Below are positions 1 through 64,000 of a stretch of 64,000 bases of DNA, in pieces. Position numbers and translations under genes: made by a program. The notes below the pieces were generated by a model. The model had not been told where the DNA came from. It searched no databases and was given only the letters and a program-made list of their open reading frames with translations. How positions within the stretch are numbered: the stretch's first letter is position 1; each line of letters starts with the position of its first letter. The DNA comes from an uncultured archaeon. GTDB taxonomy: Archaea; Asgardarchaeota; Lokiarchaeia; Sigyniarchaeales; SOKP01. The stretch lies in NCBI GenBank assembly GCA_964486045.1, contig CAZALK010000003.1:160001-224000 (forward strand). Reading direction: 5' to 3'.

Positions 1-17
1 CTATCTTATACGCATTT

Positions 18-515
18 TTATTCAAGGGATTTATAGAAATCCTCATCAATTTCGTCGTCTAAAATTGTTCTTCTATTTTTTCGACGGAAGTATAAACCAA
101 GCAGAATCCCTACCGTTAAACCAATAATTATGGCTTCAATCATAAAAACGCTTAAATAAAATAGAATGGACATGATTGACAATCCTTGAGATATTGTGAA
201 TGATACCCACTCAAACATGGTCATTGAAATAGCGGCTAACAGCGCCCCAATGAAACCAATTACTAATCCAAGTTTAATTTCAAATTGGTGTTTTTTTCTA
301 TTAGATAACCCGAAATATACTCCAATTATAACACCAATGATCATCTGAAAATCACCAAAAAAGATTAAACCTGATGGAAAAATCAGATAGGTTATAAATG
401 CAATTAAATCAACGATAACAATACCTGAAAAAATATTCTTCTCTTTAGCTTTACCATAAAAATTAACAATATTTAGCATTTTTAACACATTGTTTGATTT
501 GAGTTTAAAGCTCAA
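18..515 (-). CDS. hypothetical membrane protein (about 4 TM)
   Basis: 165-aa ORF with several hydrophobic Gly-rich helices, directly downstream of the ABC ATPase. Confidence 0.6.
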   Translation of the reverse strand: MSFKLKSNNVLKMLNIVNFYGKAKEKNIFSGIVIVDLIAFITYLIFPSGLIFFGDFQMIIGVIIGVYFGLSNRKKHQFEIKLGLVIGFIGALLAAISMTMFEWVSFTISQGLSIMSILFYLSVFMIEAIIIGLTVGILLGLYFRRKNRRTILDDEIDEDFYKSLE

Positions 516-532
516 AAATTCTTTAAATTATG

Positions 533-1639
533 CTATTCCAATGGATAGTACAATAAATTTATTTCTGTTTTACTGTCAAAAACATGAACTCTTTCTTGTG
601 GAAAAGAAAAATAAAAAGTATCTCCCATTCTACACTCAAAAAAACCCGGTACCGAAACTATACCATTCATTCCATCCTGAAATTCAAAAGTTATCATTGT
701 TTCAGCTCCAAGAAACTCTACAACTGAAATTTCAGCCTTAAATGAATCTTGATGCTCATCAGGAATAATTTCAATGTGTTCTGGTCTAATTCCTAAGATA
801 ATATTCTCTGAATTAGCCATACCTAGTTTTTGAACCATTTTCTCAGTAATTCGATATTTTTGTTGTCCAAACGTAATTTGTTTTCCATTAGATTTATTAA
901 ATGTAGCATCAAAAAAATTCATGGAAGGTGAACCAATAAAACTTGCTACAAATTTATTAGCAGGTTTATTGTAGACCTCACTTGGAGTCCCTATTTGCTG
1001 AAATCTTCCATCAAATAGAATAGCTATACGATCAGCCATTGACATTGCTTCTACTTGATCATGAGTTACATAAACTTGAGTTATTTTTAGACTGTTTTGA
1101 AGTTTAATAAGTTCCCCCCGCATTTGAATACGGAGTTTTGCATCTAGATTACTTAAGGGTTCGTCAAAAAGAAAAACTGTAGGATTTCGCACTATACATC
1201 TACCAAGTGCCACCCGCTGTCGTTGACCTCCACTTAATTCTTTAGGTTTACGATCCAATAATTCTGAAATTCCAAGGATTTCAGCTGCTTCTTTTACCCT
1301 TCTATTTATGATAGATTTTTTAGTTTTAGCTAATTTTAGTGAGAAACTCATATTTTGTCTTACATTCATATGAGGATATAAAGCATAACTTTGAAATACC
1401 ATAGCTACTCTTCGCTCTTTAGGGGGCAAATAAGTTACGTCAATGTCATCGTATAAGACCCTACCATCTGTAACATATTCTAAGCCTGCAATGATATTTA
1501 AACAAGTGGATTTTCCACATCCAGATGGACCTACAAGAACCATGAATTCCTTATCTTTGATTTCCAAGTCAATATTTTTTAATACATGAACATCCGACCC
1601 GAATGTTTTGTTTACTTTTTCTAATTTAATATTAACCAA
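533..1639 (-). CDS. malK: sugar ABC transporter ATP-binding subunit (MalK/UgpC family)
   Basis: Walker A GPSGCGKS, VFQSYALYPHM, signature LSGGQRQR, FLFDEPLSNLD, C-terminal TOBE region with GIRPEH. Confidence 0.93.
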   Translation of the reverse strand: MVNIKLEKVNKTFGSDVHVLKNIDLEIKDKEFMVLVGPSGCGKSTCLNIIAGLEYVTDGRVLYDDIDVTYLPPKERRVAMVFQSYALYPHMNVRQNMSFSLKLAKTKKSIINRRVKEAAEILGISELLDRKPKELSGGQRQRVALGRCIVRNPTVFLFDEPLSNLDAKLRIQMRGELIKLQNSLKITQVYVTHDQVEAMSMADRIAILFDGRFQQIGTPSEVYNKPANKFVASFIGSPSMNFFDATFNKSNGKQITFGQQKYRITEKMVQKLGMANSENIILGIRPEHIEIIPDEHQDSFKAEISVVEFLGAETMITFEFQDGMNGIVSVPGFFECRMGDTFYFSFPQERVHVFDSKTEINLLYYPLE

Positions 1640-1662
1640 TTCAATAATCTCCTATAATCTAT

Positions 1663-4224
1663 TTAACCTTTAACAGCCCCTCTTGTTAGACCACTTATTA
1701 TTTTTTTTTGAAAAATTAAGACAAGAATTACCAAAGGAATTGTAGAAATGGTAGTGGCAGCCATGAGGGCAATATCAGTATCCCAGTTTGCTGTTAAACT
1801 CAACGGACTTTGGACAAACCGCAATATTGCTCGAGGAACTGTGTGATTTATGTCATTTACTAACCATATTTGTGCAAAAAGGAGTTCATTCCAAGAAGCA
1901 ATGAACACTAAAATTGCAACAGTGAAAATTCCAGGGATAGTTAATGGCAGAATAATTTTACGAAAGATTTGAAAATTTGAAGCTCCATCAACTTTGGCAG
2001 CCTTCCATAGATCCTCAGGTATCTCTCTGAAGAAAGCCTGTAATACAAAAACTGCTAAAGGTAAATTAAGAGCAGAATAAGGAAATACAAGACCAAATAT
2101 ATTATCACGAAGATCAAAAAGATCTGATGACGCAGAACGCATGAAGATAAAGAAGCTTATGCAAATTATGAGAATAATGCTTATAGAGGCAATTAAATGT
2201 TTCTTTTTATATTTATTAGTTTGTAAATAGAGTCCTATGGCTAGTCCAACGAAGACCATTCCTAGTACTAAAATTATATTACTCGTTATAACTCTATTTT
2301 CCAAAAGAAAATCTGAAGTTGTTGCTGTTTGGATGAAAAATGGGATGATTATTATTAAAGGAGGGAGACTTGTCATAGTGAATATAAAGCCGTTAATCCA
2401 AAATTTGCCAGAAAAATCAAATTTCGCTAAGGCGTAGGCAATTAAGGAGCCTATAATCAATACAACCACGACTGTTAACCCAGAAAGGATGAAACCGTTA
2501 AGAAGTGCTCGACCAAAACTCACTCCGGTAAATTCTGAAGTTTCAAACACAACTTGGAAAGCTCCAACTGAAGTTAAATCCGAATTTAACCATCCATATA
2601 GAACTATACCAAAAAGACATATGAAAAACACCAAACCTATGATTAGCACTAATCGTAGTATAAGATGAACCAAGACTAAATTTGATTGCGAATGCTCCTC
2701 TGAATTAATTTCAGATTCCGTAAAGGAGGTTAAATCTGAATCAAGTTTATTTACACTATCGTTGTATGATAGTTCTTTTGGGACAAATTTCTTTTCTTTA
2801 AGTTTAGTCCGCTTTATTCTTCGTTTCTTGATCTTTTTAATTCCACCTTTTAAGAATTTTGTAACGATAAAAAAAAGTGATACGATAAAAAGAAAAAGAG
2901 TAATTGCTACTATGAGATTTCTATACTCAAATGTTGTTTGTGGAATGAATGGATCATTAAATGAACGTATTACAATCCAGATAAAGGGAGCTGCGCAAAA
3001 AAGACACATGAAAATTACTGAAACTGCGAATAATCCTTTTTTAAGGATTAATTTAATGCGTATTAGTTTTATTTTTGATTCTGAAAACTCCTTCAACCTA
3101 ACTTTTGAATCAGGAATAGAATCCAAATCCTGATCATATTCAATTTCGATACTGTTAGAGGATAATTCTGTAAACTCTTCTTTTTTTTTTATAAAAGGTT
3201 TAAGTTTTCGTTTCCTCGTAGTTTCTTTTTCCCTATTTGAAAATTTTAAGATAAGTAAAGCAAATCCTATAATAAAGAGAAATAGCATTATGGCTACAAC
3301 CGAAGCTAGGCCATAGTCTTGAGCACTTAACCAAAAATTAACGGCATGCCAAGTCATAGATCTCACTTCTTTATCACGAAATACTATAATAGCATCATAA
3401 ACCCTTAGAGCGTCCATCATTCTAAAAACAAGAGCGACTCCCACTCCAGGTTTTATCAAAGGCCAAGTTATGTATCTAAATTTCTGCCAACTATTTGCAC
3501 CTGCAATATCCGCTGCTTTATCTAAATCCTCTGGAACAATCTGTAACACAGCTAGTATTAATAATGTGAGAAATGGGGTTGTTTTCCACACATCAATAGC
3601 AATAGCTGTGAACATTGTACCTGTAATGTCAATTTCTGTAATGAAAGGCTCATAAGGAACTAAAGTAGGTAATTTAAATAAAACTTCAGCATCAGGGCCA
3701 AAAAATGCAACTGGTCGAAGAGAAAGTAATTCTAAAAAATTGTTTAACAATCCAAATTGATCGATTGGTGCAAATATTTCATAACGAAATATAGTTGCTG
3801 AGGCAATAGTTGGAAGTGCCCAAGGAATCAGTATTGTTGCCCGAGCTAATCCACGACCTCGAAATTTTTTATTTAAAAGTTTAGCAAACATTAATCCTAA
3901 AGTAAACTCAATAATTAATGACACACTCGCAAAAAAGAGAGTTTGATAAGTATATTGCCAAAAATCGCGTGTTCTAACACCCCCATGAAATAGAACCCAA
4001 TAAAAATTGTCTATAGTGAATCTATCTCCAAAATAACCCGTAACGCCTGTACTATTCCTAAAGCTAACAATTATTCCGATTATAATTGGAAACAATATTA
4101 TTAAAATAAAAATGAATATGGCTGGTGTAATTAAAGAAATAAGGAATGTTTTGTTACTGGGAGGTTTTTCTCTTACTCCTAATGACATTTCGAATGTTGT
4201 ATCTTCAAGCAAAGGAGTACTCAA
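1663..4224 (-). CDS. fused sugar ABC transporter permease (MalF-like + MalG-like) with an internal duplication
   Basis: two EAA-type loops (PEDLDKAADIAGA; PEDLWKAAKVDGA) and a MalG-like end GLTRGAVKG; 853 aa. Confidence 0.9.
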   Translation of the reverse strand: MSTPLLEDTTFEMSLGVREKPPSNKTFLISLITPAIFIFILIILFPIIIGIIVSFRNSTGVTGYFGDRFTIDNFYWVLFHGGVRTRDFWQYTYQTLFFASVSLIIEFTLGLMFAKLLNKKFRGRGLARATILIPWALPTIASATIFRYEIFAPIDQFGLLNNFLELLSLRPVAFFGPDAEVLFKLPTLVPYEPFITEIDITGTMFTAIAIDVWKTTPFLTLLILAVLQIVPEDLDKAADIAGANSWQKFRYITWPLIKPGVGVALVFRMMDALRVYDAIIVFRDKEVRSMTWHAVNFWLSAQDYGLASVVAIMLFLFIIGFALLILKFSNREKETTRKRKLKPFIKKKEEFTELSSNSIEIEYDQDLDSIPDSKVRLKEFSESKIKLIRIKLILKKGLFAVSVIFMCLFCAAPFIWIVIRSFNDPFIPQTTFEYRNLIVAITLFLFIVSLFFIVTKFLKGGIKKIKKRRIKRTKLKEKKFVPKELSYNDSVNKLDSDLTSFTESEINSEEHSQSNLVLVHLILRLVLIIGLVFFICLFGIVLYGWLNSDLTSVGAFQVVFETSEFTGVSFGRALLNGFILSGLTVVVVLIIGSLIAYALAKFDFSGKFWINGFIFTMTSLPPLIIIIPFFIQTATTSDFLLENRVITSNIILVLGMVFVGLAIGLYLQTNKYKKKHLIASISIILIICISFFIFMRSASSDLFDLRDNIFGLVFPYSALNLPLAVFVLQAFFREIPEDLWKAAKVDGASNFQIFRKIILPLTIPGIFTVAILVFIASWNELLFAQIWLVNDINHTVPRAILRFVQSPLSLTANWDTDIALMAATTISTIPLVILVLIFQKKIISGLTRGAVKG

Positions 4225-4306
4225 ATTTTGACCTCTCCAATTATAGTTAATAACTTCATAAAAATTAAAAAAAAAAAATTAGTTTAATTAAATTTCTTAT
4301 AGTTTA

Positions 4307-5746
4307 TTATTTATTTCTTCTCCTCATATAAACAGCAATAATTGCTATCATTGACACAGCAGCTAAACCTATAATGGTTAATTCAAATCCAGGAATAGGT
4401 GCTCCAGGTAAACCTGATAGTAATTCTGTTACATCTGTGTCCATTTGTGCAAGAGCATCTGCAACTTCTTTGTTACAACTCAATAAATCGCTAAAATAGT
4501 CAGCAATAATGGTTGAAGCTTCCGAGTATTTTGGATGAACTGGTCTTGCGAGAGTTCTATCTAACTGAGCTGACCAATCTCCTATCCATGAAAAGCCTGG
4601 AGGTGGAGAAGTGTAAACAGATTTCAGAGCTGGAAAGTTAGAAATATTTGTAAGTTCAAATTCTTGAGCTAGTGTATCACCAAGGAATCTTATTAGATTT
4701 AATGCTTCAGGCTTATTACTACTATATTCTGATATTGCTAAAACAGCACCACCTACTGCAGAAGATTTCTCATCTACTGCTCCAGTAAAAGTTGGAAGAG
4801 CAGCAACTCCAAAATCCATACCATTGTCTACTGATAATCCATAAGCAAAAGTCCATTGCCGCATGAAAATAGAATTATTCCCTAGCCACCTTCCTACAGA
4901 GGATCCTTCATCATCAACTATTCCAGTACGTGGAATTATGAAGTCAGTGCCTTGAACGCCTGTATATTGAGGTGGGACCAGTGCTTTAATGAAATCCATT
5001 GCCTCTGCAACATCAGGAGTATCAATATTCACGGCTCCTGTACTAGTAACTAAATCTGTGACTCCATTACTCCCCGCCCATTCAAAGAAATTAACAACAC
5101 CACCCTCATATGCATCCAGTTGACCAACATATCCAACTAAATCTGCGTTAACGAGATTGCCACTGACGTTATTTAGAATATAATTTGCGGTCGCATTTAA
5201 TTCTGCCCATGTATCAAAATCTGCTGGTGTAAAACCTTCGGACGTAATTAAATCATTTCTATAGAATAAAATACCTAAATTCATAAAATATGGATAAGCC
5301 CATATCTTACCCTTGTAAGTACCTGAGTCTACCATACCAGATACATAATCATCCATTTCATTAGCATCTAAAAGCGGGGTGAGATCTACGATCCATCCAT
5401 TTTCTGCAAATTGAGCTGGCCAAATAGTATCCAAACCAATGACATCGAATTCAGTATCTTGTGCCTCCATAAGTGCAACTGTATATGCTAGCTGGTCATT
5501 AGATCTAGTTCCTGAGGCTACTACATCTACACTAGTAACTCCAGTACCTAATGTATCATTTAAAAAATCAGCAATAACACCATCAACTCCTGGCTTTTGC
5601 TGGTCAGAAACGATGATTTTTAAAGTTACTTGAGCTGGAACGGGTTTAGTGTTTGCTTTAATCGGCATTACAGCAACTGATGCTGTAAGAAGAAATAAAA
5701 ATGCTACCAGTAAAATAAATGCCTTAGAATTAATATTTTTCTTCAT
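4307..5746 (-). CDS. sugar (trehalose/maltose-type) ABC substrate-binding protein with C-terminal IPGF-TM-basic anchor
   Basis: signal peptide; DTIWPAQFAENGW, LYYR-like LFYRND and YEG motifs; ends PIPGFEL-TM-RRRNK. Confidence 0.9.
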   Translation of the reverse strand: MKKNINSKAFILLVAFLFLLTASVAVMPIKANTKPVPAQVTLKIIVSDQQKPGVDGVIADFLNDTLGTGVTSVDVVASGTRSNDQLAYTVALMEAQDTEFDVIGLDTIWPAQFAENGWIVDLTPLLDANEMDDYVSGMVDSGTYKGKIWAYPYFMNLGILFYRNDLITSEGFTPADFDTWAELNATANYILNNVSGNLVNADLVGYVGQLDAYEGGVVNFFEWAGSNGVTDLVTSTGAVNIDTPDVAEAMDFIKALVPPQYTGVQGTDFIIPRTGIVDDEGSSVGRWLGNNSIFMRQWTFAYGLSVDNGMDFGVAALPTFTGAVDEKSSAVGGAVLAISEYSSNKPEALNLIRFLGDTLAQEFELTNISNFPALKSVYTSPPPGFSWIGDWSAQLDRTLARPVHPKYSEASTIIADYFSDLLSCNKEVADALAQMDTDVTELLSGLPGAPIPGFELTIIGLAAVSMIAIIAVYMRRRNK

Positions 5747-5972
5747 ATTTTTTAGATCACTTTTTTTCGTTTTTTGGATAAATTTTCACCTTTCGCTAAT
5801 AATGTAAAATATTGTCGAAAAGTAAACAAAATATATGATATTTTTGTATTTAAATATTTGCCACAAATGTTAAAAGTGCTCTAATAAAATAATTAAATAT
5901 TTGCATCATAAATTAATGACATAAGTTATAAAATAAAATTCTATGAAAAATCTAATGTAGTTGGGTTAATTA

Positions 5973-7193
5973 ATGGAAAATAATAGCACACCTATTTTAA
6001 AAGCATACCAAGCTTTAGTTGGGAAAGATCAAATAAGCCTTTTACTTAAAAAAGCAAAAAAATTTGAAAATAATAGAATTCTCCATGTGAATGCCACTAA
6101 GTTCGGAGGAGGTGTAGCTGAAATTCTAACTAATATGATACCTCTAATGCGAGAGCTGAAGTTAAATGCAGAATGGAAAATTTTCACTGCACCGGACAGT
6201 TTTTTTGAGATATCAAAGAAAATGCATAACGCCTTACAAGGGAATATGGAAATTCACTTTTCAAATGAAGAAATTTCAGATTTTCTTTCGCAAGCAGAAT
6301 CTACATACAATCAAATCCAGCCTAAGGGAGATTTTATAATCATACATGATCCACAACCATGCCCTGTGATAAAGTGGGAAGAGAAGAGAAAAGGAAAATG
6401 GATTTGGAGATGTCATATAGACACTAAGAATCCCAATCCTCAAGCTTGGAATTTAATTTCAAAATATCTTCCTCTGTATGATGCCCTTGTTTTTACAAAA
6501 AGGGAGTATGTACAAGATGGGACTCAAAACTTAATATTTCCGATTACCCCCTCAATAGATCCATTTTCTGAGAAAAATAGGGATCTTGGAGATGAATTTG
6601 CAAAAGAAATCATTGAAAAATTTGTTCCCTTAGATAAACCTCTTATTACTCAAGTATCTAGGTTTGATCCTTGGAAGGATCCCTTAGGAGTAATTGATGT
6701 ATATAGGATAGTTAAAGAAACAATCCCGGTTAGATTAGTTTTAATTGGGAGTTTAGCTCACGATGATCCAGAGGGAGAGGAATGGTTAGAAAAAGTAAAA
6801 AATCATGCGAATGGTGATCCTGATATATTTATTTTCACTAATTTAGATGGTGTAGCGGATTTAGAAGTGAATGCATTTCAGCGAATATCTGATATAATCA
6901 TGCAAAAATCAATTAAAGAAGGTTTTGGGATGACAGTCACAGAAGCACTTTGGAAAAAAACTCCAGTTATCGGTGGTAATGTTGGAGGGATAAAATTACA
7001 AATTGAGGACGGAATAAGTGGATATTTAGTTAATTCGGTGGAAGAGGCGGCTGAGAAGGTATTATATTTATTAAAAAATCCAAAAATTTCAAGAGAGATG
7101 GGAAAAAAAGGTCATGAAAAAGTAAAAAGTGAGTTTCTCTTAATTAAACATGTGGAAAATTACTTAGATTTATTTTCAGTTTTATCAAAATAA
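5973..7193 (+). CDS. treT: trehalose glycosyltransferring synthase (GT4)
   Basis: HVNATKFGGGVAEIL, IHDPQP, WIWRCHID, RFDPWKD and EGFGMTVTEALWK motifs; divergent from the sugar ABC operon. Confidence 0.85.
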   Translation: MENNSTPILKAYQALVGKDQISLLLKKAKKFENNRILHVNATKFGGGVAEILTNMIPLMRELKLNAEWKIFTAPDSFFEISKKMHNALQGNMEIHFSNEEISDFLSQAESTYNQIQPKGDFIIIHDPQPCPVIKWEEKRKGKWIWRCHIDTKNPNPQAWNLISKYLPLYDALVFTKREYVQDGTQNLIFPITPSIDPFSEKNRDLGDEFAKEIIEKFVPLDKPLITQVSRFDPWKDPLGVIDVYRIVKETIPVRLVLIGSLAHDDPEGEEWLEKVKNHANGDPDIFIFTNLDGVADLEVNAFQRISDIIMQKSIKEGFGMTVTEALWKKTPVIGGNVGGIKLQIEDGISGYLVNSVEEAAEKVLYLLKNPKISREMGKKGHEKVKSEFLLIKHVENYLDLFSVLSK

Positions 7194-7236
7194 AGTGACA
7201 AATATAAGAGAAGTTAAAAAAAAGAAGCAATTTTTT

Positions 7237-8592
7237 TTATAAACTGGTACCATCAACTTCGATGCTACCAGTTCTTATCGTCAAGTTTAAAGTATAGGTA
7301 CTTGTTGCTGTTGCATAATCAAGAGAAAAGAATGGATTGAAATTTGTAGCAGAAAAACCACCTCCACTACTAGTGCGTATATAACTCCCTGTTGACCAGT
7401 TCCCAAAAAAACTGGCACCAACACTTGCTTGATTATCTTTATAGATAACAGCAATACTCCCTGTAGATGTTGATAAAGATCCTGACACATTAACACCCAT
7501 ATCAACATTTTGATAAATTTCTGTATCAATGCTCCCTGTTGATGTCTCGAAATTCCAAACACTATTTTGAGAGTATGTCATGTTATAACTCCTCAAAATT
7601 ATGTTTCCAGTTGAAACTTTCCCCGATATATTGTTTCCTATTATACAATTAGTAAAATTAAATATCAATGATCCTTCTGATGTAGTTGCTGATAGACCTT
7701 GGGTTAGATTAGTATTCTTAGCAAACATTGCTATAGTTCCTGTTCTTGCAATCATTCTTACGTTACCATTGAAGGTTACATTTTTATCTGCTAGTATTGA
7801 TACTGAACCAGTTGATGTCTTTAGGATAATATTATTAATTACAATGTAATTTGGGATATTCAAGCTAACTGACCCTGTGCCACTTAGTGTATCAATGTCA
7901 TAAATAACATCCGTTCTAAGTGTTACTTCAATTATTATGTTTTGAGAAAGGAGAAAAAGAGAACTCGTTGGCTTTTTCTCAAGTTCAAATGTTACTACAG
8001 GAACGCTATTAATTAGAGGAGAACTATTATATGGTATTCGTTTGAAAAAATCATTAAATGATTTACCCTCAATAAAACCACCGCTAATTTTAACATATAA
8101 ATCTAATTTCACATAATAATCGGTTGGCGTTGTATTGTAATTTACTATTATACTTCCTACATCACTGTTAAAGCTAACTTTTTCTACAGGTGTAGGAGCA
8201 CTGGATTCAAAATAATAGGTATCTGAATATTCAAATTCACCCCAAGTTGTAGCCACCACCATCCCAAAATTCACTCCTCCAGTCATGATAAGAGCAGAAA
8301 TTATAAAAAGAATTACTTTTAGGTTTTTTCTCATTTTTACCTTTTTTATTAAGACAAACCAAGTCATATCTGCAACTAAAATAAGAACGAAAGTAGATAT
8401 TGCAGTTGAAATAAAACCAAAGAACCAACCTCCTTCCACTGAATAACTAAAATTCATTCTTAAAACATTGTAAGTTATTAAAAAAGCAAAATAAAACATA
8501 AAAATGGTTATTAATATCAATCTTTTCAAAATTTTTCTATTATATCTTACAAAATCCCTAAGAAAACTTCCCCGTTCCATTAACTTCACCAT
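7237..8592 (-). CDS. membrane-anchored protein with DUF4097-like beta-strand repeats
   Basis: 3 N-terminal TM helices, then repeated T(S/R)TGS(V/I) motifs. Confidence 0.65.
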   Translation of the reverse strand: MVKLMERGSFLRDFVRYNRKILKRLILITIFMFYFAFLITYNVLRMNFSYSVEGGWFFGFISTAISTFVLILVADMTWFVLIKKVKMRKNLKVILFIISALIMTGGVNFGMVVATTWGEFEYSDTYYFESSAPTPVEKVSFNSDVGSIIVNYNTTPTDYYVKLDLYVKISGGFIEGKSFNDFFKRIPYNSSPLINSVPVVTFELEKKPTSSLFLLSQNIIIEVTLRTDVIYDIDTLSGTGSVSLNIPNYIVINNIILKTSTGSVSILADKNVTFNGNVRMIARTGTIAMFAKNTNLTQGLSATTSEGSLIFNFTNCIIGNNISGKVSTGNIILRSYNMTYSQNSVWNFETSTGSIDTEIYQNVDMGVNVSGSLSTSTGSIAVIYKDNQASVGASFFGNWSTGSYIRTSSGGGFSATNFNPFFSLDYATATSTYTLNLTIRTGSIEVDGTSL

Positions 8593-8746
8593 TTTTGCTA
8601 ATTTTGCAGATTTTTACAAATTTATATAAAAACCTCGATTAACTAATAATTTATTATTCTAGTGTTTATAAAAATTATTCTTGAAAATTATAGATTATTG
8701 CATTAATATATTAGAAGTTTATATTGCTAAAGAAAAATAAAAAGGT

Positions 8747-9250
8747 ATGTTCTATACTATTGCTGAGGATTTGATATTTTATCAATTATTATCCTTTCAT
8801 AGAAAATATACCAATTTCGAAATAAAACTTCATAATTATTTTCATGCTAAAACAGGGGGAATCTATCCAGAATTCATTATTATTCTAAAACAATTTATTT
8901 TCTTTTTTGTAAAGAATAAACACTACTTCGCTTCTAAGCTTCATTTAGATTCAATGAGGAGAGGAATGAAAAGTAAAAAATTAATTATTATCAGAACTGA
9001 AAATGTATTAATTAATTTGCTATTTAGCTTATTCCCTGATTTATACATCCACGATATTATATTGGAAGCAAATGACACCTCAAACCATAGAGAAATCTCA
9101 ATACATTTTTTAACATTTAAAGAAAGGGGAATAGCAATCGGAAGAGGAGGTGAGTATATTAAATGTGTAAATGAGTTATTTAAACACTTTATTAGGTTTA
9201 GCATTAAAGAAGAACCAATGGAAATAAAATGTAAAAATTTATGTGAATAA
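8747..9250 (+). CDS. archaeal NusA-like KH-domain protein
   Basis: KH loop GIAIGRGGEYIK; the preceding region resembles a degenerate first KH domain. Confidence 0.55.
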   Translation: MFYTIAEDLIFYQLLSFHRKYTNFEIKLHNYFHAKTGGIYPEFIIILKQFIFFFVKNKHYFASKLHLDSMRRGMKSKKLIIIRTENVLINLLFSLFPDLYIHDIILEANDTSNHREISIHFLTFKERGIAIGRGGEYIKCVNELFKHFIRFSIKEEPMEIKCKNLCE

Positions 9251-9286
9251 ATCTAGAAACCAGTAGGAAAGATTTATCGATATTCA

Positions 9287-10525
9287 TTAATACAATGCTA
9301 AAATAACATCCTTAAGCTGATCAACAGTGGTATAATGATTTTTACCACCTGTTCTTAAATAGTCCATGGCATTTTCAATACCTTTGATACTGAGATGAAA
9401 GGTTGGAATAATCTTCGAGATTTTTAATTTAGTCCACGACATCCATTCAGGCCGGACTGGTTCAGGATTTATCCAAATAATATTTTTTTTAAAATGACTG
9501 GCAATTTCACTAATATAATAGATTCCTGACTTCTTGTTGCTTGCATCATCATATATAGCTCCATGTGGATTTACTAACTCACTTCGATACATAGTTTGAT
9601 CTCCCACAATTATAACTCTATAAGAATCATCATATTTTTTAAGGAAATCATCGAAGTCAATCGCTCGATCTGTATTTCTTTTAGCATCATGATATAAATA
9701 ATTATAAATACAATTGTGAAAGTAAAAATACTTGAAAACTTTCCAATGAGATATATTGTTCGCTGCTGAGAATAATAGATTTACTTGATAAATATATGGG
9801 TCCATCGTTCCACCAACGTCCATTAAAAGTAATAGCTTTACATTGTTTTTTTTCCTTTTACTGAAAAATAGCTCAATATCCCCACCATTTCTACCAGTTT
9901 CGTCAATAGTCTTCTTAAGATCTAATTCATCCTTTTTGCCAATTTCATCTAACCTCTTAAGTCTTTTCAACGCAATCTTTATTTGTCGTGTATCCATAAC
10001 TAAATCTTTCCTGTAATCTTGGAACATTCTTTTTTGGGCAATTTTTACTGCACTTTGCATTCCACCTTCACCTGCTATTCTAATACCCATTAAATTTTGA
10101 CCCATATTACCAAAGTTTGATTGACCAAGTGTACCTATCCATTGATCTCCAAAATTATGTTCCTCATCTTGCTCTTGAAGTAATTTTCTGAATTGTTCCT
10201 CTAATTCTTCTAAACTCATATTTGGAAACAATTTTTCAAAAACCGCGGGTAGTTGGAGAATTTTAATGTTTTTATTCAACCACTCCCAAATCTCTTGTTG
10301 GATCTCTTCAGGAAATTTAATTCCTGCATCCTTGAAAAAATTCGCGAAAGCGATGTCATAAATATCGAAATGGTGCTCATTGTGGCAGAGGATAGACCTT
10401 GATACATAATAAAATTCGACCATGTTCTTTATAAGCCCCTTATTGAGAGCCTCCAGCAAAGTTAGGTATTCAGTAATACTTACGGGTAAAATTTCACGAA
10501 GGTAATAAAAATAATCCAAGAACAT
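9287..10525 (-). CDS. VWA-domain protein (CoxE-like, MoxR partner family)
   Basis: LLLLMDVGGTMDP MIDAS-like motif, YFHNCIY, IIVGD, IWINP. Confidence 0.8.
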   Translation of the reverse strand: MFLDYFYYLREILPVSITEYLTLLEALNKGLIKNMVEFYYVSRSILCHNEHHFDIYDIAFANFFKDAGIKFPEEIQQEIWEWLNKNIKILQLPAVFEKLFPNMSLEELEEQFRKLLQEQDEEHNFGDQWIGTLGQSNFGNMGQNLMGIRIAGEGGMQSAVKIAQKRMFQDYRKDLVMDTRQIKIALKRLKRLDEIGKKDELDLKKTIDETGRNGGDIELFFSKRKKNNVKLLLLMDVGGTMDPYIYQVNLLFSAANNISHWKVFKYFYFHNCIYNYLYHDAKRNTDRAIDFDDFLKKYDDSYRVIIVGDQTMYRSELVNPHGAIYDDASNKKSGIYYISEIASHFKKNIIWINPEPVRPEWMSWTKLKISKIIPTFHLSIKGIENAMDYLRTGGKNHYTTVDQLKDVILALY

Positions 10526-10705
10526 AGAAAATGAAAGTTAGGGTGGGAATTTTAGTTTTTCTATTTTACTTACATAATTAAAATTTAATATATTCTTTTC
10601 TACTTTTTTCTTTTTGAGCATGAATAAAACACCGTTTTAATGAACAACTCATAAAACGCAATATGTAGTAGAAACGTAGGTAATATTTAAAATTTACATA
10701 GGTCT

Positions 10706-11566
10706 TTAATAAAGGTTAAAATTTAATTCAGAAATTTTATCGTGAATCTTATTCCTTAATTCTCTTGACATATCATTAATAAAATCCTCCGGAGTTTCCT
10801 CTAAATATTCAGTTAATACTTTTTCAATTGTAGGAGAAATTTTTTGTATTACTATCTCAAGAATTTCATGTTTCCTTAAGTATTTGTTTTGAAATGTTTG
10901 TATATAGGTTTTATTCAACTTCTTTAACCATCCTTTTCCTTTATTTTCTAATATTCTAAGAACCTTTCTGGAATTTGAATCATTAAAATTGTGAAACTCA
11001 AATTCGTACTTAGCTAAAATTTCTTTAAAGTATTGAATTATTTCTTCCTTTTCTTTTAGATTTAAATCTACTTTGGAATTAAGGAAAACAATTACCATAT
11101 AAGTATCAAACAGAAAATATAACTGGACTTTAATATTAGATCCATGAATTTCAAGATTCGATAAGTTTTGTATGTTCGTTTGTCCTGCAAATGTTTTAAA
11201 TGAACTAAAATACATTGAAATTAAATCGATTTCTAATAAATTCTTATTCTTTTCGGACAAATATGATTTTATTGGATTATATTTTCCTTCAGGCTTATTT
11301 CCATACTCAAGAACCATTAATGTGTTTCCAAATTGATCAGCTAGCACAATCCCGATAATTGGTGGTATTTTGTTAAAATCAAATGAGAATTTTGCAATTT
11401 CATCTAATTTTCTATTAATGATAGTTCCGTTATTATGGATTGTATTATAAGATTTCATAACATCATTATTTGAAGTAATTTTTTTTGTATAAACCAAAAA
11501 TTTAATTTGCATTTCAATTAATCTCTCAATCATAATAAACATTAAGGAGGGTGTCGGTTTTAACAA
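10706..11566 (-). CDS. hypothetical protein with a roadblock/longin-like segment
   Basis: IIGIVLADQFGNTL strand-turn-strand followed by a helix and beta strands; start codon uncertain. Confidence 0.5.
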   Translation of the reverse strand: MLKPTPSLMFIMIERLIEMQIKFLVYTKKITSNNDVMKSYNTIHNNGTIINRKLDEIAKFSFDFNKIPPIIGIVLADQFGNTLMVLEYGNKPEGKYNPIKSYLSEKNKNLLEIDLISMYFSSFKTFAGQTNIQNLSNLEIHGSNIKVQLYFLFDTYMVIVFLNSKVDLNLKEKEEIIQYFKEILAKYEFEFHNFNDSNSRKVLRILENKGKGWLKKLNKTYIQTFQNKYLRKHEILEIVIQKISPTIEKVLTEYLEETPEDFINDMSRELRNKIHDKISELNFNLY

Positions 11567-11709
11567 AATGTGGTTCTTTCCTTCTAAATTGGCCCGACAA
11601 AAATCATTTAACAGATAAGATTATGGAAAGCTGCATATTCTCTATTTATATTATTTGGATATCAAAAAGAAAATCGGTTGACTTAACGAAAAGTATAACC
11701 ATTAAATCT

Positions 11710-13779
11710 TTACGTATTTATCCCTAATTCGTCAAGAATAAAGGCAAATATAAAGGCGATATCTTTGAGATAATCATAGCGTCCGGAGGAAAAACCATGT
11801 CCAGTTCCCATATCCATCTTTAGAAGTAATCTATTTTGATCAGTCTTTAAGGCTCTCAGTTTAGCTATCCATTTCGTGGGTTCCCAAAATTGTACTCTTG
11901 GATCATTCAACCCAGATGTAATTAAGATCGCGGGATAATCTTTAGCTTCAATGTTATCATAAGGTGAATAAGATCTCATATAATCAAAATACACTTTCTC
12001 GTTCGGATTGCCCCATTCATCGTATTCAATAACAGTTAATGGGATCGAGGGGTCTAGCATCGTGTTAATTACATCAACAAAAGGGACTTGAGAGACAACT
12101 GTTTTAAAAAACGTTGTTTTCATGTTTGTCACTGCCCCCATTAGTAATCCTCCTGCGCTCCCTCCCATAATCGTTAAATAGTTGGGAGAAGTGAAATTCT
12201 CTTGGATGAGGTGTTCAGCACATGTAATAAAATCAGTAAAAGTATTTTTCTTATTTAGTAGCTTTCCATTTTCGTACCATGGTCTACCCATTTCACCTCC
12301 TCCACGGATATGCGCAATAGCATGTATGAATCCACGATCTAATAAGCTAAAAATGTTTGAATTAAATCCTGCTTCCATGCTAGCTCCATAAGATCCGTAT
12401 CCATACAATAATAGACAATTTTCTCCATTTTTTACTATCCCTTGTTTATATACAAGGGAGATCGGAATTCTGCTACCATCTAATGCTTGTGCAAACATAC
12501 GTTCAGTTTTATATAGGGATGAGTCGAAATCTCCTAGCACTTCTTCTTGTTTCTTTAAATCACGTTCTTTTGTGTCCATATTGTAATCAAAAACGGATTT
12601 TGGTGTTATAGGAGATGAATAATGGAACCTAAGGATGTTTGAATCGAATTCCGGATTTTTAGGAGTTGATCTATAATTGAATGTATATACATCTTCTGGA
12701 AAATTAATATAATGCTCATCGTTTGTAATTAAATTTCTTATACGTATAGTTTTTAATCCATTTTCTCGTTCATAAATTACTAAATGGTTTTTAAAAGCCT
12801 CTACTTTATCCACTTTGACATCTTTACGATGACCTATAACCTCTTTCCAATTTTTTTTACTTGGTTTCTCTACTAATGTTTCCATCAATCGAAAGTTAGT
12901 CGCCTGATCATTTGTAACAATGTAAAACTTACCGTTATGGTGGGCAATGGAATATTCTATATTTTTCTGACGTGATTGAATAAGGTTAAAACGATCTTCA
13001 GGCTGATCGGAATCTAAATACCATATTTCTGTAGTAATCTTACTTTCTATAGTCATAAACAGAATATTTCTATCTTTTGATTTGGATAAGCTAATATAAT
13101 AGGCATCATCCATTTCATGATAAACCAACAAATCCTCTTCTTGATCAGATCCGAGATCATGTTTGAAAAGCTTGAAGGTTCGCATTTCTTCGTTTAAAAT
13201 AGTATAAAAAATAGTTTTGTTGTCATTAGCCCATTCAACAGAATAATAGGTATTGGTAATCTTTTCTTGAAATAATTCACTCGTAATTAGATTTTTTATC
13301 TTTAGAGAATATTTTTCCGATCCTTCAGTGTCTGTTGAAAACGCCAGGAAGTGGTGATTTGGGCTAACTTTAAAAATGCCAAGTCTAAAATATTTAAATT
13401 TTTCCGCCAGTTGATTAACATCAAGTAAAACTTCCTCTTCTGCAGTCAAATTCCCTTTTTTTCGACAATAAATCCGATATTGTTTTCCTTTTTTAGTGCG
13501 GCTGTAATAAAAGTAATCATCTATTTTTTCTGGTACGTTTAAATCTGTTTCTTTAATTCTGCCTAACATTTCCTTGTACAAATTTTCCTGTAATTCTTCA
13601 GTATGGCTCATCATGGCTTTAGTGTATTTGTTTTCTTCTTCTAGATATTTGATCACATCTGGATTCGATTTTTCTTTAAGCCAATAATAATTATCGAGGA
13701 TCTCTATACCATGAATATTAAGCTTCCTAGGGATAACTTTGGCAACGGGGATTTTTAAATCTGGATTTTTAGATGACAT
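11710..13779 (-). CDS. ptrB: oligopeptidase B (S9A)
   Basis: DNYYWL, YGYGSYG, GGSAGG nucleophile motif, NDPRV, GHG catalytic His. Confidence 0.92.
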   Translation of the reverse strand: MSSKNPDLKIPVAKVIPRKLNIHGIEILDNYYWLKEKSNPDVIKYLEEENKYTKAMMSHTEELQENLYKEMLGRIKETDLNVPEKIDDYFYYSRTKKGKQYRIYCRKKGNLTAEEEVLLDVNQLAEKFKYFRLGIFKVSPNHHFLAFSTDTEGSEKYSLKIKNLITSELFQEKITNTYYSVEWANDNKTIFYTILNEEMRTFKLFKHDLGSDQEEDLLVYHEMDDAYYISLSKSKDRNILFMTIESKITTEIWYLDSDQPEDRFNLIQSRQKNIEYSIAHHNGKFYIVTNDQATNFRLMETLVEKPSKKNWKEVIGHRKDVKVDKVEAFKNHLVIYERENGLKTIRIRNLITNDEHYINFPEDVYTFNYRSTPKNPEFDSNILRFHYSSPITPKSVFDYNMDTKERDLKKQEEVLGDFDSSLYKTERMFAQALDGSRIPISLVYKQGIVKNGENCLLLYGYGSYGASMEAGFNSNIFSLLDRGFIHAIAHIRGGGEMGRPWYENGKLLNKKNTFTDFITCAEHLIQENFTSPNYLTIMGGSAGGLLMGAVTNMKTTFFKTVVSQVPFVDVINTMLDPSIPLTVIEYDEWGNPNEKVYFDYMRSYSPYDNIEAKDYPAILITSGLNDPRVQFWEPTKWIAKLRALKTDQNRLLLKMDMGTGHGFSSGRYDYLKDIAFIFAFILDELGINT

Positions 13780-13966
13780 TAATTAACCTCATTTTATTTT
13801 TTTAGTTAAGAAAACTTTTTTCAATTTTGCTTTGCGATATTATCAATAAATAGAAGAACAATTTTTTATTTTTTGAAATATTCTTGAATTCAATAAGTCA
13901 ACAGTTAAGCAATCATTTTAATTAACTAATTTTATCACATTTTAAAAAAATCAAAAAAGATCAAAA

Positions 13967-14038
13967 ATGACTCAAAAAATTGTTGAAAAGAGTCCATATT
14001 CTTCTAAAATATGGTTGAAATCATACGATGATCATGTT
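13967..14038 (+). pseudogene. 5' stub of a probable AMP-dependent acyl-CoA ligase
   Basis: MTQKIVEKSPYSSKIWLKSYDDHV resembles the WLKSY N-terminus of long-chain acyl-CoA ligases; it then runs into antisense hydrolase sequence. Confidence 0.4.
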
Positions 14039-14448
14039 ATTAACACTCGAGATGGATGTCTATATGCAATATTTTGGGCAATTATTCCTCCCATTGAAGC
14101 TCCGCAAACGTAAGTTTTTTCAATGCCTAACGCATCGAGAAGTCCGGTAGCAATGTCTGCCATATCGTCTAACAAATAAGGTTCCTCGACTGGTTCGCCC
14201 CGCTGAACCGCCATTATAGCACCCATTAGATCAGGATCACCAGTCTCTTCACATCTAGTTGAGAGTCCAATATCCCTATTGTCAAATATAATTACGAAGA
14301 ACCCGCGTTCTGTAAAGTGATTTATGAATTCTTCTTCCCATTCTATCATTTGAGAACCGAATCCTACAATCAGAAGTAACGGCTAATCTGAGGGATCCCC
14401 GAAAGTCTCATATTCAATCTCAATATTATTCGTTTTGGCTTTGGGTAT
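14032..14448 (-). pseudogene. alpha/beta hydrolase, disrupted and 3'-truncated
   Basis: reads IPKAKTNNIEIEYETFGDPSD*PLLLIVGFGSQMI...FDNRDIGLS...GASMGG; ATA at the start position, TAG at 14383-14385, C-terminal half absent. Confidence 0.8.
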
Positions 14449-14618
14449 TATTCATCAGTAAAAGATATTTTAGTTTATAAATCAAATATTCCACAATTTT
14501 AGAACCTTAATTTTAAATCCAATCGAATAATTGGTGAACCAATTATTCTTAGCATCTCCGGAACCCTAGCAATACTAACTATGTTTGTTTTAAGTGACTA
14601 GAACTTAGTAAAATTAAT

Positions 14619-16073
14619 TTATACACAAACCCAAAAATATACTAAATATTCCGGGGAGTTTAATATTCTTATATCAGATGGAATGTGGATATGATTTTCT
14701 TTGAGAATAAAATCATTATCGCCTTCCTCATACACAAAACCACACCTTCCATAGCTTTCTGTTCCGTTAATGGAATGTACCCAATAGCTTCTCGTTTCTG
14801 CACTTCCAATTGAATCGTACCACTTAAGTTCATATGTCAATAATCCTTGGTCACCCATAGATAAGATAACATCTATAGCAGTTATAACACCATCTTGAAA
14901 GACATCATTTCTAAGGTTGTGTGCAGTCACTGTTATATTATGAAAGAGTAAGCTACTTGACGGGCTTACTATATAAACATCTGGGATAATTATACCTCCA
15001 GAATTTTTCTTTAATCGATTCTGTTCTTGAATGTATGTATTATAAATGTCTTGCATTCCTACTGGCTTTTGGAATAATATGATCATCATTTTTGGTTTAA
15101 AAGGGTAGTGATCAATCCGATACACATTTTGTTCGTTCCAACCACCATCGTAATAAGCATAATACCACCAACTTTGCACTCCATTTAACGAATCAATTAC
15201 ATAAGTGTTAAGATCAGCTCTAAAATGGTATTGCATATGTATTTCACCTATTTTGTCCAGATGGACTAAAATATCGAAAATAGAGAAGTGGCCATTCGTG
15301 AAGATATCAGGTCTTATAGTTTCTATATCTTCGGTGCTAAAATAGAACCTTCCGACTGATTGTATGCTGATACCTCCAGTTTTTGGGTCTTCTGGGCTTA
15401 AGACATTTAAAACCATAGGAACCATTGGAAAAGCAAGTACTAAGATAACGCTTAAAACCATTATAAATCTTCCATATTTTAATTTTGTCCATATTTTGCG
15501 AGTAACTGCAGTAAACCACTTCCAATGTAGAATAAAATGTGTAAATACCAACAAACCAAAAATAAAACCGTTCCAATCATGCAAAAGTGTAATACTATAA
15601 GAATAATGAGGATACAAACCCAATTGAGCTAAAACACCAGGAATTTTAAGAATTCCAGTAATTAGGAGTATTACCAAAGATATTGCAAGCATAACATTAA
15701 GGAATAAGGTTAAAATTCTCTGTCCCCGTTTGCCGAAATGTTTTGGCTTGAAATTTCTGGTTCTTTGGAAGATTTTCTTAATTTTTTGTCCGAACCATTT
15801 CAAATGTAGTAACGTATGGAGTGTGGCAAATATTCCTAAGATTAAACCACTCCAATTGTGAACAATTGAAATGTTAACAAAAACCTCATTAGGGTAAGAA
15901 AAATCACCGTAGACATTTAGAAGTTTTAATATCCCCGTTATAAAAAGTAAACTGAGGATAGAGACTAGTCCAATATCTATTATGTAATAAAAATTTCTTT
16001 TACTGAGTTTAAACTTAGACTTTTCTGGCTTAATTACTTTTACGTCTTTTTTTATAATTATTTGATTAGCCAT
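14619..16073 (-). CDS. membrane protein with two DUF4405-like cytochrome-b-type repeats and a C-terminal soluble domain
   Basis: repeated ITGILK...H(N/D)W.G...H..LH.KWF units, then a soluble domain containing WWYYAYYDGG. Confidence 0.7.
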   Translation of the reverse strand: MANQIIIKKDVKVIKPEKSKFKLSKRNFYYIIDIGLVSILSLLFITGILKLLNVYGDFSYPNEVFVNISIVHNWSGLILGIFATLHTLLHLKWFGQKIKKIFQRTRNFKPKHFGKRGQRILTLFLNVMLAISLVILLITGILKIPGVLAQLGLYPHYSYSITLLHDWNGFIFGLLVFTHFILHWKWFTAVTRKIWTKLKYGRFIMVLSVILVLAFPMVPMVLNVLSPEDPKTGGISIQSVGRFYFSTEDIETIRPDIFTNGHFSIFDILVHLDKIGEIHMQYHFRADLNTYVIDSLNGVQSWWYYAYYDGGWNEQNVYRIDHYPFKPKMMIILFQKPVGMQDIYNTYIQEQNRLKKNSGGIIIPDVYIVSPSSSLLFHNITVTAHNLRNDVFQDGVITAIDVILSMGDQGLLTYELKWYDSIGSAETRSYWVHSINGTESYGRCGFVYEEGDNDFILKENHIHIPSDIRILNSPEYLVYFWVCV

Positions 16074-16409
16074 TGTTTCTTTTTTAATCTCTGCATTAAT
16101 ATTGTTTGACTGAGATAAATTTGTATTAATTTTTTAGTATAGGAAATTATGACAAATTAGTTATGGATTATAATTTTAATACTTAATAGTTAGGTTCTTA
16201 ACAGAGAATTGGTTTTACCTTTTTTCACTATTTAAAGGACAGATTGGGAGGATAAGTAACACCCCCCTAATATTATGCACAAGGAATGGTTCTGACCATG
16301 CTATTTTAACCGAAAAATCTTATGGAAAATAAATAAAAAAGCTCTTTAGACTTTTTTCTTTTCCCATTTGTAGAAATGGTTTTTTAGATCAATTATATTA
16401 TAATAAATT

Positions 16410-17642
16410 ATGGCTAAAAAATTTAAAATTCCTTGGGCTACATGGAGAGACCCGAAATTCTTGGAAATCACTTTTCCCGATTCTTGGGAAGTTGCTCTTT
16501 GTAGCATGAACAACGCTCCGGATTTATCAGATAAAGAAATCAAAAAAGGGGTTCTAGATCCTATCGGAACAGCAAAATTATCAGAAATGGCAAAAGGAAA
16601 AGAGAATATTGTCATTGTAGTGGATGATACGACAAGAAACACACCTGTTTCTAGAATTATACCCCATGTTGTTGAAGAGTTGGAAGGAACAGGAATAACT
16701 AGGGAACAAATCACAATATTGACTGCGATTGGGGCTCACAGGCCAATGAATAGGCACGATTGCATTCTTAAATTAGGAAGAGATATTGTCAACACTATTA
16801 ATGTTGAGAATCATCACCCCTATGAAAATTTAACAAATGCTGGAGAATCCAAAATAGGCACACCAATTGATATCAACAAAACGTATTACAATGCAGATCT
16901 GAAAATATCACTAGGTGGTGTAATTCCGCATCCCCTTGCAGGTTTTGGAGGAGGAGCAAAAATCGTGCTTCCGGGGGTCTGTGGAATCCGGACTCTTGAG
17001 TCAAATCATTCTGCCCCGTCCCGCTTAGGATTCAATACGAAAATTGGGGAAGTCAATGAATTGCGAAAAGATATTGAAGATATTGCAGGGATTGTCGGTT
17101 TGGATTATTCTATTAATGTCGTTCTAACAGAAGATGGTGGAATTGCTGGGATTTTTTCAGGTCACTTCATCCAAGCACATCGTAGAGCAGTTGAGTTATG
17201 TCAAAAGGTGTATCTAACAAAGATAAGCCAGTTTGAAAACAATATCTGTTTCTTTAACCTATATCCAGAGGACTCTGAATTAAATCAATCTTCAAAGGGT
17301 TTTAATTTTTTGCGAATGGCTCCTAGAAATCTGTTTTCAGGTAATGATGGAACAATAGTATTGATGTCTTCATCACACGAAGGTCGAGGCTATCACAGTT
17401 TGTTTGCAGAAACAGGAGCCAAATCATTCAGAGATCCAAAGGAGCAGAAAGCCTTTCCATGGCGAATCTTTTTTTTCTCACCAAACATTGGAGAACCTGA
17501 TCTCTATCACTTTTACCATAAAAGCATGAGATTATTCAATGATTGGGACGAATTGATCAAAGAATTAGGTAGAATACACGTTTTGGTAAAGGCGACTATC
17601 ATCCCGACAAGTATTCAAATTCCAGAAGTGCGAAGAGAATAA
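16410..17642 (+). CDS. lactate racemase (LarA/DUF2088) family protein
   Basis: VVDDTTRNTP, AIGAHRP, ENHHP and PHPLAGFGGGAKIVLPG motifs. Confidence 0.85.
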   Translation: MAKKFKIPWATWRDPKFLEITFPDSWEVALCSMNNAPDLSDKEIKKGVLDPIGTAKLSEMAKGKENIVIVVDDTTRNTPVSRIIPHVVEELEGTGITREQITILTAIGAHRPMNRHDCILKLGRDIVNTINVENHHPYENLTNAGESKIGTPIDINKTYYNADLKISLGGVIPHPLAGFGGGAKIVLPGVCGIRTLESNHSAPSRLGFNTKIGEVNELRKDIEDIAGIVGLDYSINVVLTEDGGIAGIFSGHFIQAHRRAVELCQKVYLTKISQFENNICFFNLYPEDSELNQSSKGFNFLRMAPRNLFSGNDGTIVLMSSSHEGRGYHSLFAETGAKSFRDPKEQKAFPWRIFFFSPNIGEPDLYHFYHKSMRLFNDWDELIKELGRIHVLVKATIIPTSIQIPEVRRE

Positions 17643-17818
17643 AGATTTCAAAAGAATGAAATAAAATTTATTACCTTCTATATCTATTTAATTAGTGAAA
17701 CCTAATGACTAGAGATCTTAAGGCAAATGGTCTTGGAAAGTAGCGGTTTGTAAACTAAGAAAGGGTTAATTTAACTGAAATAAAAAAAAATATTCAAACA
17801 AAAGAGGAGGATAAAAAA

Positions 17819-18001
17819 ATGGGAAAATTTAAGTGTGAGGAATGTGGTTTAGAGCAAGATCTTCCCATGCATTACGGGCAGCCAATGCATCCTGAAAGTG
17901 AACAATTAACTTGCTGGCTGGGACCAGAATGTGGCTCTCAGTCTATTCCAGAACATCATAGTAAACCCATGGTTCTTGTTTTGAAAATATCCGGGTTGTA
18001 G
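17819..18001 (+). CDS. small Cys/His metal-binding protein
   Basis: GAGGAGG SD upstream; CEECG...MH...C...C...HH. Confidence 0.6.
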   Translation: MGKFKCEECGLEQDLPMHYGQPMHPESEQLTCWLGPECGSQSIPEHHSKPMVLVLKISGL

Positions 18002-18029
18002 GTAAATATTCTTGAATCTGAGGGTAATT

Positions 18030-18425
18030 TTAAAGAAAAAACCTATTGGTGGCAGCTCGTATTTTTTCCCATACCAGCTCTCTCATTTTTTCAATATTAA
18101 ACTTCCCGTTTTTCTCATACTCCTTAATCTTAAATATGTAACAATGATGAAAACACCCCTTAATTATACAACCGTAAAGATCAATCTCCTTTCTCATATC
18201 GAAGGGACATCGTTGTTTAAATTGTTTGCGTTTTTTATCCCTGTTGATAATGTCATTATTACACAATCCGCAATTAGTTTTGTTTATCTTTGGATATTTC
18301 AAGGATTCAGGATAAAAATCTGGTTTATTAATAATTTCGCGAATCTTATATAAGATTTGTAAGTAAGATTTATCTGTAAGGAACCTGATCTTTTTAAATG
18401 TCATTATTGACTTGATTATTCCCAT
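18030..18425 (-). CDS. hypothetical Cys-rich protein
   Basis: CGLC, CPF and GC...GCFHHC in a 131-aa ORF. Confidence 0.5.
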   Translation of the reverse strand: MGIIKSIMTFKKIRFLTDKSYLQILYKIREIINKPDFYPESLKYPKINKTNCGLCNNDIINRDKKRKQFKQRCPFDMRKEIDLYGCIIKGCFHHCYIFKIKEYEKNGKFNIEKMRELVWEKIRAATNRFFL

Positions 18426-18734
18426 TCATTTTGTCTTTTGGTTATGCAACTTCCCCCCAAAAATGATTTCTGAATTAATTTCATTACGCGTTAATTAGGG
18501 GGTAAAGATAAAAAATCTTCAACATAAATTTATAACTATAGAGTGAGAAAAATTAGTCTTTATGATTTAGGTCGGATTGTTTTCTAATAAAAAGCTAAAA
18601 TCTTAACAAATATGAACAAATAATTCCGACCTTATTTTGTAACTGAAGTTTATATCAATAATCTTTCACTCCCTTCGTGAATAAAGCTCTGTGTTTTTAT
18701 AAGCTACATAATTCAAAAGTTACAATTCAGGGTA

Positions 18735-19772
18735 ATGATTGATAAAGAGGTTTTTATTGCAATAAATGTAGAATTAAATCAAGTCTTTAATATCCGTTAT
18801 AGATTGCCCAAAAACCCGCACAATTTTAGTTGGTTATGTAAATCTTGTAGGAAACCGGTATTCTATAATAATGACTTGAGATGTTTTAAGCATCGAGGAC
18901 AAAAGCCAGAAGGATTTGAACCAGAAACTATTGAGCATAAAATAATGAAAAATTATTGGTACAACACTTTTCCAAAATTCAACGATATAAGAAGTCGTAA
19001 ACTAGAGTATTGGTTCGATGATCAAGTAGCTGATGTATATTTTGAATTACGAGATGGAAAAAGGGTAGCAATAGAGTGTCAGAACTCTCCTATCACAGTA
19101 CAGAATCTGATGAAAAGAACCAAGAAATATACATCAAAAGGTATCTATGTCTTATGGGTTTTCAATGGATTAGGGAGTTGCGTATCCGAAGAGAAATATC
19201 CACGGAATTTGGATAAAGTTCGCGTGTTAAAAGAAGAAAAACGAATCCATAATCTTTATGGAGGCAGAATTTATTACATGAATGTTAAGAAAGATGTTGT
19301 TTATGAAGATCCTTATTCAATCCATTTTTCCCCTTATTTTGAACACGTAGAGCTTGAACATAATATTTTCGGTCGTGATAAATATTATAAAAAAATTCAG
19401 AACGGAGTTATAGGAAGCATTTTCTCATATAAGATATTATGTATTGAGTTTGGGGGATATATGCTAGCGAGATTCATGGATAAAAACGTGAGTATTTCTT
19501 GTACTGAGCAACTTATTATGTATCTCCGTGAGATCTGTCGAAGAAAAATTGATGAAGGAACAATCGATGAGAATTATGAATTTCAAGTCCCTGTGGGATC
19601 TATCATTAGCATGGTAAAAGAGGATTTTGGATACTTTTTGCCTTATTTGATCCTTAAGAAATCGAAGAGAATAAAGAAAGTTAAGTTTGAGAGGTTATTG
19701 GATGAAAGCTATCAAATTCAAGATATATTAACACTTAAAACTTCAGATTATTCTGAAATGTTTTATAGGTAA
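18735..19772 (+). CDS. CoiA-like PD-(D/E)XK nuclease with N-terminal Zn ribbon
   Basis: CKSC...FKH...ETIEH; ADV...AIECQNS nuclease motif; VLWVF. Confidence 0.75.
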   Translation: MIDKEVFIAINVELNQVFNIRYRLPKNPHNFSWLCKSCRKPVFYNNDLRCFKHRGQKPEGFEPETIEHKIMKNYWYNTFPKFNDIRSRKLEYWFDDQVADVYFELRDGKRVAIECQNSPITVQNLMKRTKKYTSKGIYVLWVFNGLGSCVSEEKYPRNLDKVRVLKEEKRIHNLYGGRIYYMNVKKDVVYEDPYSIHFSPYFEHVELEHNIFGRDKYYKKIQNGVIGSIFSYKILCIEFGGYMLARFMDKNVSISCTEQLIMYLREICRRKIDEGTIDENYEFQVPVGSIISMVKEDFGYFLPYLILKKSKRIKKVKFERLLDESYQIQDILTLKTSDYSEMFYR

Positions 19773-19776
19773 TTTG

Positions 19777-20382
19777 TCAGAAATTATGTTTACCAATTGG
19801 TTTCCATTTGTTTCTTCGATACAATTCAAATATTATTAAGACTTCATGGACTGCGTCATCATAACTTCTATGTTTTTCAACATATTCTTTATCTGGAAAA
19901 AGGTACTCCCACGTCTCTTCTACGGTAGGCCATTTATACAATGTACCTGGTTTTCTCGGGGGTAATTTGAGAATATCCGTGGCAATAACCATAGGACATG
20001 GTAATTCATTTATCAAAAATCCTCGATCTTTGAGATAATCGAAATCAAATCTTTTATTATAAGCTGTAGCAGGATAGATATTGAATATTCTTTGAAGTTT
20101 TTTCTTAAACACCTCGAGAGGTTTAGCATTTAAAATGTCTTCGTACCTTAAATCAGAATTATTAAAAATCCAAGCATTTCGATGTGTTAGAGAAAAATTG
20201 CTTTCCCGTATTCGTTTATTGAATAATTCACGACAATTTCCAGAATTTAAATCTAATTCACATATACCGATTTCAACTATACAATCTTTCTGATGAGAAA
20301 ACCCTGTAGTTTCAATATCAACCACAGCAATTAACTCTCCTTTTATGAAATCGTCTAACGTTACAGGCATTTTTCTAACCAC
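19777..20382 (-). CDS. DEDDh 3'-5' exonuclease (DnaQ-like)
   Basis: ExoI VDIETTG, ExoII AYNKRFD, ExoIII HRSYDDA. Confidence 0.88.
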   Translation of the reverse strand: MVRKMPVTLDDFIKGELIAVVDIETTGFSHQKDCIVEIGICELDLNSGNCRELFNKRIRESNFSLTHRNAWIFNNSDLRYEDILNAKPLEVFKKKLQRIFNIYPATAYNKRFDFDYLKDRGFLINELPCPMVIATDILKLPPRKPGTLYKWPTVEETWEYLFPDKEYVEKHRSYDDAVHEVLIIFELYRRNKWKPIGKHNF

Positions 20383-20506
20383 AAGTTTATGATATTTTTA
20401 TTCGTATGTTAAATTTTATTCTATTAATAAAGACTCTACTTTTTTTCTTTTTTATATACCTATTGAAAAATAGTTCTAAACCTAGCAAAAAATTTAGTGA
20501 TATATT

Positions 20507-20653
20507 TTGAAAATTTATTGCCCAATATGTAGTAAAGTTATTGACGAAACGGAATTCATGCAGTATCAGGGATTATGTGTATCGTGTCATGAAAGCGAAC
20601 AAAATTTGATTCAGAAAAATAAAATTCTTAAGAAAGAAAATGCTTTACTTTAG
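20507..20653 (+). CDS. 48-aa Zn-finger microprotein (not in ORF track)
   Basis: TTG start; KIYCPICSK...GLCVSCHE, two CxxC pairs. Confidence 0.55.
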   Translation: MKIYCPICSKVIDETEFMQYQGLCVSCHESEQNLIQKNKILKKENALL

Positions 20654-20696
20654 AATTTTTATTTAAAATTCACAATAACTTAAAACCACTAAGGTA

Positions 20697-20813
20697 GATG
20701 CTCACTACCCAGAGTCCCAATCAGGGACAAACCAATATGAGGGTGAGAAAATTTTTAAGTGTAACAAGTTACACTACCAAAAGACAAAAATCCAGGGGCG
20801 AGTAGTGAACATC
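20697..20813 (-). ncRNA. candidate structured RNA, unknown family
   Basis: 14-bp closing stem with two G-U pairs that form only on the minus strand; internal hairpins AGUGUAA-CUUG-UUACACU and GUCCC/GGGAC. Confidence 0.5.
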
Positions 20814-20927
20814 ATAATTGATTTTTAAATCTTTGTCTATGCATTATATACATTCTCACTATTTAACTACTTGTTTTTAAAAAAACCTGTTCCCATCTTT
20901 TTCCATGAAGCTCTATAAGAGAAAAAC

Positions 20928-21113
20928 TTAAGCACTGTCTAATAGTTTTAGTTTTTTAACCTTGGTAAGATAATCATAGCACAATACTGTGCAATCGGGA
21001 ACCTTACAGAGAAAGTGGTGTTTTGGAAGGTTACAAACGTCAAACAATGGACATTCAACGGAATCGATTTCAGGAACATCAACAAAGTTTAAATCTTCTG
21101 AATCTACACTCAT
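20928..21113 (-). CDS. small Cys-rich protein
   Basis: 61 aa with CPLFDVC...C..PDC..LC. Confidence 0.55.
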   Translation of the reverse strand: MSVDSEDLNFVDVPEIDSVECPLFDVCNLPKHHFLCKVPDCTVLCYDYLTKVKKLKLLDSA

Positions 21114-21325
21114 AATTAGTATCTTATATTAGTGGAGTATTTAAATAAAAAATTAATCGTGTATCCTTTAAAAGCCAAGGGTGTAATGAATTAGTTAGCA
21201 TTCACAAGATTTTTCAAAAGATAAAAATTTTAATGTTTTTTGAGGTTACTAAATCATAAAAATTTGATCTGTAAAATTTAATATTACTAAGAAAAATTCC
21301 AAAAATATGGAGAGAAAATAAAACT

Positions 21326-21532
21326 ATGGTTAACTTAAAAAAACTACCCGAGGAATGCGATATTTGTGGCAGAACTGGACCACTAGAAGAGGAGCTGTGG
21401 TATTGTAAGAAATGTAAAAAATACTACTGCCACGATTGTGCAATAATCTCAGAAGGAGAAGCATCTTATGCTCAGTATACTATAACAACGTATGTTAAAT
21501 GTCCAGAGTTGCACATAATAGGTAAGTATTAG
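21326..21532 (+). CDS. small Zn-finger protein
   Basis: CDICG, CKKC, CHDC, CPELH. Confidence 0.65.
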   Translation: MVNLKKLPEECDICGRTGPLEEELWYCKKCKKYYCHDCAIISEGEASYAQYTITTYVKCPELHIIGKY

Positions 21533-21641
21533 TTTTATTTGAGGTGATAAAAATTAGTGCACCCTCTCGGATTTTTTCTTTATATATCCTTGACTTTTTT
21601 TAGCAATAATACTCAAATAATCAAAATCAAAGTGTAAAAAA

Positions 21642-21890
21642 GTGCCTGATAGATATACCCAAAGTTTTTTTGCCCAATCCACAAGGATAACCACAAGAGA
21701 GAACACTACTAAGATAGAGGCAATGATTAATGGAGAAACTGAAGAAGATGTGCTTCTCAAATTAAATAATGGGGTTGAAAATTGGTTCCCAAAATCGACT
21801 ATAAAATCTCACTATTCTCCTGAAAAAGAAATATCCCAAATCTTCCTCATTGATTCCTGGATACTTGAAAGAAAAAAGATAGCAGAATAA
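21642..21890 (+). CDS. small hypothetical protein
   Basis: ETEEDVLL...WFPKSTI...IDSWIL beta-rich pattern; start uncertain. Confidence 0.5.
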   Translation: MPDRYTQSFFAQSTRITTRENTTKIEAMINGETEEDVLLKLNNGVENWFPKSTIKSHYSPEKEISQIFLIDSWILERKKIAE

Positions 21891-21952
21891 AGGTCCGTTT
21901 TTTAAAATCATATTTTCCCTCCTATTATTTTTTTCCATATTGGAAATAAGTT

Positions 21953-22465
21953 TTACCCCCCTTCCATTTTTTTTCTCAGCAGTGAAATCGCAATTGCACT
22001 ACTCACTTGCTGTTTCTGGATAAAATCAATAAGGAGATCGTTATCAACATTACTTACATCAATCTTTTCAACAACTTTGTCGACTTCATTTTCAATTTCA
22101 CTTACATGTTTTTCAATCGCTTTTCCTATCTTTCTATGAATTCCCCACGTGCCTATGAATCGTTGCTCTACAGGATTGCTTGGGAGAATAATGTTCTTTA
22201 TTTTTTCCCTAACAGCTTTTCGTACTAGATCTGAGATATTTTTATATTCGGTGAGGTCGACATATTGCTGATAAAGCGCGATCTCTTCAGGGAGTATGCG
22301 AATAGTTAATTTTTCACCTTTAGGTTTTTTCGCATTCTCTTTTTCCAGCACTTCCTCGAGTTTTTCTAAGATCTCATCATTTAGTGCAACTATTTTTTCC
22401 ACTACCATAAAAGATAATTTTCGTCTAAAAAATATAAAATTTGTCAATGTATAGACAAACTTCAC
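21953..22465 (-). CDS. ribbon-helix-helix (CopG-like) DNA-binding protein
   Basis: LTIRI...NISDLVRKAVRE pattern. Confidence 0.55.
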   Translation of the reverse strand: MKFVYTLTNFIFFRRKLSFMVVEKIVALNDEILEKLEEVLEKENAKKPKGEKLTIRILPEEIALYQQYVDLTEYKNISDLVRKAVREKIKNIILPSNPVEQRFIGTWGIHRKIGKAIEKHVSEIENEVDKVVEKIDVSNVDNDLLIDFIQKQQVSSAIAISLLRKKMEGG

Positions 22466-22547
22466 ATTTGTATCAACAATTTTAAAAATCCATCACTCAC
22501 GTTCTTTATTTTAAATTTAATTTTTGTGTAACCTCTTAAGTATCCGT

Positions 22548-22680
22548 GCATGATAGCATGTTGAGGGGTTGTATATATGCGTTCATACCGCAAAATCTTA
22601 CGTTCGTAAGGTTGGATGTGAACCGTATTCAAATTAATTAGGGGAAAAATTTTTTTGCTTCTCTCTCATAGGTATCATGC
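22548..22680 (+). ncRNA. candidate structured RNA, unknown family
   Basis: closing stem GCAUGAUA/UAUCAUGC; GAGGGG/CUCUC; GUUCAUA/UGUGAAC with a G-U pair on +; CUUAC/GUAAG hairpin. Confidence 0.45.
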
Positions 22681-22925
22681 TGGCTACTTCTCATAATATA
22701 ATTATAATACTCTTCTTTTGTTTACTAAAATTTAATTGAAAAACGGTCAGTGCTATTTAATGTGTCTTATTAAAAAGCTTCCTATTCTCTCAAGTATCAA
22801 GTCTCTACTTTTAAAATTATTCCAATCTGCAGTCTCGAAAAGTTCCTCTACTTTTGCTTTATGTTGTCGTAGATAAAAGATTTGATAATATTAGATGTTC
22901 AAAAGAATTTAAAGAGTTAATTGGT

Positions 22926-22945
22926 AAAAAAAAAAAAAAAAAAAA
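22926..22945 (-). terminator. oligo(U) terminator candidate (20 T on the minus strand)
   Basis: 20-nt A run on + immediately after the stop codon of 22948..24639(-). Confidence 0.55.
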
Positions 22946-22947
22946 TT

Positions 22948-24639
22948 TTAATCTTTCACTTTATTTTTTCTTACTGGTTTACGTTTTACATATAATATAA
23001 TGATTATAACAACTCCAAGTAATGTTCCAGTAAATAGATAGGTAATTTGAAAACCAGGAATTCTATCTTCCTCAAATGTAACTAGGATTGTGGTTTCTTG
23101 AATATTGTTTGCTTTATCTACTGCTCGAGCTGTAATGTTATGAAGTCCAAAACCATAATCTGCTGTATCTAAACTATAAACTACTTCAGGATACGGGTAA
23201 TAATCTGGCATTTGTTCATCTTCCAATAATTCACCGTTAAGATAAATCTGAATTTTATCGAGAGCCTGATCATCATTTCCTTCAGCTGTAATATTAACGA
23301 TACCTTTTAATCCCGCATTCGCATTTGGATTTGTAATTATTACCGTAGGATCAACATTATCTACTGGAGCAATTCCGTCTTCATTAATACCTACTTGAGT
23401 GGAAACAATTTGACCTCGTCTTCCGTCTACATCTTCAACAAAAAAGGAAAGCATATAGTCAGAGTTATTTATAGGGGAATTGATCGCTACTCTTCCAGTA
23501 AAGTTACCGTTCCCATCAGGTGTTAATTCCCATTGATATGAAGTTTCATTCGCATCCCAAAGTCCCATTGATTCATTATCTCTCGGTTCTGGGGGTGTCC
23601 AATTTTCAGATACTACTCTAGAAATCAACTTTGCAATGTTTGTTGAATTATCAACTCCTACAGTAAGTTGAATATTTATTATTGCGGGATTATATTCCAC
23701 CCAAAATTTTAATGGTACATACAAGAGTTGTGGTAGTTGAATCAGAGTAGGAGGGCATCCTTGAGTTAAATAGGTATTTTTTGCATCAATTCCATCTCCT
23801 GTACTTGGAAGGTGTCCCCAAGCATTTACTATATGTCCAACACCATCATGATTATCATCAATAACCGGTCTTTGCATATCTCCATAACCTAAAGCGATAA
23901 TCTCATTATTAGCATCCACGAAAGCATCTCCAATAGAATTTCCTGCAAGAATGGATGTGAAAAGACCTTCTCCAAACAATGAAATATGAGGTGGGATCGG
24001 ACTCCACCATGCGCTATAACCAGGTTCAGTTGAGGTCATAATTATTCTATCCGATTTACTTAATTCGTCTACGAAAGTTCCTGAAGAACATGCTTCATAA
24101 ACAACAATAATTCGATCACTTCCAGAAGCTGCTTCAAAATCGTCCAGGTATTGATCAAGTTCACTTGCAGTTAATGAAGGATAAGGATAATTTGCCATTG
24201 CGTCGGTTCCTCCATGATCATGCAAGTAAACTGCTAAAACACCATTTGGACCAACTATATCAGGCGCCCATGTATTAAATGCATAATTTAAATTAGTAGG
24301 AGAACTATCCCCATATTCCCGTGAAGTTTGTGTGAGAGCAACATCTGGAACTAACATTAATATTTCATTATCATTATTGCCTAGTGCTAATGCTTGATCA
24401 TAGACCCATTCGAGTGTCAATAATACTAAATCCCATGCATGATGATTTGATTTATCTCCCCCAATAATTATCCAAGCATCTACACACTCGTATTGAGCAG
24501 CACTAGCTTTAACAGAAATGTCGGAATTAGTATCAAATTGGTTATAATTCATATTTCCGCCAGAATTTAGCGACCAATACTGAAAATTAGAGAAAATAAT
24601 ATAAGTAAGTAGAATTAGTCCCAGCTTTTTTTTATCCAT
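22948..24639 (-). CDS. surface-anchored clan CD (C13/legumain-like) cysteine peptidase with Ig-like domain and IPGF-TM anchor
   Basis: signal peptide; His-Cys dyad YLHDHGG...YEACSSG; Ig-like PTVIITNP...ITARAVDKANN; RIPGF-TM-KRK. Confidence 0.75.
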   Translation of the reverse strand: MDKKKLGLILLTYIIFSNFQYWSLNSGGNMNYNQFDTNSDISVKASAAQYECVDAWIIIGGDKSNHHAWDLVLLTLEWVYDQALALGNNDNEILMLVPDVALTQTSREYGDSSPTNLNYAFNTWAPDIVGPNGVLAVYLHDHGGTDAMANYPYPSLTASELDQYLDDFEAASGSDRIIVVYEACSSGTFVDELSKSDRIIMTSTEPGYSAWWSPIPPHISLFGEGLFTSILAGNSIGDAFVDANNEIIALGYGDMQRPVIDDNHDGVGHIVNAWGHLPSTGDGIDAKNTYLTQGCPPTLIQLPQLLYVPLKFWVEYNPAIINIQLTVGVDNSTNIAKLISRVVSENWTPPEPRDNESMGLWDANETSYQWELTPDGNGNFTGRVAINSPINNSDYMLSFFVEDVDGRRGQIVSTQVGINEDGIAPVDNVDPTVIITNPNANAGLKGIVNITAEGNDDQALDKIQIYLNGELLEDEQMPDYYPYPEVVYSLDTADYGFGLHNITARAVDKANNIQETTILVTFEEDRIPGFQITYLFTGTLLGVVIIIILYVKRKPVRKNKVKD

Positions 24640-25036
24640 TTTTTTTCATTCCTTCATTTATTTAATTTTTCAATATTATCTTTATGACGAAAATATTTCT
24701 TCATAATATATAATCGCTTTTGATTAAATGATGTATGGTTAATGATCACAATGCGATATTTAAATCTATGGTAGAGAGGTAGCATTTAATATTAGCTCAA
24801 GCAAAATAGAAAAACAGTAATCAAATAATAGGGTCTCAAATTCAGGTTCAAATCTTTTTAAATTTTGTCCCAATTTCCTATGAAATTGGAATGGAAAGGT
24901 AAATTCAACTTCTGATTTTAATGAAAATTTCTTTGAAAAAATAATGCCCATTGTAGATAAATTTAAATTTTGAGAAAAGAATTTTCAAAAATTATTTTCA
25001 GAACAAGAATTTCATTGATGTTTAGATAACAATCTA

Positions 25037-25399
25037 TTAAGATAGACGATACTTACCTTTTTGAAGCTTTTCTATATTGACTCTTATTTGCGTATAACCT
25101 AAGTCTTTAATATTCGATATACTTATAATAAGCCCAGTCTGCTTCATATCTACTTTGAACTTGTCAGAACGGAAATATTCTCGTAGTATTGTTCCGTGAT
25201 GATATCCATGTATTAATTTTAAACCACTTACTCCGCGATAAACACATTTTTCTAATTTTGATTCTACGTAAACCATAGCTTCTTTAAGCGTTAACCCATG
25301 TAAATCAATCGGAAGAAAATGAGCATTTTCTATATGTCTTTTTAGAAATAATTCATCTAAGTACTTTTTTCCACAATATTTGCAAATTTGAAATTTCAA
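25037..25399 (-). CDS. C2H2 Zn finger + Smr domain protein
   Basis: CKYCGK...LKRHIENAH, then IDLHGLT...LIHGYHHG. Confidence 0.8.
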   Translation of the reverse strand: MKFQICKYCGKKYLDELFLKRHIENAHFLPIDLHGLTLKEAMVYVESKLEKCVYRGVSGLKLIHGYHHGTILREYFRSDKFKVDMKQTGLIISISNIKDLGYTQIRVNIEKLQKGKYRLS

Positions 25400-25887
25400 G
25401 TATACTTCCGTTGATTTGTTTATCTTATTTTATTTACTAAATCATAATTTTTAATCTTGATTTAAATTCGAGATTATTAAAAGAAGAGAATCCTCCAATT
25501 CCTACTGAAAAAGATATTTTTAAACCAAAAGTTCTGCTTTTTGAAAGATTATCGTTCCTTTTAAATAATTCTAAATATATTTCTGTAATAAATAATCAGT
25601 TTTCTATTCTTATTAAATTTGTAAAAGAAATTTTAAAACTTGTTGACTTAAAAGAAAAGATGATTTTAGAAAACCTCAGAAAGCATCTTAGAAATGAACT
25701 AAATATTAATTGGAGATCAGATAACATTAAAAAAATTCTAATCGCTTTAAAAGTTTATAAGAAACTAATATTTGAAATTTAATAACAAATTTTGATGTAA
25801 GAAAAAAGTTGTACACACGGTTAATAAAGTTTAATTTAAACTAAAGACATTATTGTACTAAAAGGAAAGATGTATTAATTTTATAAA

Positions 25888-25894
25888 GGAGGTT
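25888..25894 (+). promoter_or_regulatory. Shine-Dalgarno site for the thiolase
   Basis: GGAGGTT, with its GGAGG core 8 nt upstream of ACG at 25901. Confidence 0.65.
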
Positions 25895-25900
25895 GTTAAA

Positions 25901-27106
25901 ACGGTTACTCATGGTATTAAAGATAAAGTTGCAGTAATCGGCTGCGATGCCACTAAATTTGGTGAATTGTGGGATAAAAGCAAAGAAGATTTACTGTTTG
26001 AATCTACTCAAGGCGCTATTAAGGATGCAGGGATTAAAAAAGATGAAATTGATGCTGCATGGCTCGGAGTTTATTATTTTTTCACAGGTGTTTCTGGAAC
26101 CACATTGGAAGATTCATTAAGATTAGGTGGGAAGCCTATAACTAGAGTTGAAAATTATTGCGCAAGCGGAATGGAATCTATAATACTTCGTTATTGATAT
26201 TCAAACGCTTTCCGCAATGCTTGTTTTGGTGTGGCATCGGGAGCTTATGATGTGGCATTAGCTTGTGGTGTTGAAAAGCTAATGGATGAAGGTGGTAGAG
26301 GATTGCCTGGAACAACAGTAATGGGACATCCAGTATTACCACGACCTTCAGCACCAGCTATGTTTTGTTTATTAGCTACTCGTAGTTTTCATGAATTCGG
26401 TTGGAGAAAAGAAGATCTAGCTCGTGTAGCAGTTAAGAATCACGAAAATGGATTTTATCATCCAAAGGCTCATTTCAGAATGAAAATTACATTAGAACAA
26501 GCTATGAATGCCCCAATGATAGCAGATCCACTCGGACGATTTGATTGTTGCGCGATGAGTGATGGTTCTGCTGCATTAATCCTTACTCGACCTGAATTAG
26601 CAGAGTCTTATGCTCATGCTGACGATTATGTTCTTGTTAAATCAAACTCACTTTCAGTTCATTCGGCTTATCCATGGTATGATCCAAAGTTTGATTTTAT
26701 ATGTGCTCCAGCTACGATTGATGCAGCAAAAATGGCATATAAAGAAGCAAACATTACAAACCCAAGAAAAGAAATTGATTTAGCAGAAGTTCACGATTGT
26801 TTTACAATAACTGAGTTATTAAATTGCCAAGATCTACAACTATGTGATAGTGGGAAAGCTGCCGAAGAATTACAAAAAGGTACTTTTAATTGGGATGGTG
26901 AAACTGCGATAAATCCAAGTGGTGGCCTAAAATCTTTCGGGCATCCTATAGGGAGTACTGGTTGTAGGATGGTTCAAGAAGTTACTAAACAACTTCAAGG
27001 AAGAGCTGAGGGAAGACAAGTACCTGATGCAAAAACTGGATTAGCTCACAATCTTGGTGGGGCTTATGCTGTCTGTTCTGTGACTATTTTAGGGCAGAGA
27101 GATTAA
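25901..27106 (+). CDS. acetyl-CoA acetyltransferase (SCP2-type thiolase), join(25901..26174,26205..27106), 391 aa after splicing
   Basis: N-terminus xVTHGIKDKVAVIG; spliced RVENYCASGMDAFRNACFGVASG; EVHDCF, NPSGGLKSFGHPIG and AHNLGG motifs; starts at ACG. Confidence 0.9.
26175..26204 (+). other. 30-nt bulge-helix-bulge intron in the thiolase mRNA
   Basis: exon helix AAGCG/CGCUU, central helix GAAU/AUUC, bulges GGA and AAA, intron helix AUC/GAU + AUAA/UUAU; carries an in-frame TGA. Confidence 0.88.
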
Positions 27107-27294
27107 AGTTTATTAAACATTTTGGAAACCGAAAATAGAGTTTCTTTCTTTCTTTCTTATTTCTTTTTCACAATTTCAGAGGTAGAAAGAAGACAAATAC
27201 AAAGTGATAAAAAAAGAACTATAATTTCAGTTTGTTTAATGTTTTCGAAAATTTATTTAAAAAATTATTTAATGATCTATTAATTTTGATTACC

Positions 27295-28178
27295 ATGAAT
27301 GAATCATTTAATAAATTTCAAGGAGACGTAAAAACCGATAATTTAAAGTATCTTGCAGATCCCCAACTTAGAAATATTGTAAATGTGTCTATTGCTTTAG
27401 AACGTCCCTTACTAGTAAAGGGAGAACCCGGAACCGGAAAAACTATGCTAGCTCACGCAATATCGCAGAGTTTGAGTAAAAAACTACTAATTTGGAATGT
27501 TAAAAGCACTACTGAGGCTATTGACGGGTGCTATATGTATGATACAGTTCAACGTTTAAATGATAGTAGATTTGGTTCAGAAGACCGAGACGTAAACAAA
27601 ATTCACGATTACATTACATTTGGTCCCCTTGGAGAAGCATTTGACGCTAACGAACAAGTTGTTCTCCTTATCGATGAGATCGATAAAGCAGATATAATGT
27701 CTAATAATAATTAGCATTACTGCATATTGAGTTTCCGAACGACTTGCTACAAGAATTAGATGTAATGGAGTTCTATGTAAAAGAGACAAAAGAATTTGTA
27801 AAAACTAAAAAGCGGCCAATAGTGATAATTACTTCGAATAATGAAAAAGAACTTCCAGATGCCTTCTTAAGAAGGTGTGTATTTCACTGGATTGAATTCC
27901 CTTCTAGAGGATTTATGACAGAAATATGTAATCTCCATTACCCAAATCTTAAAACAAATTTATTAGATCAATGTCTTAAACACTTTTATGCATTGCGCGC
28001 GATTACAAAACTTAGAAAATTGCCTTCTACTTCCGAACTCCTAGATTGGATTGGAGTACTTTTAAAAAGTGGGATTAGTATTGACCAATTAAAAAAAGAA
28101 ATTCCTTTCTTAGGTGTTCTCATAAAGAAAGAAAAGGATCTCGAATTTGCATTAGAAAAACTTAAATTTCCTTCATGA
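27295..28178 (+). CDS. MoxR-family AAA+ ATPase, join(27295..27693,27726..28178), 283 aa after splicing
   Basis: Walker A GEPGTGKT; spliced Walker B region LLIDEIDKADIEFPNDLLQELD; ITSNNEKELPDAFLRRC; PSTSELLDW. Confidence 0.9.
27694..27725 (+). other. 32-nt bulge-helix-bulge intron in the MoxR mRNA
   Basis: central helix GCAG/CUGC, bulges AUA and AUA, intron helices UAAUG/CAUUA and CUAAU/AUUAG; causes a TAG and a frameshift if unspliced. Confidence 0.88.
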
Positions 28179-28362
28179 TCAATAAGTAGACTTAAAGAAA
28201 TCCATTTTTTTTTTGATTTTATTATTTTGATATTAATGTTATCTCCAATTTGGACATCCTTTTCCTCTGCGAATATTATCTGGAGTCGCATTCCATATTT
28301 TTCAGCAGTCATGATGATAAACATATGTTAATTCCATTAAATTTATCTAAAGATAATAAGGT

Positions 28363-28422
28363 TTATTTAGTCGCAATACAACCAATAATAGCCACTTTAT
28401 CTTTAATTCCATGAGTAACCAT
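28363..28422 (-). pseudogene. 19-codon thiolase 5' remnant (MVTHGIKDKVAIIGCIATK*)
   Basis: 46/58 nt identical to 25901-25958 in inverted orientation; starts 2 nt after the stop codon of the HMGS-like/DUF35 gene. Confidence 0.85.
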
Positions 28423-28424
28423 TA

Positions 28425-29864
28425 TTAAAACCTCCCCCTAACTGGTCTACATTTCCAATAATAATTTTTAAATTCACCACCTTCATGCAGCCTTCGAAAT
28501 GTTAATTCAACTTCCGTTCCAATACGGACATTTTCTTCAGGGTTTTCGATTTCGGTCATATTTAACATAACTCGACCGCCACCATCCAAATCAATTACGC
28601 ATCTGGGAACTGGAGTATCATTATAAGCACCCCCTACTAAATGATCAAGAGAATATGTATAAATTTTACCTTTTAAAGCTAGTTTAATCAGTTCCAATTG
28701 GTCATCAGCCCTACATACGATACAAGAACGTGCTGTAGTGGGATACTGAATACTTCCACAGTTTTTACATTTAAGGCCATACATTTTATACACAGCAGGT
28801 GTATCTCGCCATAATGTTACAGCAGAACTTTTTCTTACATATCGGTCTTTTTCAAGAAGTTTTTTATTTTCAACGTAAACATTATAGTTTTTAAGAAGTT
28901 TCATTGATTGTTGATGTCCTGATAAGGCCATATGAGCTTGAGAAAGTTCTTTTAGAGCGTTTATATCATGAACGTGCAATAAAATCCCATCAGCACCATC
29001 ACCAAATCCAACTAACAATGCCTTTGCATTTTTTTTGGGATTTTTTAAGGCAGAGATTAATAATATAAAGGACATTGGAGTTCCGAGATCTCCAAATTGA
29101 AAGAAAAGTCCATTTTGAGCTACTCCCTGATTAAATTTCATCGCCTTTGAAACACGTCCATGTGTTCTAGGATTATTATAATAATATGCTGCGATATCAA
29201 TATCCTCAGGACTTAAGTCATTTCTTTCGATAATCTCAGACATTACTTTTGTAACACTTTGGGTATAAAATTGAGTATCCATTTTCGACTCAAAAGTTCT
29301 TATGAAGCTATCCTCCTTTGTTCTTTTCCACGGCCCTGTTACATTAGCCGAAATAGAATAATAGTCATCTATAACAAGTGGTAAATTTTCCCCTTCACTT
29401 AGGAGAAAAGCTGCAGCACCATCACCAAACGTAAATTCCCAAGTAGTAGCTGGCTCTGCTTCTCTCATATCTGAAGCAATAACAAGTATCTTTGAGACAT
29501 CCTTATTTGCTGTAATTGTGTCAACTGCTCTTGCTAACGCGGTTGTTCCTGCTTTTAGTGAGTCAGTGAAGTCTGCTGTTACAATATCTTCCCTTAAATC
29601 TAATACTGTTGCAATAAACGAGGAGGAATCCTTTTCAGTATACACTTGAGTAGTAGAGGCAAAAAATAAACCGTCAATACTTTTTGGATCAATTCCACTA
29701 AGACAATCTATACCAGCTTCAATAGCCATGGTAAGACTATCCTCATCTGCACTTGCAACAGCCTTGTTACCAGGAACAACAGGAAAATCCCAAGCTTTAG
29801 CGATCAACTCGCGAGGCATTACATACTTTGGTAAGTAAACACCATAAGATTTAATTCCAATCAT
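28425..29864 (-). CDS. HMG-CoA synthase-like + DUF35 (Zn ribbon/OB-fold) fusion protein, thiolase-associated
   Basis: MIGIKSYGVYLP...DEDSLTMA...GDGAAAF N-terminal domain; CKNCG...CIVC, GKIYTYS, VELTFRR, YYWK. Confidence 0.85.
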   Translation of the reverse strand: MIGIKSYGVYLPKYVMPRELIAKAWDFPVVPGNKAVASADEDSLTMAIEAGIDCLSGIDPKSIDGLFFASTTQVYTEKDSSSFIATVLDLREDIVTADFTDSLKAGTTALARAVDTITANKDVSKILVIASDMREAEPATTWEFTFGDGAAAFLLSEGENLPLVIDDYYSISANVTGPWKRTKEDSFIRTFESKMDTQFYTQSVTKVMSEIIERNDLSPEDIDIAAYYYNNPRTHGRVSKAMKFNQGVAQNGLFFQFGDLGTPMSFILLISALKNPKKNAKALLVGFGDGADGILLHVHDINALKELSQAHMALSGHQQSMKLLKNYNVYVENKKLLEKDRYVRKSSAVTLWRDTPAVYKMYGLKCKNCGSIQYPTTARSCIVCRADDQLELIKLALKGKIYTYSLDHLVGGAYNDTPVPRCVIDLDGGGRVMLNMTEIENPEENVRIGTEVELTFRRLHEGGEFKNYYWKCRPVRGRF

Positions 29865-30020
29865 TTACAAATCTCTCCCTTTTTTTTTTATATTCTATTT
29901 ATTATATGATTCTGAATTTTTTAAGGTTAAAATATTTCATTGAAAAAAATTATCAGTTCTAACAACCATCAAATTTTCCAAGCTAGAGTTGAACCGGTTT
30001 CACCTTAGAAAAGAATAATT

Positions 30021-30497
30021 TTAAAATCTCTTTTCTAATACTGTAAGAATTGGTTGAAACCCTAATTTTCCAAAGACTTCCAGCAATTTTTTATCAGCAG
30101 TATATGCAAGGTTTATCCTTACCGAATCGCAACCCCATGATTGTAATATTTGAATTGATCTCTCAGCTATAAGCTTGCCAACGCCCTTTCCTATGAATTC
30201 TTTCTTGGTTGCCCAATTATCTAAGCGTCCGATATACCTCCCAATAGTATTTTTAACAGCTTCAATCATTCCCATAGACACAACCTCTCCGGTTGATTTT
30301 AGTTCAGCAATCATTGTTATCCGTTTTAAATTAGGTTTAAACTGTCTTAAACCAGAAGACTCTCTCCATTGCTCTTCGTCAAATTCTACACCCATTAACT
30401 CATTTAGATTCTTCCAAATTTCTAATGTTGCCTGATAATCTGAGGTCCGGTAATTTCGGATGATAATATCTTCTTTATTTATCTGTTCTTTTAACAT
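30021..30497 (-). CDS. GNAT family N-acetyltransferase
   Basis: IIIRNY, FIGKGVGK acetyl-CoA loop, FGKLGF. Confidence 0.75.
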   Translation of the reverse strand: MLKEQINKEDIIIRNYRTSDYQATLEIWKNLNELMGVEFDEEQWRESSGLRQFKPNLKRITMIAELKSTGEVVSMGMIEAVKNTIGRYIGRLDNWATKKEFIGKGVGKLIAERSIQILQSWGCDSVRINLAYTADKKLLEVFGKLGFQPILTVLEKRF

Positions 30498-30505
30498 TAG
30501 AATGT

Positions 30506-31579
30506 CTAAATTTCGTTTGTTATTTTATCTAATAATTTTAAATCAATTTTTTGATTAAGAATTTTTTGGTGATACCCATCAACATCTCGTTCATTAATAG
30601 AAAATAAGTAGTCATCAATGTGAGGAATTTTTGGAACGATAAACAAGAGTTCCTCCTGGGGAAACCAGACATCAACCTCTTGGTTCATTACTTCTTTTTC
30701 AAAAAATTCTTGAACATGAGTAATTGTTATTGAAATATTTTTCAACTCTTCTTCTGTGTTGTTTTGAACAGTAAATTCAATTTCATGACTTTTTTCTAGT
30801 AGATTGATTTTATTAATAGAGAGTGGGAGTTTTCCGGATAGTTTTTGTTTTTCCGGATCAAATAATTCTATAGTTGAAAATCGATTTTTTCCTTTTAAAC
30901 TTCTAGGAAGAGAAAGCTCAAATCCCTTCAAGGCGAAATATGAAATGGCTCGTTGAGTTTTAATTGAGGGAGATCCTGACTTTTTTTTGATAATACTTGA
31001 AAAATGATCTTTAATTACTTTATCAATCAAATTTCTTATAAGTACCTTTATTTTTGTTCCCTTTGTTATACGCCCTATTGTATCTGGTGTTTTAATTATA
31101 GTATCACTGGCTATTTCGCTTTCAATAACTTCAAATAATTGATCTTCGAATTTATCCCTTAGTTGTTCTGTTAGTTTACTGATAAGATCGTCTCCAAAAA
31201 TCTCTAATTCAATTGGTAATGACACAATTAAAACTATTGTTTCTGGAGTTTTGAACTCAAGACCAGCACGTCTTTTTGTTCTTTTAGATTTTGTTAAAAA
31301 TTTTTTTCCAAAAAAAGTATATCCCTTATACTCCAAGTCAATATGGTCAAGATCTTCCGTTTCTAAGAACCATACTGGATGATAATGAATTGGTCGCATA
31401 TATTTTCTATTATTTCTGAGAAGATCATCAGGATATATAAATAGAGGAATTTGACCTTTTTTCTCATCAAAATACAACAGATATACAACGCATAAATCCT
31501 CATTAGGATTCTTTTCTAATGATTCATTATTAAACAAGTCACCCATGTGATACCAATTTTTAGATTTATTCAATAACAA
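30506..31579 (-). CDS. hypothetical protein with a uDENN/longin-like N-terminus
   Basis: VVYLLYFDEKKGQIPLFIYP matches the FD..xG....YP pattern of uDENN starts. Confidence 0.5.
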   Translation of the reverse strand: MLLNKSKNWYHMGDLFNNESLEKNPNEDLCVVYLLYFDEKKGQIPLFIYPDDLLRNNRKYMRPIHYHPVWFLETEDLDHIDLEYKGYTFFGKKFLTKSKRTKRRAGLEFKTPETIVLIVSLPIELEIFGDDLISKLTEQLRDKFEDQLFEVIESEIASDTIIKTPDTIGRITKGTKIKVLIRNLIDKVIKDHFSSIIKKKSGSPSIKTQRAISYFALKGFELSLPRSLKGKNRFSTIELFDPEKQKLSGKLPLSINKINLLEKSHEIEFTVQNNTEEELKNISITITHVQEFFEKEVMNQEVDVWFPQEELLFIVPKIPHIDDYLFSINERDVDGYHQKILNQKIDLKLLDKITNEI

Positions 31580-31674
31580 ATAAATAATCTAATTACATAG
31601 AGTTAAAGTTGTTCTTATTCTAAAAATTTAACTATCTTCGTTTGTATTTCGAATTCAATTATTATACGTCTACT

Positions 31675-33660
31675 TTATAATTGTTGTAAAATATTTTCTC
31701 CTTCTAGATAATCTAGAAGTTTTAAAATTTTGTGAGGGAATATGACCGTTTTATATTCTAAAGATAATAAGCTTGCTACTCTTAAGATGTTACACCCCTT
31801 ACATACCAAATTAATCAATTCACTGATTGCCCCTAAAAATTCAGATTTCAAGCTCTTGCAAAATTCCTTAAACAATGAATATTTATAGAGATCGATAAGG
31901 TGATGTTCATCAAATGGGCCATCGAAATTGGGCTTAAAAGTTAAATTTAATTTAGATTCTAATAACTTTTTTTCCTCATCCCTACAAAATTTTCTGGTTT
32001 GATTTTTCCATCTGGAATTGTGAATTTCATATACATCAAAGATCTCTTTTTTGGTATTTTCAAGTAACGTGTCTATTTCAGGGGATATATCTAAATTTTT
32101 TATCCAGTTGAATAATTCTAAATTATAATCAAAGGATGCATGAATAATATCTGTCCCAAAAAGGATTAATTCAATTAGTTCTTCTTTAGTTGATTGATTT
32201 CCTGGCGTATTTAAATTTACTTTTATTTCTTCTAAAAGTTTGATTGCACTTCCCAATCTTGTATATATTCCTTTATGGATTTCAGGCCATAACTTCAATA
32301 TTAGGGAACTGTCTAATACTGAGAGTAAATAAGATATTGACATACTCATGCCAATAACTCTTTTTAATTCTGTAGAATCACAATATTCAACAGTATCCAT
32401 TGAAGAATGATAATAGGGATCCTCATGTCCAAACATAAGTGAGGGTATTCCAAAGTAAGAGTCTACAAAGAGAATATGATCACTTCCGCCTTCAAAACTT
32501 GCCAATCGATAACTCATTGGGACTTTTGTCCCGTTAATAGCTATGCCTTTGGGGTGATCAGCTATTTTTTCAATAAAAAGTGATGCAATATCATTAAGGA
32601 TTGACGGAGTAGAATAGGGGGCTAAATTTATTTCTAAGGGATACCCTATTTTAAGGCGATGTTCTCCAATCATATCCAAATTAAGACATGATAATACATT
32701 ATTAACAGTAGCCTCATGATATTTCATCCAGGGGACGGTCCCCCCAAATTCTGGTACCCAAAGAAACCGAATAGTTCGTTTAGGGGGAATCAATGTTTTT
32801 TGTTCAATTAATTGTTTCAACGCTCTTGCGAGTTCTAATAAACCTGCAGCTCCACTAGCATTATCATTTGCACTTGGAAATGGGTGGCATAAATGTGCAA
32901 TAATAATGATTTCTTTCTCAGGATTTTCCTTTCCTTTAATACAAGTACTTATGACCTCCATATTGCCATCCAAAAATTTTGCATTTATTTTTGCATGAAC
33001 TTTAACTGGTCCTTTTTCTAATAATTCTTTTAAATAATATGCTTGTTTGTAAGAAATACTAAATCCGAATTTTGCTTTATCAAGTCGATCTTGAGTAGTG
33101 AAAAAACTGTTATAAATTCGTTTATCTAATTGATCTCCTGTTCTCTTTAAATCAGGATAATATATTACACCTAATGCTCCTGAATTTTCGATGTAGGAAT
33201 GATACATATGTGTTGAGCTGCACATTAGTATTATTTTTTTATCAATGTCCTTTTCATCATAATCTTCCTTATTATCCCCTTTTCCTATGTCCACTATTTC
33301 AGCTAGGACATCACACGATTTTGAATGGGTTACAATGGATGTCTGAATATCATCAAAATCACAAAGCTTTAATCTTTCCGGTTCGGTAATCCAAAGCTCC
33401 CCTGACTCGATTTCCCACTGGAAAGGTGCTACAGATCCCCAAGTATTATTTTTCCCATCCGCGGGTGATTTAAAATGCTCAATCTCACTATAACCAATTT
33501 TTAATAATTCTTTTTTAATGATTTCAGCAATTTCATGATATCCGTGGGACGCTTGTATTCTGCTAAATTGTGAAATCTTTGCTGTCCAATCCCAAGCTCT
33601 CTGTCCATTAACTACAGAAAGAATATCATTAAGATAATTTTTAATATCCATGATTTTCAC
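31675..33660 (-). CDS. M28 family aminopeptidase (DUF4910-like) with PA domain
   Basis: AHLCHP, ANDNASG, WVPEF, NLDMIG, GSDH, YYHSSMD. Confidence 0.85.
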   Translation of the reverse strand: MKIMDIKNYLNDILSVVNGQRAWDWTAKISQFSRIQASHGYHEIAEIIKKELLKIGYSEIEHFKSPADGKNNTWGSVAPFQWEIESGELWITEPERLKLCDFDDIQTSIVTHSKSCDVLAEIVDIGKGDNKEDYDEKDIDKKIILMCSSTHMYHSYIENSGALGVIYYPDLKRTGDQLDKRIYNSFFTTQDRLDKAKFGFSISYKQAYYLKELLEKGPVKVHAKINAKFLDGNMEVISTCIKGKENPEKEIIIIAHLCHPFPSANDNASGAAGLLELARALKQLIEQKTLIPPKRTIRFLWVPEFGGTVPWMKYHEATVNNVLSCLNLDMIGEHRLKIGYPLEINLAPYSTPSILNDIASLFIEKIADHPKGIAINGTKVPMSYRLASFEGGSDHILFVDSYFGIPSLMFGHEDPYYHSSMDTVEYCDSTELKRVIGMSMSISYLLSVLDSSLILKLWPEIHKGIYTRLGSAIKLLEEIKVNLNTPGNQSTKEELIELILFGTDIIHASFDYNLELFNWIKNLDISPEIDTLLENTKKEIFDVYEIHNSRWKNQTRKFCRDEEKKLLESKLNLTFKPNFDGPFDEHHLIDLYKYSLFKEFCKSLKSEFLGAISELINLVCKGCNILRVASLLSLEYKTVIFPHKILKLLDYLEGENILQQL

Positions 33661-33852
33661 ATTTTGAAATGGTTTTAAACTATTTTTCTCCTTTTGGATT
33701 AATTATTATTTTCCAATTCATACCTTGTCAACTTTTGAGTATTGCGAATACTAATAATTGAGCTACATTTTATAAGAATGTTTATTTTCATCAAAATAAG
33801 TATTTCTATTAAAAATTTAAAAATAAAAATTAAAACAGAAAGAATCCTGAGC

Positions 33853-36075
33853 TTATTCTACTCTCACAAACTTACCTATGTTTTTATTTAGTGTATCTAA
33901 AACTTTCTCCTCTAATTCTTCTGGAATATGCCTGAAGGAAAAATTCTCTAATTCTGGTAAAAGATTTTGAATGGTTAATCTAGTAATATAATTCAATTGA
34001 TCACCTAAAGCAAGTAATTGAAAATGAGGTGAATTTTCTATTAATAAAGCACCCCGACTCACAGTATAATAGTGATTTTGTTGTTGCACCAATAGACTTT
34101 TTCTTAAGTTGACCCAAAGATCATGAATACCTACTAGATAATTTGTCTCATCAGAAGAACCACTCTTTTCATTTTGTAAGATCAACCTCCATGCTGAATT
34201 TTGTGTTCCTATAAATATGGTATAAATCACACTTTTCTTTGTCGATTCTTTTTTTTCTGTTTTCCTGAATGTTAACCTCTTAAACATTCGTCGTAATAGA
34301 GAGTTTGTAGATTTCTCTATGATACCTTTATTTATATGTTCCAAATTTTCAAGAATTTCTTTTTTAAGATTTCCTAAACTATAATCTTGTGCTGTTTGTA
34401 AAGCTTCTTCAAAATAAGTCCTAGCTTGATCGGTTAAATTACTTTCTGCCGCGATCAACCCTTTAATCATTACTAGTCTACAGAGATCAAGATAGCTTTG
34501 ATTCTCTATAGCAATTGTCTTCGCTAAATCTAAGTGATTATGGGCTTGATTTAAGTGTTCTAACTTCTCTGTTTCTTGAAAGTATTTAAAATATGCATCA
34601 GCTAGTCGAATTTCAATATCGCTCGCACCCTCAACAGAAAGATTTATTAACATAACTTCTCGTTCATTTTTTAAGTTATCAATTAACTTTACCCAGTTGT
34701 TGTGTAATTCCCCATCGATAGCCTCCAAATCAAAACTAAAAATATGACCTACTGGTGAATCCATGAAATCGGAATCTTTTGGTAAATTGGATCGAACAAA
34801 TTCTAAAAGTTCAATGGAACCAGTTTTACCAGCAATTCTTTTAAGAGTAGAGAGAACATCAACTTTATAATAAGTAGGTACATTTTCTTCTTGAAGGAGA
34901 CTTTGGCATACCCTTCTTGATGCATCATATTTTTCGGAAATAAAAAGCGTTTCAGCATAAATGCTCATAATAGAAATTTTTAAGAAAAATTCTGCTTGAA
35001 CAACTGGGAGTGTTAGAATTGTTTGCTGTCGATTCAACGCTTGATCAAATAATCCTTGTCTAGATTCAATTACAGACATATTGGTGGAAATAACTGCCTT
35101 TGTTCTTTCATCACCGAGTTCTTCACTAACTCCCAGTACAATCTCAAAGATTTTTAGGGCTTTTTCTAGATCTCCACTAGATTGGATGACTGCTGCATAA
35201 AAATTACCTGTTACGCTTATAATCTCACGATTTTCTAAAATTTGACCGAAATTAAAGACCGGTTCTATTATCTTTATGGCCTCATTAATTTTTCCAAGAA
35301 AATACAACCTAAAACCATAATAACCTTGCAAAAGCATTAATCCAGACTTAACTTCTAAAGAAGTATTATCACTCCATTTTTTTTGACTAGTATCATATAA
35401 TTCTTCTAAAAGATCATAAGCGCTTAATCGAAGATAAACTTCAGCTTTAGCTAAAGTTGCTTCTAGTTGAATAGGAAGTGATTTAGAATCAAAATTCATT
35501 TTTTTTGCTTGTTCTATTAATTCCGAAGAGGATTTAAATCTTGCTAACAACCGTAAATATGTGGGATAACTCCAAGAATCATGCTCATAAGAATATTCTA
35601 TGAGTTCTTTACCTTTTCCAATTATAAAACCCCATTTTACAGCTAAAAAAGTTAGCAATTGACTTTTTGGATTAGCATGCCTTAGATTAGAGAAGTTTTC
35701 ATACCATTCATTTAGAGTTTTATTATGTGGATTAGATATTTGAGTAAGAATCTCTCTCTCTTTTCGATTTGCTAAAAATAGGTAACCTCGGAGTTCCGAG
35801 GGAATTGTCTGCTTTAAATTACTCCATAAAGAGGGGGCGCCTTTTCCATTTTTTTTTTCTTCATAGTAATCTTTGTGAGCGCGATAATCTCCCAGTTCAT
35901 CGATGACCACAACATTGATGTGTATTGAGTCTGAATAAGATGAATGACCTATTCGAATAGTAAATAACTTTCCAATCATTGAGTTTCCTGATTCAGATTT
36001 ATGGATATAAGTATGTGGGTTATTAATGTTGAAATTAATCTTTGTATCACATAATTTACATTGAATCTCTGTCAT
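33853..36075 (-). CDS. TPR-like helical repeat protein with N-terminal Cys/His domain
   Basis: CKLC...H...H N-terminus, then helical repeats such as SGDLEKALKIFE and GLFDQAL; directly downstream of the small GTPase. Confidence 0.65.
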   Translation of the reverse strand: MTEIQCKLCDTKINFNINNPHTYIHKSESGNSMIGKLFTIRIGHSSYSDSIHINVVVIDELGDYRAHKDYYEEKKNGKGAPSLWSNLKQTIPSELRGYLFLANRKEREILTQISNPHNKTLNEWYENFSNLRHANPKSQLLTFLAVKWGFIIGKGKELIEYSYEHDSWSYPTYLRLLARFKSSSELIEQAKKMNFDSKSLPIQLEATLAKAEVYLRLSAYDLLEELYDTSQKKWSDNTSLEVKSGLMLLQGYYGFRLYFLGKINEAIKIIEPVFNFGQILENREIISVTGNFYAAVIQSSGDLEKALKIFEIVLGVSEELGDERTKAVISTNMSVIESRQGLFDQALNRQQTILTLPVVQAEFFLKISIMSIYAETLFISEKYDASRRVCQSLLQEENVPTYYKVDVLSTLKRIAGKTGSIELLEFVRSNLPKDSDFMDSPVGHIFSFDLEAIDGELHNNWVKLIDNLKNEREVMLINLSVEGASDIEIRLADAYFKYFQETEKLEHLNQAHNHLDLAKTIAIENQSYLDLCRLVMIKGLIAAESNLTDQARTYFEEALQTAQDYSLGNLKKEILENLEHINKGIIEKSTNSLLRRMFKRLTFRKTEKKESTKKSVIYTIFIGTQNSAWRLILQNEKSGSSDETNYLVGIHDLWVNLRKSLLVQQQNHYYTVSRGALLIENSPHFQLLALGDQLNYITRLTIQNLLPELENFSFRHIPEELEEKVLDTLNKNIGKFVRVE

Positions 36076-36138
36076 CCTAACACCTCATCTTACTTTTTAT
36101 CGAGAAGATGAGAGTTTCTATTATGATATAGAGCTACC

Positions 36139-36759
36139 CTAATTATTAAGGAGATTTTTACCAATTTTAGTAATCTCATCTAGTAAGTTATCAATACCTC
36201 TTCCATCTAATGAACAAGTTTCTACATATTTTTGAAAATATTTATCCTTACCTACTATGGAGTTGATTAATTCATCGGAGATATTTCTTTCCAAGTCAAT
36301 TTTATTACCTACGAGAACTAAGTCCGAATGGCCATTTGTATGATTGTTACTAAGATCCATTAGTTCTCTCCAACCATTTATATTTTCAAATGATTTATAC
36401 ACGTCAACTGAGAAGACGAAGATATATATGTCTATAGATTTAGTTACCTGATTCCTCATAAGATCTAAAGGATGAGTTCCGGGAATTAATTGTCCTGTTA
36501 AGTCATAGCATTGAAATAACAAATCTTTATAAACCCAAGTTTCTATTTCCATAAAAGGAGTACGAGTTATCTCTTTGTTCTTTAATACTTGTGCCCCATT
36601 CGATTCGTCTATATAATTTATTGTTTTTTGAATTAAAGCTTGTACTAATGTCGTCTTTCCGACTGCACCATCCCCTACAATGGTCATACGTACTAATTTT
36701 TTTGATTTTTTTAATCTTTTTATGAATTGAGATAATTTCCCCATGTTAAAAACACCCAA
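36139..36759 (-). CDS. Ras-superfamily (Rab-like) small GTPase
   Basis: G1 GDGAVGKT, G3 DLTGQ, G4 NKID, G5 ETCS. Confidence 0.9.
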   Translation of the reverse strand: MGVFNMGKLSQFIKRLKKSKKLVRMTIVGDGAVGKTTLVQALIQKTINYIDESNGAQVLKNKEITRTPFMEIETWVYKDLLFQCYDLTGQLIPGTHPLDLMRNQVTKSIDIYIFVFSVDVYKSFENINGWRELMDLSNNHTNGHSDLVLVGNKIDLERNISDELINSIVGKDKYFQKYVETCSLDGRGIDNLLDEITKIGKNLLNN

Positions 36760-37090
36760 TAAGTTATTACATTTATTGTTGAAATATTAACCCTATTAAT
36801 GATGTAACCATAAAGTTTTTGTTGATTTAGAGATTTAAATGTAGGTTTTAAAGATTTTGTACGTGTTAGTCAGAGAGACAAAGAATTAATCAAATATTTC
36901 ATTTGACAAAAATGAATTTGCTAAGTATAAATTGAAACACCAGTTGCATAAGACTTATAATCGAGGCTGATAATTGAATTTAAATTAGTTCCTTATATTA
37001 TAAAAACCGTGTATTATTGGTATATATTAAGAATTGAGGAATTTCAATTTCAAGGAGGAGGTGCCTTATTTTTTTCAATTTTAAGTTTTT

Positions 37091-38371
37091 TCATTCAAAA
37101 CTAAAAATTGATTTAAAATCCAAATATAAATTAAACTCCCTCCTTTCTTTATCAAGATCTTGTGTTGCACTTTTGATAATTTTATCTAGAGTATGATGAT
37201 TAAGTTCCTTTTTAAATTTTCTATCCCACTTCCACCAATTAGGTAATCCTAGAAAATGAATATTCCACAAAACCTTATTTTCTTTTGTTGATCTTTTGTT
37301 GATTTCTTTAGAAAGCAAAATCCAAAATACAACAAGATTGCTCGAGATCTTCTCATTTCTTTCAATTGGTCCTCTAAAAAATTTACCAAATGCAAGGAGC
37401 ATGAGAACCGCAAGTCCGTATTTCATCTGAATTCTAGATGTCTCTGGTAAAATAAGTTCCTTTATCATATTCCAACTGTCCACGCCTGATATTTTCTCTA
37501 CATCCTCATTAATGCTCTCTTTTATTTTATTGAAATAAAATTCCTCTTTTAAGTAAGATCTAGTATTAACATATTGAAAGATCCGAAGAGCTCCAGCAAT
37601 CCTCCATTCTATCCATTGTTGAGAATATTCTAATGCCATTTTTAAGGCTGCTTCTTTATCCGACCAATAGCTTAAAATGTTTTTTAATGTAAAATTAATT
37701 TGATCATAATAATCTACATAATGATCATAAATACGAGCATAAGAATAGCCCAATATATCAATGTAAGTAAAAATTTCTAATAGATCGATAAATTTATTAA
37801 AATTTTGTTCACTAGTTCCTATTTTATTAAACTCAGAATCGTATATTACAGAATATATCCCAAAAAAAGTAGACTCACCTGTATAAATAGAAGCAAATAA
37901 TAAATGATACTGAATTACTTTTTTTATTAGTAATTTATCAATCTCAGAAAGATCAAATAGGTTAAGCATGTTTTGTTTTGAGATTAGCAAATAACTTTGG
38001 TAAGGATGCTTTTTCTTATTAAATAGTCTCCCTATATCATGATACATCAAAATTATTGGTAGGATTAACCGGTTCGGTAAGTTTTGATTAAATAATTTTT
38101 CTCGAATTATATTTAAAGAATCATCTGATATCGTATCGTGAGAAAACTTTCCGGATTTTATTAGAAAGTATATTTTAAAAGACCTAAATATATGTCTTAT
38201 TGTTCTTTGAAACTCCTCCGGGTCATTTTTTGTACCATCCTGAAAAACTGTTCTCAAATTTGGAAAAATCGATAAAACCTGAGTGTAAGCATCAGATTTA
38301 TCAATTTCAGATGAAGAGTCAATCCATGAGAGTTCCAAACTATCGAACAGTTTCGAAAGAGATTCAATCAT
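37091..38371 (-). CDS. HD-domain-like hypothetical protein
   Basis: H...MYHDIGR...HP...YH...DILG; TAATG overlap with the upstream dehydratase. Confidence 0.55.
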   Translation of the reverse strand: MIESLSKLFDSLELSWIDSSSEIDKSDAYTQVLSIFPNLRTVFQDGTKNDPEEFQRTIRHIFRSFKIYFLIKSGKFSHDTISDDSLNIIREKLFNQNLPNRLILPIILMYHDIGRLFNKKKHPYQSYLLISKQNMLNLFDLSEIDKLLIKKVIQYHLLFASIYTGESTFFGIYSVIYDSEFNKIGTSEQNFNKFIDLLEIFTYIDILGYSYARIYDHYVDYYDQINFTLKNILSYWSDKEAALKMALEYSQQWIEWRIAGALRIFQYVNTRSYLKEEFYFNKIKESINEDVEKISGVDSWNMIKELILPETSRIQMKYGLAVLMLLAFGKFFRGPIERNEKISSNLVVFWILLSKEINKRSTKENKVLWNIHFLGLPNWWKWDRKFKKELNHHTLDKIIKSATQDLDKERREFNLYLDFKSIFSFE

Positions 38372-39330
38372 TATTTTAAAATACGATCTTTTAATAATTG
38401 AAAAAATGGTTCAATATCAATATTTCCCCCACTCAAAATAAGTCCCACTTTTTTATCCTTAATCTGAATTTTATCTGAGAGTAGGGATGCTAGAGGAACT
38501 GCACCCGAAGGTTCAACAATAATTTTCATTCGATTCCATAGAAACCTCATTGCATCTATTATCTCCGTTTCTGAAACAGTTAATATCTGGTCAACATATT
38601 TTTGAATGAAATTAAACGTTTTCATACAAATTGATGTACGTAGACCGTCAGCAATTGTGTTTGGATAAGTACTCGGAATTATATGTCCTGATTGGATAGA
38701 TCTTAAGGCATCATCTGCTAGTGATGGTTCTACTCCAAAAACTCGGGCTTTTGGGCATAGTCCTTTAGTTGCAAGGGCTGTCCCACTCAATAACCCTCCA
38801 CCGCCAAGTGGAGTAATTATGACATCAAAATCTCCTTTTTCCTTTATTAATTCATAAACTGCTGTTCCTTGACCGTTGATTACATTGTCATTATCATACG
38901 GATGAATTAAAATGTAGTTATTCTTCTTTATTAAGTTATCAGTTGTTCTCATCCTTGATTCGAGAGTATTGTCGCAAAAAACTATATCAGCACCATAATC
39001 TTTTGTTGCATTAATTTTATTTAAAGGAGCTCCCTTAGGCATCACAATTATAGCCTGAATGCTTAACAAAGAAGACGCAAGTGCGACTGCTTGTGCATGA
39101 TTACCACTTGAATGAGTAATAACTCCTCGCTTTTTTTCTTCCTCAGTAAGTAAACTTAAAGCATTATAAGCGCCCCGAAATTTGAAAGCTCCAACTCTCT
39201 GAAAGTTTTCGCATTTTAAATAAATTTTTGCTTGTACGAGAGTATTTAATGACCTTGAAGTCATAACGGGTGTGTTATTAACTATATTTTTTATCCTACT
39301 ATACGACTCTTCTATACCAATAAATGACAT
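38371..39330 (-). CDS. PLP-dependent threonine/serine dehydratase or serine racemase family (catalytic domain only)
   Basis: KCENFQRVGAFKFRGA, HSSGNHAQA, GGGGLLSG, EPSGA, SGGN. Confidence 0.9.
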   Translation of the reverse strand: MSFIGIEESYSRIKNIVNNTPVMTSRSLNTLVQAKIYLKCENFQRVGAFKFRGAYNALSLLTEEEKKRGVITHSSGNHAQAVALASSLLSIQAIIVMPKGAPLNKINATKDYGADIVFCDNTLESRMRTTDNLIKKNNYILIHPYDNDNVINGQGTAVYELIKEKGDFDVIITPLGGGGLLSGTALATKGLCPKARVFGVEPSLADDALRSIQSGHIIPSTYPNTIADGLRTSICMKTFNFIQKYVDQILTVSETEIIDAMRFLWNRMKIIVEPSGAVPLASLLSDKIQIKDKKVGLILSGGNIDIEPFFQLLKDRILK

Positions 39331-39418
39331 TTTTATTTAATTCTCTCCCATGTACATGAAAAATCAATCTTTTTTGAAGTAATTAGACCTATCAGAAAAA
39401 AATAATAGAGATAGTTGT

Positions 39419-40549
39419 TTATACGTCCTTAAATGACATACATTGGACACCCTTTCCAGAATACCCAGGCCCAAAACATTTCAAACATGATATACATCTC
39501 GCAGGGGTCTGGTTTCCAGTTTTTGCTTCTAAATTCCATCGCTCAATTAGATCTGGTTCACTTATTAATGGTCGACAAAGTTCAATCGCATCAAACTTCG
39601 CTATTTTCTCTCCATCACCCGTCAGTAACCTCACTATTGTTTCTGGGGAACGAATCCCACCAACTAATACAAAGAATATACTTGTATCCCCTACGGTCTC
39701 CTTAATAACTTTAGCCTTCTCTAAAAAATATGCTTCACCTACTTTTTTTGGATCTTGAGTAGCATTTGAACCACTTATCGTGACGAGACATGCTCCAGCG
39801 TCAGCTATTTTCTTTATTAATTCACCTACCTCTTCTGGTTTTGTTCCAGTTGAGCTTGAATTAACTTTTACAAAAATGGGTACATCAACAACTTTTTTTA
39901 CTGCCAAAATCACCTCTATCATAGCTTTTGAGCGTCCTTCTAAAGTTGTACCTGTGTAGGGATCATCAACAGGTCGTTTGTTTATGGCAGGATCAAAAAA
40001 TTGCCAGAGTTGGTAACCATGAGCACCATGAATATTAATCGCATCAAAACCGGCATCAACTGCTCTTTTCGCCCCTATAGCATAAGATTGTGTCACCTCT
40101 TCAATCTGTTCAATGGTCATAGCTTTAACCTTAATTTTACTACCTGTTGGAGTTGGTTTCTCTTCATCACTAGGGCCAAAAGCTACTTCTCCTCCCCAAA
40201 ACACTGGATTAGCAGCCCTACCACAATGAACTAGTTGAGCTCCAGTCAAACTTCCTGTTGAATGGATCACATCAGCTAATCTTTTTAGGCCCTCAGAATC
40301 TTCTGGCTTTGAGTTTGAGATCTGACCCGGAAGAGATTTTCCTTCTGGACTGACATATTGAAAACTCGTTAATACTAAACCCGCCTTAATTTTACTATAG
40401 GTATCTATTAAGGTATCATTAATGGTTCCATCGGGATTTGCCATCCCCATCCAAGTGGCAGCTCGCCATATTCGATTTTTCACGGTTAATTGACCTGGTA
40501 ATTCGAACTCCTTTAGTACAGTATTATCCCATACGTCCTTATTTACCAT
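39419..40549 (-). CDS. NADH:flavin oxidoreductase (old yellow enzyme family)
   Basis: KNRIWRAAT, QLVHCGR, GFDAINIHGAHGY, CRPLISEPDL, CISCLKC. Confidence 0.88.
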   Translation of the reverse strand: MVNKDVWDNTVLKEFELPGQLTVKNRIWRAATWMGMANPDGTINDTLIDTYSKIKAGLVLTSFQYVSPEGKSLPGQISNSKPEDSEGLKRLADVIHSTGSLTGAQLVHCGRAANPVFWGGEVAFGPSDEEKPTPTGSKIKVKAMTIEQIEEVTQSYAIGAKRAVDAGFDAINIHGAHGYQLWQFFDPAINKRPVDDPYTGTTLEGRSKAMIEVILAVKKVVDVPIFVKVNSSSTGTKPEEVGELIKKIADAGACLVTISGSNATQDPKKVGEAYFLEKAKVIKETVGDTSIFFVLVGGIRSPETIVRLLTGDGEKIAKFDAIELCRPLISEPDLIERWNLEAKTGNQTPARCISCLKCFGPGYSGKGVQCMSFKDV

Positions 40550-40789
40550 ATTTTTTATCTCCTATATCTGTTAATTTTGTCTTTTTATTTTTTTTCCTAT
40601 ATATAACTTCTTTCTTATTGAAATCCTTTTACTTATTAATATCCTTTTAATTAGAATTAGAGCCTAAATTAATATTTTGTGAGTTTAAATTACTTAGTTA
40701 GCAATATTTTAAATGAAAACCAACTTATTTTAAAATTTTATAATTTTATATAGAATTCTAGATTAGTTTAATTCTTAAGATTGACCTAA

Positions 40790-42145
40790 ATGGGATTTAA
40801 AGATTTAATATTATTAAAGAAGAAGGAAAACCTGGTTTTTGTAGTTCTTTTATCCTGGATGTTAATAGGGCATTTTTCAAACATCTTTATCCCATTTAAT
40901 ATATTTTTTGTTTTTTTGCCTTTATTGACTTATTCAAGTTTTTTATTTGCGCTCTCAGCTTTTCAAAACAAAGATATCCTACATATGAGTTTTGCTGAAC
41001 ATATCAAATCATTTTTAATTTCATTAGTTTTAGGTCTTATGCCTCTTTTTATTCTTGCAATTAATTTTATCCTATTTTTAATCGTTATTTTTATCATTTT
41101 TCTGGGATTGCTTATTTTATATCTTTTATTACCAAACTTTCAAAAAAGGGATCTATTATTTTATTCACTATGGTTTATAATTTGGATAGGATTTGTTTTT
41201 GTTTCATTTATCTTTATTCTGCTTTTTATTCCATTAATGATATTACAGAGAGTTCGCCAAAAAGCAGAAAAAAACGACCTTAAAATAGTGAATTATCGAT
41301 ATTCAACAACACTGCAATTTTCTGAATTTATTGGAGGAAATATATTAGCATTTATTATCCTCTCTTTTGCTTATCTAATTTCTGTATTAATGATAAAAAC
41401 ATATGGTGTAGTGGAATTTGATTTGCCTGGAATGTTAGAAGGTATGATAGGTTTCATGAGTTTTGTATTATTCATGGGAATCTTCTTTTTATTTTTCGGA
41501 ATTCTGAATTCATGGCTAGGTGTGTTTAACATAATCGTAGGAGTGTATTCTTTTTATTTAATGGTTAAAGCGTATTATAAGTTGAGTATATCCATAGGAA
41601 TACTAGGAGGAATTATCCCAAACTTGGCAACTATTCAATATCTTATTGACATTGGATTATTAATTATTAATTTGCTGTTTTTTTTATATGTTATAGGAGA
41701 TATTAGCGGGAAGATGACAATAGTGGTAGGTGAAAAATTGAAATCCTGGAAGACTGAAACAATAATAATATGGTTAATACTTTCAAATAGCACGGATGAA
41801 TTCGTACACATCGTTGCTGGGATTGAAATAATGGGTGTCAAGGAAGGCGTCGAATTAGCACTTTTTCTTTTAGTAGGATTCGTGGGGATTCAGGGTATGA
41901 TTTCATTTAGTAAAAAACAGCATAAAGGAGAATTTTTTAAGTCAAGAAAATCAACTATAATCTTTATCATATTGCTTTTTATTACATTTAGTGGATTTAC
42001 TACAATAAATAATTTTATAATTTCAATTTTTCCAATATTAGGTCCATCAGAAATTCCTATATTATCTCCCTCTTTTATTCTTCTCCTTTTACTATTTGGA
42101 TTTATTGCTGTAATATTTTTTTACAAAGATACAGTTAAAAAATAA
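40790..42145 (+). CDS. polytopic membrane protein
   Basis: 451 aa with about 12 hydrophobic segments. Confidence 0.65.
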   Translation: MGFKDLILLKKKENLVFVVLLSWMLIGHFSNIFIPFNIFFVFLPLLTYSSFLFALSAFQNKDILHMSFAEHIKSFLISLVLGLMPLFILAINFILFLIVIFIIFLGLLILYLLLPNFQKRDLLFYSLWFIIWIGFVFVSFIFILLFIPLMILQRVRQKAEKNDLKIVNYRYSTTLQFSEFIGGNILAFIILSFAYLISVLMIKTYGVVEFDLPGMLEGMIGFMSFVLFMGIFFLFFGILNSWLGVFNIIVGVYSFYLMVKAYYKLSISIGILGGIIPNLATIQYLIDIGLLIINLLFFLYVIGDISGKMTIVVGEKLKSWKTETIIIWLILSNSTDEFVHIVAGIEIMGVKEGVELALFLLVGFVGIQGMISFSKKQHKGEFFKSRKSTIIFIILLFITFSGFTTINNFIISIFPILGPSEIPILSPSFILLLLLFGFIAVIFFYKDTVKK

Positions 42146-42263
42146 AGGTTCTTTTTAGATAAACTACCAAGCAAGATCACGAATAGGATAATACTAATCA
42201 TTATAAAGCCAACTATTGCAAACATTTTTGAAGAATCACACGTTGTTCTCACTTTTTTTGATT

Positions 42264-44144
42264 TTAGAACCATCCACCTACAGCCCCAACTCCCACAACG
42301 TTAGAAATAACAACTGAGAAAAACAGTTGGATTATGTCAAAAGAGCATAGCAAGACAAAACTGAAAGCCCTTGTTTTTTCATAAATAATCGTATTAAAGA
42401 CTGTTGTAATTAAGAGAATAAAGTAAATAAATAACACAGAAGGTAAATATGAAATCCCCATGGTTATCAACATTAAATTGGCATATATGATAATCGCACA
42501 AACTATTATAATTTTAGATTTTGAGGATTCTGATTTTACAAAATTCAATTGTGGATATAACACTTTTCTAAATAAAATCTCAAGGGAAAGATATACAGGG
42601 AATATTAATAGTGCTAACAATTGAGCATCCCAACTAGCTGGCCACATGAAAGCAAAAGGATAGGAATATGAAAAGATTAAATAGATACCAATAAAATAAA
42701 AAGAACTGAGTAGCGCAAATATTATATACTTAAATTTGAATTCTTTTATTAAAAATCTTTTTACTTCATTTGAGTTAAACTTTACTCTCTCATTTCTTAA
42801 TTTTATAAAGTAGAGTAAGGTATGGATAAGTACATAAATACTACAGAAAATAAGAGAAGAATATAAAATTCCTATTACGCCAAAGTAATAAGCGAAAACT
42901 TGCCAATTAATAATAAAAAAGGCTGAGAATAGTATTATAGCGCTTATTTTTACTGGTTTTTTAATCTTTGATATTAAATTAATATCAAGCATTAGTAGTT
43001 GTCTATGGGATTTTTTTTCTTTGGTGAAAAAAATTGAAGAATAAGAGATTAGAGTTAAAATTATTATAACTAATATAATCAAGTTAGTGAAAATGAGAAT
43101 GTAATTCCATATATATGATAAATAGATGGGACCATTAATCGTTTCAGATTTAAAAAAATTCAATTCAAACCAATTAATTGTTTTAAAAAGAACAACGTCT
43201 GAATACAGCTGATGCCCACCACCTAATAATGGACCTGTTACATTTATCACAGAACAATCTGTTAATTCTTGAGCTTTCAACGCATTCTCTGTAAAATTTA
43301 GAATTTCATCGTTCACATGCATTATAATAAGAAGATTGAAAGAGTTTGTTTCATTTATCAAGTTGACAGGGATGTAATTTTCAAATTGTACATTCGCTTT
43401 AAATCCAAATAAAGGGGGCACAAAATTAACTAAAGGGGCCCACGCTACAGTAACATTAAATCGAGGATCTAAGGCTTGATTCATAAGAACAACCATACCC
43501 CCAAGTGAGTGACCTACTAATCCAACTTGAGATGTATTTACATCATTAATATAAAATGACATAGTTTCCAGTTTATCTAATAATTTAGAACAATCTTGAG
43601 CAAGTCCCGGAATATTTGTTGTGCTATCTATTTTGTTAATGTTTCCACTGCTTTCCCCATGTCCCTGATAATCAAGAGCAGCTACATAAAAACCTCTTTT
43701 CGTAAATTCTATAGGGATCCTTAAATCAAAGTCGCGTTTACTCCCAATTCCGTGGGCATAGATAATCAGAGGTTTTTTTTCTTGATTAGAAAGAGATTTC
43801 GCTGGATAAAATAAATTTGCATAAAGGGTAGATCCCGCAGAATTAAACTGAATTCGCTCATATTTATTGTAGCTTATAGATCTATTAAGATTTAGAAATA
43901 CTAAGGATAAGGTTATTAGAATAAGCAGGACAATAAATTTTTTAAAATAGGGATATTCTTTTTTTGTTATCTGATCTGTGAAAAAAGCTCTAAGTTTTGG
44001 TTTTGATTTATTCTTAAGAATTTTCCACCCTTTCTTGAGATTTTCTATTATTTTATCGATTCTTTTTAGCTCTGATGACTCTTGTGTCTCTGATGATTCT
44101 GGTGACCTTGATGACTCTGGTGACCCCGATGACTCTTCGTTCAT
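42264..44144 (-). CDS. membrane-bound alpha/beta hydrolase
   Basis: AHGIG, DYQGHGES, GHSLGG nucleophile elbow; multi-TM C-terminus. Confidence 0.8.
   Translation of the reverse strand: MNEESSGSPESSRSPESSETQESSELKRIDKIIENLKKGWKILKNKSKPKLRAFFTDQITKKEYPYFKKFIVLLILITLSLVFLNLNRSISYNKYERIQFNSAGSTLYANLFYPAKSLSNQEKKPLIIYAHGIGSKRDFDLRIPIEFTKRGFYVAALDYQGHGESSGNINKIDSTTNIPGLAQDCSKLLDKLETMSFYINDVNTSQVGLVGHSLGGMVVLMNQALDPRFNVTVAWAPLVNFVPPLFGFKANVQFENYIPVNLINETNSFNLLIIMHVNDEILNFTENALKAQELTDCSVINVTGPLLGGGHQLYSDVVLFKTINWFELNFFKSETINGPIYLSYIWNYILIFTNLIILVIIILTLISYSSIFFTKEKKSHRQLLMLDINLISKIKKPVKISAIILFSAFFIINWQVFAYYFGVIGILYSSLIFCSIYVLIHTLLYFIKLRNERVKFNSNEVKRFLIKEFKFKYIIFALLSSFYFIGIYLIFSYSYPFAFMWPASWDAQLLALLIFPVYLSLEILFRKVLYPQLNFVKSESSKSKIIIVCAIIIYANLMLITMGISYLPSVLFIYFILLITTVFNTIIYEKTRAFSFVLLCSFDIIQLFFSVVISNVVGVGAVGGWF
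44074..44136 (-). repeat. 18-bp coding tandem repeat (about 3.5 units)
   Basis: GATGA(C/T)TCT recurs at 44074, 44092, 44110 and 44128, encoding ESSGSP-ESSRSP-ESSETQ-ESS. Confidence 0.8.
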
Positions 44145-44358
44145 TTTTTTATTGGTATCTCTATTTTAAAATCGATTTTGGGTGTATTTTTCAAGGTATT
44201 TAATAGAAATTCGTCTTATAAGTTTAAATAGTTACATTTTTTAACTTCTCAGAAGAAACTTTTAAATGCTTAGAGACAATCGAATGAAAAATTAAAATCA
44301 AATCCTAGCCACAATAAGAAAAAAAAAAAGATTTAGCTTGGGTTTTTGGTTGAAGTTT

Positions 44359-45699
44359 TCATTTTTTTCTTGTTAGAAACGCAAGTAATAGATGTACTCC
44401 CAATCCAAATCCCCATCCTCCTAACGCAATTGCACTCCACAGTAGTGTAGGGGTAAATAATATGTTAGTGACCACTAATAGAGGTATACCTCCGATATAC
44501 GCAGCACTATGAAGTACAGCTGTCCACATTAGAAAAGCGTTTATTTGTTTTAGTGCAATAAAATACATAGCCCCATGAACCAATAAGCCGATCAACCATC
44601 CGAATGCGACGATACTCAAGAAAGAAGTAAAATCTATTGTCAGAGGAGGTGGTATAAATGCTATAATATCATTAACTAAGGGAGATATGAGGATAACTCC
44701 AAGGATATAGGCAAATATATGAGCTATGAATGTAAACCGCCAAAATAATAGCCAATACGTCAACCTTTGATATTTATATTCTTCAAGTCCTTCTCGGGAT
44801 CGTCCCTTAACTTTTTCAAGAGCACTTGGATTTATAGAATCCCATTTTAGGGTAACAAAAATATGGATTCCTATAAAAAAAAGCCATAAAATGACAGGGA
44901 TGTGCCACCAGAATAATGTTTGACCTGGAGATAGTTGTTCCCAAAGACCGATGAAGATAAGTCCTACGTATGCTATAATGTGGAGAATTAAGCCTTTCAT
45001 TACTATCGTTAATTTCTCGTTGTAATTAAAAAGATAGTATGCTAAAATATGCAAACCCAGAAAAAGTGTCCATCCTATTGTAGTTTGAAGTACATTCTCA
45101 ATTGTAAGGCTAAAGATTATCCAAATTTGAGTTACATATGTTAAAACGGCAATTACAACGAAGTACGTAATATGCATTAATAATATTTCGATTCCTAGAA
45201 GCTTTGAAGATGCAAATTCTTTTAATCTTTCATCCGAATAATCAGGGTGTTTTTCACGTATTTTAGTTTTTTGAGCTTCTAAAGCCTTATCCCAAGTAAA
45301 GAAACCAAATGCATGGAAAGCGAAAGCAATACCCCAACCTCCTAACGGCCATATAAACCATATCAAGTTAGGGGTCGTTATTAAATCAAGAATCAAAAGG
45401 AAAATGTTTATACTACCATAGAACCAAGCGTGAAAAATGAAAGCTATTTTGAACCCAGATTCTTTTCTTAATTCTGACAAGTATTTGACTTTATCGTTAT
45501 ACATTAGCCAAACCAGCGCGTGAAAACCAATCCCAAATCCCCAACCGAAAATAGGAAAGAAAGGAATAAAACCAGTGTCTGGTGGAAGTAATGGTATCGA
45601 CACCGCCCAAATCAAGATAAGTAATAGATTTACCCCTACGTAGGCAAAGAGATGGATAAAAAACAAAATTCGATTTGATAATATCTTTGTTAAACTCAT
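44359..45699 (-). CDS. membrane protein built from multiple 2TM-domain repeats
   Basis: repeated F.IH...Y...N..L...W...P..GWG.G...H units. Confidence 0.75.
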   Translation of the reverse strand: MSLTKILSNRILFFIHLFAYVGVNLLLILIWAVSIPLLPPDTGFIPFFPIFGWGFGIGFHALVWLMYNDKVKYLSELRKESGFKIAFIFHAWFYGSINIFLLILDLITTPNLIWFIWPLGGWGIAFAFHAFGFFTWDKALEAQKTKIREKHPDYSDERLKEFASSKLLGIEILLMHITYFVVIAVLTYVTQIWIIFSLTIENVLQTTIGWTLFLGLHILAYYLFNYNEKLTIVMKGLILHIIAYVGLIFIGLWEQLSPGQTLFWWHIPVILWLFFIGIHIFVTLKWDSINPSALEKVKGRSREGLEEYKYQRLTYWLLFWRFTFIAHIFAYILGVILISPLVNDIIAFIPPPLTIDFTSFLSIVAFGWLIGLLVHGAMYFIALKQINAFLMWTAVLHSAAYIGGIPLLVVTNILFTPTLLWSAIALGGWGFGLGVHLLLAFLTRKK

Positions 45700-45855
45700 A
45701 ATATTCAGTTTTTTTTATTTATATTCAAAGAGATCTTTAGATTTTATAAAGATCGTTGGTTACATGTCTTTTCTTTTGTTTAAAAACTTTTAACTATTTA
45801 TTATTAAAAAAAAAATAAGTTAGTGTGTGGTTGGCTCTTTTTATGACTGAAAATA

Positions 45856-46605
45856 TCACCTATTCAATAGAGTTTTCATATCGTTAAGGATAAAATTGAT
45901 CTCAGCATCAAATTTTTTTACTTGATCAATAAATAGATTATTTACTTGAATTAGTTGGGATACGGCAAACTCAGGAGATTGGGAAATTTGTTTTGCCATT
46001 TTTATTGCCTCATCCAGAGCTTCTCCTTTCTCAACAAGTTTATTTAATATATTCAGTCTATAAGCCTCTTCAGAAGTAATATAGGTTTCTCGCGTTCCGG
46101 TATTTAAAACAAGTTCAAGTGCTTTTCCACGACCCACCAAAGTTAAATAAGGATAAAATAAAGGACAAGCCCCGAATCGTATCTCAGGGTGTCCAAATAA
46201 CGATCCTTTTGATGCCACTCGTAAATGGCAAATAGCTGCAAGATCAAAAGCCCCGGCTAATGCATATCCATTTATGGCTGCGATTAGTAGTTTTGGATAA
46301 TCAAAGATAGTCTGATGGAAAAGATGATTGGAATCAACAAACTTTTGGTAATCCCCCTCTCCTTGGATTACAGCCTGAACTTCATCCCTATCAAATCCCG
46401 CTGAAAAGAAATCTTCCCCTCCATAGAAAATTATTGCTTTTATTCTTTTTTCATCCTTTAAAGCCATTAGTGCGTCAAGTATTTCCGTTCTCATTGCTTC
46501 ACTAAATGCATTTTTCTTTTCTGGTCTATTAAATTTTAAAATAGCGACCTTACCTTTTCTTTCAATTATAATAAACTGATAGGTTTGCTTTTCTATTTTT
46601 TTCAC
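45856..46605 (-). CDS. enoyl-CoA hydratase/isomerase family protein
   Basis: NRPEKKNA, FSAGFD, AAINGYALAG, GHPE. Confidence 0.88.
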   Translation of the reverse strand: MKKIEKQTYQFIIIERKGKVAILKFNRPEKKNAFSEAMRTEILDALMALKDEKRIKAIIFYGGEDFFSAGFDRDEVQAVIQGEGDYQKFVDSNHLFHQTIFDYPKLLIAAINGYALAGAFDLAAICHLRVASKGSLFGHPEIRFGACPLFYPYLTLVGRGKALELVLNTGTRETYITSEEAYRLNILNKLVEKGEALDEAIKMAKQISQSPEFAVSQLIQVNNLFIDQVKKFDAEINFILNDMKTLLNR

Positions 46606-46857
46606 CTCAAAAATTAAAAACTCATTAATTAAGATTTAGTCAAAACAACTTAAATGTCTTTTAGAATATAACAAGAAAAGTTAAAGTTAGAAATAATAAT
46701 TTATATATATATTTTAATACTAGAACGAGGAGATACCGGATGTTTTCTATGTACTGCCTACATCGAAAATTACTTCGAAATATTTTGTGATGAAGATGAA
46801 ACGCTTAAAATTGGAAGCTTTTCAGAAGAATATGAATATATCGTTATTATCCATTGT

Positions 46858-47139
46858 TTGATCAGTGAGAAAGCTAAAGCAAAATACTATGATTTAAGAA
46901 AAAAGCGAATAAGAGAATATAAAGATCAAATTCAATGGCTCAGTGTTTATCATAATACCTATAACACAAATGAGTTTACCGCATATATGGGATTTTTAAA
47001 TGAGGATGAGTTTAAGAACGTCAAGAAACCTGATGAGTTCTTTTTGGAAGAATATTTATTTACCGGCTTGAGAAATCCTCTTGGTATGTCTTATATTGCC
47101 AGTTACAATCAATTTATTTGTAAATCAATTAGATTTTAA
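46858..47139 (+). CDS. hypothetical protein; the frame is open upstream to at least 46735 (TGCFLC...) without an ATG
   Basis: open frame with CxxC after a GAGGAG SD-like site; start unclear. Confidence 0.4.
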   Translation: MISEKAKAKYYDLRKKRIREYKDQIQWLSVYHNTYNTNEFTAYMGFLNEDEFKNVKKPDEFFLEEYLFTGLRNPLGMSYIASYNQFICKSIRF

Positions 47140-47150
47140 AAAAAATTATA

Positions 47151-47393
47151 ATGAGACCTCCCATATGCTGTATTTGTGATAAGAAGCTAGTAGATCTGGA
47201 TGAAGGCGGTTTGATATACTTTAAAAAACGCCTTTCTGATAAAGAATGGGAAAGAAAAATGAAAGAAATTGGAGGGGTAGGGCATCCACCATATGCAGAA
47301 TGGTTCTGTAAAAAGCATTATGAGAGAGCTAATAAATTGAGTCACTTAACTATTGATGTTGCTCTAAAAATTTTATCGTCCGAGACAACTTGA
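47151..47393 (+). CDS. small Zn-binding protein
   Basis: MRPPICCICD...GHPPYAEWFCKKH. Confidence 0.7.
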   Translation: MRPPICCICDKKLVDLDEGGLIYFKKRLSDKEWERKMKEIGGVGHPPYAEWFCKKHYERANKLSHLTIDVALKILSSETT

Positions 47394-47435
47394 TTAGTTT
47401 TACTCGTTTCCACAAAAAAAAATTGAAGATTATTC

Positions 47436-47750
47436 ATGTTTTGCGAGAATTGTGGTGTAGAGATAAGGAATCCAAATCAACCATTTTGTTTGAAATGTAG
47501 AAATTCATTGATAAAAGGTGAGGAGGAATTACAAGAATTATTAGATTCAGGTAACGTACGAATATTTGTAGATGGTGCTAGACATCGAGTTTGGATTTGG
47601 AAGGGAAGTAACATTGTTGCCCGAAAGAAATTTAAGAGTTTTAAGATCGCACCTAGCATTCGAGATAGACAGGGAATTAGATATGAAATAGTCTCTGTCA
47701 ATGAGGGTAATGAACCTTCTGAATTTTTGGAATTCATACAAGGAAAATAG
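47436..47750 (+). CDS. Zn ribbon + single gelsolin-like domain protein
   Basis: CENCG...FCLKC, then IFVD...RVWIWKGSN...VNEGNEPSEF. Confidence 0.7.
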   Translation: MFCENCGVEIRNPNQPFCLKCRNSLIKGEEELQELLDSGNVRIFVDGARHRVWIWKGSNIVARKKFKSFKIAPSIRDRQGIRYEIVSVNEGNEPSEFLEFIQGK

Positions 47751-47823
47751 TTGCCCACTCATAAAGTTATATATTGATATTAATGTAGATGATAAATATA
47801 TAAAATTAAGTGACCATAATATA

Positions 47824-50589
47824 TCAATCAATTATAGTAGCTGATTCTGTCTTTTCAGGACTTTTTCTAAGTTCCTCAGTGTTTACTCTCTCTAGGAAGT
47901 AAGGATCTATAATTTTTGAGATTTGTTTAAAGTCGTAATGTTTAGCATCAATGGCTTTTAATCGACAAACTGATGAGCATTTTCCGCATCCTTTACAGAG
48001 AGCTGAATTGATGACAGCTTTTTTAATAGGTAAGCTAACATCTTCATAATTTCTTTCAGCATCTACAAGATCAATGGCATTGAAAGCACAAACTTCTTCG
48101 CATCTCCCACAACCATTACATTTATCGGGATTAACGATTAAGTCCTTGAAAAAGCATTCTATTGATAGTAGAGATGATAAGTACTCTAACTTTGTTGTAG
48201 ATATTTGTTTTCGGCTTAAAAATCTGCTTGCTCTTCCAGCAGCCCCTTTTGCTTGAGCTATTGAATCTTGTATATTCTTTGGAAACTCGGCACTACCACA
48301 AATGAAAACTCCATTAGTCACAAAATCTAGCGGTCTCAATTTCTCATGGGCTTCAGGAAAAAAGCCATTTTCATCCAACGGAACATCTAACATTTCGGCT
48401 AATTCTATTAAATTTGGAGAAGGAACTAAAGGAGTAGCTAATACAATGAGATCGGTTTCATGATCAATTAGATTATTTAAATCGTCACGTACTTTTATAT
48501 GATACTTTTCGGGGATTTTGGTAACCTGAGTTATTTCGGGAATATTATCTAAATTATACCTTAAGCAATTCGCAATTGTGTTCTGTTCATTAAAGATATC
48601 TTCGAATTCTGTTTTCACGGTATGAAGATCTCTGTAAAATACAAGCATTTCTAGCTCAGGTTTTAATTCTTTTAGGAGATTTATGTTCTTCAAAGCATTG
48701 GTGCAACACACATTAGAACAATATGGCAATCCATCCATTTGTCTTGAGTTAACACACAAAATAGTTGTAATATGATAAATTTTATCAAGCCAAGATCGAT
48801 CTTCATTTTTTAATTTTTGTTCTAACTCTAATAACGTTATTACATTCTGGTTTTCTTCATTATATTGAAATAACCGTTTTGGCTTAAATTCTTGACTTCC
48901 CGTTGCTACTATAATAACTCCAATATTTAAACTTTGAAGCTTTCCATCGTTATTTCCGGTTTTTACTAAATAATTTCCAATACTTCCATTAATTTCTCTA
49001 ACCTGGGAATTTAACAAAACATGAATCTTTTTACAATCTTCAATTTCTTTGATTATATCGTTTAAAAACTCAGATGCTTTTTGTTGGGTAGGAGATATTA
49101 TGTTCACATCATTTAACATTCCCCCAAGAATCTTTTGTTTTTCTACAATATATGTTTCAAAACCTTGTTTGCTTATATTTAGAGCTGTCGTCATCCCTGA
49201 AACGCCACCACCTATTATTAAAGCAGAAGGTGTAATATCTATTATATTTTCTTTTGGTAATATATCAATTTCTCGTTCTTTAATTTGAGAATATTTAGCA
49301 GAGGGTAATAAAGCAGCAATTTGCCCTGCAACTCCACTTGCATTAACTACTGTTTCAGAAATATTCATTGGGCCCTTACACAAACCAGATAAGAAGATTC
49401 CATCTCTTGAGGATAAAGAATTATTAGAGTAAGATCTCTCCTTAAAAAAATTGTAGTTATTTAATTCAATCCCTAAGATTTTAGCTAAATCTTTTGAACC
49501 ATTAGAAGGAATCAATGGAGCAGAGAGCACTACTAAGTTTGCTCGAAAGTTTTTTGATTGCCCTGCTTTTAAATCATCGTAATGGATAATTAAATCATTT
49601 GTTTCCTCATCTTCTTCAATTTCCCTAATTAAAGAATGAACAAATTCAATTTCGTAATCATCATGGGCATTTTTAGTATACTCATAGAAGTTTTTTCCAA
49701 AAACTCTGATATTGTGACGGAATACCGTTATCTCTGAGTTTTCAGCGCTTATTTTTGTATTAACTGCGTTTTTTGTGGTATACATACAACACACGCGAGA
49801 ACAATAGGGAGCAGCTTCCTCTGACATAATACATGAGATAAATGCAATTTTTTTAGGTTCTTCTTCGTCGCTAGGCCTTAAAATATGTCCTCCAAAAGGA
49901 CCTGAGGGACTTATTATTCTTTCGTACTCCAAAGCGTTGACAACATTTTTAAATTGATAACCCCATTTTGATGATAATTCCTCACCAAGCATTTCAAATC
50001 CAGTAGAAACCACAATTGCTCCTACATTCAACTCAATTTCTTGGGATTCTTGTTCGAAATCGATAGCTCCGGAATTTCCAGCCTTACAGACTTTTTTGCA
50101 CACTCCACACACATTTCTTTGTAAATACAGACATAAATCAGGATCTATTAGATACACAGGGGGAGTTGCTTGTGGGAAGGGTATATATGCTGATTTTCTT
50201 TTTCCCAGATTCATATCAAATAGATTTGGTACTTGAATTTTAGGGCATTTTGCTGCACAGTCTCCGCATCCCCTACATAGTGCCTCGTCTACATAGCGTG
50301 GCTTTTTGAGAATTTTTACTGTGAAATTACCAACTTCTCCGGTAACTTCCTGAAGTTCACTCAAAGTTAACAGTTCAATATCTGGGTTCCTATGAACGGC
50401 CACCATTTTAGGTGCAAGAACACACAAACTACAATCATTCGCAGGGAATAATTTATCAAATTGCGCCATTCTACCTCCGATTGATGGTTCTTTTTCTATC
50501 AAATAGACTTTAAATCCTAATTCCGTTAAATCTAGGGATGATTGAATACCCGCGATTCCTCCACCAATAACTAATACAGATCCTTCCAT
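47824..50589 (-). CDS. hdrA: heterodisulfide reductase subunit A-like flavoprotein (paralog 2, internally shortened)
   Basis: two GGG Rossmann motifs, DKLFPANDCSLC, YCSRVCC and 4Fe-4S ferredoxin motifs. Confidence 0.88.
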   Translation of the reverse strand: MEGSVLVIGGGIAGIQSSLDLTELGFKVYLIEKEPSIGGRMAQFDKLFPANDCSLCVLAPKMVAVHRNPDIELLTLSELQEVTGEVGNFTVKILKKPRYVDEALCRGCGDCAAKCPKIQVPNLFDMNLGKRKSAYIPFPQATPPVYLIDPDLCLYLQRNVCGVCKKVCKAGNSGAIDFEQESQEIELNVGAIVVSTGFEMLGEELSSKWGYQFKNVVNALEYERIISPSGPFGGHILRPSDEEEPKKIAFISCIMSEEAAPYCSRVCCMYTTKNAVNTKISAENSEITVFRHNIRVFGKNFYEYTKNAHDDYEIEFVHSLIREIEEDEETNDLIIHYDDLKAGQSKNFRANLVVLSAPLIPSNGSKDLAKILGIELNNYNFFKERSYSNNSLSSRDGIFLSGLCKGPMNISETVVNASGVAGQIAALLPSAKYSQIKEREIDILPKENIIDITPSALIIGGGVSGMTTALNISKQGFETYIVEKQKILGGMLNDVNIISPTQQKASEFLNDIIKEIEDCKKIHVLLNSQVREINGSIGNYLVKTGNNDGKLQSLNIGVIIVATGSQEFKPKRLFQYNEENQNVITLLELEQKLKNEDRSWLDKIYHITTILCVNSRQMDGLPYCSNVCCTNALKNINLLKELKPELEMLVFYRDLHTVKTEFEDIFNEQNTIANCLRYNLDNIPEITQVTKIPEKYHIKVRDDLNNLIDHETDLIVLATPLVPSPNLIELAEMLDVPLDENGFFPEAHEKLRPLDFVTNGVFICGSAEFPKNIQDSIAQAKGAAGRASRFLSRKQISTTKLEYLSSLLSIECFFKDLIVNPDKCNGCGRCEEVCAFNAIDLVDAERNYEDVSLPIKKAVINSALCKGCGKCSSVCRLKAIDAKHYDFKQISKIIDPYFLERVNTEELRKSPEKTESATIID

Positions 50590-51004
50590 ATTATATTTTC
50601 CTCTATTAGTTCAATTTTGAAAAAAAGTTTAGATAATTTTTGCTATTCATAGTTATGTAAAATCATTAATTTAAATATTACTCTTTTAAAATGACGGAAT
50701 TTAAAAAAAGATTCTAGTTTTGCGATCCAGTCTGATAATTTCTACTATCATTTGAAGGGTTTCAGACATTATTATTTTTTATTTTACCGATCTCAGTAAA
50801 TATGCATGATAGTAATAACTTTGGTTAAATATGTGATGTATTTCTTACAAATTTGCTGATAAATTACTGTTATGGAGCAAAGCAGATTTAGAAGGTGATC
50901 ATTTTCCAACACTTACTACCCTTAAAATTTTGAATTTTCAGAAAAATTTTAACTTTACAGAAATAATATTACTTTGAAGTTTCGGTAAATTTTTTAATCC
51001 GAAA

Positions 51005-51262
51005 TTGCACAAATACTTTAGAAACAGCAAACAAAAGCAGGGATGTAACCCAAAAATGGATAAAAAATTAAAAGTTGCATTAATCTCTTTTGCGATTGGT
51101 ATGATTCTATTAATTTTCTTTTTCATATTACCATGGGGGCAACCATTTTTAGGTATAAAAGTAGTTTTGTTAATTTTTATGGTAATTTGCTTCTTTATAG
51201 CAATTTATATGATATTGGAAAAATTAGGTGTTGTTGAAGTATTAGATGATATATTTAACTAA
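51005..51262 (+). CDS. small 2-TM membrane protein (probable start at MDKK)
   Basis: two hydrophobic helices. Confidence 0.5.
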   Translation: MHKYFRNSKQKQGCNPKMDKKLKVALISFAIGMILLIFFFILPWGQPFLGIKVVLLIFMVICFFIAIYMILEKLGVVEVLDDIFN

Positions 51263-51462
51263 AAAAAGTGTTAAAAATATAAATACCGCAATCATTCCAA
51301 ACAAAAATTTAGATCTTGGAACTCTTTTATACAATTGGAAATACACAAACCTAAAACGCATTTATTGGTGAACTTTTCACCAAATTTGTTGATAAAATGT
51401 GAAGAAATATTAAAAATATCTAATTAGTTATATTTGAACTAAATTTTGAATTTTTAAAATCT

Positions 51463-52185
51463 TCATTCAGTTGGCGATCTCACTTCAGCTTTAATAGTTT
51501 TAGATTTTTTCTTTTTTACATATATTATCCCGATAATTGATATGACTCCTATAAGACCAACAATTAATAGAATTAAAAGAATATTTATCGGTTCAGGAAG
51601 GTTTGGAACTGAAAATTTTATCATCTGCATATAAATATCGGAGTTTAAATTTCTCCGATCTTCCCATACTATGAATATGTTGTCTTCTGCATTCATTACC
51701 ATTTGCATATATCGCTGACTGTTGTTCGCATCAGATATAACCATCCCGTTCTCCTCCCAAAGTGAATCACCATTAGAATCAATTCGTTGAGCATAAATGT
51801 CTGAGTTACCATTTCTATCATCTTGCCATGTAATAATTGCGCCACCAGTTTCACTCGGGATAAGTTCAGCATCCCTTTGGTCTCCACTAGCGTTAGTCAG
51901 CTCTTTACCATTTAAACCCCATTTCAAGATGCCATTAGAATCGACATTTTGAAGGTAAATATCATAACTCGAACCACTTCTGCGGTCTTCCCAGGCGACA
52001 ATAACTCCTCCTGAATTATCAGTTATTAATTTCGGAGATTCTTCATCACTACTAAGATTTGTAATTTGGATATCATTTGTTGTCCACTCTTATGTAGCAA
52101 AAGCCTCTGTGTATAGCACAAACTCAGGAGAGAGAACTATTAAAATAATAATGGTAAAGCTAAATCGATTTCCTACTTTAATCAT
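51463..52185 (-). pseudogene. surface protein with W(E/Q)DxR...DIY repeats and C-terminal TM; nonsense codon after the signal peptide
   Basis: ATG at 52185, TAA at codon 32 (52090-52092), then the same frame continues through three WEDRR/WQDDR repeats to 51463. Confidence 0.75.
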
Positions 52186-52231
52186 TGAATATCAGATAAT
52201 ACTTTATTGTTTATCTAAATGTTTGTGTTTA

Positions 52232-52681
52232 CTACGCTATAGGTCCTAATTTTTTTATTTGATCAGTAAATTCCGTGATTAAATCTGCAAAACGTTTACC
52301 TTCAGAAGCGCTTATCCACTCAAGCTTAACCCGTCTGCCGTCAATTCCTAGTTGTTGAATAATAATACTATGTAATCTTTTAAACCGTTCTTCTGTATAT
52401 TCATTTCCGGATATATAGTGACAATCTCCTATGTGACATCCAGAAATCAAGATTCCATCTGCTCCACTTTTTAAGGCCTTTATGATAAATGAGGGATCAA
52501 CCCTTCCTGAGCACATAACACGCACTATTCTCATATTAGGAGGATATTGAAATCGAGAAACTCCTGCTAAATCGGCTCCAGCATAAGAACACCAATTACA
52601 ACAAAACACGAGCAGCTCTGGTGACCAAATATTTTCTTCCATTTTGGAAGGTTTTTTATTAGATATATTAGAATTTGACAT
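52232..52681 (-). CDS. mvhD: methyl-viologen-reducing hydrogenase delta subunit (Cys form)
   Basis: FCCNWCSYAGADLAG, RVMCSGRV, GCHIGDCHY, WISASEG. Confidence 0.92.
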   Translation of the reverse strand: MSNSNISNKKPSKMEENIWSPELLVFCCNWCSYAGADLAGVSRFQYPPNMRIVRVMCSGRVDPSFIIKALKSGADGILISGCHIGDCHYISGNEYTEERFKRLHSIIIQQLGIDGRRVKLEWISASEGKRFADLITEFTDQIKKLGPIA

Positions 52682-52929
52682 TGAGAGTCACATCAGCTTT
52701 AATATCTATTCATCTTGTTTTTAAATTAGTTTTTATTAATAAAAAGATTTATTTTTAATATTAATAGTAGTGTCAAGTATCTATTAAATTTATTTTTAGT
52801 TTCGGAATTAAGTAATCTTGCCTTTAAATTTAATTAATTCATCAATACTCATAGAATCTAAATCTTCGTAAGAAATATTAGAAGATCCAAAGAAATTAAT
52901 GAAATGAGTAGCGCTCTTTTGTTCAGATT

Positions 52930-54045
52930 TTAACTTTTCAAAAAGTCCTCCAATTTCCGTCGTGGTGAGTGCGGTGTTGACTTTGCATGCCCAATCCTAA
53001 AAAGCAATTGAGGAACACCTTTATAAGGGCTAATTATCTCCAAAAACCTTTTTTGTACTTCAACTAATTCTTCATATTCCTCCAATATCTGACTCATCAT
53101 TTGCATAGATAGATTTAGTTTTGTAGCCATCAAATGAACTCGTGCATATCTTCTGCCAATTTCTACCTGTTCTATTCGGTTATTTTCTTGAGTGAACATT
53201 ATTCCAAATGCTTTGGCTGTATGCGCGTTCTTATCAACAGAATTCAAAGTTCTCTTCTTGAATGACTCACTGAAGGCCTTGTCTCGCCCAGAAAACTTTT
53301 CTGCGAAAAACTTAACGTTTCCAGTTACACCCATATTCTCATAACTAAAACCATCTCGGTACGTGGCAACTTCATTGGCATTGAATCTAAACATTTTTGG
53401 AGTTACAGCATAAGTTCGCTCTGTATTTATTTCTATCTTAAAGGCTTCAGTCATAAGATTTGCTATCTTGCTTATTTTCTCAGCATCTGTAATAAATCTC
53501 AAAGGGTAATTTTCCACGTTATAACTTTTTTGGAGTATATTTAATTCTTCTACAGTTATTGGAGGTCCTTTGTAAGGGCGACGATTTGTAACTCTTAATG
53601 GTATCTGATTGAACAGATCATCTTTTTCAACTTTTGTTTTCGCGATTATGATCCTTGCAACAGGTGATTTTCCTGTCTTTTCGACAGGGTCAATTCCTTC
53701 AGGGAATAACTGTATACTTGGTTTATACCCAAATTCCTTGGCTGCAATGGATAGCAATTCGAGAAACGTTCCCTGACTGGCGTAAATCAGACGGTGTAAA
53801 GGGTCTGTCATCGGTAATAACCGATCTGGGTCAATGTATAGGCTGATTTCATTTGTATTTTTCAAAAGTAATTGCCATGGTTGTTTGTTAAATGGATTTG
53901 GTGCAAGAATAGCATAACTGAGCATTTTCAATCGGACATCATCATATTGAACCACTATTTTTTCAGGGTCCCATGCTTCCCTCGCCACTTGTAGTAACTT
54001 TTTAGATTTAGGTTTTTGTGTCATTTTTTTATCACAATTATACAA
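52930..54045 (-). CDS. Acg-type FMN-binding nitroreductase family protein
   Basis: LAPNPFNKQPW, RVTNRRPY, QLLFRIGH, SPRR. Confidence 0.8.
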   Translation of the reverse strand: MYNCDKKMTQKPKSKKLLQVAREAWDPEKIVVQYDDVRLKMLSYAILAPNPFNKQPWQLLLKNTNEISLYIDPDRLLPMTDPLHRLIYASQGTFLELLSIAAKEFGYKPSIQLFPEGIDPVEKTGKSPVARIIIAKTKVEKDDLFNQIPLRVTNRRPYKGPPITVEELNILQKSYNVENYPLRFITDAEKISKIANLMTEAFKIEINTERTYAVTPKMFRFNANEVATYRDGFSYENMGVTGNVKFFAEKFSGRDKAFSESFKKRTLNSVDKNAHTAKAFGIMFTQENNRIEQVEIGRRYARVHLMATKLNLSMQMMSQILEEYEELVEVQKRFLEIISPYKGVPQLLFRIGHAKSTPHSPRRKLEDFLKS

Positions 54046-54223
54046 TATGACTTTACATTATTTAAATTCTCTACTCCATTAAATTCACTAACTTCACAAC
54101 CCTATGAATGCAAGTTTTAAGTTTATTAAAAATAAGACAGTACCAAAGGATTCAAACAATCGTAAACGGAGCTTTTTTACCTGTGTTAGTTAAATTAAAA
54201 TATTGAATATCGTCAATGAAAAG

Positions 54224-54583
54224 TCAAAAGGTTCTTCCATTCCAACCCCACATTGATCCGTTTGCATTGACAAACTCGATGTAAATTCTTTCTTTAGTGA
54301 CCCCGAATTCTTCTTCTGCAAAATCACATAATGATTTAGAAAGATCAGCTGTTTTTGATTCTGCAAGTCCAATACTCTTAAGTTCCATGAATATTGTCGG
54401 TTCGCCTACTCCTGCAAAAACCATCTTTGTTGATGGTTCAAGTGCGACCATCACAATACTTTCAGGTTTACCTAATCCCGTTGCAACAAGTTTTGAAGCT
54501 TTCTCTACTATTTCTAGTTTCTTTCCATCTTCTACATCTTGATTTGTTTGTATTTTTAGATATGGCATAAATATTCCTCCCAT
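54224..54583 (-). CDS. MIF/phenylpyruvate tautomerase family protein
   Basis: true start MPYLKIQTN (catalytic Pro1); LGKPE, KSIG, RIYIEF, WGWNGRTF. Confidence 0.88.
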   Translation of the reverse strand: MGGIFMPYLKIQTNQDVEDGKKLEIVEKASKLVATGLGKPESIVMVALEPSTKMVFAGVGEPTIFMELKSIGLAESKTADLSKSLCDFAEEEFGVTKERIYIEFVNANGSMWGWNGRTF

Positions 54584-54712
54584 TACAAATTTCTTAAAGA
54601 TTACTTAATAGAGAATAAGATAACAAAATCCCTTATAAATTTATTTTTGGATTAGAGTATTTGTAGATTTTTCGGAATATGCGAAAAGTTCATTCCAAGA
54701 TCATTCCAAGAT

Positions 54713-54785
54713 GTTAATCGAAGTAGTTTTACCCGAAAAAGCAGGACCGATTATACGATCTTTATGCTTATTATTTTCTCGCTAT
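54713..54785 (-). pseudogene. relic 5' fragment of an MglA/Arf-like small GTPase
   Basis: EKIISIKIV, a frame break, then GPAFSGKTTSI. Confidence 0.5.
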
Positions 54786-55005
54786 GATTATAGATTACTA
54801 ACAAATTTAAATATATACCCCGATAAATACTTATAATTTTTTTTGAGTTCACTATCTGTTGACCATCCCACATTTCTCTTTTTGATGTGGTTTTTCCTAT
54901 GTCGGATATTTTTATTAAAGTTATTAAAGTTATTCTTATTGTTGGCTTGGAGTTAATATGTATTATTTGAATTAGCTATCATAAGTAAAGATAATTGAAG
55001 ATTAA

Positions 55006-55251
55006 TGTGAAAAATACGGACCACCGGATGTTCTTCAGCTCAAAGAGGTAGAAAAACCTACTCCCAAGGACAATGAAGTACTAATAAGAATATATGCGAC
55101 AACAGTAACAGCAGGGGACTGTGAGATACGAAGTCTCAAATTGTGTCTCTTGTTAAGGTTCTTTATGCGATTAGGATTTGGTTTCAGAGGACCAAGAAAA
55201 GAATTTTCTATACTAGGGCAGGAGTTAGCCGGGGAAATTCGCGATACATAG
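55006..55251 (+). pseudogene. fragment of an MDR-family alcohol dehydrogenase/quinone reductase
   Basis: [33 protein letters not shown]...[10 protein letters not shown]; no start codon, truncated. Confidence 0.8.
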
Positions 55252-55346
55252 CTTATTAAAAAAAAATTTTTCCTATTTATTCAAATTATTCCTCCAAGGG
55301 TTGCAATATTTATTCAAAGATATGAGTGATAATTCTGGTCAAGATA

Positions 55347-55466
55347 ATGATAAATTGTAGAAAATGTGGTAAAGAGATAAGGTTGGAGCTTTCGGATTCA
55401 AGGGCACTTTGTAAGCAGTGTCGAAAAACTACGATAGTACTTGAAAAAAAAAATGGAAATACTTAG
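55347..55466 (+). CDS. 39-aa Zn-ribbon microprotein (not in ORF track)
   Basis: MINCRKCGKE...LCKQCRK. Confidence 0.45.
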   Translation: MINCRKCGKEIRLELSDSRALCKQCRKTTIVLEKKNGNT

Positions 55467-55859
55467 GCCATCTTTATTAGGAAACCGAAAATTTTAAACG
55501 TTCAATAAAGGCATATAAGCGTGTGGTAAAGCTTGATGCTAATGATTTCGAAGGGCGGTTTTTATTAGCCACTCAATCAATTAAGATTCAATTTCTCGAT
55601 GGGAGAAGAATTGGTTGGTGTATAAAGTTTATAAAAATTTTCATCAAATATGACGAAGTTAGAAAGTCCAGTTGAAAGAGTTAGGATTGGAATAGTAAAC
55701 AGAAAGCTAATACCAACGAAAACTATTATATAAATTAGGATGATCCTTTTATTCACCATCTTTAGATCAATACAGATCGAATTGAGAATCTTATAATTAT
55801 TTAGATAAGAGAAAATAATATTTAAATTAAATCCTAAGGAATAAAATCCTATTGCTCGA

Positions 55860-56156
55860 TTAAAAAAATTCTTTTAAATTCTCATAACCTTCAACCAAAT
55901 CTTCTTTACTTATTTTAGATTTGATTCCTAAATCCATTATTAAATCCATAAATTCTGATAATGGAAGATTTGCAAGATAAGATGCTTTTCCAATGGAATA
56001 TTCTCCTTTTGCATATCCTTTTATAGCTAAATATACACTACCGTTATTAATTAAATTCCTTATTATATCTGATTGTTCTTCTTTTTTTTCTTCTGAATAT
56101 CTTTTAATAATTTCTTCTAAATTGTCATTAATTCTTACAGATATGACCTTACCCAT
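55860..56156 (-). CDS. UPF0175-family antitoxin
   Basis: N-terminal RHH-like ISVRI; Y..GEYSIGKASYLANL...EF. Confidence 0.8.
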   Translation of the reverse strand: MGKVISVRINDNLEEIIKRYSEEKKEEQSDIIRNLINNGSVYLAIKGYAKGEYSIGKASYLANLPLSEFMDLIMDLGIKSKISKEDLVEGYENLKEFF

Positions 56157-56159
56157 TTT

Positions 56160-56678
56160 TTAGACCTTCAAATTCTCTATTCTATTTTTAAACTCTAAGA
56201 TTAAATCTTCTTTATACCATCCAAACTCTTGTAATTCTTCATATTTTGCGATTGACTTATTTTTTGAAAGTTTATTCTTTGAATAACATAGAAAAATAAA
56301 CAAAGGAGTTGTAAAATATTTAATATTAAGAATTTTACACACTTTTAACGTTTTATAATCATCAGTTCCTAAGAACATTGCTTTTTTTTCTAAATATAAA
56401 ATTAAAGCTTCTGATTCACCTTCATGTAGATTAAAATTTCTCATAAGGTTCGCTTTTTCGGTTAAATCTTTTATTTCTTTGACCAATATTTTTTGATCAT
56501 TAATTCTCTTTTCTATTAAAAATGCGTCTATTTTTTTTAATTTTTTACCTTGGTCAACAGATTCTATAAAGACACTATGTGGTATCATAATATTTTCAAA
56601 TATTTCAATTAACAAATCAAGCAACTCGAGTTTTGATATTAACACTAAAAATGAAGAATCGCAAATAACAATGGTCAT
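56160..56678 (-). CDS. PIN-domain toxin (DUF3368-like)
   Basis: VICDSSFL, IPHSVFIE, LHEGESEAL, TDD. Confidence 0.82.
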   Translation of the reverse strand: MTIVICDSSFLVLISKLELLDLLIEIFENIMIPHSVFIESVDQGKKLKKIDAFLIEKRINDQKILVKEIKDLTEKANLMRNFNLHEGESEALILYLEKKAMFLGTDDYKTLKVCKILNIKYFTTPLFIFLCYSKNKLSKNKSIAKYEELQEFGWYKEDLILEFKNRIENLKV

Positions 56679-56825
56679 CTATTAATTTAAAACTAGTTTA
56701 CATTTTTAAATTTTTGTATACAATTCTTAATTACATTTTCTACGAAAAGCAAATTTAATCTTTGCCAACAAAGTTAACTTTTTAAATACAAAGAATTAAA
56801 ACCTAAGTATACCCACAATTTCTGG

Positions 56826-57710
56826 ATGTTAAAGTTTCGAATTAATGACTACCTTGAGCTTAGATTTGAGGATAGTAAAACGAATATCTATGTAGATAAT
56901 GAGTTATTCATCCAGTGTAAATATTTACTATTGAATTTCTCAACTAATAATTGTGGAGATTATGAGGATATTCATTCGATTGATGAGGCAATTGAAACAT
57001 TAGACAAATCATTTGAATTTTCCAAAACGGAAAGAAACTCAATCCCTCCAAAGGTTCAATTTTGGGGGCATTGTTCTAATTTACAGGCATGGTGTGAGAA
57101 TCAATATAACTCATCTTTAATCCATAGCAATTTAGCTTTTCCTCTGCTTAGAAAACTTGCCGAAGCAGGGAATTTCCTAGCAATTAAGGTATTTAAAGAA
57201 GAAATCGCAAAAAGGTTCGAGTCTGGATATATACCCACAGTGACATTTCTTCTCTATAATGGATATTTAAACTGTTTAGATAAAGAAGAACTTAATTGTG
57301 TTTTTGCTCAATCAGCTTCTAAGCTTATTCAAAAAATAATTAAGGAATTAAGTAGATTTATGGTTTCGTACTTTGAAAATTATAAAAGGATTAAAGAGTT
57401 AATTGATTTAGTCTTGTTTATTGATTTAAAGTTTAATCAAAATTTCCTAATTGATATAGTCAAACATATGCCTCAAGAGTCAAGAGTAGCCTTTACTAAA
57501 TTTGCAATACTACATATGAATTATAAAGAATTTGTAGGATATACGATTCCATTTGGAAAATATTATATATATTTTGAGCAAATGATTGATTTTCTATATG
57601 AATATTATACTCACTTTGGTGATATGCTTAAATTGCTCGATTCTGGCTTTTATAATTCCCCGCTTTCTTTAGATGAAAAACTCTCATTTGGTTCAGTTTC
57701 ATATGAATGA
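56826..57710 (+). CDS. Lokiarchaeia-type 'FWGHCSNLQAW' domain protein
   Basis: FRINDYLELRFE...FIQCKYLL...FWGHCSNLQAW...LAFPLL..L...FKEEIAKRF. Confidence 0.7.
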   Translation: MLKFRINDYLELRFEDSKTNIYVDNELFIQCKYLLLNFSTNNCGDYEDIHSIDEAIETLDKSFEFSKTERNSIPPKVQFWGHCSNLQAWCENQYNSSLIHSNLAFPLLRKLAEAGNFLAIKVFKEEIAKRFESGYIPTVTFLLYNGYLNCLDKEELNCVFAQSASKLIQKIIKELSRFMVSYFENYKRIKELIDLVLFIDLKFNQNFLIDIVKHMPQESRVAFTKFAILHMNYKEFVGYTIPFGKYYIYFEQMIDFLYEYYTHFGDMLKLLDSGFYNSPLSLDEKLSFGSVSYE

Positions 57711-57922
57711 ATTGATGAAAATAATAATTAATAATTATATGCAAAATGCTATAAAGAGATTAGAAAATCTCAAAAATTAGAAATGTTATGATAAGATTAA
57801 AAATAAAATCTCTTCTCTATAATTATTAATAATAATTTTTCCGTTTTCCTAACTCATCTATTAAAAAAATTCGTCTTCTACTTCATTTTTCTTTGATTTT
57901 GACATTAGTCTCAACTTCTTTT

Positions 57923-60900
57923 TTAATTATATTTATCTAAATACGTTTCAATCATGGATATAATTTGATCAAAATCGTAATGCTTTACTGCTATTGCTCC
58001 ATTTGGGCAAGTTGCTGCACAAGTGCCACATCCTTTACACAGTGCAGGATGAATAAAAGACTTTTTTACAACTAAGCTAACCTCTTCATAATCTTGTGTA
58101 GTCTCAATAAGTTCTATTGCGTTATAGGGGCAAATCTCGACACACTTACCACATCCAATGCACACGTCAGGATTTGATTCAGCTACAATTCCGGAAGTCG
58201 TAATTTGCTTCGCACTTAAAAAGCGACTTGCCCTTCCAGCAGCTCCATTAGCTTGAGCTATTGAATCTTGTATATTCTTGGGCCACTGTGCACATCCACA
58301 GAGAAAAATTCCTTCCGTAGCAAAATCTAAAGGTCTTAATTTAACATGAGCTTCTAAAAAGAATCCATTTCTATCTAAGGGTACTTTCAGTTTTTTTGCC
58401 AATTCTCCTAAATTATCTGCGGGAACTATCGGTGTTGATAACACAATCAAATCTGTATCAAACTCAATAGATTCTTGTAAATTTGTATCAAATACTTTTA
58501 TTCCATATTTTTCTGGGTTACTACTTTTCACAGTAACTTCTGGGATACTATCTAAATCATATCTCAAAAACATTGCATCTTTTCTCCGATCACGATAATA
58601 TTCCTCGTATTTCTTTTTAGCCATTTGAAGATCTCTGTAAAGCACAACTATTTCAAGCTCAGGTTTTATTTCTCTTAAAAAACTTATATTTTTAATGGCA
58701 TTACCGCAGCAGGTGTTAGAACAGTAAGTTAAACCTTTTCCTTCATTTTGCCGTGCATTCACACACAAAATTGTGGTTACTCGATTAATATTCTCAAGCC
58801 AGGTTTTTGCTCCATTCTTTAATTTTTGTTCTAACTCTAATTGAGTTATTACATTTTTATTATTTTTACCATATTGAAAAAGGCCTTTAGGTTTAAATTC
58901 TTGGCCTCCTGTAGCAACAATAATAGTTCCAATTGTGAGATCATGCTCTTTTTCCGAGTTTGTAACAGTAATCTTATAATTGCCAATGTAACCTTTAACA
59001 TTCTTCGCTTCAGATTCAAGGAAAACTTTAATATTTTTATTCTTGTGAACTAGATCTTTAGTTTTTTCAAGAAGAATTGAAGCATCTTCATGAATAGGAT
59101 AAAGTTTGTTTAAATAGTTTAGATTACCTCCTAAGAACTTCTCCTTCTCAACAATATAGGTTTGAAATCCTTGATTCGCTAAATTCAATGCGGCAGTTAA
59201 TCCTGAGATCCCCCCACCAATTATTAATGCGGTTGGGGTAATTTCTAATAATTCTTCTTTTAAAGGTTTCAATAGCCTTGATTTAGCAACGGCCATTTCA
59301 ATTAGATCTTTCGCCTTGGCTGTAGCAGCTTCGAACTCTTTCATATGGACCCAAGAACACTGATCGCGAATATTAACCATCTCAAATAAATATTTATTTA
59401 AACCGATTTCCTCGCAAGTTTCTTGAAAAAGAGACTCATGTGTTCTTGGAGTACATGAAGCAACAATGAATCTGTTCAATTTATGTTCTTTAATTAATTC
59501 CTTAATTTTTACTTGAGAATCAGAACTACAAGAATATAAATTATCTTCGCAATGAACTACGTTAGGAAGTGTTCGGATATATTCCGCTACGTTAGGGACA
59601 TTTACATATTTTCCAATATTAATACCACACCAACAAATTAAAACGCCAATTCGAGGTTTATCTGTAATTTTTACTTCTTTTTCAACCTCTTCCACTACTT
59701 TTTCATTCATTTGAGTGAATTTAACAGTATTCAATAGCATAGCTACTTGAGATGCTACTCCGCTAGCATCAGAAACGGTTTCTGGAATGTCCATTGGACC
59801 TTGACAGAATCCACATAAAAATATTCCCTCTTTTGACGATATTGCTTTATCATAATATGATTTTTCTTTGAAGAACTGATAATTATCCAGTTCTAAATCT
59901 AATATTGATGCTAATTCTTTAGTCCCTTTTGAAGGCACTAATGGTGTGGCTAAGACAACGAGATTTGCCTTGAATTTACTAAATTTTCCCGTTTTCAGAT
60001 TTTCATAACGAATAATCAAATCATTTGTTTCAACATCTTCATCAATTTTACTAATTTTTGTCTGGAAATATTTTACTCCATACTCACTTTGTGCTCTTTG
60101 AGTAAATTCATAGAAGTTTTTACCATATGCCCTGATATCGTGCCTAAAAACATAACAATTAGAATGTTCAGAATGTTCTTTTGTAACAATTGCCTCTTTA
60201 GCTGTATACATACAACAAACTGAGGAGCAATATGGGACATTTTCATGTAAATCTCGCGAACCCGCACATTGAATAAAAGCGATATTTTCGGGTTCTTTTT
60301 CATCACTCGGTCTTAATACTTGACCTCCAAATGGTCCAGAAGCAGATAGAATTCTTTCATATTCAAGGGCACTCACAACATTTTTAAATTTATAACCCCA
60401 TCTAGATGATAATTCTTCACCTAGCATATCAAATCCAGTTGCTACTACAATGGCTCCAACATTTAATTTAATTTCTTGAGGTTTTTGCTCATAATTAATT
60501 GCCTTTGGTTCACACACCTTCTCACAAACCCCACAAACACCCTTCGTAAGCTTTAGACAAAGCTCAGGGTCAATTAAATAGACTGGAGGAACCGCTTGAG
60601 GAAAAGGGATATAGACAGATTTTCTTTTACCCAAGTTCATGTCGAAGATATTCCCAACCTCAATTTTGGGGCATTTTGTGGCACAGTCACCGCATGCCTT
60701 ACATTTATCCTCTTCGATAAACCTAGGTTTCTTTAAGACGGTAACATTAAAGTTTCCGGATTTTCCAGAAATTTCTTTAACTTCGTGATAAGTCATCAAT
60801 TTGATGTTAGGATTCCTATAGACTTCAACCATTTTTGGTGCTAAAATACAGAGGGAACAATCATTTGTCGGAAAAGTTTTATCAAGTTGAGACATTCTAC

Positions 60901-61015
60901 CTCCAATTGAAGGATCTCTTTCAACTAAATAGACCTTGAATCCTAATTCAGTTAGATCCAGTGATGTCTGGATTCCAGCAATTCCTGCGCCAATGACCAA
61001 AACTGAACCTTCCAT
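57923..61015 (-). CDS. hdrA: heterodisulfide reductase subunit A-like flavoprotein (two FAD domains)
   Basis: GAGIAG, LDKTFPTNDCSLC, QCAGSRD...YCSSVCC, CWCG/SCTPRTHE/RDQCSW domain, C-terminal 2x[4Fe-4S]. Confidence 0.92.
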   Translation of the reverse strand: MEGSVLVIGAGIAGIQTSLDLTELGFKVYLVERDPSIGGRMSQLDKTFPTNDCSLCILAPKMVEVYRNPNIKLMTYHEVKEISGKSGNFNVTVLKKPRFIEEDKCKACGDCATKCPKIEVGNIFDMNLGKRKSVYIPFPQAVPPVYLIDPELCLKLTKGVCGVCEKVCEPKAINYEQKPQEIKLNVGAIVVATGFDMLGEELSSRWGYKFKNVVSALEYERILSASGPFGGQVLRPSDEKEPENIAFIQCAGSRDLHENVPYCSSVCCMYTAKEAIVTKEHSEHSNCYVFRHDIRAYGKNFYEFTQRAQSEYGVKYFQTKISKIDEDVETNDLIIRYENLKTGKFSKFKANLVVLATPLVPSKGTKELASILDLELDNYQFFKEKSYYDKAISSKEGIFLCGFCQGPMDIPETVSDASGVASQVAMLLNTVKFTQMNEKVVEEVEKEVKITDKPRIGVLICWCGINIGKYVNVPNVAEYIRTLPNVVHCEDNLYSCSSDSQVKIKELIKEHKLNRFIVASCTPRTHESLFQETCEEIGLNKYLFEMVNIRDQCSWVHMKEFEAATAKAKDLIEMAVAKSRLLKPLKEELLEITPTALIIGGGISGLTAALNLANQGFQTYIVEKEKFLGGNLNYLNKLYPIHEDASILLEKTKDLVHKNKNIKVFLESEAKNVKGYIGNYKITVTNSEKEHDLTIGTIIVATGGQEFKPKGLFQYGKNNKNVITQLELEQKLKNGAKTWLENINRVTTILCVNARQNEGKGLTYCSNTCCGNAIKNISFLREIKPELEIVVLYRDLQMAKKKYEEYYRDRRKDAMFLRYDLDSIPEVTVKSSNPEKYGIKVFDTNLQESIEFDTDLIVLSTPIVPADNLGELAKKLKVPLDRNGFFLEAHVKLRPLDFATEGIFLCGCAQWPKNIQDSIAQANGAAGRASRFLSAKQITTSGIVAESNPDVCIGCGKCVEICPYNAIELIETTQDYEEVSLVVKKSFIHPALCKGCGTCAATCPNGAIAVKHYDFDQIISMIETYLDKYN

Positions 61016-62295
61016 TAATCTTTTGCTCCTTGATTTTCCTTAACATTGACTAAGTTTATTAAGTCTGCGATAAACTCTGAAAAATCTAAAATCTGAACCG
61101 AAGCAAGATCCTCATAATCCTCTTGAAGACACTGCAAATGAATTCGACATTTAGGACAAGAGGTTACCATTATCGTTCCTGCTGCTTTTGCTTCTATTAC
61201 ACGTTTGTATCGTAACGCCTTAGATTTTTCATTACAATTCATCCAAGAATTAACACCACAGCATAACGCATCTTTTTTATTGTGAGCCATTTCATTAAAT
61301 TCGTAGCCCTGATCTTTTAACTGGTCAAAAATCTCTCTTACTTGTTCCATTATCATATCGTCTTTTGATAAAAACCTACTTAATCTGCACGGATCATGAT
61401 ATGTAAATTTAATTTTTTCTTCTTCTTGATTTGGATTCTTGAACTCAATTTTTCCTTGCTTCCAACTATCATAGATATACTCAATAATATGGACGACTTT
61501 GAATTTTTTATTGAAATCATCGAAAAGATTTTGATAGTCAATTTTAAAAGTTCTATAACACTCCGCGCATGCTGTAACGATTGTAGTTATTCCTGAGCTT
61601 TCGAAAGCTTTCACATTCTTTTCTGCTAATCTTATAAATGTTTCTAAGTCGCCTTGACCCCAATATAAATCGTGTCCACAACAAATTTCATCCTTCTTAA
61701 CGACAATTGGTTCCTTCTCGATTAGGCATAATAATTTTAATGTATTTTCCGAAATTGAATCTAAATTCTCAAATTCAAATTTAAAATAAGGTAAGCATCC
61801 AACATAATATAAAATATCCCCTTTATCGGAAGTTTTGCATTCTTTTGGTATCCAATCAAGGTTTCTCTTTGGAGTGATGCTTGATTGACTCATAATCTCC
61901 GATATTGTAGTATATATTCCCTTATGAGCAATATAATCATCAACATTATGAGTACGTAATTTTCTCATTTTATATTTCGCGACTCGTGCTAAATCTGCAA
62001 AACTAATATCCTCCGGACAATAAGTCATGCATGTGTTACAAGTCAAACAATCCCATAAAACACCACTCTCAAGGACTTTATCTTCAAATCCTTCAAAAAT
62101 CAATTGAATAATCTTACTTGGTGTGTATTTTTGTACTTTTGAAATCTGGCACACCCCAGAGCACCGTCCACATTGGTAACAGCGCTTTATCATGTTACGC
62201 AGATCTTCTTCATAGATCCTCCTTAGATAATAATCAGTTTTCTCTATTCCCTTCTCCGAGGCATTTTGTGGCTTCTTTCCTATCATTATTCCCAC
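61015..62295 (-). CDS. HdrD-like Fe-S oxidoreductase (ferredoxin + two CCG domains)
   Basis: CYQCGRCSGVC, CLTCNTC...CP, ICCG, CAECY, YHDPC, CCG, CPKC; TAATG overlap with hdrA. Confidence 0.88.
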   Translation of the reverse strand: MGIMIGKKPQNASEKGIEKTDYYLRRIYEEDLRNMIKRCYQCGRCSGVCQISKVQKYTPSKIIQLIFEGFEDKVLESGVLWDCLTCNTCMTYCPEDISFADLARVAKYKMRKLRTHNVDDYIAHKGIYTTISEIMSQSSITPKRNLDWIPKECKTSDKGDILYYVGCLPYFKFEFENLDSISENTLKLLCLIEKEPIVVKKDEICCGHDLYWGQGDLETFIRLAEKNVKAFESSGITTIVTACAECYRTFKIDYQNLFDDFNKKFKVVHIIEYIYDSWKQGKIEFKNPNQEEEKIKFTYHDPCRLSRFLSKDDMIMEQVREIFDQLKDQGYEFNEMAHNKKDALCCGVNSWMNCNEKSKALRYKRVIEAKAAGTIMVTSCPKCRIHLQCLQEDYEDLASVQILDFSEFIADLINLVNVKENQGAKD

Positions 62296-62596
62296 TTCTT
62301 TATTTTAAAATTTTAAACAAGATTAGTGATTCTTAATCTTTTTTCTTATCCATCTTAATATAAACTCAATGATTTACTATATTAATGGACTATATTATAT
62401 TAAGAAAATGGTTAATCAAAAAAAAGTTTTTCAAATACAAGCTTATTTATTATTATTTTGTCTTATTCCACAAGCTGAAATTAAATACTAATTTAAAGCC
62501 GAAACATTAATACCTTAAAACAAAAACCTCTAAGTTCACATATCAATGCATTTATCCTAAAAGGGCAGGAAACGGTAGTAATCCTTCAAAGTCTAA

Positions 62597-62962
62597 TCAT
62601 ATGACACACTCACATAACTCACTGAGCTCTAACTCTCCGCCGCAATCAACACAATACCACTCCTTAAACTTAAGATTGTATGACATGTCTTTATTAGCGG
62701 AATGACACATTCGACAAAAACAAATTGATTTCCTCATAAAAAACATATATTTTCTTAATTCAACGTCCAACTTACTAACTTCCCCTTTCTCCATAACTGT
62801 CAGTAATCGGAGACTTCCGTCTTTATTAATTTGAAGCTTCCTCATTCGAGCTGAAATCTTTTCCTCACGATCCACGCATTCGAGTATTAAGATTTTACGT
62901 AAGTTGTCCCGAATCTTCCTTAACTTAGGATCCTTTATAATTATAGTTTTTGCTCTCTTCAT
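62597..62962 (-). CDS. hypothetical Zn-finger protein
   Basis: CFCRMC...WYCVDC. Confidence 0.6.
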   Translation of the reverse strand: MKRAKTIIIKDPKLRKIRDNLRKILILECVDREEKISARMRKLQINKDGSLRLLTVMEKGEVSKLDVELRKYMFFMRKSICFCRMCHSANKDMSYNLKFKEWYCVDCGGELELSELCECVI

Positions 62963-63204
62963 TATACTATAAATGGTAAAAAAAATATTTAAATCTAGTC
63001 TAAATCTTGAAATATCGTTTCAAAAGGTCAGTATCAGCGTCTGTGAATAGATAGGAAAAGTCGTAATCATCCATGAGTAAGAGAAAAGAGTTGATAGTTT
63101 CTTTTGTATGAGACCAAAACCTCCTTAAGACAGGATTACTTCCGTCATTAAAACTAAATCTGTTACTTAAAAATTCAATAAATTTACCCTCTTGTATCAA
63201 TTGT

Positions 63205-64000
63205 CTATCTATATTCCAATCGGCTAATAACCTTAGGATCTGCATTTGGTGCATTTCCTCTAAGAATGGGGAGGATCATTATTCCATCTTCAGGTGTGAT
63301 GACAAAGTTTTCATTATCAACCCTTCTTCCATTTACTAAGACACCAATCCTATCGTTTCCGTAAAGATTGGCTTCAGTTAACATTTCTTTAATCGTCATC
63401 TCTCTCTTAGGGTGATACTCCTCAAATTCTCCTGTCGATTTAATGCTTTCCCTGAGCTCTTGAGACCATTTAGGCATTCTCTCTGTGGACTTAACATTGT
63501 CTTGAGTATTTCTGAAATCATTTCGTATAATATTTGAGGGGGAGTCCTGAGAGACAGTCTTGAGTGGCTGAAACGTATTAAGTTTCTTGGCAATTTCATC
63601 ACGTGATTGGATGTCTGTAGAACTCTTTTGAGGGTTTATAGAAGTGAGAACATTTACTAAAGGCGGACTTTGTGAGTCTTCGAATCCGTTATTAACATCC
63701 ACTTTTTTAACATCTAAATCTGAGGGTCTCTTTAAATAAGCCTTCAATCCCTTCCATTTAAATCGGGAGTTTTTTCCACTAAGTTTCTCCATCATCTTTT
63801 TCTTAAAAGCATTCACCTTAGTGTTAAACTCGGTAAAGCTTTCAAGAGCAAGGTCGAGTGAACCTTTGCCAATAGTTGTGAGCCCTTTCAGTGTCATAAA
63901 GCTGAATTTACCCATTAAGATGGAAGGAATAACCATAAAGATTCCCTTTAAGAACCCAGATTTGAGTAGTTTTGTCCATGTGCTTTTTTGTTCCGCATCT
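63205..64000 (-). CDS. partial gene, open to the window edge, containing a MoaD/ThiS-like beta-grasp domain; probably continues by frameshift into 63000..63254
   Basis: no stop between 63936 and 64000; MTIKEML...VLVNGRRV...PEDGIMILPILRG. Confidence 0.55.
   Translation of the reverse strand, partial: DAEQKSTWTKLLKSGFLKGIFMVIPSILMGKFSFMTLKGLTTIGKGSLDLALESFTEFNTKVNAFKKKMMEKLSGKNSRFKWKGLKAYLKRPSDLDVKKVDVNNGFEDSQSPPLVNVLTSINPQKSSTDIQSRDEIAKKLNTFQPLKTVSQDSPSNIIRNDFRNTQDNVKSTERMPKWSQELRESIKSTGEFEEYHPKREMTIKEMLTEANLYGNDRIGVLVNGRRVDNENFVITPEDGIMILPILRGNAPNADPKVISRLEYR

What the first reader, a model, noticed from the sequence alone, without database searches (positions are those of the whole stretch)
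26164..27728. Candidate BHB-spliced mRNA introns in two adjacent protein-coding genes of a probable Asgard archaeon
Seen in sequence: two neighbouring genes (thiolase, MoxR ATPase) each carry a 30-32 nt AT-rich insertion. Each folds into a 3-nt bulge / 4-bp helix / 3-nt bulge motif, and all four bulges end in A. Cutting after the second nucleotide of each bulge restores the frame and the conserved protein motif exactly in both genes. The two inserts show no obvious sequence similarity; each complements its own exon flank. Both sit next to the most conserved motif of the protein (catalytic Cys; Walker B). Established: BHB motifs are cut by archaeal tRNA-splicing endonuclease (EndA) and ligated by RtcB, and mRNA introns of this type are known from few archaeal genes, mainly crenarchaeal cbf5. 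Inference: this lineage splices ordinary metabolic mRNAs, such introns may be common genome-wide and mis-annotated as pseudogenes, and splicing could gate expression because unspliced transcripts hit stop codons.
Basis: partly seen in the sequence, partly recalled or inferred. Interest (0 to 1): 0.96.

Follow-up and report, generated by a model that had tools for sequence, protein, structure and literature searches.

The report
Tiny tRNA-style introns in Asgard genes
Two neighbouring genes of an uncultured Lokiarchaeon (a thiolase and an AAA+ ATPase) are each broken by a ~30-base insert shaped like a tRNA intron, yet the broken genes stay under selection, so their mRNAs are almost certainly cut and re-joined by the tRNA-splicing enzymes, which the papers I could search confirm for only one archaeal protein gene (cbf5).

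Summary
Observation confirmed. Window 26175-26204 (30 nt, acetyl-CoA thiolase) and 27694-27725 (32 nt, AAA+ ATPase; the 'MoxR' label is not supported) each fit a canonical bulge-helix-bulge (BHB) motif. Cutting after the second bulge base restores frame and conserved motif.

- **Real DNA:** both inserts are in contigs of two samples and in other species and metagenomes.
- **Host genes stay functional:** ten intron-bearing ATPase alleles keep both exons open. Synonymous codon differences outnumber amino-acid changes by about 1.7-4 to 1.
- **Exon tuning:** the thiolase exon flanks pair at -12.8 kcal/mol, against -4.0 +/- 2.0 in 88 intron-less orthologs.
- **Possible mobility:** the same thiolase intron, with identical short flanks, sits in two paralogous thiolase types.
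- **Machinery:** a two-subunit EndA and RtcB are encoded.
- **More cases:** similar 30-33-nt inserts break at least five further genes here, including the only rpoA' copy. About 10 of 52 congeners have rpoA' interrupted at that site.

Weaknesses: no RNA data could be obtained, no compensatory covariation was seen, and a motif-only genome scan showed no enrichment over a control. 'Common genome-wide' is therefore only partly supported.

Verdict: bona fide EndA/RtcB-type mRNA introns (0.85). This is a new variant of a known kind. Earlier notes of this scan report similar introns in other archaeal genomes.

The parts
25901..26174 (+). Thiolase (acetyl-CoA acetyltransferase) exon 1. It begins at ACG where orthologs have ATG, and ends one base into the Asp codon that follows the catalytic-Cys motif CASGM.
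   Evidence: Pfam Thiolase_N profile 1-89. Orthologs start MV(A/T)HGIKDKVAVIG at this position.
26175..26204 (+). Intron 1, 30 nt. It comprises 1 nt of the 5' bulge, the hairpin 26176-26183/26191-26198 (loop 26184-26190), the central-helix 3' strand 26199-26202, and 2 nt of the 3' bulge.
   Evidence: Absent from about 105 orthologous loci. Present, 29/30 identical, in G022.
26164..26172 (+). Exon-1 part of BHB 1: outer-helix strand 26164-26168 (AAGCG) and central-helix strand 26169-26172 (GAAU).
   Evidence: Read directly from the sequence. The exon-flank duplex is -12.8 kcal/mol, against a mean of -3.97 in 88 intron-less contexts.
26205..27106 (+). Thiolase exon 2, including the stop at 27104-27106. 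Bases 26206-26210 (CGCUU) form the outer helix with 26164-26168.
   Evidence: Pfam Thiolase_N 94-258 and Thiolase_C_1. 93% amino-acid identity to the intact ortholog of L086, which scores as NCBIfam acetyl-CoA acetyltransferase above cut-off.
27295..27693 (+). AAA+ ATPase exon 1 (133 codons), ending LLIDEIDKAD, five codons after Walker B.
   Evidence: Pfam AAA 1-68/131. Ortholog alignment.
27694..27725 (+). Intron 2, 32 nt, which shifts the frame. Its hairpin is 27695-27699/27715-27719 plus 27701-27704/27711-27714, and its central-helix 3' strand is 27720-27723 (CUGC).
   Evidence: Also present in G020, G049 and 7 metagenome contigs. The central helix is paired in all 7 distinct copies.
27686..27691 (+). 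Exon-1 part of BHB 2: a 2-bp outer helix (27686-27687, pairing with 27727-28) and the central-helix strand 27688-27691 (GCAG).
27726..28178 (+). AAA+ ATPase exon 2 (150 codons plus stop).
   Evidence: Exactly 150 open codons in all 10 intron-bearing alleles. The intact ortholog gives a single AAA stretch, residues 42-188, across the junction.
28425..29864 (-). Neighbouring gene: a 479-aa ORF on the minus strand. I read it as an HMG-CoA synthase fused to a C-terminal DUF35-like Zn-ribbon/OB domain. If so, the interrupted thiolase sits in the archaeal mevalonate-entry module.
   Evidence: ORF and translation. The family assignment rests on my reading of the translation and was not tested against Pfam.

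Best explanation
Both inserts are archaeal bulge-helix-bulge (BHB) introns inside protein-coding mRNAs.

Proposed mechanism:
1. After transcription, each insert and its exon flank fold into a 4-bp helix flanked by two 3-nt bulges. This is stabilised by an intron hairpin and, for the thiolase, by a long exon-exon helix.
2. The genome's two-subunit, crenarchaeal-type splicing endonuclease EndA cuts after the second base of each bulge.
3. RtcB joins the exons and probably circularises the 30/32-nt intron.
4. Only the spliced mRNA encodes the full thiolase or ATPase. Unspliced RNA stops inside the insert.

Shown: motif geometry, exact restoration of the proteins, presence in independent DNA samples and species, purifying selection on intron-bearing genes, exon-flank tuning, and presence of the enzymes.

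Inferred: the cleavage and ligation themselves, the timing relative to translation, and any regulatory role.
For: 1. Canonical geometry, with cut sites that restore frame and motif to the base. The same rule fits a canonical tRNA-Ser 37/38 intron of this genome.
2. Shuffled inserts reach an equal BHB in 1.1% and 0.08% of trials.
3. Not an assembly artefact. Contigs of two samples hold both inserts without gaps. One strain difference inside intron 2 (27701 C>T) turns a C-G pair into U-G.
4. Intron 2 occurs in 3 of 54 congeneric species and in 7 metagenome contigs.
   - All 10 alleles keep exon 2 at exactly 150 open codons.
   - Pairs of alleles differ at 12-54% of codons, mostly 37-54%.
   - Synonymous-only differences outnumber amino-acid changes by about 1.7-4 to 1.
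   - The central helix and the five adjacent hairpin pairs are paired in every copy. The middle bulge base varies freely.
5. Intron 1 occurs in a second species and in a 92%-identical contig of another study. In that contig, 12 of the 13 listed differences fall on third codon positions.
6. The exon flanks of the intron-1 alleles pair at -12.8 kcal/mol. The mean is -3.97 +/- 1.96 and the best is -9.9 in 88 intron-less orthologs.
7. An EndA alpha-like subunit (best PDB match the A. pernix alpha subunit), a second EndA-domain protein and RtcB are encoded. Asgard EndA is reported as the broad-specificity (alpha-beta)2 type (PMC5829648).
8. Similar 30-33-nt inserts interrupt other genes here with Pfam continuity across the junction: RpoA', GH57, FlpD/MvhD, RhaA and DUF362. 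rpoA' is single-copy and is interrupted at that site in about 10 of 52 congeners. An essential gene could not tolerate this unless the insert is removed.
Against: - No RNA-level observation. No RNA run was listed, so spliced junctions and circular introns are unseen.
- No compensatory double changes in 7 distinct copies of intron 2. Only one-sided G-C to G-U changes were found, and the shuffle controls are not exceeded.
- Minimum-free-energy folds do not give the exact 3-nt 3' bulge. For intron 1 they prefer a shifted register, so the canonical fold competes with others.
- The outer helix of intron 2 is only 2 bp.
- A genome-wide search for BHB geometry that joins open frames found as many hits with a mirror-image control geometry. 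The motif alone is therefore weak evidence, and the case rests on homology-defined junctions.
- The thiolase has ACG in place of the orthologous ATG start. This could hint at decay.
Confidence: 0.85

Rival explanations
1. The inserts stay in the mRNA and are skipped by the ribosome. This would be programmed translational bypassing, as in phage T4 gene 60 or the 'byp' elements of yeast mitochondria.
For: Short hairpin-forming inserts with stop codons in otherwise intact, selected genes would also fit bypassing. No RNA data exclude it.
Against: - Bypassing needs matching take-off and landing codons. None exists at either insert.
- In the thiolase the restored Asp codon is built from one base before the insert and two after it. 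A hop cannot do that.
- For intron 2, landing on the only matching ATA puts the ribosome in a frame that soon stops.
- All inserts share BHB geometry with the cut fixed in the bulges. Bypassing gives no reason for that.
Confidence: 0.04
2. The inserts are removed from RNA, but by a different activity than EndA and RtcB (another endonuclease or ligase). The BHB-like fold would then be incidental.
For: Cleavage by EndA was not tested. The minimum-free-energy folds differ slightly from the canonical BHB. Some other introns here have only 3 of 4 central pairs.
Against: The cut positions predicted by the EndA rule are the only ones that restore the proteins, in nine of nine cases. The two-subunit EndA type reported for Asgard archaea accepts relaxed BHB motifs (PMC5829648). 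No other archaeal mRNA-splicing system is known, which is my own background knowledge.
Confidence: 0.05
3. The genes are pseudogenes, or the inserts are neutral lesions or assembly errors.
For: In-frame stops or a frameshift are present. The thiolase start codon is ACG. The public gene calls would presumably be split.
Against: - The inserts are identical in two samples and occur in other species and studies.
- Both exons stay open, and synonymous changes are in excess across ten intron-bearing alleles.
- G000 versus its closest thiolase ortholog differs at 146 codons synonymously and at 26 codons with an amino-acid change.
- The single-copy rpoA' carries the same kind of insert in about 10 of 52 species.
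Confidence: 0.03
4. The inserts are excised at the DNA level in a fraction of cells (programmed DNA elimination). An intron-less gene copy would then be the expressed one.
For: The inserts are short and AT-rich. Contigs cannot show rare variants.
Against: No joint or gap was seen at either insert in contigs at depth 260 and 69. Neither insert is flanked by direct repeats longer than 2 nt, and I noticed no recombinase gene beside them. BHB geometry would be unexplained.
Confidence: 0.02

Closest known systems
cbf5 pre-mRNA intron of Crenarchaeota (Aeropyrum, Sulfolobales, Desulfurococcales; Watanabe 2002, Yoshinari 2006, Yokobori 2009 = PMC2738675)
   Same: A short BHB intron inside a protein-coding gene. 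It is removed by a hetero-oligomeric EndA, and its distribution is patchy, with gain and loss.
   Different: The host genes differ: here a thiolase, an AAA+ ATPase, rpoA' and sugar and redox enzymes. Several genes are affected per genome. The lineage is Asgard (Promethearchaeota). Length is nearly uniform at about 30 nt. The same intron occurs in two paralogs. As of 2009, no archaeal gene other than cbf5 had confirmed splicing.
Archaeal tRNA and rRNA BHB introns (hBHBh' and relaxed HBh' forms; Marck and Grosjean 2003)
   Same: The same motif (a 4-bp helix between two 3-nt bulges), the same predicted cut positions, and the same enzymes. This genome's tRNA-Ser(GGA) intron obeys the identical rule. 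Asgard tRNA genes are reported to be heavily interrupted (bioRxiv 10.64898/2026.10.13.758758).
   Different: The exon part of the motif is coding sequence, so it must satisfy codon and RNA-pairing constraints at once. Failure to splice truncates a protein rather than disabling a tRNA.
HAC1/XBP1 unconventional mRNA splicing (IRE1 endonuclease; RtcB ligase in animals)
   Same: A tiny intron is cut from an mRNA by a protein endonuclease at structured sites and sealed by an RtcB-type ligase. Removal changes the reading frame, as intron 2 does. This comparison rests on my own background knowledge.
   Different: The endonuclease (IRE1) and its twin stem-loop motif are different. That system is a single regulated target in a stress response. 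No regulation has been shown here.
Translational bypass elements (T4 gene 60; mitochondrial 'byps' of Magnusiomyces)
   Same: Short structured inserts with stops inside conserved, functional genes.
   Different: Those elements stay in the mRNA and need matching take-off and landing codons. That was tested here and not met.

Membership tests
Archaeal BHB (EndA-type) intron | A 4-bp central helix flanked by two 3-nt bulges on opposite strands, built from exon-1 positions -6 to -3 and intron positions -6 to -3. | tested here: met
   Central helix is 4/4 pairs in both introns. Bulges are GGA and AAA for intron 1, and AUA and AUA for intron 2. The geometry rule was validated on a 37/38 tRNA-Ser intron of the same genome.
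Archaeal BHB (EndA-type) intron | At least one flanking helix: h (exon-exon) or h' (intron hairpin). | tested here: met
   Intron 1 has h = 5 bp (extended to about 12 bp in the fold) and h' with 7 of 8 positions paired. Intron 2 has h' = 5+4 bp and h = only 2 bp, which is the relaxed HBh'-like form.
Archaeal BHB (EndA-type) intron | Cutting inside the bulges (after the second base) and joining the exons gives the functional product. | tested here: met
   The spliced reading equals the uninterrupted orthologs without a gap. Pfam profile positions are continuous across the junction.
Archaeal BHB (EndA-type) intron | The host encodes the splicing endonuclease EndA and the ligase RtcB. | tested here: met
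   There are two tRNA_int_endo genes of about 200 aa, one of them closest to crenarchaeal alpha subunits, and one RtcB gene.
Archaeal BHB (EndA-type) intron | The intron is absent from mature RNA, and a linear or circular intron is released. | not testable with these tools
   No RNA run was listed for this DNA. Read laying had only DNA-derived contigs.
Archaeal BHB (EndA-type) intron | Base pairs are maintained by compensatory change across copies. | tested here: inconclusive
   In 7 distinct copies of intron 2, 90.5% of cells are paired and the central helix is 100% paired. However, there are 0 double changes and the shuffle controls are not exceeded.
cbf5-type pre-mRNA intron | Located in the cbf5 (pseudouridine synthase) gene of Crenarchaeota. 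| tested here: not met
   The hosts are a thiolase and an AAA+ ATPase of a Promethearchaeota MAG. The mechanism class is the same, but this is not the same intron family.
Programmed translational bypass element | Identical take-off and landing codons flank the coding gap. | tested here: not met
   There is no matching codon pair in a usable frame at either insert. The thiolase junction lies inside a codon.
MoxR (AAA_3) ATPase (the label given to the second host gene) | A match to the MoxR-type AAA_3 family, or to a curated MoxR model, above cut-off. | tested here: not met
   The intact ortholog hits AAA (PF00004) and AAA_5. The best NCBIfam match is the MadB family at 103 bits, against a cut-off of 475.

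The most novel reading that the evidence does not exclude
These roughly 30-nt BHB introns are mobile. They spread between paralogous and orthologous genes together with a few dozen bases of exon flank, and they settle in the most conserved motifs. If so, Lokiarchaeia carry an ongoing invasion of mRNA introns that depends on the tRNA-splicing machinery. That would mean ordinary and essential mRNAs need splicing before translation in the closest prokaryotic relatives of eukaryotes.

Support:
- The same thiolase intron (29/30 identical) with identical flanks lies in a c1-type gene of G000 and a c2-type gene of G022. These genes are 78% identical in amino acids, and identity outside the intron region is about 73%.
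- Thiolase orthologs elsewhere carry other 30-nt introns at two other catalytic motifs.
- rpoA' is interrupted in a patchy fifth of the genus.

Not excluded: a single old gain followed by losses and gene conversion. For intron 2, monophyly of the intron-bearing genes is not rejected (AU test p = 0.16).
Probability: 0.35. Interest if true: 0.92.

Novelty: new variant of a known kind. Interest (0 to 1): 0.85.

Why it matters
- **Scope of archaeal mRNA splicing.** It has been treated as a curiosity of one gene (cbf5). Here ordinary metabolic genes and the only rpoA' copy of a Lokiarchaeon need it, and the interrupted genes persist under selection across species.
- **Annotation.** Gene callers will split or drop such genes. 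Metabolic reconstructions of Asgard MAGs may therefore report false gaps, for example in the mevalonate-entry thiolase.
- **Cell biology.** In a cell thought to couple transcription and translation, an mRNA that must be spliced first raises the question of how premature translation is avoided.
- **Evolution.** This is a second, spliceosome-independent route to interrupted protein genes, in the lineage closest to eukaryotes. The hints of intron mobility can be tested with existing cultures and metatranscriptomes.

Tried and rejected
- **RNA evidence.** No RNA holder was listed for the 2.3-kb stretch or for the thiolase gene alone. The four runs laid were all contigs, and none is on record as RNA (three DNA?, one of unknown kind).
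- **Motif-only census.** I made three versions of a whole-genome scan: BHB geometry, open frames joined by removal, and a codon-usage score. I compared each with a mirror-image geometry. Counts were equal, apart from a small excess at 30 and 33 nt when both exons were at least 60 codons (29 vs 19 and 20 vs 11). I therefore dropped statistical claims from the scan and validated single candidates by Pfam.
- **Pfam check of 20 candidates**:
  - 5 were clear (RpoA', GH57, FlpD/MvhD, RhaA, DUF362).
  - Several were inconclusive (TP-family, two AIRS-like, a Ras-like GTPase, a LOR-domain gene).
  - 1 was a gene-gene junction (PFOR subunits).
  - 7 had no Pfam match, and 1 had only a below-cut-off match well downstream of the junction.
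- **HdrA-like hit.** It turned out to be an in-frame TGA at a Cys position, a likely selenocysteine and not an intron.
- **ARAGORN intron boundaries** were mostly unreliable in this genome.
- **Covariation** gave no double changes.
- **Non-monophyly of intron-2 hosts.** The AU test was not significant.
- **Relaxed selection on the G000 thiolase.** Lineage-specific substitution counts gave no sign of it, but the test had low power.
- **Literature.** Six full-text searches found nothing on BHB introns in Asgard protein genes. Subscription journals are not covered.
Full report
**What is there**

The window lies on contig C3 (160001-224000) of a 5.18-Mb, 31% GC, 45-contig genome. Its nearest public relatives are MAGs labelled Promethearchaeota or Promethearchaeia (Lokiarchaeia-type Asgard archaea) from marine sediments.

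A thiolase gene reads in one frame from 25901 to 26174, meets a TGA inside a 30-nt AT-rich insert (26175-26204), and continues in frame from 26205 to 27106. The next gene, an AAA+ ATPase, reads 27295-27693, is broken by a 32-nt insert (27694-27725) that shifts the frame, and continues 27726-28178.

Pfam places Thiolase_N profile positions 1-89 in exon 1 and 94-258 in exon 2. An intact ATPase ortholog gives one AAA stretch across the junction.

The 'MoxR' label is not supported. The protein hits AAA and AAA_5, and its best NCBIfam model (MadB family) scores far below cut-off. The intact thiolase ortholog scores as acetyl-CoA acetyltransferase above cut-off. The gene lies beside a 479-aa ORF on the opposite strand that I read as an HMG-CoA synthase with a DUF35-like tail. 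That reading comes from the translation alone and was not run against Pfam.

**The motif**

Each insert pairs with its own upstream exon in the canonical BHB arrangement:
- Exon-1 positions -6 to -3 pair with intron positions -6 to -3. These are GAAU/AUUC for intron 1 and GCAG/CUGC for intron 2.
- This leaves two 3-nt bulges: GGA and AAA for intron 1, AUA and AUA for intron 2.
- The rest of each insert is a hairpin.
- In the thiolase, five exon bases on each side also pair. The thermodynamic fold extends this exon helix to about 12 bp.

Cutting after the second base of each bulge gives exactly the protein of the uninterrupted orthologs. I checked the geometry rule on a canonical 37/38 intron of this genome's tRNA-Ser(GGA), which obeys it.

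Shuffling each insert 200,000 times and allowing 3 nt of slack gave an equally complete BHB in 1.1% of shuffles (intron 1) and 0.08% (intron 2).

Caveat: the minimum-free-energy folds draw the 3' bulge as 2 nt or 1 nt and, for intron 1, shift the register. The canonical fold therefore competes with other pairings.

**Not an artefact, not a pseudogene**

- Contigs built independently from two samples hold both inserts with no gap, at depths of about 260 and 69. The second sample differs at four bases. One of them, 27701 C>T, turns a C-G pair of the intron-2 hairpin into U-G.
- A contig from another study is 92% identical over 318 nt and spans intron 1 without a gap. Of the 13 differences listed for it, 12 fall on third codon positions.
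- Intron 2 is present in 3 of 54 species of the genus and in 7 metagenome contigs.
- In all ten intron-2 alleles, exon 2 is exactly 150 open codons. Pairs of alleles differ at 12-54% of codons (mostly 37-54%), and synonymous-only differences outnumber amino-acid changes by about 1.7-4 to 1.
- The G000 thiolase differs from its closest ortholog at 146 codons synonymously and at 26 with an amino-acid change.

These genes have therefore stayed functional while carrying the inserts.

**RNA-level constraint**

- In seven distinct copies of intron 2, the central helix and the five adjacent hairpin pairs are always paired. The middle base of the 3' bulge is U, G or A. All changes inside helices are G-C to G-U.
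- There are no compensatory double changes, so covariation neither supports nor contradicts the fold.
- For the thiolase, the two intron-bearing alleles use synonymous codons that make the exon flanks pair at -12.8 kcal/mol. The mean is -3.97 +/- 1.96 and the best is -9.9 in 88 distinct intron-less orthologous contexts.

**Distribution and hints of mobility**

- About 105 thiolase loci from relatives lack intron 1.
- The only other genome of the genus with it is G022, where the intron is 29/30 identical. There it sits in the other paralog type:
  - G000 is 93% identical to type c1 and 80% to c2.
  - G022 is 89% identical to c2 and 79% to c1.
- Identity between the two genes is about 73% overall but 97-100% over the intron plus 25 nt upstream and 16 nt downstream. 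This points to transfer or conversion of the intron together with short flanks.
- Two more distant MAGs carry different 30-nt BHB introns at two other catalytic motifs of the same enzyme: HDCFTIT|E and FDCCA|MSDG.
- For intron 2, a single origin is not rejected (AU test p = 0.16).

**Machinery and other genes**

The genome encodes an EndA subunit closest to crenarchaeal catalytic alpha subunits, a second EndA-domain protein and one RtcB. This fits the (alpha-beta)2 broad-specificity enzyme reported for Asgard archaea (PMC5829648).

A motif-only census failed: BHB geometry that joins open frames is as frequent as a mirror-image control. I therefore validated individual candidates by Pfam continuity:
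- Inserts of 30-33 nt interrupt RpoA', a GH57 enzyme, FlpD/MvhD, rhamnose isomerase and a DUF362 protein.
- Two further cases are probable.
- rpoA' is single-copy here and has a TAA inside.
- In the genus, 42 species have rpoA' uninterrupted, 5 have +30 nt with stops, and 5 have it split at the same site.

An essential gene interrupted in a fifth of the species is hard to explain unless the insert is removed.

**Rivals**

- Translational bypassing fails because no take-off and landing codons match, and the thiolase junction lies inside a codon.
- Pseudogene and artefact readings are contradicted.
- DNA-level excision has no support.
- Removal by an enzyme other than EndA cannot be excluded without biochemistry.

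**Novelty**

In the papers I could search, archaeal mRNA splicing is confirmed only for cbf5 and predicted for a few other genes (PMC2738675; PMC5829648). A 2026 preprint on Asgard tRNA introns does not treat mRNAs. Six searches found nothing on BHB introns in Asgard protein genes.

Earlier AI notes of this scan report similar candidates in this genome and in other archaea. One note claims an RNA-derived contig that lacks such an intron in a Jordarchaeum. I used these notes as leads only.

**Verdict**

The two inserts are bona fide BHB-type mRNA introns with probability about 0.85. The missing piece is direct RNA evidence.

Noticed in passing
window 25859-25967: The thiolase has ACG (25901-25903) exactly where ten close orthologs have their ATG start. 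A strong Shine-Dalgarno-like AAGGAGGT sits at 25887-25894. There is no ATG, GTG or TTG in frame before 25967. The second sample has the same sequence. This is either near-cognate initiation or a first sign of decay.
   Followed up: partly
G000:C13:44101-44130 (+), locus L165/L185: The only rpoA' gene is interrupted by a 30-nt BHB insert carrying a TAA, between GHFGH and IELARP. Across the genus, 5 of 52 species have +30 nt with stops at this site and 5 more have the gene split there.
   Followed up: yes
L132:2501-3439 and L133:2501-3439 (thiolase orthologs of two other Promethearchaeota MAGs): Different 30-nt BHB-type inserts lie at two other catalytic motifs of the same enzyme (HDCFTIT|E and FDCCA|MSDG). 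Cutting by the BHB rule restores the conserved residues, including the Met of AMSDG.
   Followed up: partly
G000:C7, minus strand, around 192000 (locus L180): An HdrA-like gene reads FPTDDCSI-TGA-ILGP where HdrA proteins have DCSxC. This is a likely selenocysteine codon and not an intron.
   Followed up: partly
G000 loci L167, L170, L177, L182, L166, L168: Further 30-33-nt BHB inserts. GH57, FlpD/MvhD, rhamnose isomerase and DUF362 genes show Pfam continuity across the junction. Probable cases are a thymidine-phosphorylase-family gene (DKHST|GGVPGN) and an AIR-synthase-like gene.
   Followed up: partly
whole genome G000: ARAGORN finds only 31 tRNA genes in 5.18 Mb and calls introns in 20 of them, many with implausible boundaries. 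Many tRNA genes are probably hidden by non-canonical introns.
   Followed up: no
window 28425-29864 (-): A 479-aa ORF that looks like an HMG-CoA synthase fused to a C-terminal DUF35-like Zn-ribbon/OB domain lies next to the thiolase on the opposite strand. This rests on my reading of the translation and was not run against Pfam.
   Followed up: no
window 27701: A strain polymorphism (C>T) in a second sample falls inside the intron-2 hairpin and converts a C-G pair to U-G.
   Followed up: yes

What the first reader, a model, noticed from the sequence alone, without database searches (positions are those of the whole stretch)
26175..26204. 30-nt intron with a textbook BHB five codons after the thiolase catalytic Cys
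Intron AATCTATAATACTTCGTTATTGATATTCAA. Pairings: exon helix AAGCG(26164-68)/CGCTT(26206-10); central helix GAAT(26169-72)/ATTC(26199-202); bulges GGA(26173-75) and AAA(26203-05); intron helix ATC(26176-78)/GAT(26196-98) plus ATAA/TTAT. Splicing joins G26174 to A26205 and gives NYCASGMDAFRNACFG, a normal thiolase active-site helix. The insert is in frame but carries TGA, so the unspliced product stops after about 98 aa.
Basis: partly seen in the sequence, partly recalled or inferred. Interest (0 to 1): 0.92.

Follow-up and report, generated by a model that had tools for sequence, protein, structure and literature searches.

The report
tRNA-type mini-intron in Asgard thiolase gene
The mevalonate-pathway thiolase gene of this uncultured Asgard (Loki-type) archaeon is broken by a 30-base insert shaped like the introns normally cut out of tRNAs, so the enzyme can almost certainly be made only after its messenger RNA is cut and re-joined, a process confirmed in archaea for one gene (cbf5) in the papers I could search.

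Summary
Observation confirmed and interpretation supported, without RNA evidence.

- **The insert.** Bases 26175-26204 interrupt an acetyl-CoA acetyltransferase gene, in frame and with a TGA stop.
- **The splice product.** Removing them gives ENYCASGMDAFRNA, the sequence read in all 27 intron-less homologue sequences from related genomes.
- **The fold.** The flanks and insert can form a canonical hBHBh' motif. Cutting after the second base of each bulge lands on one of the only two boundary placements that homology allows.
- **Other carriers.** The same intron sits in at least five other distinct genes from independent assemblies.
- **Selection.** These genes are intact once it is removed and are under strong purifying selection (dN/dS 0.03-0.09). 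The intron changes far less than synonymous sites.
- **Machinery.** The genome encodes a catalytic and a structural EndA subunit and RtcB.
- **More cases.** I verified three more such inserts in the same genome: an AAA ATPase 1.5 kb downstream, an AIR-synthase-like gene, and the single-copy RNA polymerase A' gene.

Caveats:
- No RNA data exist for this organism.
- The thermodynamic optimum prefers a shifted register.
- No compensatory base changes were seen.
- The window's copy has ACG where relatives have the ATG start.

Earlier notes of this scan report similar introns in other Asgard genomes. It is a new member of a known kind.

The parts
25901..26174 (+). Thiolase exon 1 (about 91 codons plus the first base of the Asp junction codon). 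It contains the catalytic Cys codon TGC at 26159-61. Position 25901-03 is ACG where all other intron-bearing loci have ATG.
   Evidence: NF004810 profile positions 2-92.
26175..26204 (+). 30-nt BHB intron, in frame, with TGA at 26195-97.
   Evidence: Absent from 27 homologue sequences. Identical or nearly identical in G022 and in metagenome loci L045, L049, L051, L053 and L055.
26205..27106 (+). Thiolase exon 2 (last two bases of the Asp codon, then AFRNA... to the stop TAA at 27104-06).
   Evidence: NF004810 profile positions 94-398, 392 bits. Open frame.
26156..26168 (+). 5' strand of the outer exon-exon helix: UAUUGCG, then an unpaired C, then AAGCG.
   Evidence: Pairs with 26206-26219; pair probabilities 0.78-1.0.
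26169..26172 (+). Central 4-bp helix, 5' strand (GAAU, exon).
   Evidence: Pairs with AUUC 26199-26202.
26173..26175 (+). 5' bulge GGA. Predicted cut lies between G26174 and A26175.
   Evidence: Read. The cut-site rule agrees with the homology-defined boundary.
26176..26198 (+). Intron hairpin: AUC/GAU, then AUAAU/GUUAU, with the 5-nt loop ACUUC.
   Evidence: Pair probabilities 0.77-0.98. L051 carries two pair-keeping changes.
26199..26202 (+). Central helix, 3' strand (AUUC, intron).
26203..26205 (+). 3' bulge AAA. Predicted cut lies between A26204 and A26205.
26206..26219 (+). 3' strand of the outer exon-exon helix: CGCUU, then unpaired UC, then CGCAAUG.
27694..27725 (+). Second candidate BHB-type intron, 32 nt and frame-shifting, in the neighbouring AAA+ ATPase gene (exons 27295-27693 and 27726-28178). 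Central helix GCAG/CUGC, bulges AUA and AUA, weak outer helix.
   Evidence: Removal gives DEIDKADIEFPNDLLQE, as read in 28 intron-less homologues. A variant of the same intron is in G020.
28425..29864 (-). Context: HMG-CoA synthase fused to a DUF35/OB-fold domain, the usual partner of this type of archaeal thiolase.
   Evidence: NF003274 HMG-CoA synthase over residues 1-337 and a BbsA-like OB domain over 361-458. PF01796.

Best explanation
Bases 26175-26204 are an archaeal bulge-helix-bulge (hBHBh') intron in the pre-mRNA of the acetyl-CoA acetyltransferase (thiolase) gene. This is the thiolase that lies next to the HMG-CoA synthase/DUF35 gene.

Proposed mechanism:
1. The exon flanks pair with each other over 12 bp.
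2. The last exon-1 bases GAAU pair with intron bases AUUC to form the 4-bp central helix.
3. The heteromeric (alpha-beta) splicing endonuclease EndA cuts after the second base of each 3-nt bulge, that is after G26174 and after A26204.
4. RtcB joins the exons and creates the Asp codon GAC. The full-length enzyme then reads ...ENYCASGMDAFRNA...
5. Unspliced mRNA would give only a 98-residue fragment.

Shown here: the anatomy; the exact fit of the cut sites to the homology-defined boundaries; functional constraint on intron-bearing genes; presence of the enzymes; and three further inserts of the same build in the same genome.

Inferred: that cleavage and ligation actually occur, and which enzymes do them.

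The intron together with about 42 nt of exon flank appears to have moved between two thiolase paralogue lineages as a patch, probably by gene conversion. This step is also inferred.
For: 1. **Splice product.** Removal restores ENYCASGMDAFRNA, present without any insert in 27 homologue sequences from relatives in the same order. NF004810 aligns exon 1 to profile positions 2-92 and exon 2 to 94-398.
2. **Cut sites.** The BHB rule (cut after bulge base 2) predicts 26174|26175 and 26204|26205. This is one of only two placements compatible with homology. Motifs of this quality and length occur at about 1.2e-5 per site in this genome.
3. **Other carriers.** The same intron is in G022 and in metagenome contigs L045, L049, L051, L053 and L055. 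Those whose gene lies whole on the contig give intact ORFs of 399-417 codons after removal; three contigs end before the stop, with the frame open that far.
4. **Selection on the genes.** Pairwise dN/dS is 0.025-0.09 in both exons, with dS 0.36-2.3. The window's own branch has 45 synonymous and 3 non-synonymous codon changes.
5. **Selection on the intron.** It differs at 0-4 of 30 positions while synonymous sites differ by 0.36-0.69 per site. In L053 the in-frame TGA is replaced by TAA, so the stop is not a recoded UGA.
6. **Exon flanks.** They are identical at synonymous sites in the window and G022 (41 of 42 bases against 73% in the rest of the gene). Intron-less homologues vary freely there and mostly cannot form the AAGCG/CGCUU helix.
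7. **Machinery.** EndA alpha has Tyr/His/Lys and a second EndA paralogue lacks the His. RtcB scores 557 bits.
8. **The same rule works three more times in this genome.**
   - AAA ATPase, 27694-27725.
   - AIR-synthase-like gene, C5:195271-195300.
   - The single-copy RNA polymerase A' gene, C13:44101-44130. There the insert carries an in-frame TAA and 24 relatives read C.GHFGHIELARP uninterrupted.
Against: - No RNA evidence. No RNA run holds the stretch, and the one read-laying run gave only DNA contigs.
- The nearest-neighbour energy model prefers a shifted, non-BHB register by 2.9 kcal/mol. It gives the canonical central helix about 1.6% probability.
- No compensatory double changes. The helices are almost invariant, and L053 breaks the C-G pair of the inner 3-bp helix. 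My metagenome pattern also forced 22 flank bases to be identical, so invariance there is partly by construction.
- In the window's own copy the start position reads ACG where every other intron-bearing locus has ATG. This particular allele may therefore be poorly expressed or recently disabled.
- The genome holds about nine other thiolase-superfamily paralogues at 32-42% identity, so this gene is not strictly the only thiolase-like gene.
Confidence: 0.85

Rival explanations
1. The insert is a disabling DNA insertion and the gene is a pseudogene that is never spliced. At least this would hold in the window's genome, where the start codon also reads ACG.
For: In-frame TGA. ACG at the position of the ATG start in the window only. 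Other thiolase-superfamily paralogues exist in the genome. Public gene calls split the gene into 76-aa and 291-aa ORFs.
Against: Five distinct intron-bearing genes remain intact after removal, with dN/dS 0.025-0.09 in both exons. The window's own branch has 45 synonymous and 3 non-synonymous changes. The intron itself is conserved far beyond synonymous sites. An essential single-copy gene (RNA polymerase A') carries an insert of the same build in the same genome.
Confidence: 0.06
2. The 30 nt stay in the mRNA and are skipped or recoded by the ribosome. This could be translational bypassing as in phage T4 gene 60, or stop-codon read-through giving a 10-residue loop.
For: The insert is a multiple of three and forms a hairpin. 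No RNA data exclude it.
Against: No matching take-off and landing codons flank the gap. The neighbouring ATPase insert is 32 nt and shifts the frame. In L053 the stop is TAA instead of TGA, which argues against a specific recoding signal. No homologue has a loop here. The boundaries coincide with BHB cut sites in four of four genes.
Confidence: 0.03
3. The insert is an assembly or binning artefact of this metagenome-assembled genome.
For: The genome is a MAG with 7.8% estimated contamination.
Against: The same insert lies in the same gene context in a second species genome and in contigs from at least five other metagenome projects, with diverged flanking sequence. Contigs of two further runs span it without gaps.
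Confidence: 0.01

Closest known systems
cbf5 pre-mRNA intron of Crenarchaeota (Aeropyrum, Sulfolobus, Desulfurococcales; Watanabe 2002, Yoshinari 2006, Yokobori 2009, PMC2738675)
   Same: - A short BHB-type intron (16-44 bp there, 30 nt here) inside a protein-coding gene.
- It sits next to a catalytic residue.
- It is too short to encode a homing enzyme and is patchily distributed among relatives.
- It is linked to a hetero-oligomeric EndA with broad specificity.
- It causes mis-annotation as split ORFs.
   Different: - A different gene (a metabolic thiolase, not an RNA-modifying enzyme) and a different phylum (Asgard, not Crenarchaeota).
- It is not alone: at least four protein genes of this genome carry such inserts.
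- Splicing of cbf5 was shown experimentally; here it is only inferred.
- Here the intron plus its exon flank is shared between two paralogue lineages.
Non-canonical BHB introns of archaeal pre-tRNAs, dense in some Asgard lineages (PMC11291895; bioRxiv 10.64898/2026.10.13.758758; Marck and Grosjean 2003)
   Same: Same motif geometry (3-nt bulge, 4-bp helix, 3-nt bulge, with half of the motif built from exon), the same predicted cut positions, and the same enzymes (EndA, RtcB).
   Different: The host RNA is an mRNA whose exon halves must also encode conserved amino acids. The outer helix is therefore built from synonymous codon choices, and translation can compete with folding.
HAC1/XBP1 unconventional mRNA splicing in eukaryotes (Ire1 plus tRNA ligase or RtcB)
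   Same: Spliceosome-independent removal of a short mRNA intron at paired stem-loop sites, followed by tRNA-ligase or RtcB ligation that switches the protein product. This comparison rests on my own knowledge.
   Different: The nuclease is Ire1, not EndA. The recognition motif differs. That splicing is a regulated stress response, and no evidence of regulation exists here.

Membership tests
Archaeal BHB (hBHBh') intron / EndA substrate | [quoted passage not shown] | tested here: met
   GGA 26173-75 and AAA 26203-05 flank GAAU/AUUC. This is not the minimum-energy register.
Archaeal BHB (hBHBh') intron / EndA substrate | Flanking outer (exon-exon) and inner (intron-intron) helices | tested here: met
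   Outer 5 + 7 bp and inner 3 + 5 bp, with pair probabilities 0.77-1.0.
Archaeal BHB (hBHBh') intron / EndA substrate | Cutting inside each bulge (after base 2) yields a precise, functional exon junction | tested here: met
   The junction gives GAC (Asp) and ENYCASGMDAFRNA, as in 27 homologue sequences. The profile is contiguous at 92|94.
Archaeal BHB (hBHBh') intron / EndA substrate | Splicing endonuclease and RNA ligase encoded by the organism | tested here: met
   Two PF01974 genes, of which one has Tyr/His/Lys and one lacks the His. RtcB scores 557 bits.
Archaeal BHB (hBHBh') intron / EndA substrate | Intron absent from mature RNA (experimental excision) | not testable with these tools
   No RNA run was listed. 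The single read-laying run returned DNA contigs only.
Archaeal BHB (hBHBh') intron / EndA substrate | Structure maintained by compensatory substitutions among relatives | tested here: inconclusive
   Of 24 pairs, 21 are invariant, 2 show one-sided pair-keeping changes and 1 is broken in L053. There are no double changes. The flank pattern used in the search biases towards invariance.
Thiolase (acetyl-CoA acetyltransferase, NF004810 / PF00108 + PF02803) | Full-length match to the family profile, including the catalytic Cys loop | tested here: met
   Exon 1 scores 105.9 bits and exon 2 scores 392.3 bits. The sum exceeds the 403-bit cut-off only when the exons are joined. The CASG loop is present.
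Group I / group II self-splicing introns, or any Rfam family | Match to a curated RNA family model | tested here: not met
   No Rfam match at gathering score in the window. Nothing relevant at E<=1 in 25800-28300. At 30 nt it is too short for a ribozyme intron.

The most novel reading that the evidence does not exclude
This intron may be one of tens of roughly 30-nt EndA-type introns scattered through protein-coding genes of this Loki-type Asgard genus, including essential single-copy genes such as RNA polymerase A'. Under this reading the introns are young, gained lineage by lineage, and spread between homologous genes as short intron-plus-flank patches. Spliceosome-independent mRNA splicing would then be a routine step of gene expression in close archaeal relatives of eukaryotes, and current annotations of these genomes would systematically break such genes.
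Probability: 0.5. Interest if true: 0.8.

Novelty: new member of a known kind. Interest (0 to 1): 0.62.

Why it matters
- **Rarity in the literature.** In the papers I could search, endonuclease-type splicing of an archaeal protein-coding mRNA is confirmed only for cbf5 of Crenarchaeota. Yokobori 2009 states that no other gene had been confirmed.
- **A second well-supported family, in a new place.** This case is in a central lipid-pathway enzyme and in Asgard archaea. It sits beside three further verified cases in the same genome, one of them in the only RNA polymerase A' gene.
- **Annotation.** Gene callers split or drop such genes. The public record of this contig has 76-aa and 291-aa fragments, so metabolic reconstructions of Asgard MAGs can wrongly score pathways as incomplete.
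- **Translation versus splicing.** It raises the question of how a cell without a nucleus keeps ribosomes off unspliced mRNA.
- **Intron origin.** It gives a concrete system (a 66-nt substrate and two EndA subunits) for testing how tRNA-type introns enter and move between coding genes in the lineage closest to eukaryotes.

Tried and rejected
- **RNA evidence.** No RNA holder was listed for the gene. The single read-laying run put almost nothing from the two best DNA holders on the stretch. From two other metagenomes it showed only contigs that span the intron, plus loose ends of intron-less relatives.
- **Covariation.** There were no double compensatory changes, so this test is uninformative.
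- **Genome-wide census by motif plus ORF fusion.**
  - Relaxed and strict BHB scans gave counts equal to frame-shifted controls.
  - Adding a codon-usage score gave only a weak excess, for example 214 against about 179, or 38 against about 26. I cannot give a reliable count.
  - The scans also miss real cases with a weak outer helix, such as RNA polymerase A'.
- **Paralogue-spanning test of junctions.** It was not discriminating: 9 hits at the true frame against 5-14 in the controls.
- **Copies elsewhere.** The intron core with up to 3 mismatches occurs once in the genome and in 2 of 154 genomes of the order, so it is not a repeated element.
- **L047/L048 as a third host lineage.** Rejected. 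They are identical to the G022 gene from about codon 60 onward and differ only at the 5' end.
- **MaoC-like candidate at C1:565986.** Left unverified.
- **Profilin Pfam search.** Uninformative, because the controls did not ring.

Full report
**What is there**

The window is part of a 5.18-Mb, 32% G+C metagenome-assembled genome from marine sediment.

- The genome encodes full-length actins (441 and 421 bits to Pfam Actin) and archaeal EndA.
- Identical gene variants occur on contigs with the accession prefix LAZR01, which from memory I take to be the Loki's Castle metagenome.
- I therefore treat it as an Asgard archaeon, probably Lokiarchaeia. The exact taxon name was not available to me.

From about 25901 to 27106 on the + strand lies a thiolase gene whose frame is closed by a TGA at 26195-97.

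- The NCBIfam equivalog NF004810 (acetyl-CoA acetyltransferase) aligns the upstream piece to profile positions 2-92 and the downstream piece to 94-398.
- The two pieces are thus adjacent halves of one protein, with only the junction codon missing.
- The divergently placed neighbour at 28425-29864 is an HMG-CoA synthase fused to a DUF35/OB domain. By established knowledge this is the usual partner of this thiolase type in the archaeal mevalonate pathway.

**The observation**

In addition, a 7-bp exon-exon helix (26156-62 with 26213-19) extends the outer stem.

The motif is a canonical hBHBh':
- outer helix of 5 (+7) bp;
- 3' bulge AAA;
- central helix GAAU/AUUC;
- 5' bulge GGA;
- inner helix of 3 (+5) bp.

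The minimum-energy fold chooses a shifted pairing (UGGA/UUCA) that is 2.9 kcal/mol better. The canonical central helix has only about 1.6% probability in the ensemble. So the BHB is a conformation the RNA can adopt, not the one the energy model prefers.

**Comparative test of the splice product**

- I collected 27 intron-less homologue sequences from species of the same order. All read ENYCASGMDAFRNA across the site (one has ENFCASGTDSFRNA), and none has an insert.
- Homology therefore allows only two placements of a 30-nt deletion (26175-26204 or 26176-26205).
- The BHB rule, which cuts after the second base of each bulge, predicts the first of these.
- In a scan of both strands of the genome, motifs of this quality and length occur 122 times, about 1.2e-5 per site. 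The coincidence is unlikely to be chance.

**Is the gene alive?**

The intron core occurs in 2 of 154 genomes of the order: this one and G022. With the flank pattern it also occurs on contigs from several other metagenome projects.

- In every case the frame is open after removal. Those whose gene lies whole on the contig give complete frames of 399-417 codons from stop to stop.
- Among the intron-bearing genes dN/dS is 0.025-0.09, in exon 1 and exon 2 alike, at dS 0.36-0.69 within the main clade.
- On the window's own terminal branch I count 45 synonymous and 3 non-synonymous codon changes.
- Over the same divergence the intron differs at 0-4 of 30 positions, so it is itself constrained.
- L051 changes AUAAU to AUAGC, which keeps both pairs with GUUAU.
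- L053 changes a loop base and breaks one inner pair. That same change turns the in-frame TGA into TAA, which argues against UGA recoding.

A gene kept under this much constraint while carrying a stop-containing insert must have that insert removed or skipped.

**Machinery and precedent within the genome**

The genome has two EndA genes. One has the Tyr/His/Lys catalytic residues and one lacks the histidine, which is the arrangement of the heteromeric alpha-beta enzyme. Published work reports this type for Asgard archaea and links it to relaxed substrates (PMC5829648). The genome also has RtcB.

The same cut rule restores conserved protein sequence in three more genes that I checked myself:
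- **AAA+ ATPase, 1.5 kb downstream.** A 32-nt, frame-shifting insert at 27694-27725. The product DEIDKADIEFPNDLLQE equals 28 homologues, and a variant intron is in G020.
- **AIR-synthase-like gene.** C5:195271-195300. The product GFHVTRAALRD is as in 18 relatives whose matches span the site.
- **RNA polymerase A' gene.** It gives one match in this genome. A 30-nt insert with an in-frame TAA splits C.GHFGH|IELARP, which 24 relatives read uninterrupted.

The last case makes it very hard to avoid the conclusion that this organism removes such inserts from mRNA.

**History**

On a maximum-likelihood tree the intron-bearing genes fall into two places:
- a well-supported clade of four, including the window, whose nearest relatives are intron-less copies in G019, G002 and G004;
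- separately, the G022 gene, which belongs to the other tandem paralogue lineage.

The G022 intron differs from the window's only at its first base. The 14 junction codons are 41 of 42 bases identical, against 73% in the rest of the gene.

Intron-less relatives of both lineages use TCN serine codons where the intron-bearing genes have AGC, which is the codon needed for the AAGCG/CGCUU helix. A switch from TCN to AGC cannot be made by single synonymous steps. I therefore favour transfer of an intron-plus-flank patch by gene conversion or recombination between paralogues, which lie in tandem in G019, G002 and G018. Independent gain with convergent flank adaptation is the alternative. This step is inference.

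**What remains open**

- There is no RNA evidence and no covariation.
- The window's allele reads ACG at the start position where the others have ATG. It may be a weak allele, a recent loss or a consensus error.
- My attempts at a genome-wide census gave only a weak excess over frame-shifted controls and clearly miss relaxed motifs. I cannot say how many such introns exist.
- First-stage notes of this scan list many more candidates in this genome, and follow-up notes report similar introns in other Asgard genomes, two with RNA-derived contigs. I used these only as leads and tested only the cases listed above.

**Comparison with the literature**

The searchable literature documents BHB splicing of a protein-coding mRNA only for cbf5 in Crenarchaeota. 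Those introns are 16-44 bp and sit at the catalytic residue (PMC2738675). It also documents dense tRNA introns in some Asgard lineages (PMC11291895; bioRxiv 10.64898/2026.10.13.758758). I found no report of mRNA BHB introns in Asgard archaea.

**Verdict**

This is a real feature and very probably a spliced tRNA-type intron. It is a new member of a known kind, of clear interest to archaeal RNA biology and to the annotation of Asgard genomes.

Noticed in passing
window 25901-25903: The thiolase start position reads ACG in this genome, while all other intron-bearing loci (L009, L045, L049, L051, L053, L055) have ATG behind the same AAGGAGG ribosome-binding site. This could be a non-canonical start, a recent disabling change or a consensus error.
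   Followed up: partly
window 27694-27725: A 32-nt frame-shifting BHB-like insert sits in the neighbouring AAA+ ATPase gene (central helix GCAG/CUGC, bulges AUA and AUA, weak outer helix). It is absent from 28 homologues. A variant is present in G020 with a G-C to G-U change in the central helix.
   Followed up: yes
G000 C13:44101-44130 (locus L112 1102-1131): The single-copy RNA polymerase A' gene is split between GHFGH and IELARP by a 30-nt insert with an in-frame TAA. It has a 9-bp hairpin flanked by GGAC/GUCU and the bulges AUU and AAA, with a weak outer helix. All 24 relatives checked are uninterrupted.
   Followed up: yes
G000 C5:195271-195300 (locus L090 972-1001): An AIR-synthase-like (ThiL/HypE/SelD-like) gene carries a 30-nt canonical BHB insert between GFHV and TRAALRD. 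It is absent from the 18 relatives whose matches span the site.
   Followed up: yes
window 28425-29864 (- strand): HMG-CoA synthase and the DUF35/OB-fold scaffold protein are fused into one 479-residue protein. In many archaea these are separate proteins that form a complex with the thiolase.
   Followed up: no
loci L004, L005, L007 (G019, G002, G018): Several relatives carry two tandem thiolase paralogues about 300 bp apart, with about 80% amino-acid identity. This genome and G022 each show only one of the two types. The LAZR01 contig L047 is identical to the G022 gene except for its first 40-60 codons, which suggests recombination or chimeric assembly at the 5' end.
   Followed up: partly
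whole genome G000: ARAGORN finds only 31 tRNA genes in a 99%-complete genome and calls introns in 20 of them, many at odd positions. This fits heavily interrupted tRNA genes that standard tools miss.
   Followed up: no
G000 C1:565987-566013 (locus L091): A 27-nt BHB-like insert (outer helix 7 bp, inner 6 bp) lies in a MaoC/hotdog-like ORF. The junction ...GDVNRF|TVYPGD is plausible but was not checked against homologues.
   Followed up: no

What the first reader, a model, noticed from the sequence alone, without database searches (positions are those of the whole stretch)
27694..27725. 32-nt frameshifting BHB intron immediately after Walker B of a MoxR AAA+ ATPase
Intron ATAATGTCTAATAATAATTAGCATTACTGCAT. 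Pairings: central helix GCAG(27688-91)/CTGC(27720-23); bulges ATA(27692-94) and ATA(27724-26); intron helices TAATG/CATTA and CTAAT/ATTAG. The exon helix is only about 2 bp (AA/TT), so this is a relaxed form on the exon side. Splicing gives DEIDKAD|IEFPNDLLQELD and a 283-aa protein. Because 32 is not a multiple of 3, stop-codon readthrough cannot explain it. A likely partner VWA gene (9287..10525) is intact, which argues that the ATPase is still functional.
Basis: partly seen in the sequence, partly recalled or inferred. Interest (0 to 1): 0.92.

Follow-up and report, generated by a model that had tools for sequence, protein, structure and literature searches.

The report
tRNA-type mini-intron in Asgard ATPase gene
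A 32-base insert that breaks a highly conserved ATPase gene of a Lokiarchaeon (an Asgard archaeon) has the exact RNA shape cut by the tRNA-splicing enzyme and is kept in related species by compensating mutations, so it is very probably an intron spliced out of the messenger RNA, a kind proven so far for only one archaeal gene (cbf5).

Summary
The window comes from a 5.18-Mb Lokiarchaeia (Promethearchaeota) genome with 32% GC. A MoxR-type AAA+ gene (27295-28178, + strand) is broken by 32 nt at 27694-27725. Removing exactly these bases gives a 283-aa protein that aligns without a gap to 283/284-aa orthologs at 84-89% identity.

The insert folds as a bulge-helix-bulge (BHB):
- a 4-bp central helix, 27688-91 with 27720-23;
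- two 3-nt bulges;
- a 5+5-bp intron hairpin;
- an exon helix of only 2 bp.

About 95 orthologs in the family lack the insert. Twelve metagenome contigs and four MAG contigs carry inserts of 29-32 nt at the same codon. These fall into three unrelated sequence types, and each pairs with the exon. The same gene has two further BHB insert sites (codons 46 and 88) in other lineages.

Evidence that the gene still works:
- Helices are kept by compensatory changes (92-93% of cells paired).
- Both exons are under strong purifying selection in insert-bearing lineages (dN/dS 0.03-0.08).
- The insert is far more conserved than four-fold sites.
- The genome encodes two EndA paralogs and RtcB.
- At least five other genes carry such inserts, including single-copy RNA polymerase A'.

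No RNA data could be obtained, so splicing itself is inferred. This scan has reported the same kind of intron in other Asgard genomes. The papers I could search report it only for cbf5.

The parts
27295..27693 (+). Exon 1 of the MoxR-type AAA+ ATPase gene (133 codons; Walker A GEPGTGKT, Walker B LLIDE, ends ...DKAD)
   Evidence: ORF list and translation. Pfam AAA and AAA_5 hits. 84-89% identity to 283/284-aa proteins that their sources name MoxR family ATPase.
27694..27725 (+). 32-nt intron (BHB type). It carries the in-frame TAG at 27712-14 and shifts the frame by +2.
   Evidence: Unique in the 5.18-Mb genome. Absent from about 95 orthologs in the family and present in type-A form in 9 other contigs.
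27688..27691 (+). Central helix, 5' strand (GCAG, exon 1: Ala codon plus the first base of the Asp codon)
   Evidence: Pairs with 27720-23. The A-U pair becomes C-G in the type-B lineage through a synonymous GCA to GCC change together with T to G in the insert.
27692..27694 (+). 5' bulge ATA; predicted cut between 27693 and 27694
   Evidence: Unpaired in the MFE fold. Cutting after the second bulge base restores the frame.
27695..27719 (+). Intron hairpin (h'): TAATG/CATTA, a bulged T at 27700, CTAAT/ATTAG, loop AATA
   Evidence: 95.6% of cells are paired, and 6 of 9 pairs show changes on both sides across types A and B.
27720..27723 (+). Central helix, 3' strand (CTGC, intron)
   Evidence: The C>T variant at 27723 (G-C to G-U) appears in six cold-seep contigs and several loci.
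27724..27726 (+). 3' bulge ATA; predicted cut between 27725 and 27726
   Evidence: In the MFE fold only A27724 is unpaired, because U27725 and A27726 join the weak exon helix.
27726..28178 (+). Exon 2 (150 codons plus stop): IEFPNDLLQELD..., sensor and Arg-finger region, C-terminal lid
   Evidence: No start codon lies between the insert and the invariant IEFPND codons, which vary only synonymously among insert-bearing genes. dN/dS is 0.03-0.06.
27686..27687 (+). Exon (outer) helix, 5' strand AA, pairing with TT at 27727-28. Only 2 bp, so this is the relaxed HBh' form.
   Evidence: Pair 8-48 is invariant and pair 7-49 is kept in 6 of 10 sequences.
26175..26204 (+). Second insert of the same kind in the neighbouring thiolase gene: 30 nt, central helix GAAT/ATTC, bulges GGA and AAA, 5-bp exon helix
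   Evidence: The two halves match Thiolase_N positions 1-89 and 94-258.

Best explanation
The 32 nt at 27694-27725 are an archaeal bulge-helix-bulge (BHB) intron inside the coding sequence of a functional MoxR-type AAA+ ATPase gene.

Proposed mechanism:
1. In the pre-mRNA, exon bases GCAG (27688-91) pair with intron bases CUGC (27720-23). This forms the 4-bp central helix.
2. The helix is flanked by two 3-nt bulges on opposite strands and by a 5+5-bp intron hairpin. The exon-exon helix is only 2 bp, which makes this the relaxed HBh' form.
3. The host's two-subunit splicing endonuclease (EndA alpha and beta) cuts after the second base of each bulge: 27693|27694 and 27725|27726.
4. RtcB joins the exons, giving an mRNA for the 283-aa ATPase. 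The 32-nt intron is released, probably as a circle.

Shown: the structure, its conservation and covariation, exact restoration of the protein, purifying selection on both exons and on the intron, and presence of the enzymes.

Inferred: cleavage and ligation themselves, and whether splicing is constitutive or regulated.

The intron belongs to a sparse set of 29-32-nt BHB inserts in protein-coding genes of this genome. A 400-kb comparison with a relative found them in about 1% of genes.
For: (1) Precise restoration. Removal gives a 283-aa protein that aligns without a gap through the invariant DEIDKADIEFPNDLLQELD motif.

(2) Geometry. The BHB is reproduced by the MFE fold at z = -3.5. Only 0.11% of shuffled inserts meet the criterion.

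(3) Recurrence.
- An exon-flank pattern that says nothing about structure found 12 metagenome contigs and 4 MAG contigs with 29-32-nt inserts at this codon.
- These fall into three sequence-unrelated types. Their central helices are GCAG/CTGC or CTGT (type A), GCCG/CGGA (type B), and AAGC/GCTT or GTTT with the register shifted by 2 nt (type C).
- All three give the same spliced codons.

(4) Covariation.
- Site 3: 92% of cells are paired, against 23-51% when the partner is slid, and 7 of 15 pairs change on both sides.
- Site 2 (codon 88): 93% paired, against 17-57% when slid, and 7 of 12 pairs change on both sides. Two of these are central-helix pairs that change together with synonymous exon changes.

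(5) The gene is alive.
- All 15 insert-bearing genes aligned (14 relatives' contigs plus the window's gene) have no stop or frameshift once the inserts are removed.
- dN/dS between insert-bearing lineages is 0.03-0.08 in both exons, the same as in insert-free pairs.

(6) The intron is under constraint. Identity is 84-97% (type A) and 90-94% (type B) between genes whose four-fold sites are only 36-61% identical.

(7) Machinery.
- Two EndA paralogs are present, each with both the N and C domains. By my reading of the translations, one keeps the catalytic Tyr/His/Lys and the other lacks the His.
- One RtcB is present.
- Asgard EndA has been described as (alpha-beta)2 with the L1 loop, which is associated with cleavage of relaxed motifs (PMC5829648).

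(8) Necessity in the same genome. Single-copy RNA polymerase A' is split by a 30-nt BHB insert inside CMGHFGH|IELARP. Thiolase, an AMP-phosphorylase-like gene and a Ras-family GTPase carry 30-nt inserts with stop codons.
Against: - No RNA evidence. No RNA-seq run holding this organism was listed, so neither the spliced junction nor the excised intron has been seen.
- The exon helix is only 2 bp. In the MFE fold the 3' bulge shrinks to one base, so cleavage needs a broad-specificity endonuclease. That specificity was not tested for this organism's enzyme.
- Type B has a G-A mismatch in the outermost central pair.
- My genome-wide scan for 'BHB motif plus ORF fusion' showed no excess over a mirrored-geometry decoy. 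The motif alone therefore has little predictive power in this AT-rich genome, and the case rests on homology and covariation.
- The covariation comes from few independent lineages, and the structure was derived from these same sequences.
Confidence: 0.85

Rival explanations
1. Translational bypass. The insert stays in the mRNA and the ribosome hops over it, as in phage T4 gene 60 or the 27-55-nt 'byp' elements of Magnusiomyces mitochondria (both recalled from my own knowledge).
For: The size (29-32 nt), the hairpin and the in-frame stop soon after the take-off region resemble bypass elements. Without RNA data, a removal step at translation cannot be formally excluded. Purifying selection on the exons fits this reading as well.
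Against: - Bypass needs matching take-off and landing triplets. Here the last exon-1 codon is GAT, but the triplet before the resumption codon is CAT, TAT, TAA or TAG in type A and AAT or AAA in types B and C.
- The conserved, covarying feature is a 4-bp helix between exon bases and the 3' end of the insert, with 3-nt bulges at both junctions. That is the recognition element of EndA, not of a hopping ribosome.
- The same geometry is found at three sites in this gene and in unrelated genes.
Confidence: 0.07
2. Inactivating insertion. The gene is a pseudogene broken by a small palindromic element or MITE footprint, with AT/AT microhomology at its ends.
For: The insert is an inverted repeat flanked by short direct repeats (five equivalent registers). 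It introduces a stop and a frameshift. Most orthologs lack it.
Against: - Both exons are intact and under dN/dS 0.03-0.08 in 15 insert-bearing genes, although these have diverged to saturation at synonymous sites.
- The insert is unique in the genome.
- It is more conserved than four-fold sites.
- Its 3' end tracks synonymous changes in the exon.
- The essential single-copy rpoA1 carries the same kind of insert.
Confidence: 0.03
3. Programmed ribosomal frameshifting or stop-codon read-through produces the full-length protein with about 10 extra residues.
For: Exon 2 lies in the -1 (+2) frame relative to exon 1.
Against: - The exon-1 frame stops at 27712-14, and the exon-2 frame has TAA TAA TAA at 27702-10. 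The two frames are therefore simultaneously open over a single nucleotide.
- Inserts at site 2 and in other genes are in frame with internal stops, so one mechanism could not serve them all.
- Ten extra residues between Walker B and the invariant IEFPND motif are absent from all orthologs.
Confidence: 0.01
4. Assembly or sequencing artefact in this MAG.
For: The genome is a metagenome bin with 7.8% estimated contamination.
Against: - Near-identical or related inserts at the same codon occur in 12 metagenome contigs from several projects and in 4 other MAGs.
- They also occur in contigs of an independent cold-seep run (a 96-nt contig spanning 27675-27770, and C>T at 27723 in six contigs).
Confidence: 0.01

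Closest known systems
BHB intron in the cbf5 (pseudouridine synthase) pre-mRNA of Crenarchaeota (Aeropyrum, Sulfolobus, Desulfurococcales; Watanabe 2002, Yoshinari 2006, Yokobori 2009 = PMC2738675)
   Same: - A short intervening sequence inside an archaeal protein-coding gene that folds into a bulge-helix-bulge at the exon-intron junctions.
- Removal by the tRNA-splicing endonuclease and ligase restores the frame.
- Patchy distribution, with lineage-specific loss.
- The hosts have hetero-oligomeric EndA.
   Different: - A different gene (MoxR-type AAA+ ATPase) and a different phylum (Lokiarchaeia, Asgard).
- Here splicing is inferred, not shown.
- The gene has three intron sites in different lineages, and the same site holds three unrelated intron sequences.
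- The host carries such inserts in several other genes, including rpoA1. For cbf5, papers up to 2025 still cite a single gene.
Non-canonical (relaxed HBh') tRNA introns of Thermoproteota and Asgard archaea, cut by (alpha-beta)2 EndA with the L1 loop
   Same: - The same motif: a 4-bp helix, 3-nt bulges and one weak flanking helix.
- The same presumed enzymes.
- Asgard tRNA genes are reported as heavily interrupted (preprint 10.64898/2026.10.13.758758). ARAGORN finds only 31 tRNA genes here and marks 20 with introns.
   Different: [quoted passage not shown]
- No tRNA body is available to help recognition.
HAC1/XBP1 unconventional mRNA splicing in eukaryotes (Ire1 cleavage, tRNA-ligase or RtcB joining)
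   Same: A short frame-shifting intron (26 nt in XBP1) is removed from a cytoplasmic mRNA without a spliceosome and joined by the tRNA ligase. The unspliced form gives a truncated product. This rests on my own knowledge and on abstracts listed.
   Different: - The nuclease is Ire1, which recognises twin stem-loops, not EndA recognising a BHB.
- That splicing is a regulated stress switch. No evidence for regulation exists here.
Translational bypass elements (T4 gene 60; mitochondrial 'byps' of Magnusiomyces)
   Same: Structured inserts of 27-55 nt carrying stop codons inside otherwise intact coding sequences (my own knowledge).
   Different: - Bypass elements need matching take-off and landing codons, which are absent here.
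- They do not need an exon-intron 4-bp helix with symmetric 3-nt bulges, which is present and covaries here.

Membership tests
Archaeal BHB (EndA/RtcB-dependent) intron in a pre-mRNA | [quoted passage not shown] | tested here: met
   GCAG 27688-91 pairs with CTGC 27720-23, with ATA bulges at 27692-94 and 27724-26. The same geometry holds in 16 of 17 variants at the three sites of this gene; type B has one G-A mismatch.
Archaeal BHB (EndA/RtcB-dependent) intron in a pre-mRNA | Cutting after the second base of each bulge yields a functional, in-frame exon junction | tested here: met
   Joining 27693 to 27726 gives a 283-aa protein that aligns without a gap to orthologs through an invariant motif.
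Archaeal BHB (EndA/RtcB-dependent) intron in a pre-mRNA | Flanking helices h (exon-exon) and h' (intron) of the canonical hBHBh' motif | tested here: inconclusive
   h' is strong (5+5 bp). h is only 2 bp, with one pair invariant and the other kept in 6 of 10 sequences. This is the relaxed HBh' form, which is accepted only by broad-specificity EndA types (PMC5829648).
Archaeal BHB (EndA/RtcB-dependent) intron in a pre-mRNA | The structure is maintained by compensatory substitutions in relatives | tested here: met
   92% of cells are paired (23-51% when slid), and 7 of 15 pairs change on both sides. At site 2, 93% are paired and 7 of 12 pairs change on both sides. Caveat: few lineages, and the structure was derived from the same sequences.
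Archaeal BHB (EndA/RtcB-dependent) intron in a pre-mRNA | The host encodes a splicing endonuclease able to cut relaxed motifs, and an RtcB ligase | tested here: met
   Two PF01974/PF02778 proteins of 200-201 aa (C7:36595, C10:137165) and one RtcB (C1:512216) are present. The two-subunit architecture is inferred. The L1 specificity loop and the enzyme activity were not tested.
Archaeal BHB (EndA/RtcB-dependent) intron in a pre-mRNA | Excision demonstrated on RNA (spliced junction, excised or circular intron) | not testable with these tools
   No RNA run holding this sequence was listed. Only DNA contigs could be laid.
MoxR-type AAA+ ATPase (host gene) | A single AAA+ module with Walker A, Walker B and the DEIDKA...LL.ELD segment, about 280-320 aa | tested here: met
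   Pfam AAA and AAA_5 match exon 1. Identity is 84-89% to 283/284-aa proteins that NCBI and JGI name MoxR family ATPase. The motifs are intact after removal of the insert.
MoxR-type AAA+ ATPase (host gene) | An adjacent VWA-domain partner gene | tested here: not met
   No VWA gene is adjacent. The flanking genes are a thiolase and an HMGCS-DUF35-like gene. A VWA_CoxE-like ORF lies 17 kb away on the other strand (28.7 bits against a 26.4 cut-off), and its partnership was not tested.

The most novel reading that the evidence does not exclude
Lokiarchaeia maintain a genome-wide population of 29-32-nt endonuclease-spliced introns in mRNAs.
- They occupy about 1% of genes in this genome, including RNA polymerase A'.
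- They are gained and lost between species.
- They recur at the same codons with unrelated sequences.
- They sit preferentially in the most conserved catalytic motifs: Walker A, Walker B, the thiolase Cys loop and the GTPase G3 motif.

This pattern would mean active intron spread into preferred 'proto-splice' sites, for example by reversal of the EndA/ligase reaction followed by reverse transcription. Alternatively, it would mean regulated on/off splicing of enzymes. Either way, it would be a protein-enzyme-based mRNA intron economy in the closest archaeal relatives of eukaryotes, existing before the spliceosome.
Probability: 0.25. Interest if true: 0.93.

Novelty: new member of a known kind. 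Interest (0 to 1): 0.8.

Why it matters
BHB introns in archaeal coding sequences are documented experimentally for one gene only, cbf5, and only in Crenarchaeota. Papers up to 2025 still cite only that case. I found no paper describing such introns in Asgard mRNAs.

If this intron is spliced, three things follow.
1. Annotation. Asgard genomes are systematically mis-annotated, because intact genes are called as two truncated ORFs or as pseudogenes. This affects essential genes such as rpoA1.
2. Enzyme role. The tRNA-splicing endonuclease and RtcB pathway has a general mRNA-processing role in the lineage closest to eukaryotes. This bears on how interrupted genes and non-spliceosomal mRNA splicing (HAC1/XBP1-like) arose.
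3. Intron dynamics. The MoxR gene has three sites, several independent sequence types, and presence or absence among close species. This makes it a compact system for studying intron gain, loss and exon-intron co-evolution.

The claim can be tested directly with one RT-PCR or one in-vitro cleavage assay.

Tried and rejected
1. RNA evidence. No RNA holder was listed for the 1.1-kb stretch or for the gene alone.

2. Genome-wide census by motif.
- I scanned both strands for 'BHB geometry plus fusion of two open frames', using a mirrored-bulge decoy.
- There was no excess at any stringency: 5064 against 5013 hits, 28 against 31 at strict settings, and 1906 against 1961 with short flanks.
- Requiring the MFE fold to reproduce the motif left 3 against 2.
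- The scan does recover true cases (MoxR, thiolase, rpoA1, a PurM-like gene). It also recovers clear false ones: real coding sequence of a DEAD-box helicase and of ornithine carbamoyltransferase.
- The motif alone is not predictive in this AT-rich genome, so no census was obtained this way.

3. Census by homology, on a sample only.
- I compared 400 kb of a complete same-genus genome (G091) with G000.
- Three of roughly 300 orthologous genes in G000 carry 30-32-nt inserts: MoxR, an AMP-phosphorylase-like gene and a Ras-family GTPase.
- None was found in the G091 segment.
- The 'dense system' of some first-stage notes therefore looks more like about 1% of genes. Introns shared by both genomes would be missed.

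4. The repeat or MITE idea was rejected, because the insert has no second copy in the genome.

5. Known RNA families: nothing in Rfam covers the insert. ARAGORN finds no tRNA in the window.

6. Frameshifting, read-through and a split-protein reading were all rejected from the sequence. The two frames do not overlap open, and the invariant IEFPND codons have no start codon upstream.

7. I did not fold the protein or test the MoxR-VWA pairing. Neither bears on the intron.
Full report
**What is there**

The window is G000:C3:160001-224000 of a 5.18-Mb, 45-contig genome with 32% GC. The best protein matches are named Lokiarchaeota, Promethearchaeota or Thorarchaeota, so the organism is a Lokiarchaeia-type Asgard archaeon.

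On the + strand, an ORF from ATG 27295 reads through Walker A (GEPGTGKT) and Walker B (LLIDE) to ...DKAD. It then runs into IMSNNN and TAG at 27712-14. A second frame, shifted by +2, is open from 27711 and reads ...IEFPNDLLQELD... to the stop at 28176-78. The first half matches Pfam AAA and AAA_5.

Deleting exactly 27694-27725 (32 nt) gives a 283-aa protein. This protein aligns without any gap to eleven 283/284-aa orthologs, straight through the invariant DEIDKADIEFPNDLLQELD segment. The orthologs are 84-89% identical to it, and their sources name them MoxR family or AAA family ATPases.

**The structure**

- central helix GCAG 27688-91 with CTGC 27720-23;
- 5' bulge ATA 27692-94;
- inner helices TAATG/CATTA and CTAAT/ATTAG, with a bulged T and an AATA loop;
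- 3' bulge ATA 27724-26;
- a 2-bp exon helix, AA 27686-87 with TT 27727-28.

RNAfold of 27676-27742 returns the central helix, the 5' bulge and the hairpin as the minimum-energy and centroid structure. The energy is -16.1 kcal/mol, z = -3.5, and 1 of 200 shuffles folds as well. In that fold the 3' bulge is reduced to one base, because two bulge bases extend the weak exon helix.

The arrangement matches the geometry of archaeal tRNA introns: on each strand, a flanking helix, then four central bases, then a 3-nt bulge, then the other flanking helix. Cutting after the second bulge base on both sides gives the junction 27693|27726. Five registers would give the same mRNA.

Shuffled inserts of the same composition meet a simple criterion in 0.11% of trials. 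The criterion is 4/4 central pairs plus at least 3 adjacent inner pairs, in a register that gives the observed product.

**It is not an artefact, a repeat or a known RNA**

The insert has no second copy in the genome. It matches no Rfam family.

In DNA contigs of other metagenomes, relatives either skip exactly these 32 nt or carry them with small changes. One 96-nt cold-seep contig spans 27675-27770, and six contigs have C>T at 27723, which turns G-C into G-U.

**Relatives**

Of 135 genomes in the family, 100 have the gene. About 95 of these have an uninterrupted frame of about 288 codons. Five carry an insert at this codon: G000, G115 and G041 in the same genus, and G015 and G037 in another genus.

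I then searched with a pattern built only from the exon flanks, with a free gap of 26-40 nt. It found 12 metagenome contigs and 4 MAG contigs.

The inserts fall into three types that are not alignable with each other:

| Type | Length | Central helix | Where |
|---|---|---|---|
| A | 32 nt | GCAG/CTGC or CTGT | The window and its genus |
| B | 31 nt | GCCG/CGGA | The second genus |
| C | 29-31 nt | AAGC/GCTT or GTTT | Two metagenome contigs |

- In type B, the exon Ala codon is GCC instead of GCA and the insert has G instead of T opposite it. This is a compensatory A-U to C-G change. The outermost pair is a G-A mismatch.
- In type C, the whole motif is shifted 2 nt upstream, and there is a 9-bp hairpin and a 6-bp exon helix.

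All three types give the same spliced codons.

The same gene has two more insert sites in other lineages:
- Codon 46, inside Walker A (GEPG|TGKT): 31 nt, central helix CTGG/CCAG.
- Codon 88 (RLN|DSR): 30 nt, in frame with stops, central helix GATT/GATC or GGCT/GGCT.

Individual genes carry one, two or all three inserts.

**Covariation**

Pair counts on the named BHB structure:

| Site | Cells paired | When partner is slid | Pairs changed on both sides |
|---|---|---|---|
| Site 3 (types A+B, 10 sequences) | 92% | 23-51% | 7 of 15 |
| Site 2 (5 sequences) | 93% | 17-57% | 7 of 12 |

In both cases no shuffle of 500 reached the observed pairing or covariation score.

At site 2, two of the pairs that change lie in the central helix. 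There, synonymous exon changes (AGA TTA to AGG CTA) are matched in the insert.

Caveats: few independent lineages are involved, and the structure was derived from these same sequences.

**Selection**

After removal of the inserts, all 15 insert-bearing genes aligned (14 relatives' contigs plus the window's gene) are free of stops and frameshifts.

Nei-Gojobori dN/dS between insert-bearing lineages is 0.03-0.08 overall and 0.03-0.06 in exon 2. Examples:
- Window against L045: dN 0.049, dS 0.88.
- Window against L050: dN 0.086, dS above 2.

Insert-free pairs give 0.02-0.05.

The six codons directly after the insert (IEFPND) vary only synonymously and have no start codon upstream of them. They must therefore be translated as a continuation of exon 1.

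The insert itself is 84-97% identical (type A) or 90-94% identical (type B) between genes whose four-fold degenerate sites are only 36-61% identical. The insert is therefore under constraint of its own, or it has spread more recently than the genes diverged.

On the protein tree, insert-bearing and insert-free genes are interspersed. This implies repeated loss or gain.

**Machinery and context in the same genome**

- Two proteins of 200-201 aa each carry both tRNA-intron-endonuclease domains. In my reading of their sequences, one keeps the catalytic Tyr/His/Lys and the other lacks the His. That is the pattern expected for the alpha and beta subunits.
- One RtcB is present.
- Kaneta et al. 2018 describe Asgard EndA as (alpha-beta)2 with the L1 loop, which is associated with cleavage of relaxed motifs (PMC5829648).
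- ARAGORN finds only 31 tRNA genes and marks 20 with introns. This fits a recent preprint on heavily interrupted Asgard tRNA genes.

Other genes of G000 carry inserts of the same kind:
- The neighbouring thiolase, at window 26175-26204: 30 nt with a canonical motif and a 5-bp exon helix. Its two halves match Thiolase_N positions 1-89 and 94-258.
- Single-copy RNA polymerase A', at C13:44101: 30 nt inside CMGHFGH|IELARP.
- A PurM-like gene, at C5:195271.

An unbiased comparison with 400 kb of a complete same-genus genome added two more:
- an AMP-phosphorylase-like gene (C7:186752, minus strand);
- a Ras-family GTPase (C1, near 354341).

In that sample, 3 of roughly 300 orthologous genes are interrupted in G000. 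None is interrupted in the relative's segment.

**Alternatives**

- Frameshifting or read-through is excluded for this allele. The exon-2 frame has three stops at 27702-10 and the exon-1 frame stops at 27712-14.
- The pseudogene reading is contradicted by the selection data.
- An artefact is contradicted by the independent contigs.
- Translational bypass is the only serious rival without RNA data. However, there are no matching take-off and landing triplets. The conserved and covarying element is the exon-intron helix with symmetric 3-nt bulges, which is what EndA recognises.

**What did not work**

My motif-based genome scan showed no excess over a mirrored decoy. The BHB motif alone is too weak a signal in a 32% GC genome. 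A census needs homology.

**Comparison with the literature**

The papers I could search report spliced BHB introns in archaeal coding sequences only for cbf5 of Crenarchaeota. None of seven searches found such introns described for Asgard mRNAs.

Earlier agents of this scan reported the same kind of intron in other Asgard genomes: thioredoxin, mevalonate kinase, cooS, thiolase, aIF2-gamma, rpoA2 and a MoxR gene with a site near codon 50. I treat these as leads, not as evidence. I re-derived the thiolase, rpoA1, Ras-GTPase and MoxR site-1 cases myself.

**Verdict**

- This is a new member of a known kind (an EndA-type intron in a pre-mRNA), found in a new gene and phylum, with unusually rich comparative support.
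- Splicing itself remains to be shown on RNA.

Noticed in passing
window 26175-26204 (thiolase gene, about 25901-27106, + strand): A second 30-nt BHB insert lies 1.5 kb upstream, four codons after the catalytic Cys (CASGM|DAFRNA). It has central helix GAAT/ATTC, bulges GGA and AAA, and a 5-bp exon helix. The two halves match consecutive parts of Pfam Thiolase_N (1-89 and 94-258).
   Followed up: partly
G000:C13:44101-44130 (+), outside the window: The single-copy RNA polymerase A' gene is split by a 30-nt insert with an in-frame stop inside CMGHFGH|IELARP. It has central helix GGAC/GTCT and a 9-bp hairpin. An essential gene therefore depends on removal of such an insert.
   Followed up: partly
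G000:C7:186752 (-), G000:C1 about 354341 (+), G000:C5:195271 (+), G000:C18:43581 (-): Further 30-nt inserts with stop codons occur in an AMP-phosphorylase-like gene, a Ras-family GTPase (after WDFAGE, the G3 motif), a PurM-like gene and a zinc-ribbon gene. The first two were found by homology to an insert-free relative without using structure. The GTPase insert has an internal loop instead of a helix next to the central helix.
   Followed up: partly
L038:2650-2708, L052:3825-3883 (site 1); L033:1082-1139, L048:222-279 and others (site 2): In other Lokiarchaeia the same MoxR gene carries BHB inserts inside Walker A (codon 46, 31 nt) and at codon 88 (30 nt). Single genes hold one to three inserts. 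Inserts sit at the most conserved motifs in several genes, and whether that is a detection bias is open.
   Followed up: partly
site 3 inserts, loci L001, L036, L041, L045, L050, L051, L052, L042: The insert sequence, including its loop, is 84-97% identical between genes whose four-fold sites are only 36-61% identical. A hairpin constraint alone may not explain this. Recent lateral spread or gene conversion of the intron, or a function for the excised RNA, remain open.
   Followed up: no
whole genome G000: ARAGORN finds only 31 tRNA genes in a 99%-complete genome and marks 20 of them with introns, some of which are clearly spurious calls. The tRNA set is probably heavily interrupted and largely invisible to standard tools.
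   Followed up: no
window 9287-10525 (-): An intact 412-aa ORF has a VWA_CoxE match just above the Pfam cut-off (28.7 against 26.4 bits). It lies 17 kb from the MoxR gene on the other strand. In other Lokiarchaeia, scan notes describe MoxR and VWA genes as adjacent. Here the pair appears separated.
   Followed up: partly
window 28425-29864 (-) and 25901-27106 (+): An HMG-CoA-synthase-like gene fused to a DUF35-type zinc-ribbon/OB domain, together with the thiolase, flank the MoxR gene. This is the archaeal thiolase/HMGCS/DUF35 module in a rearranged form.
   Followed up: no
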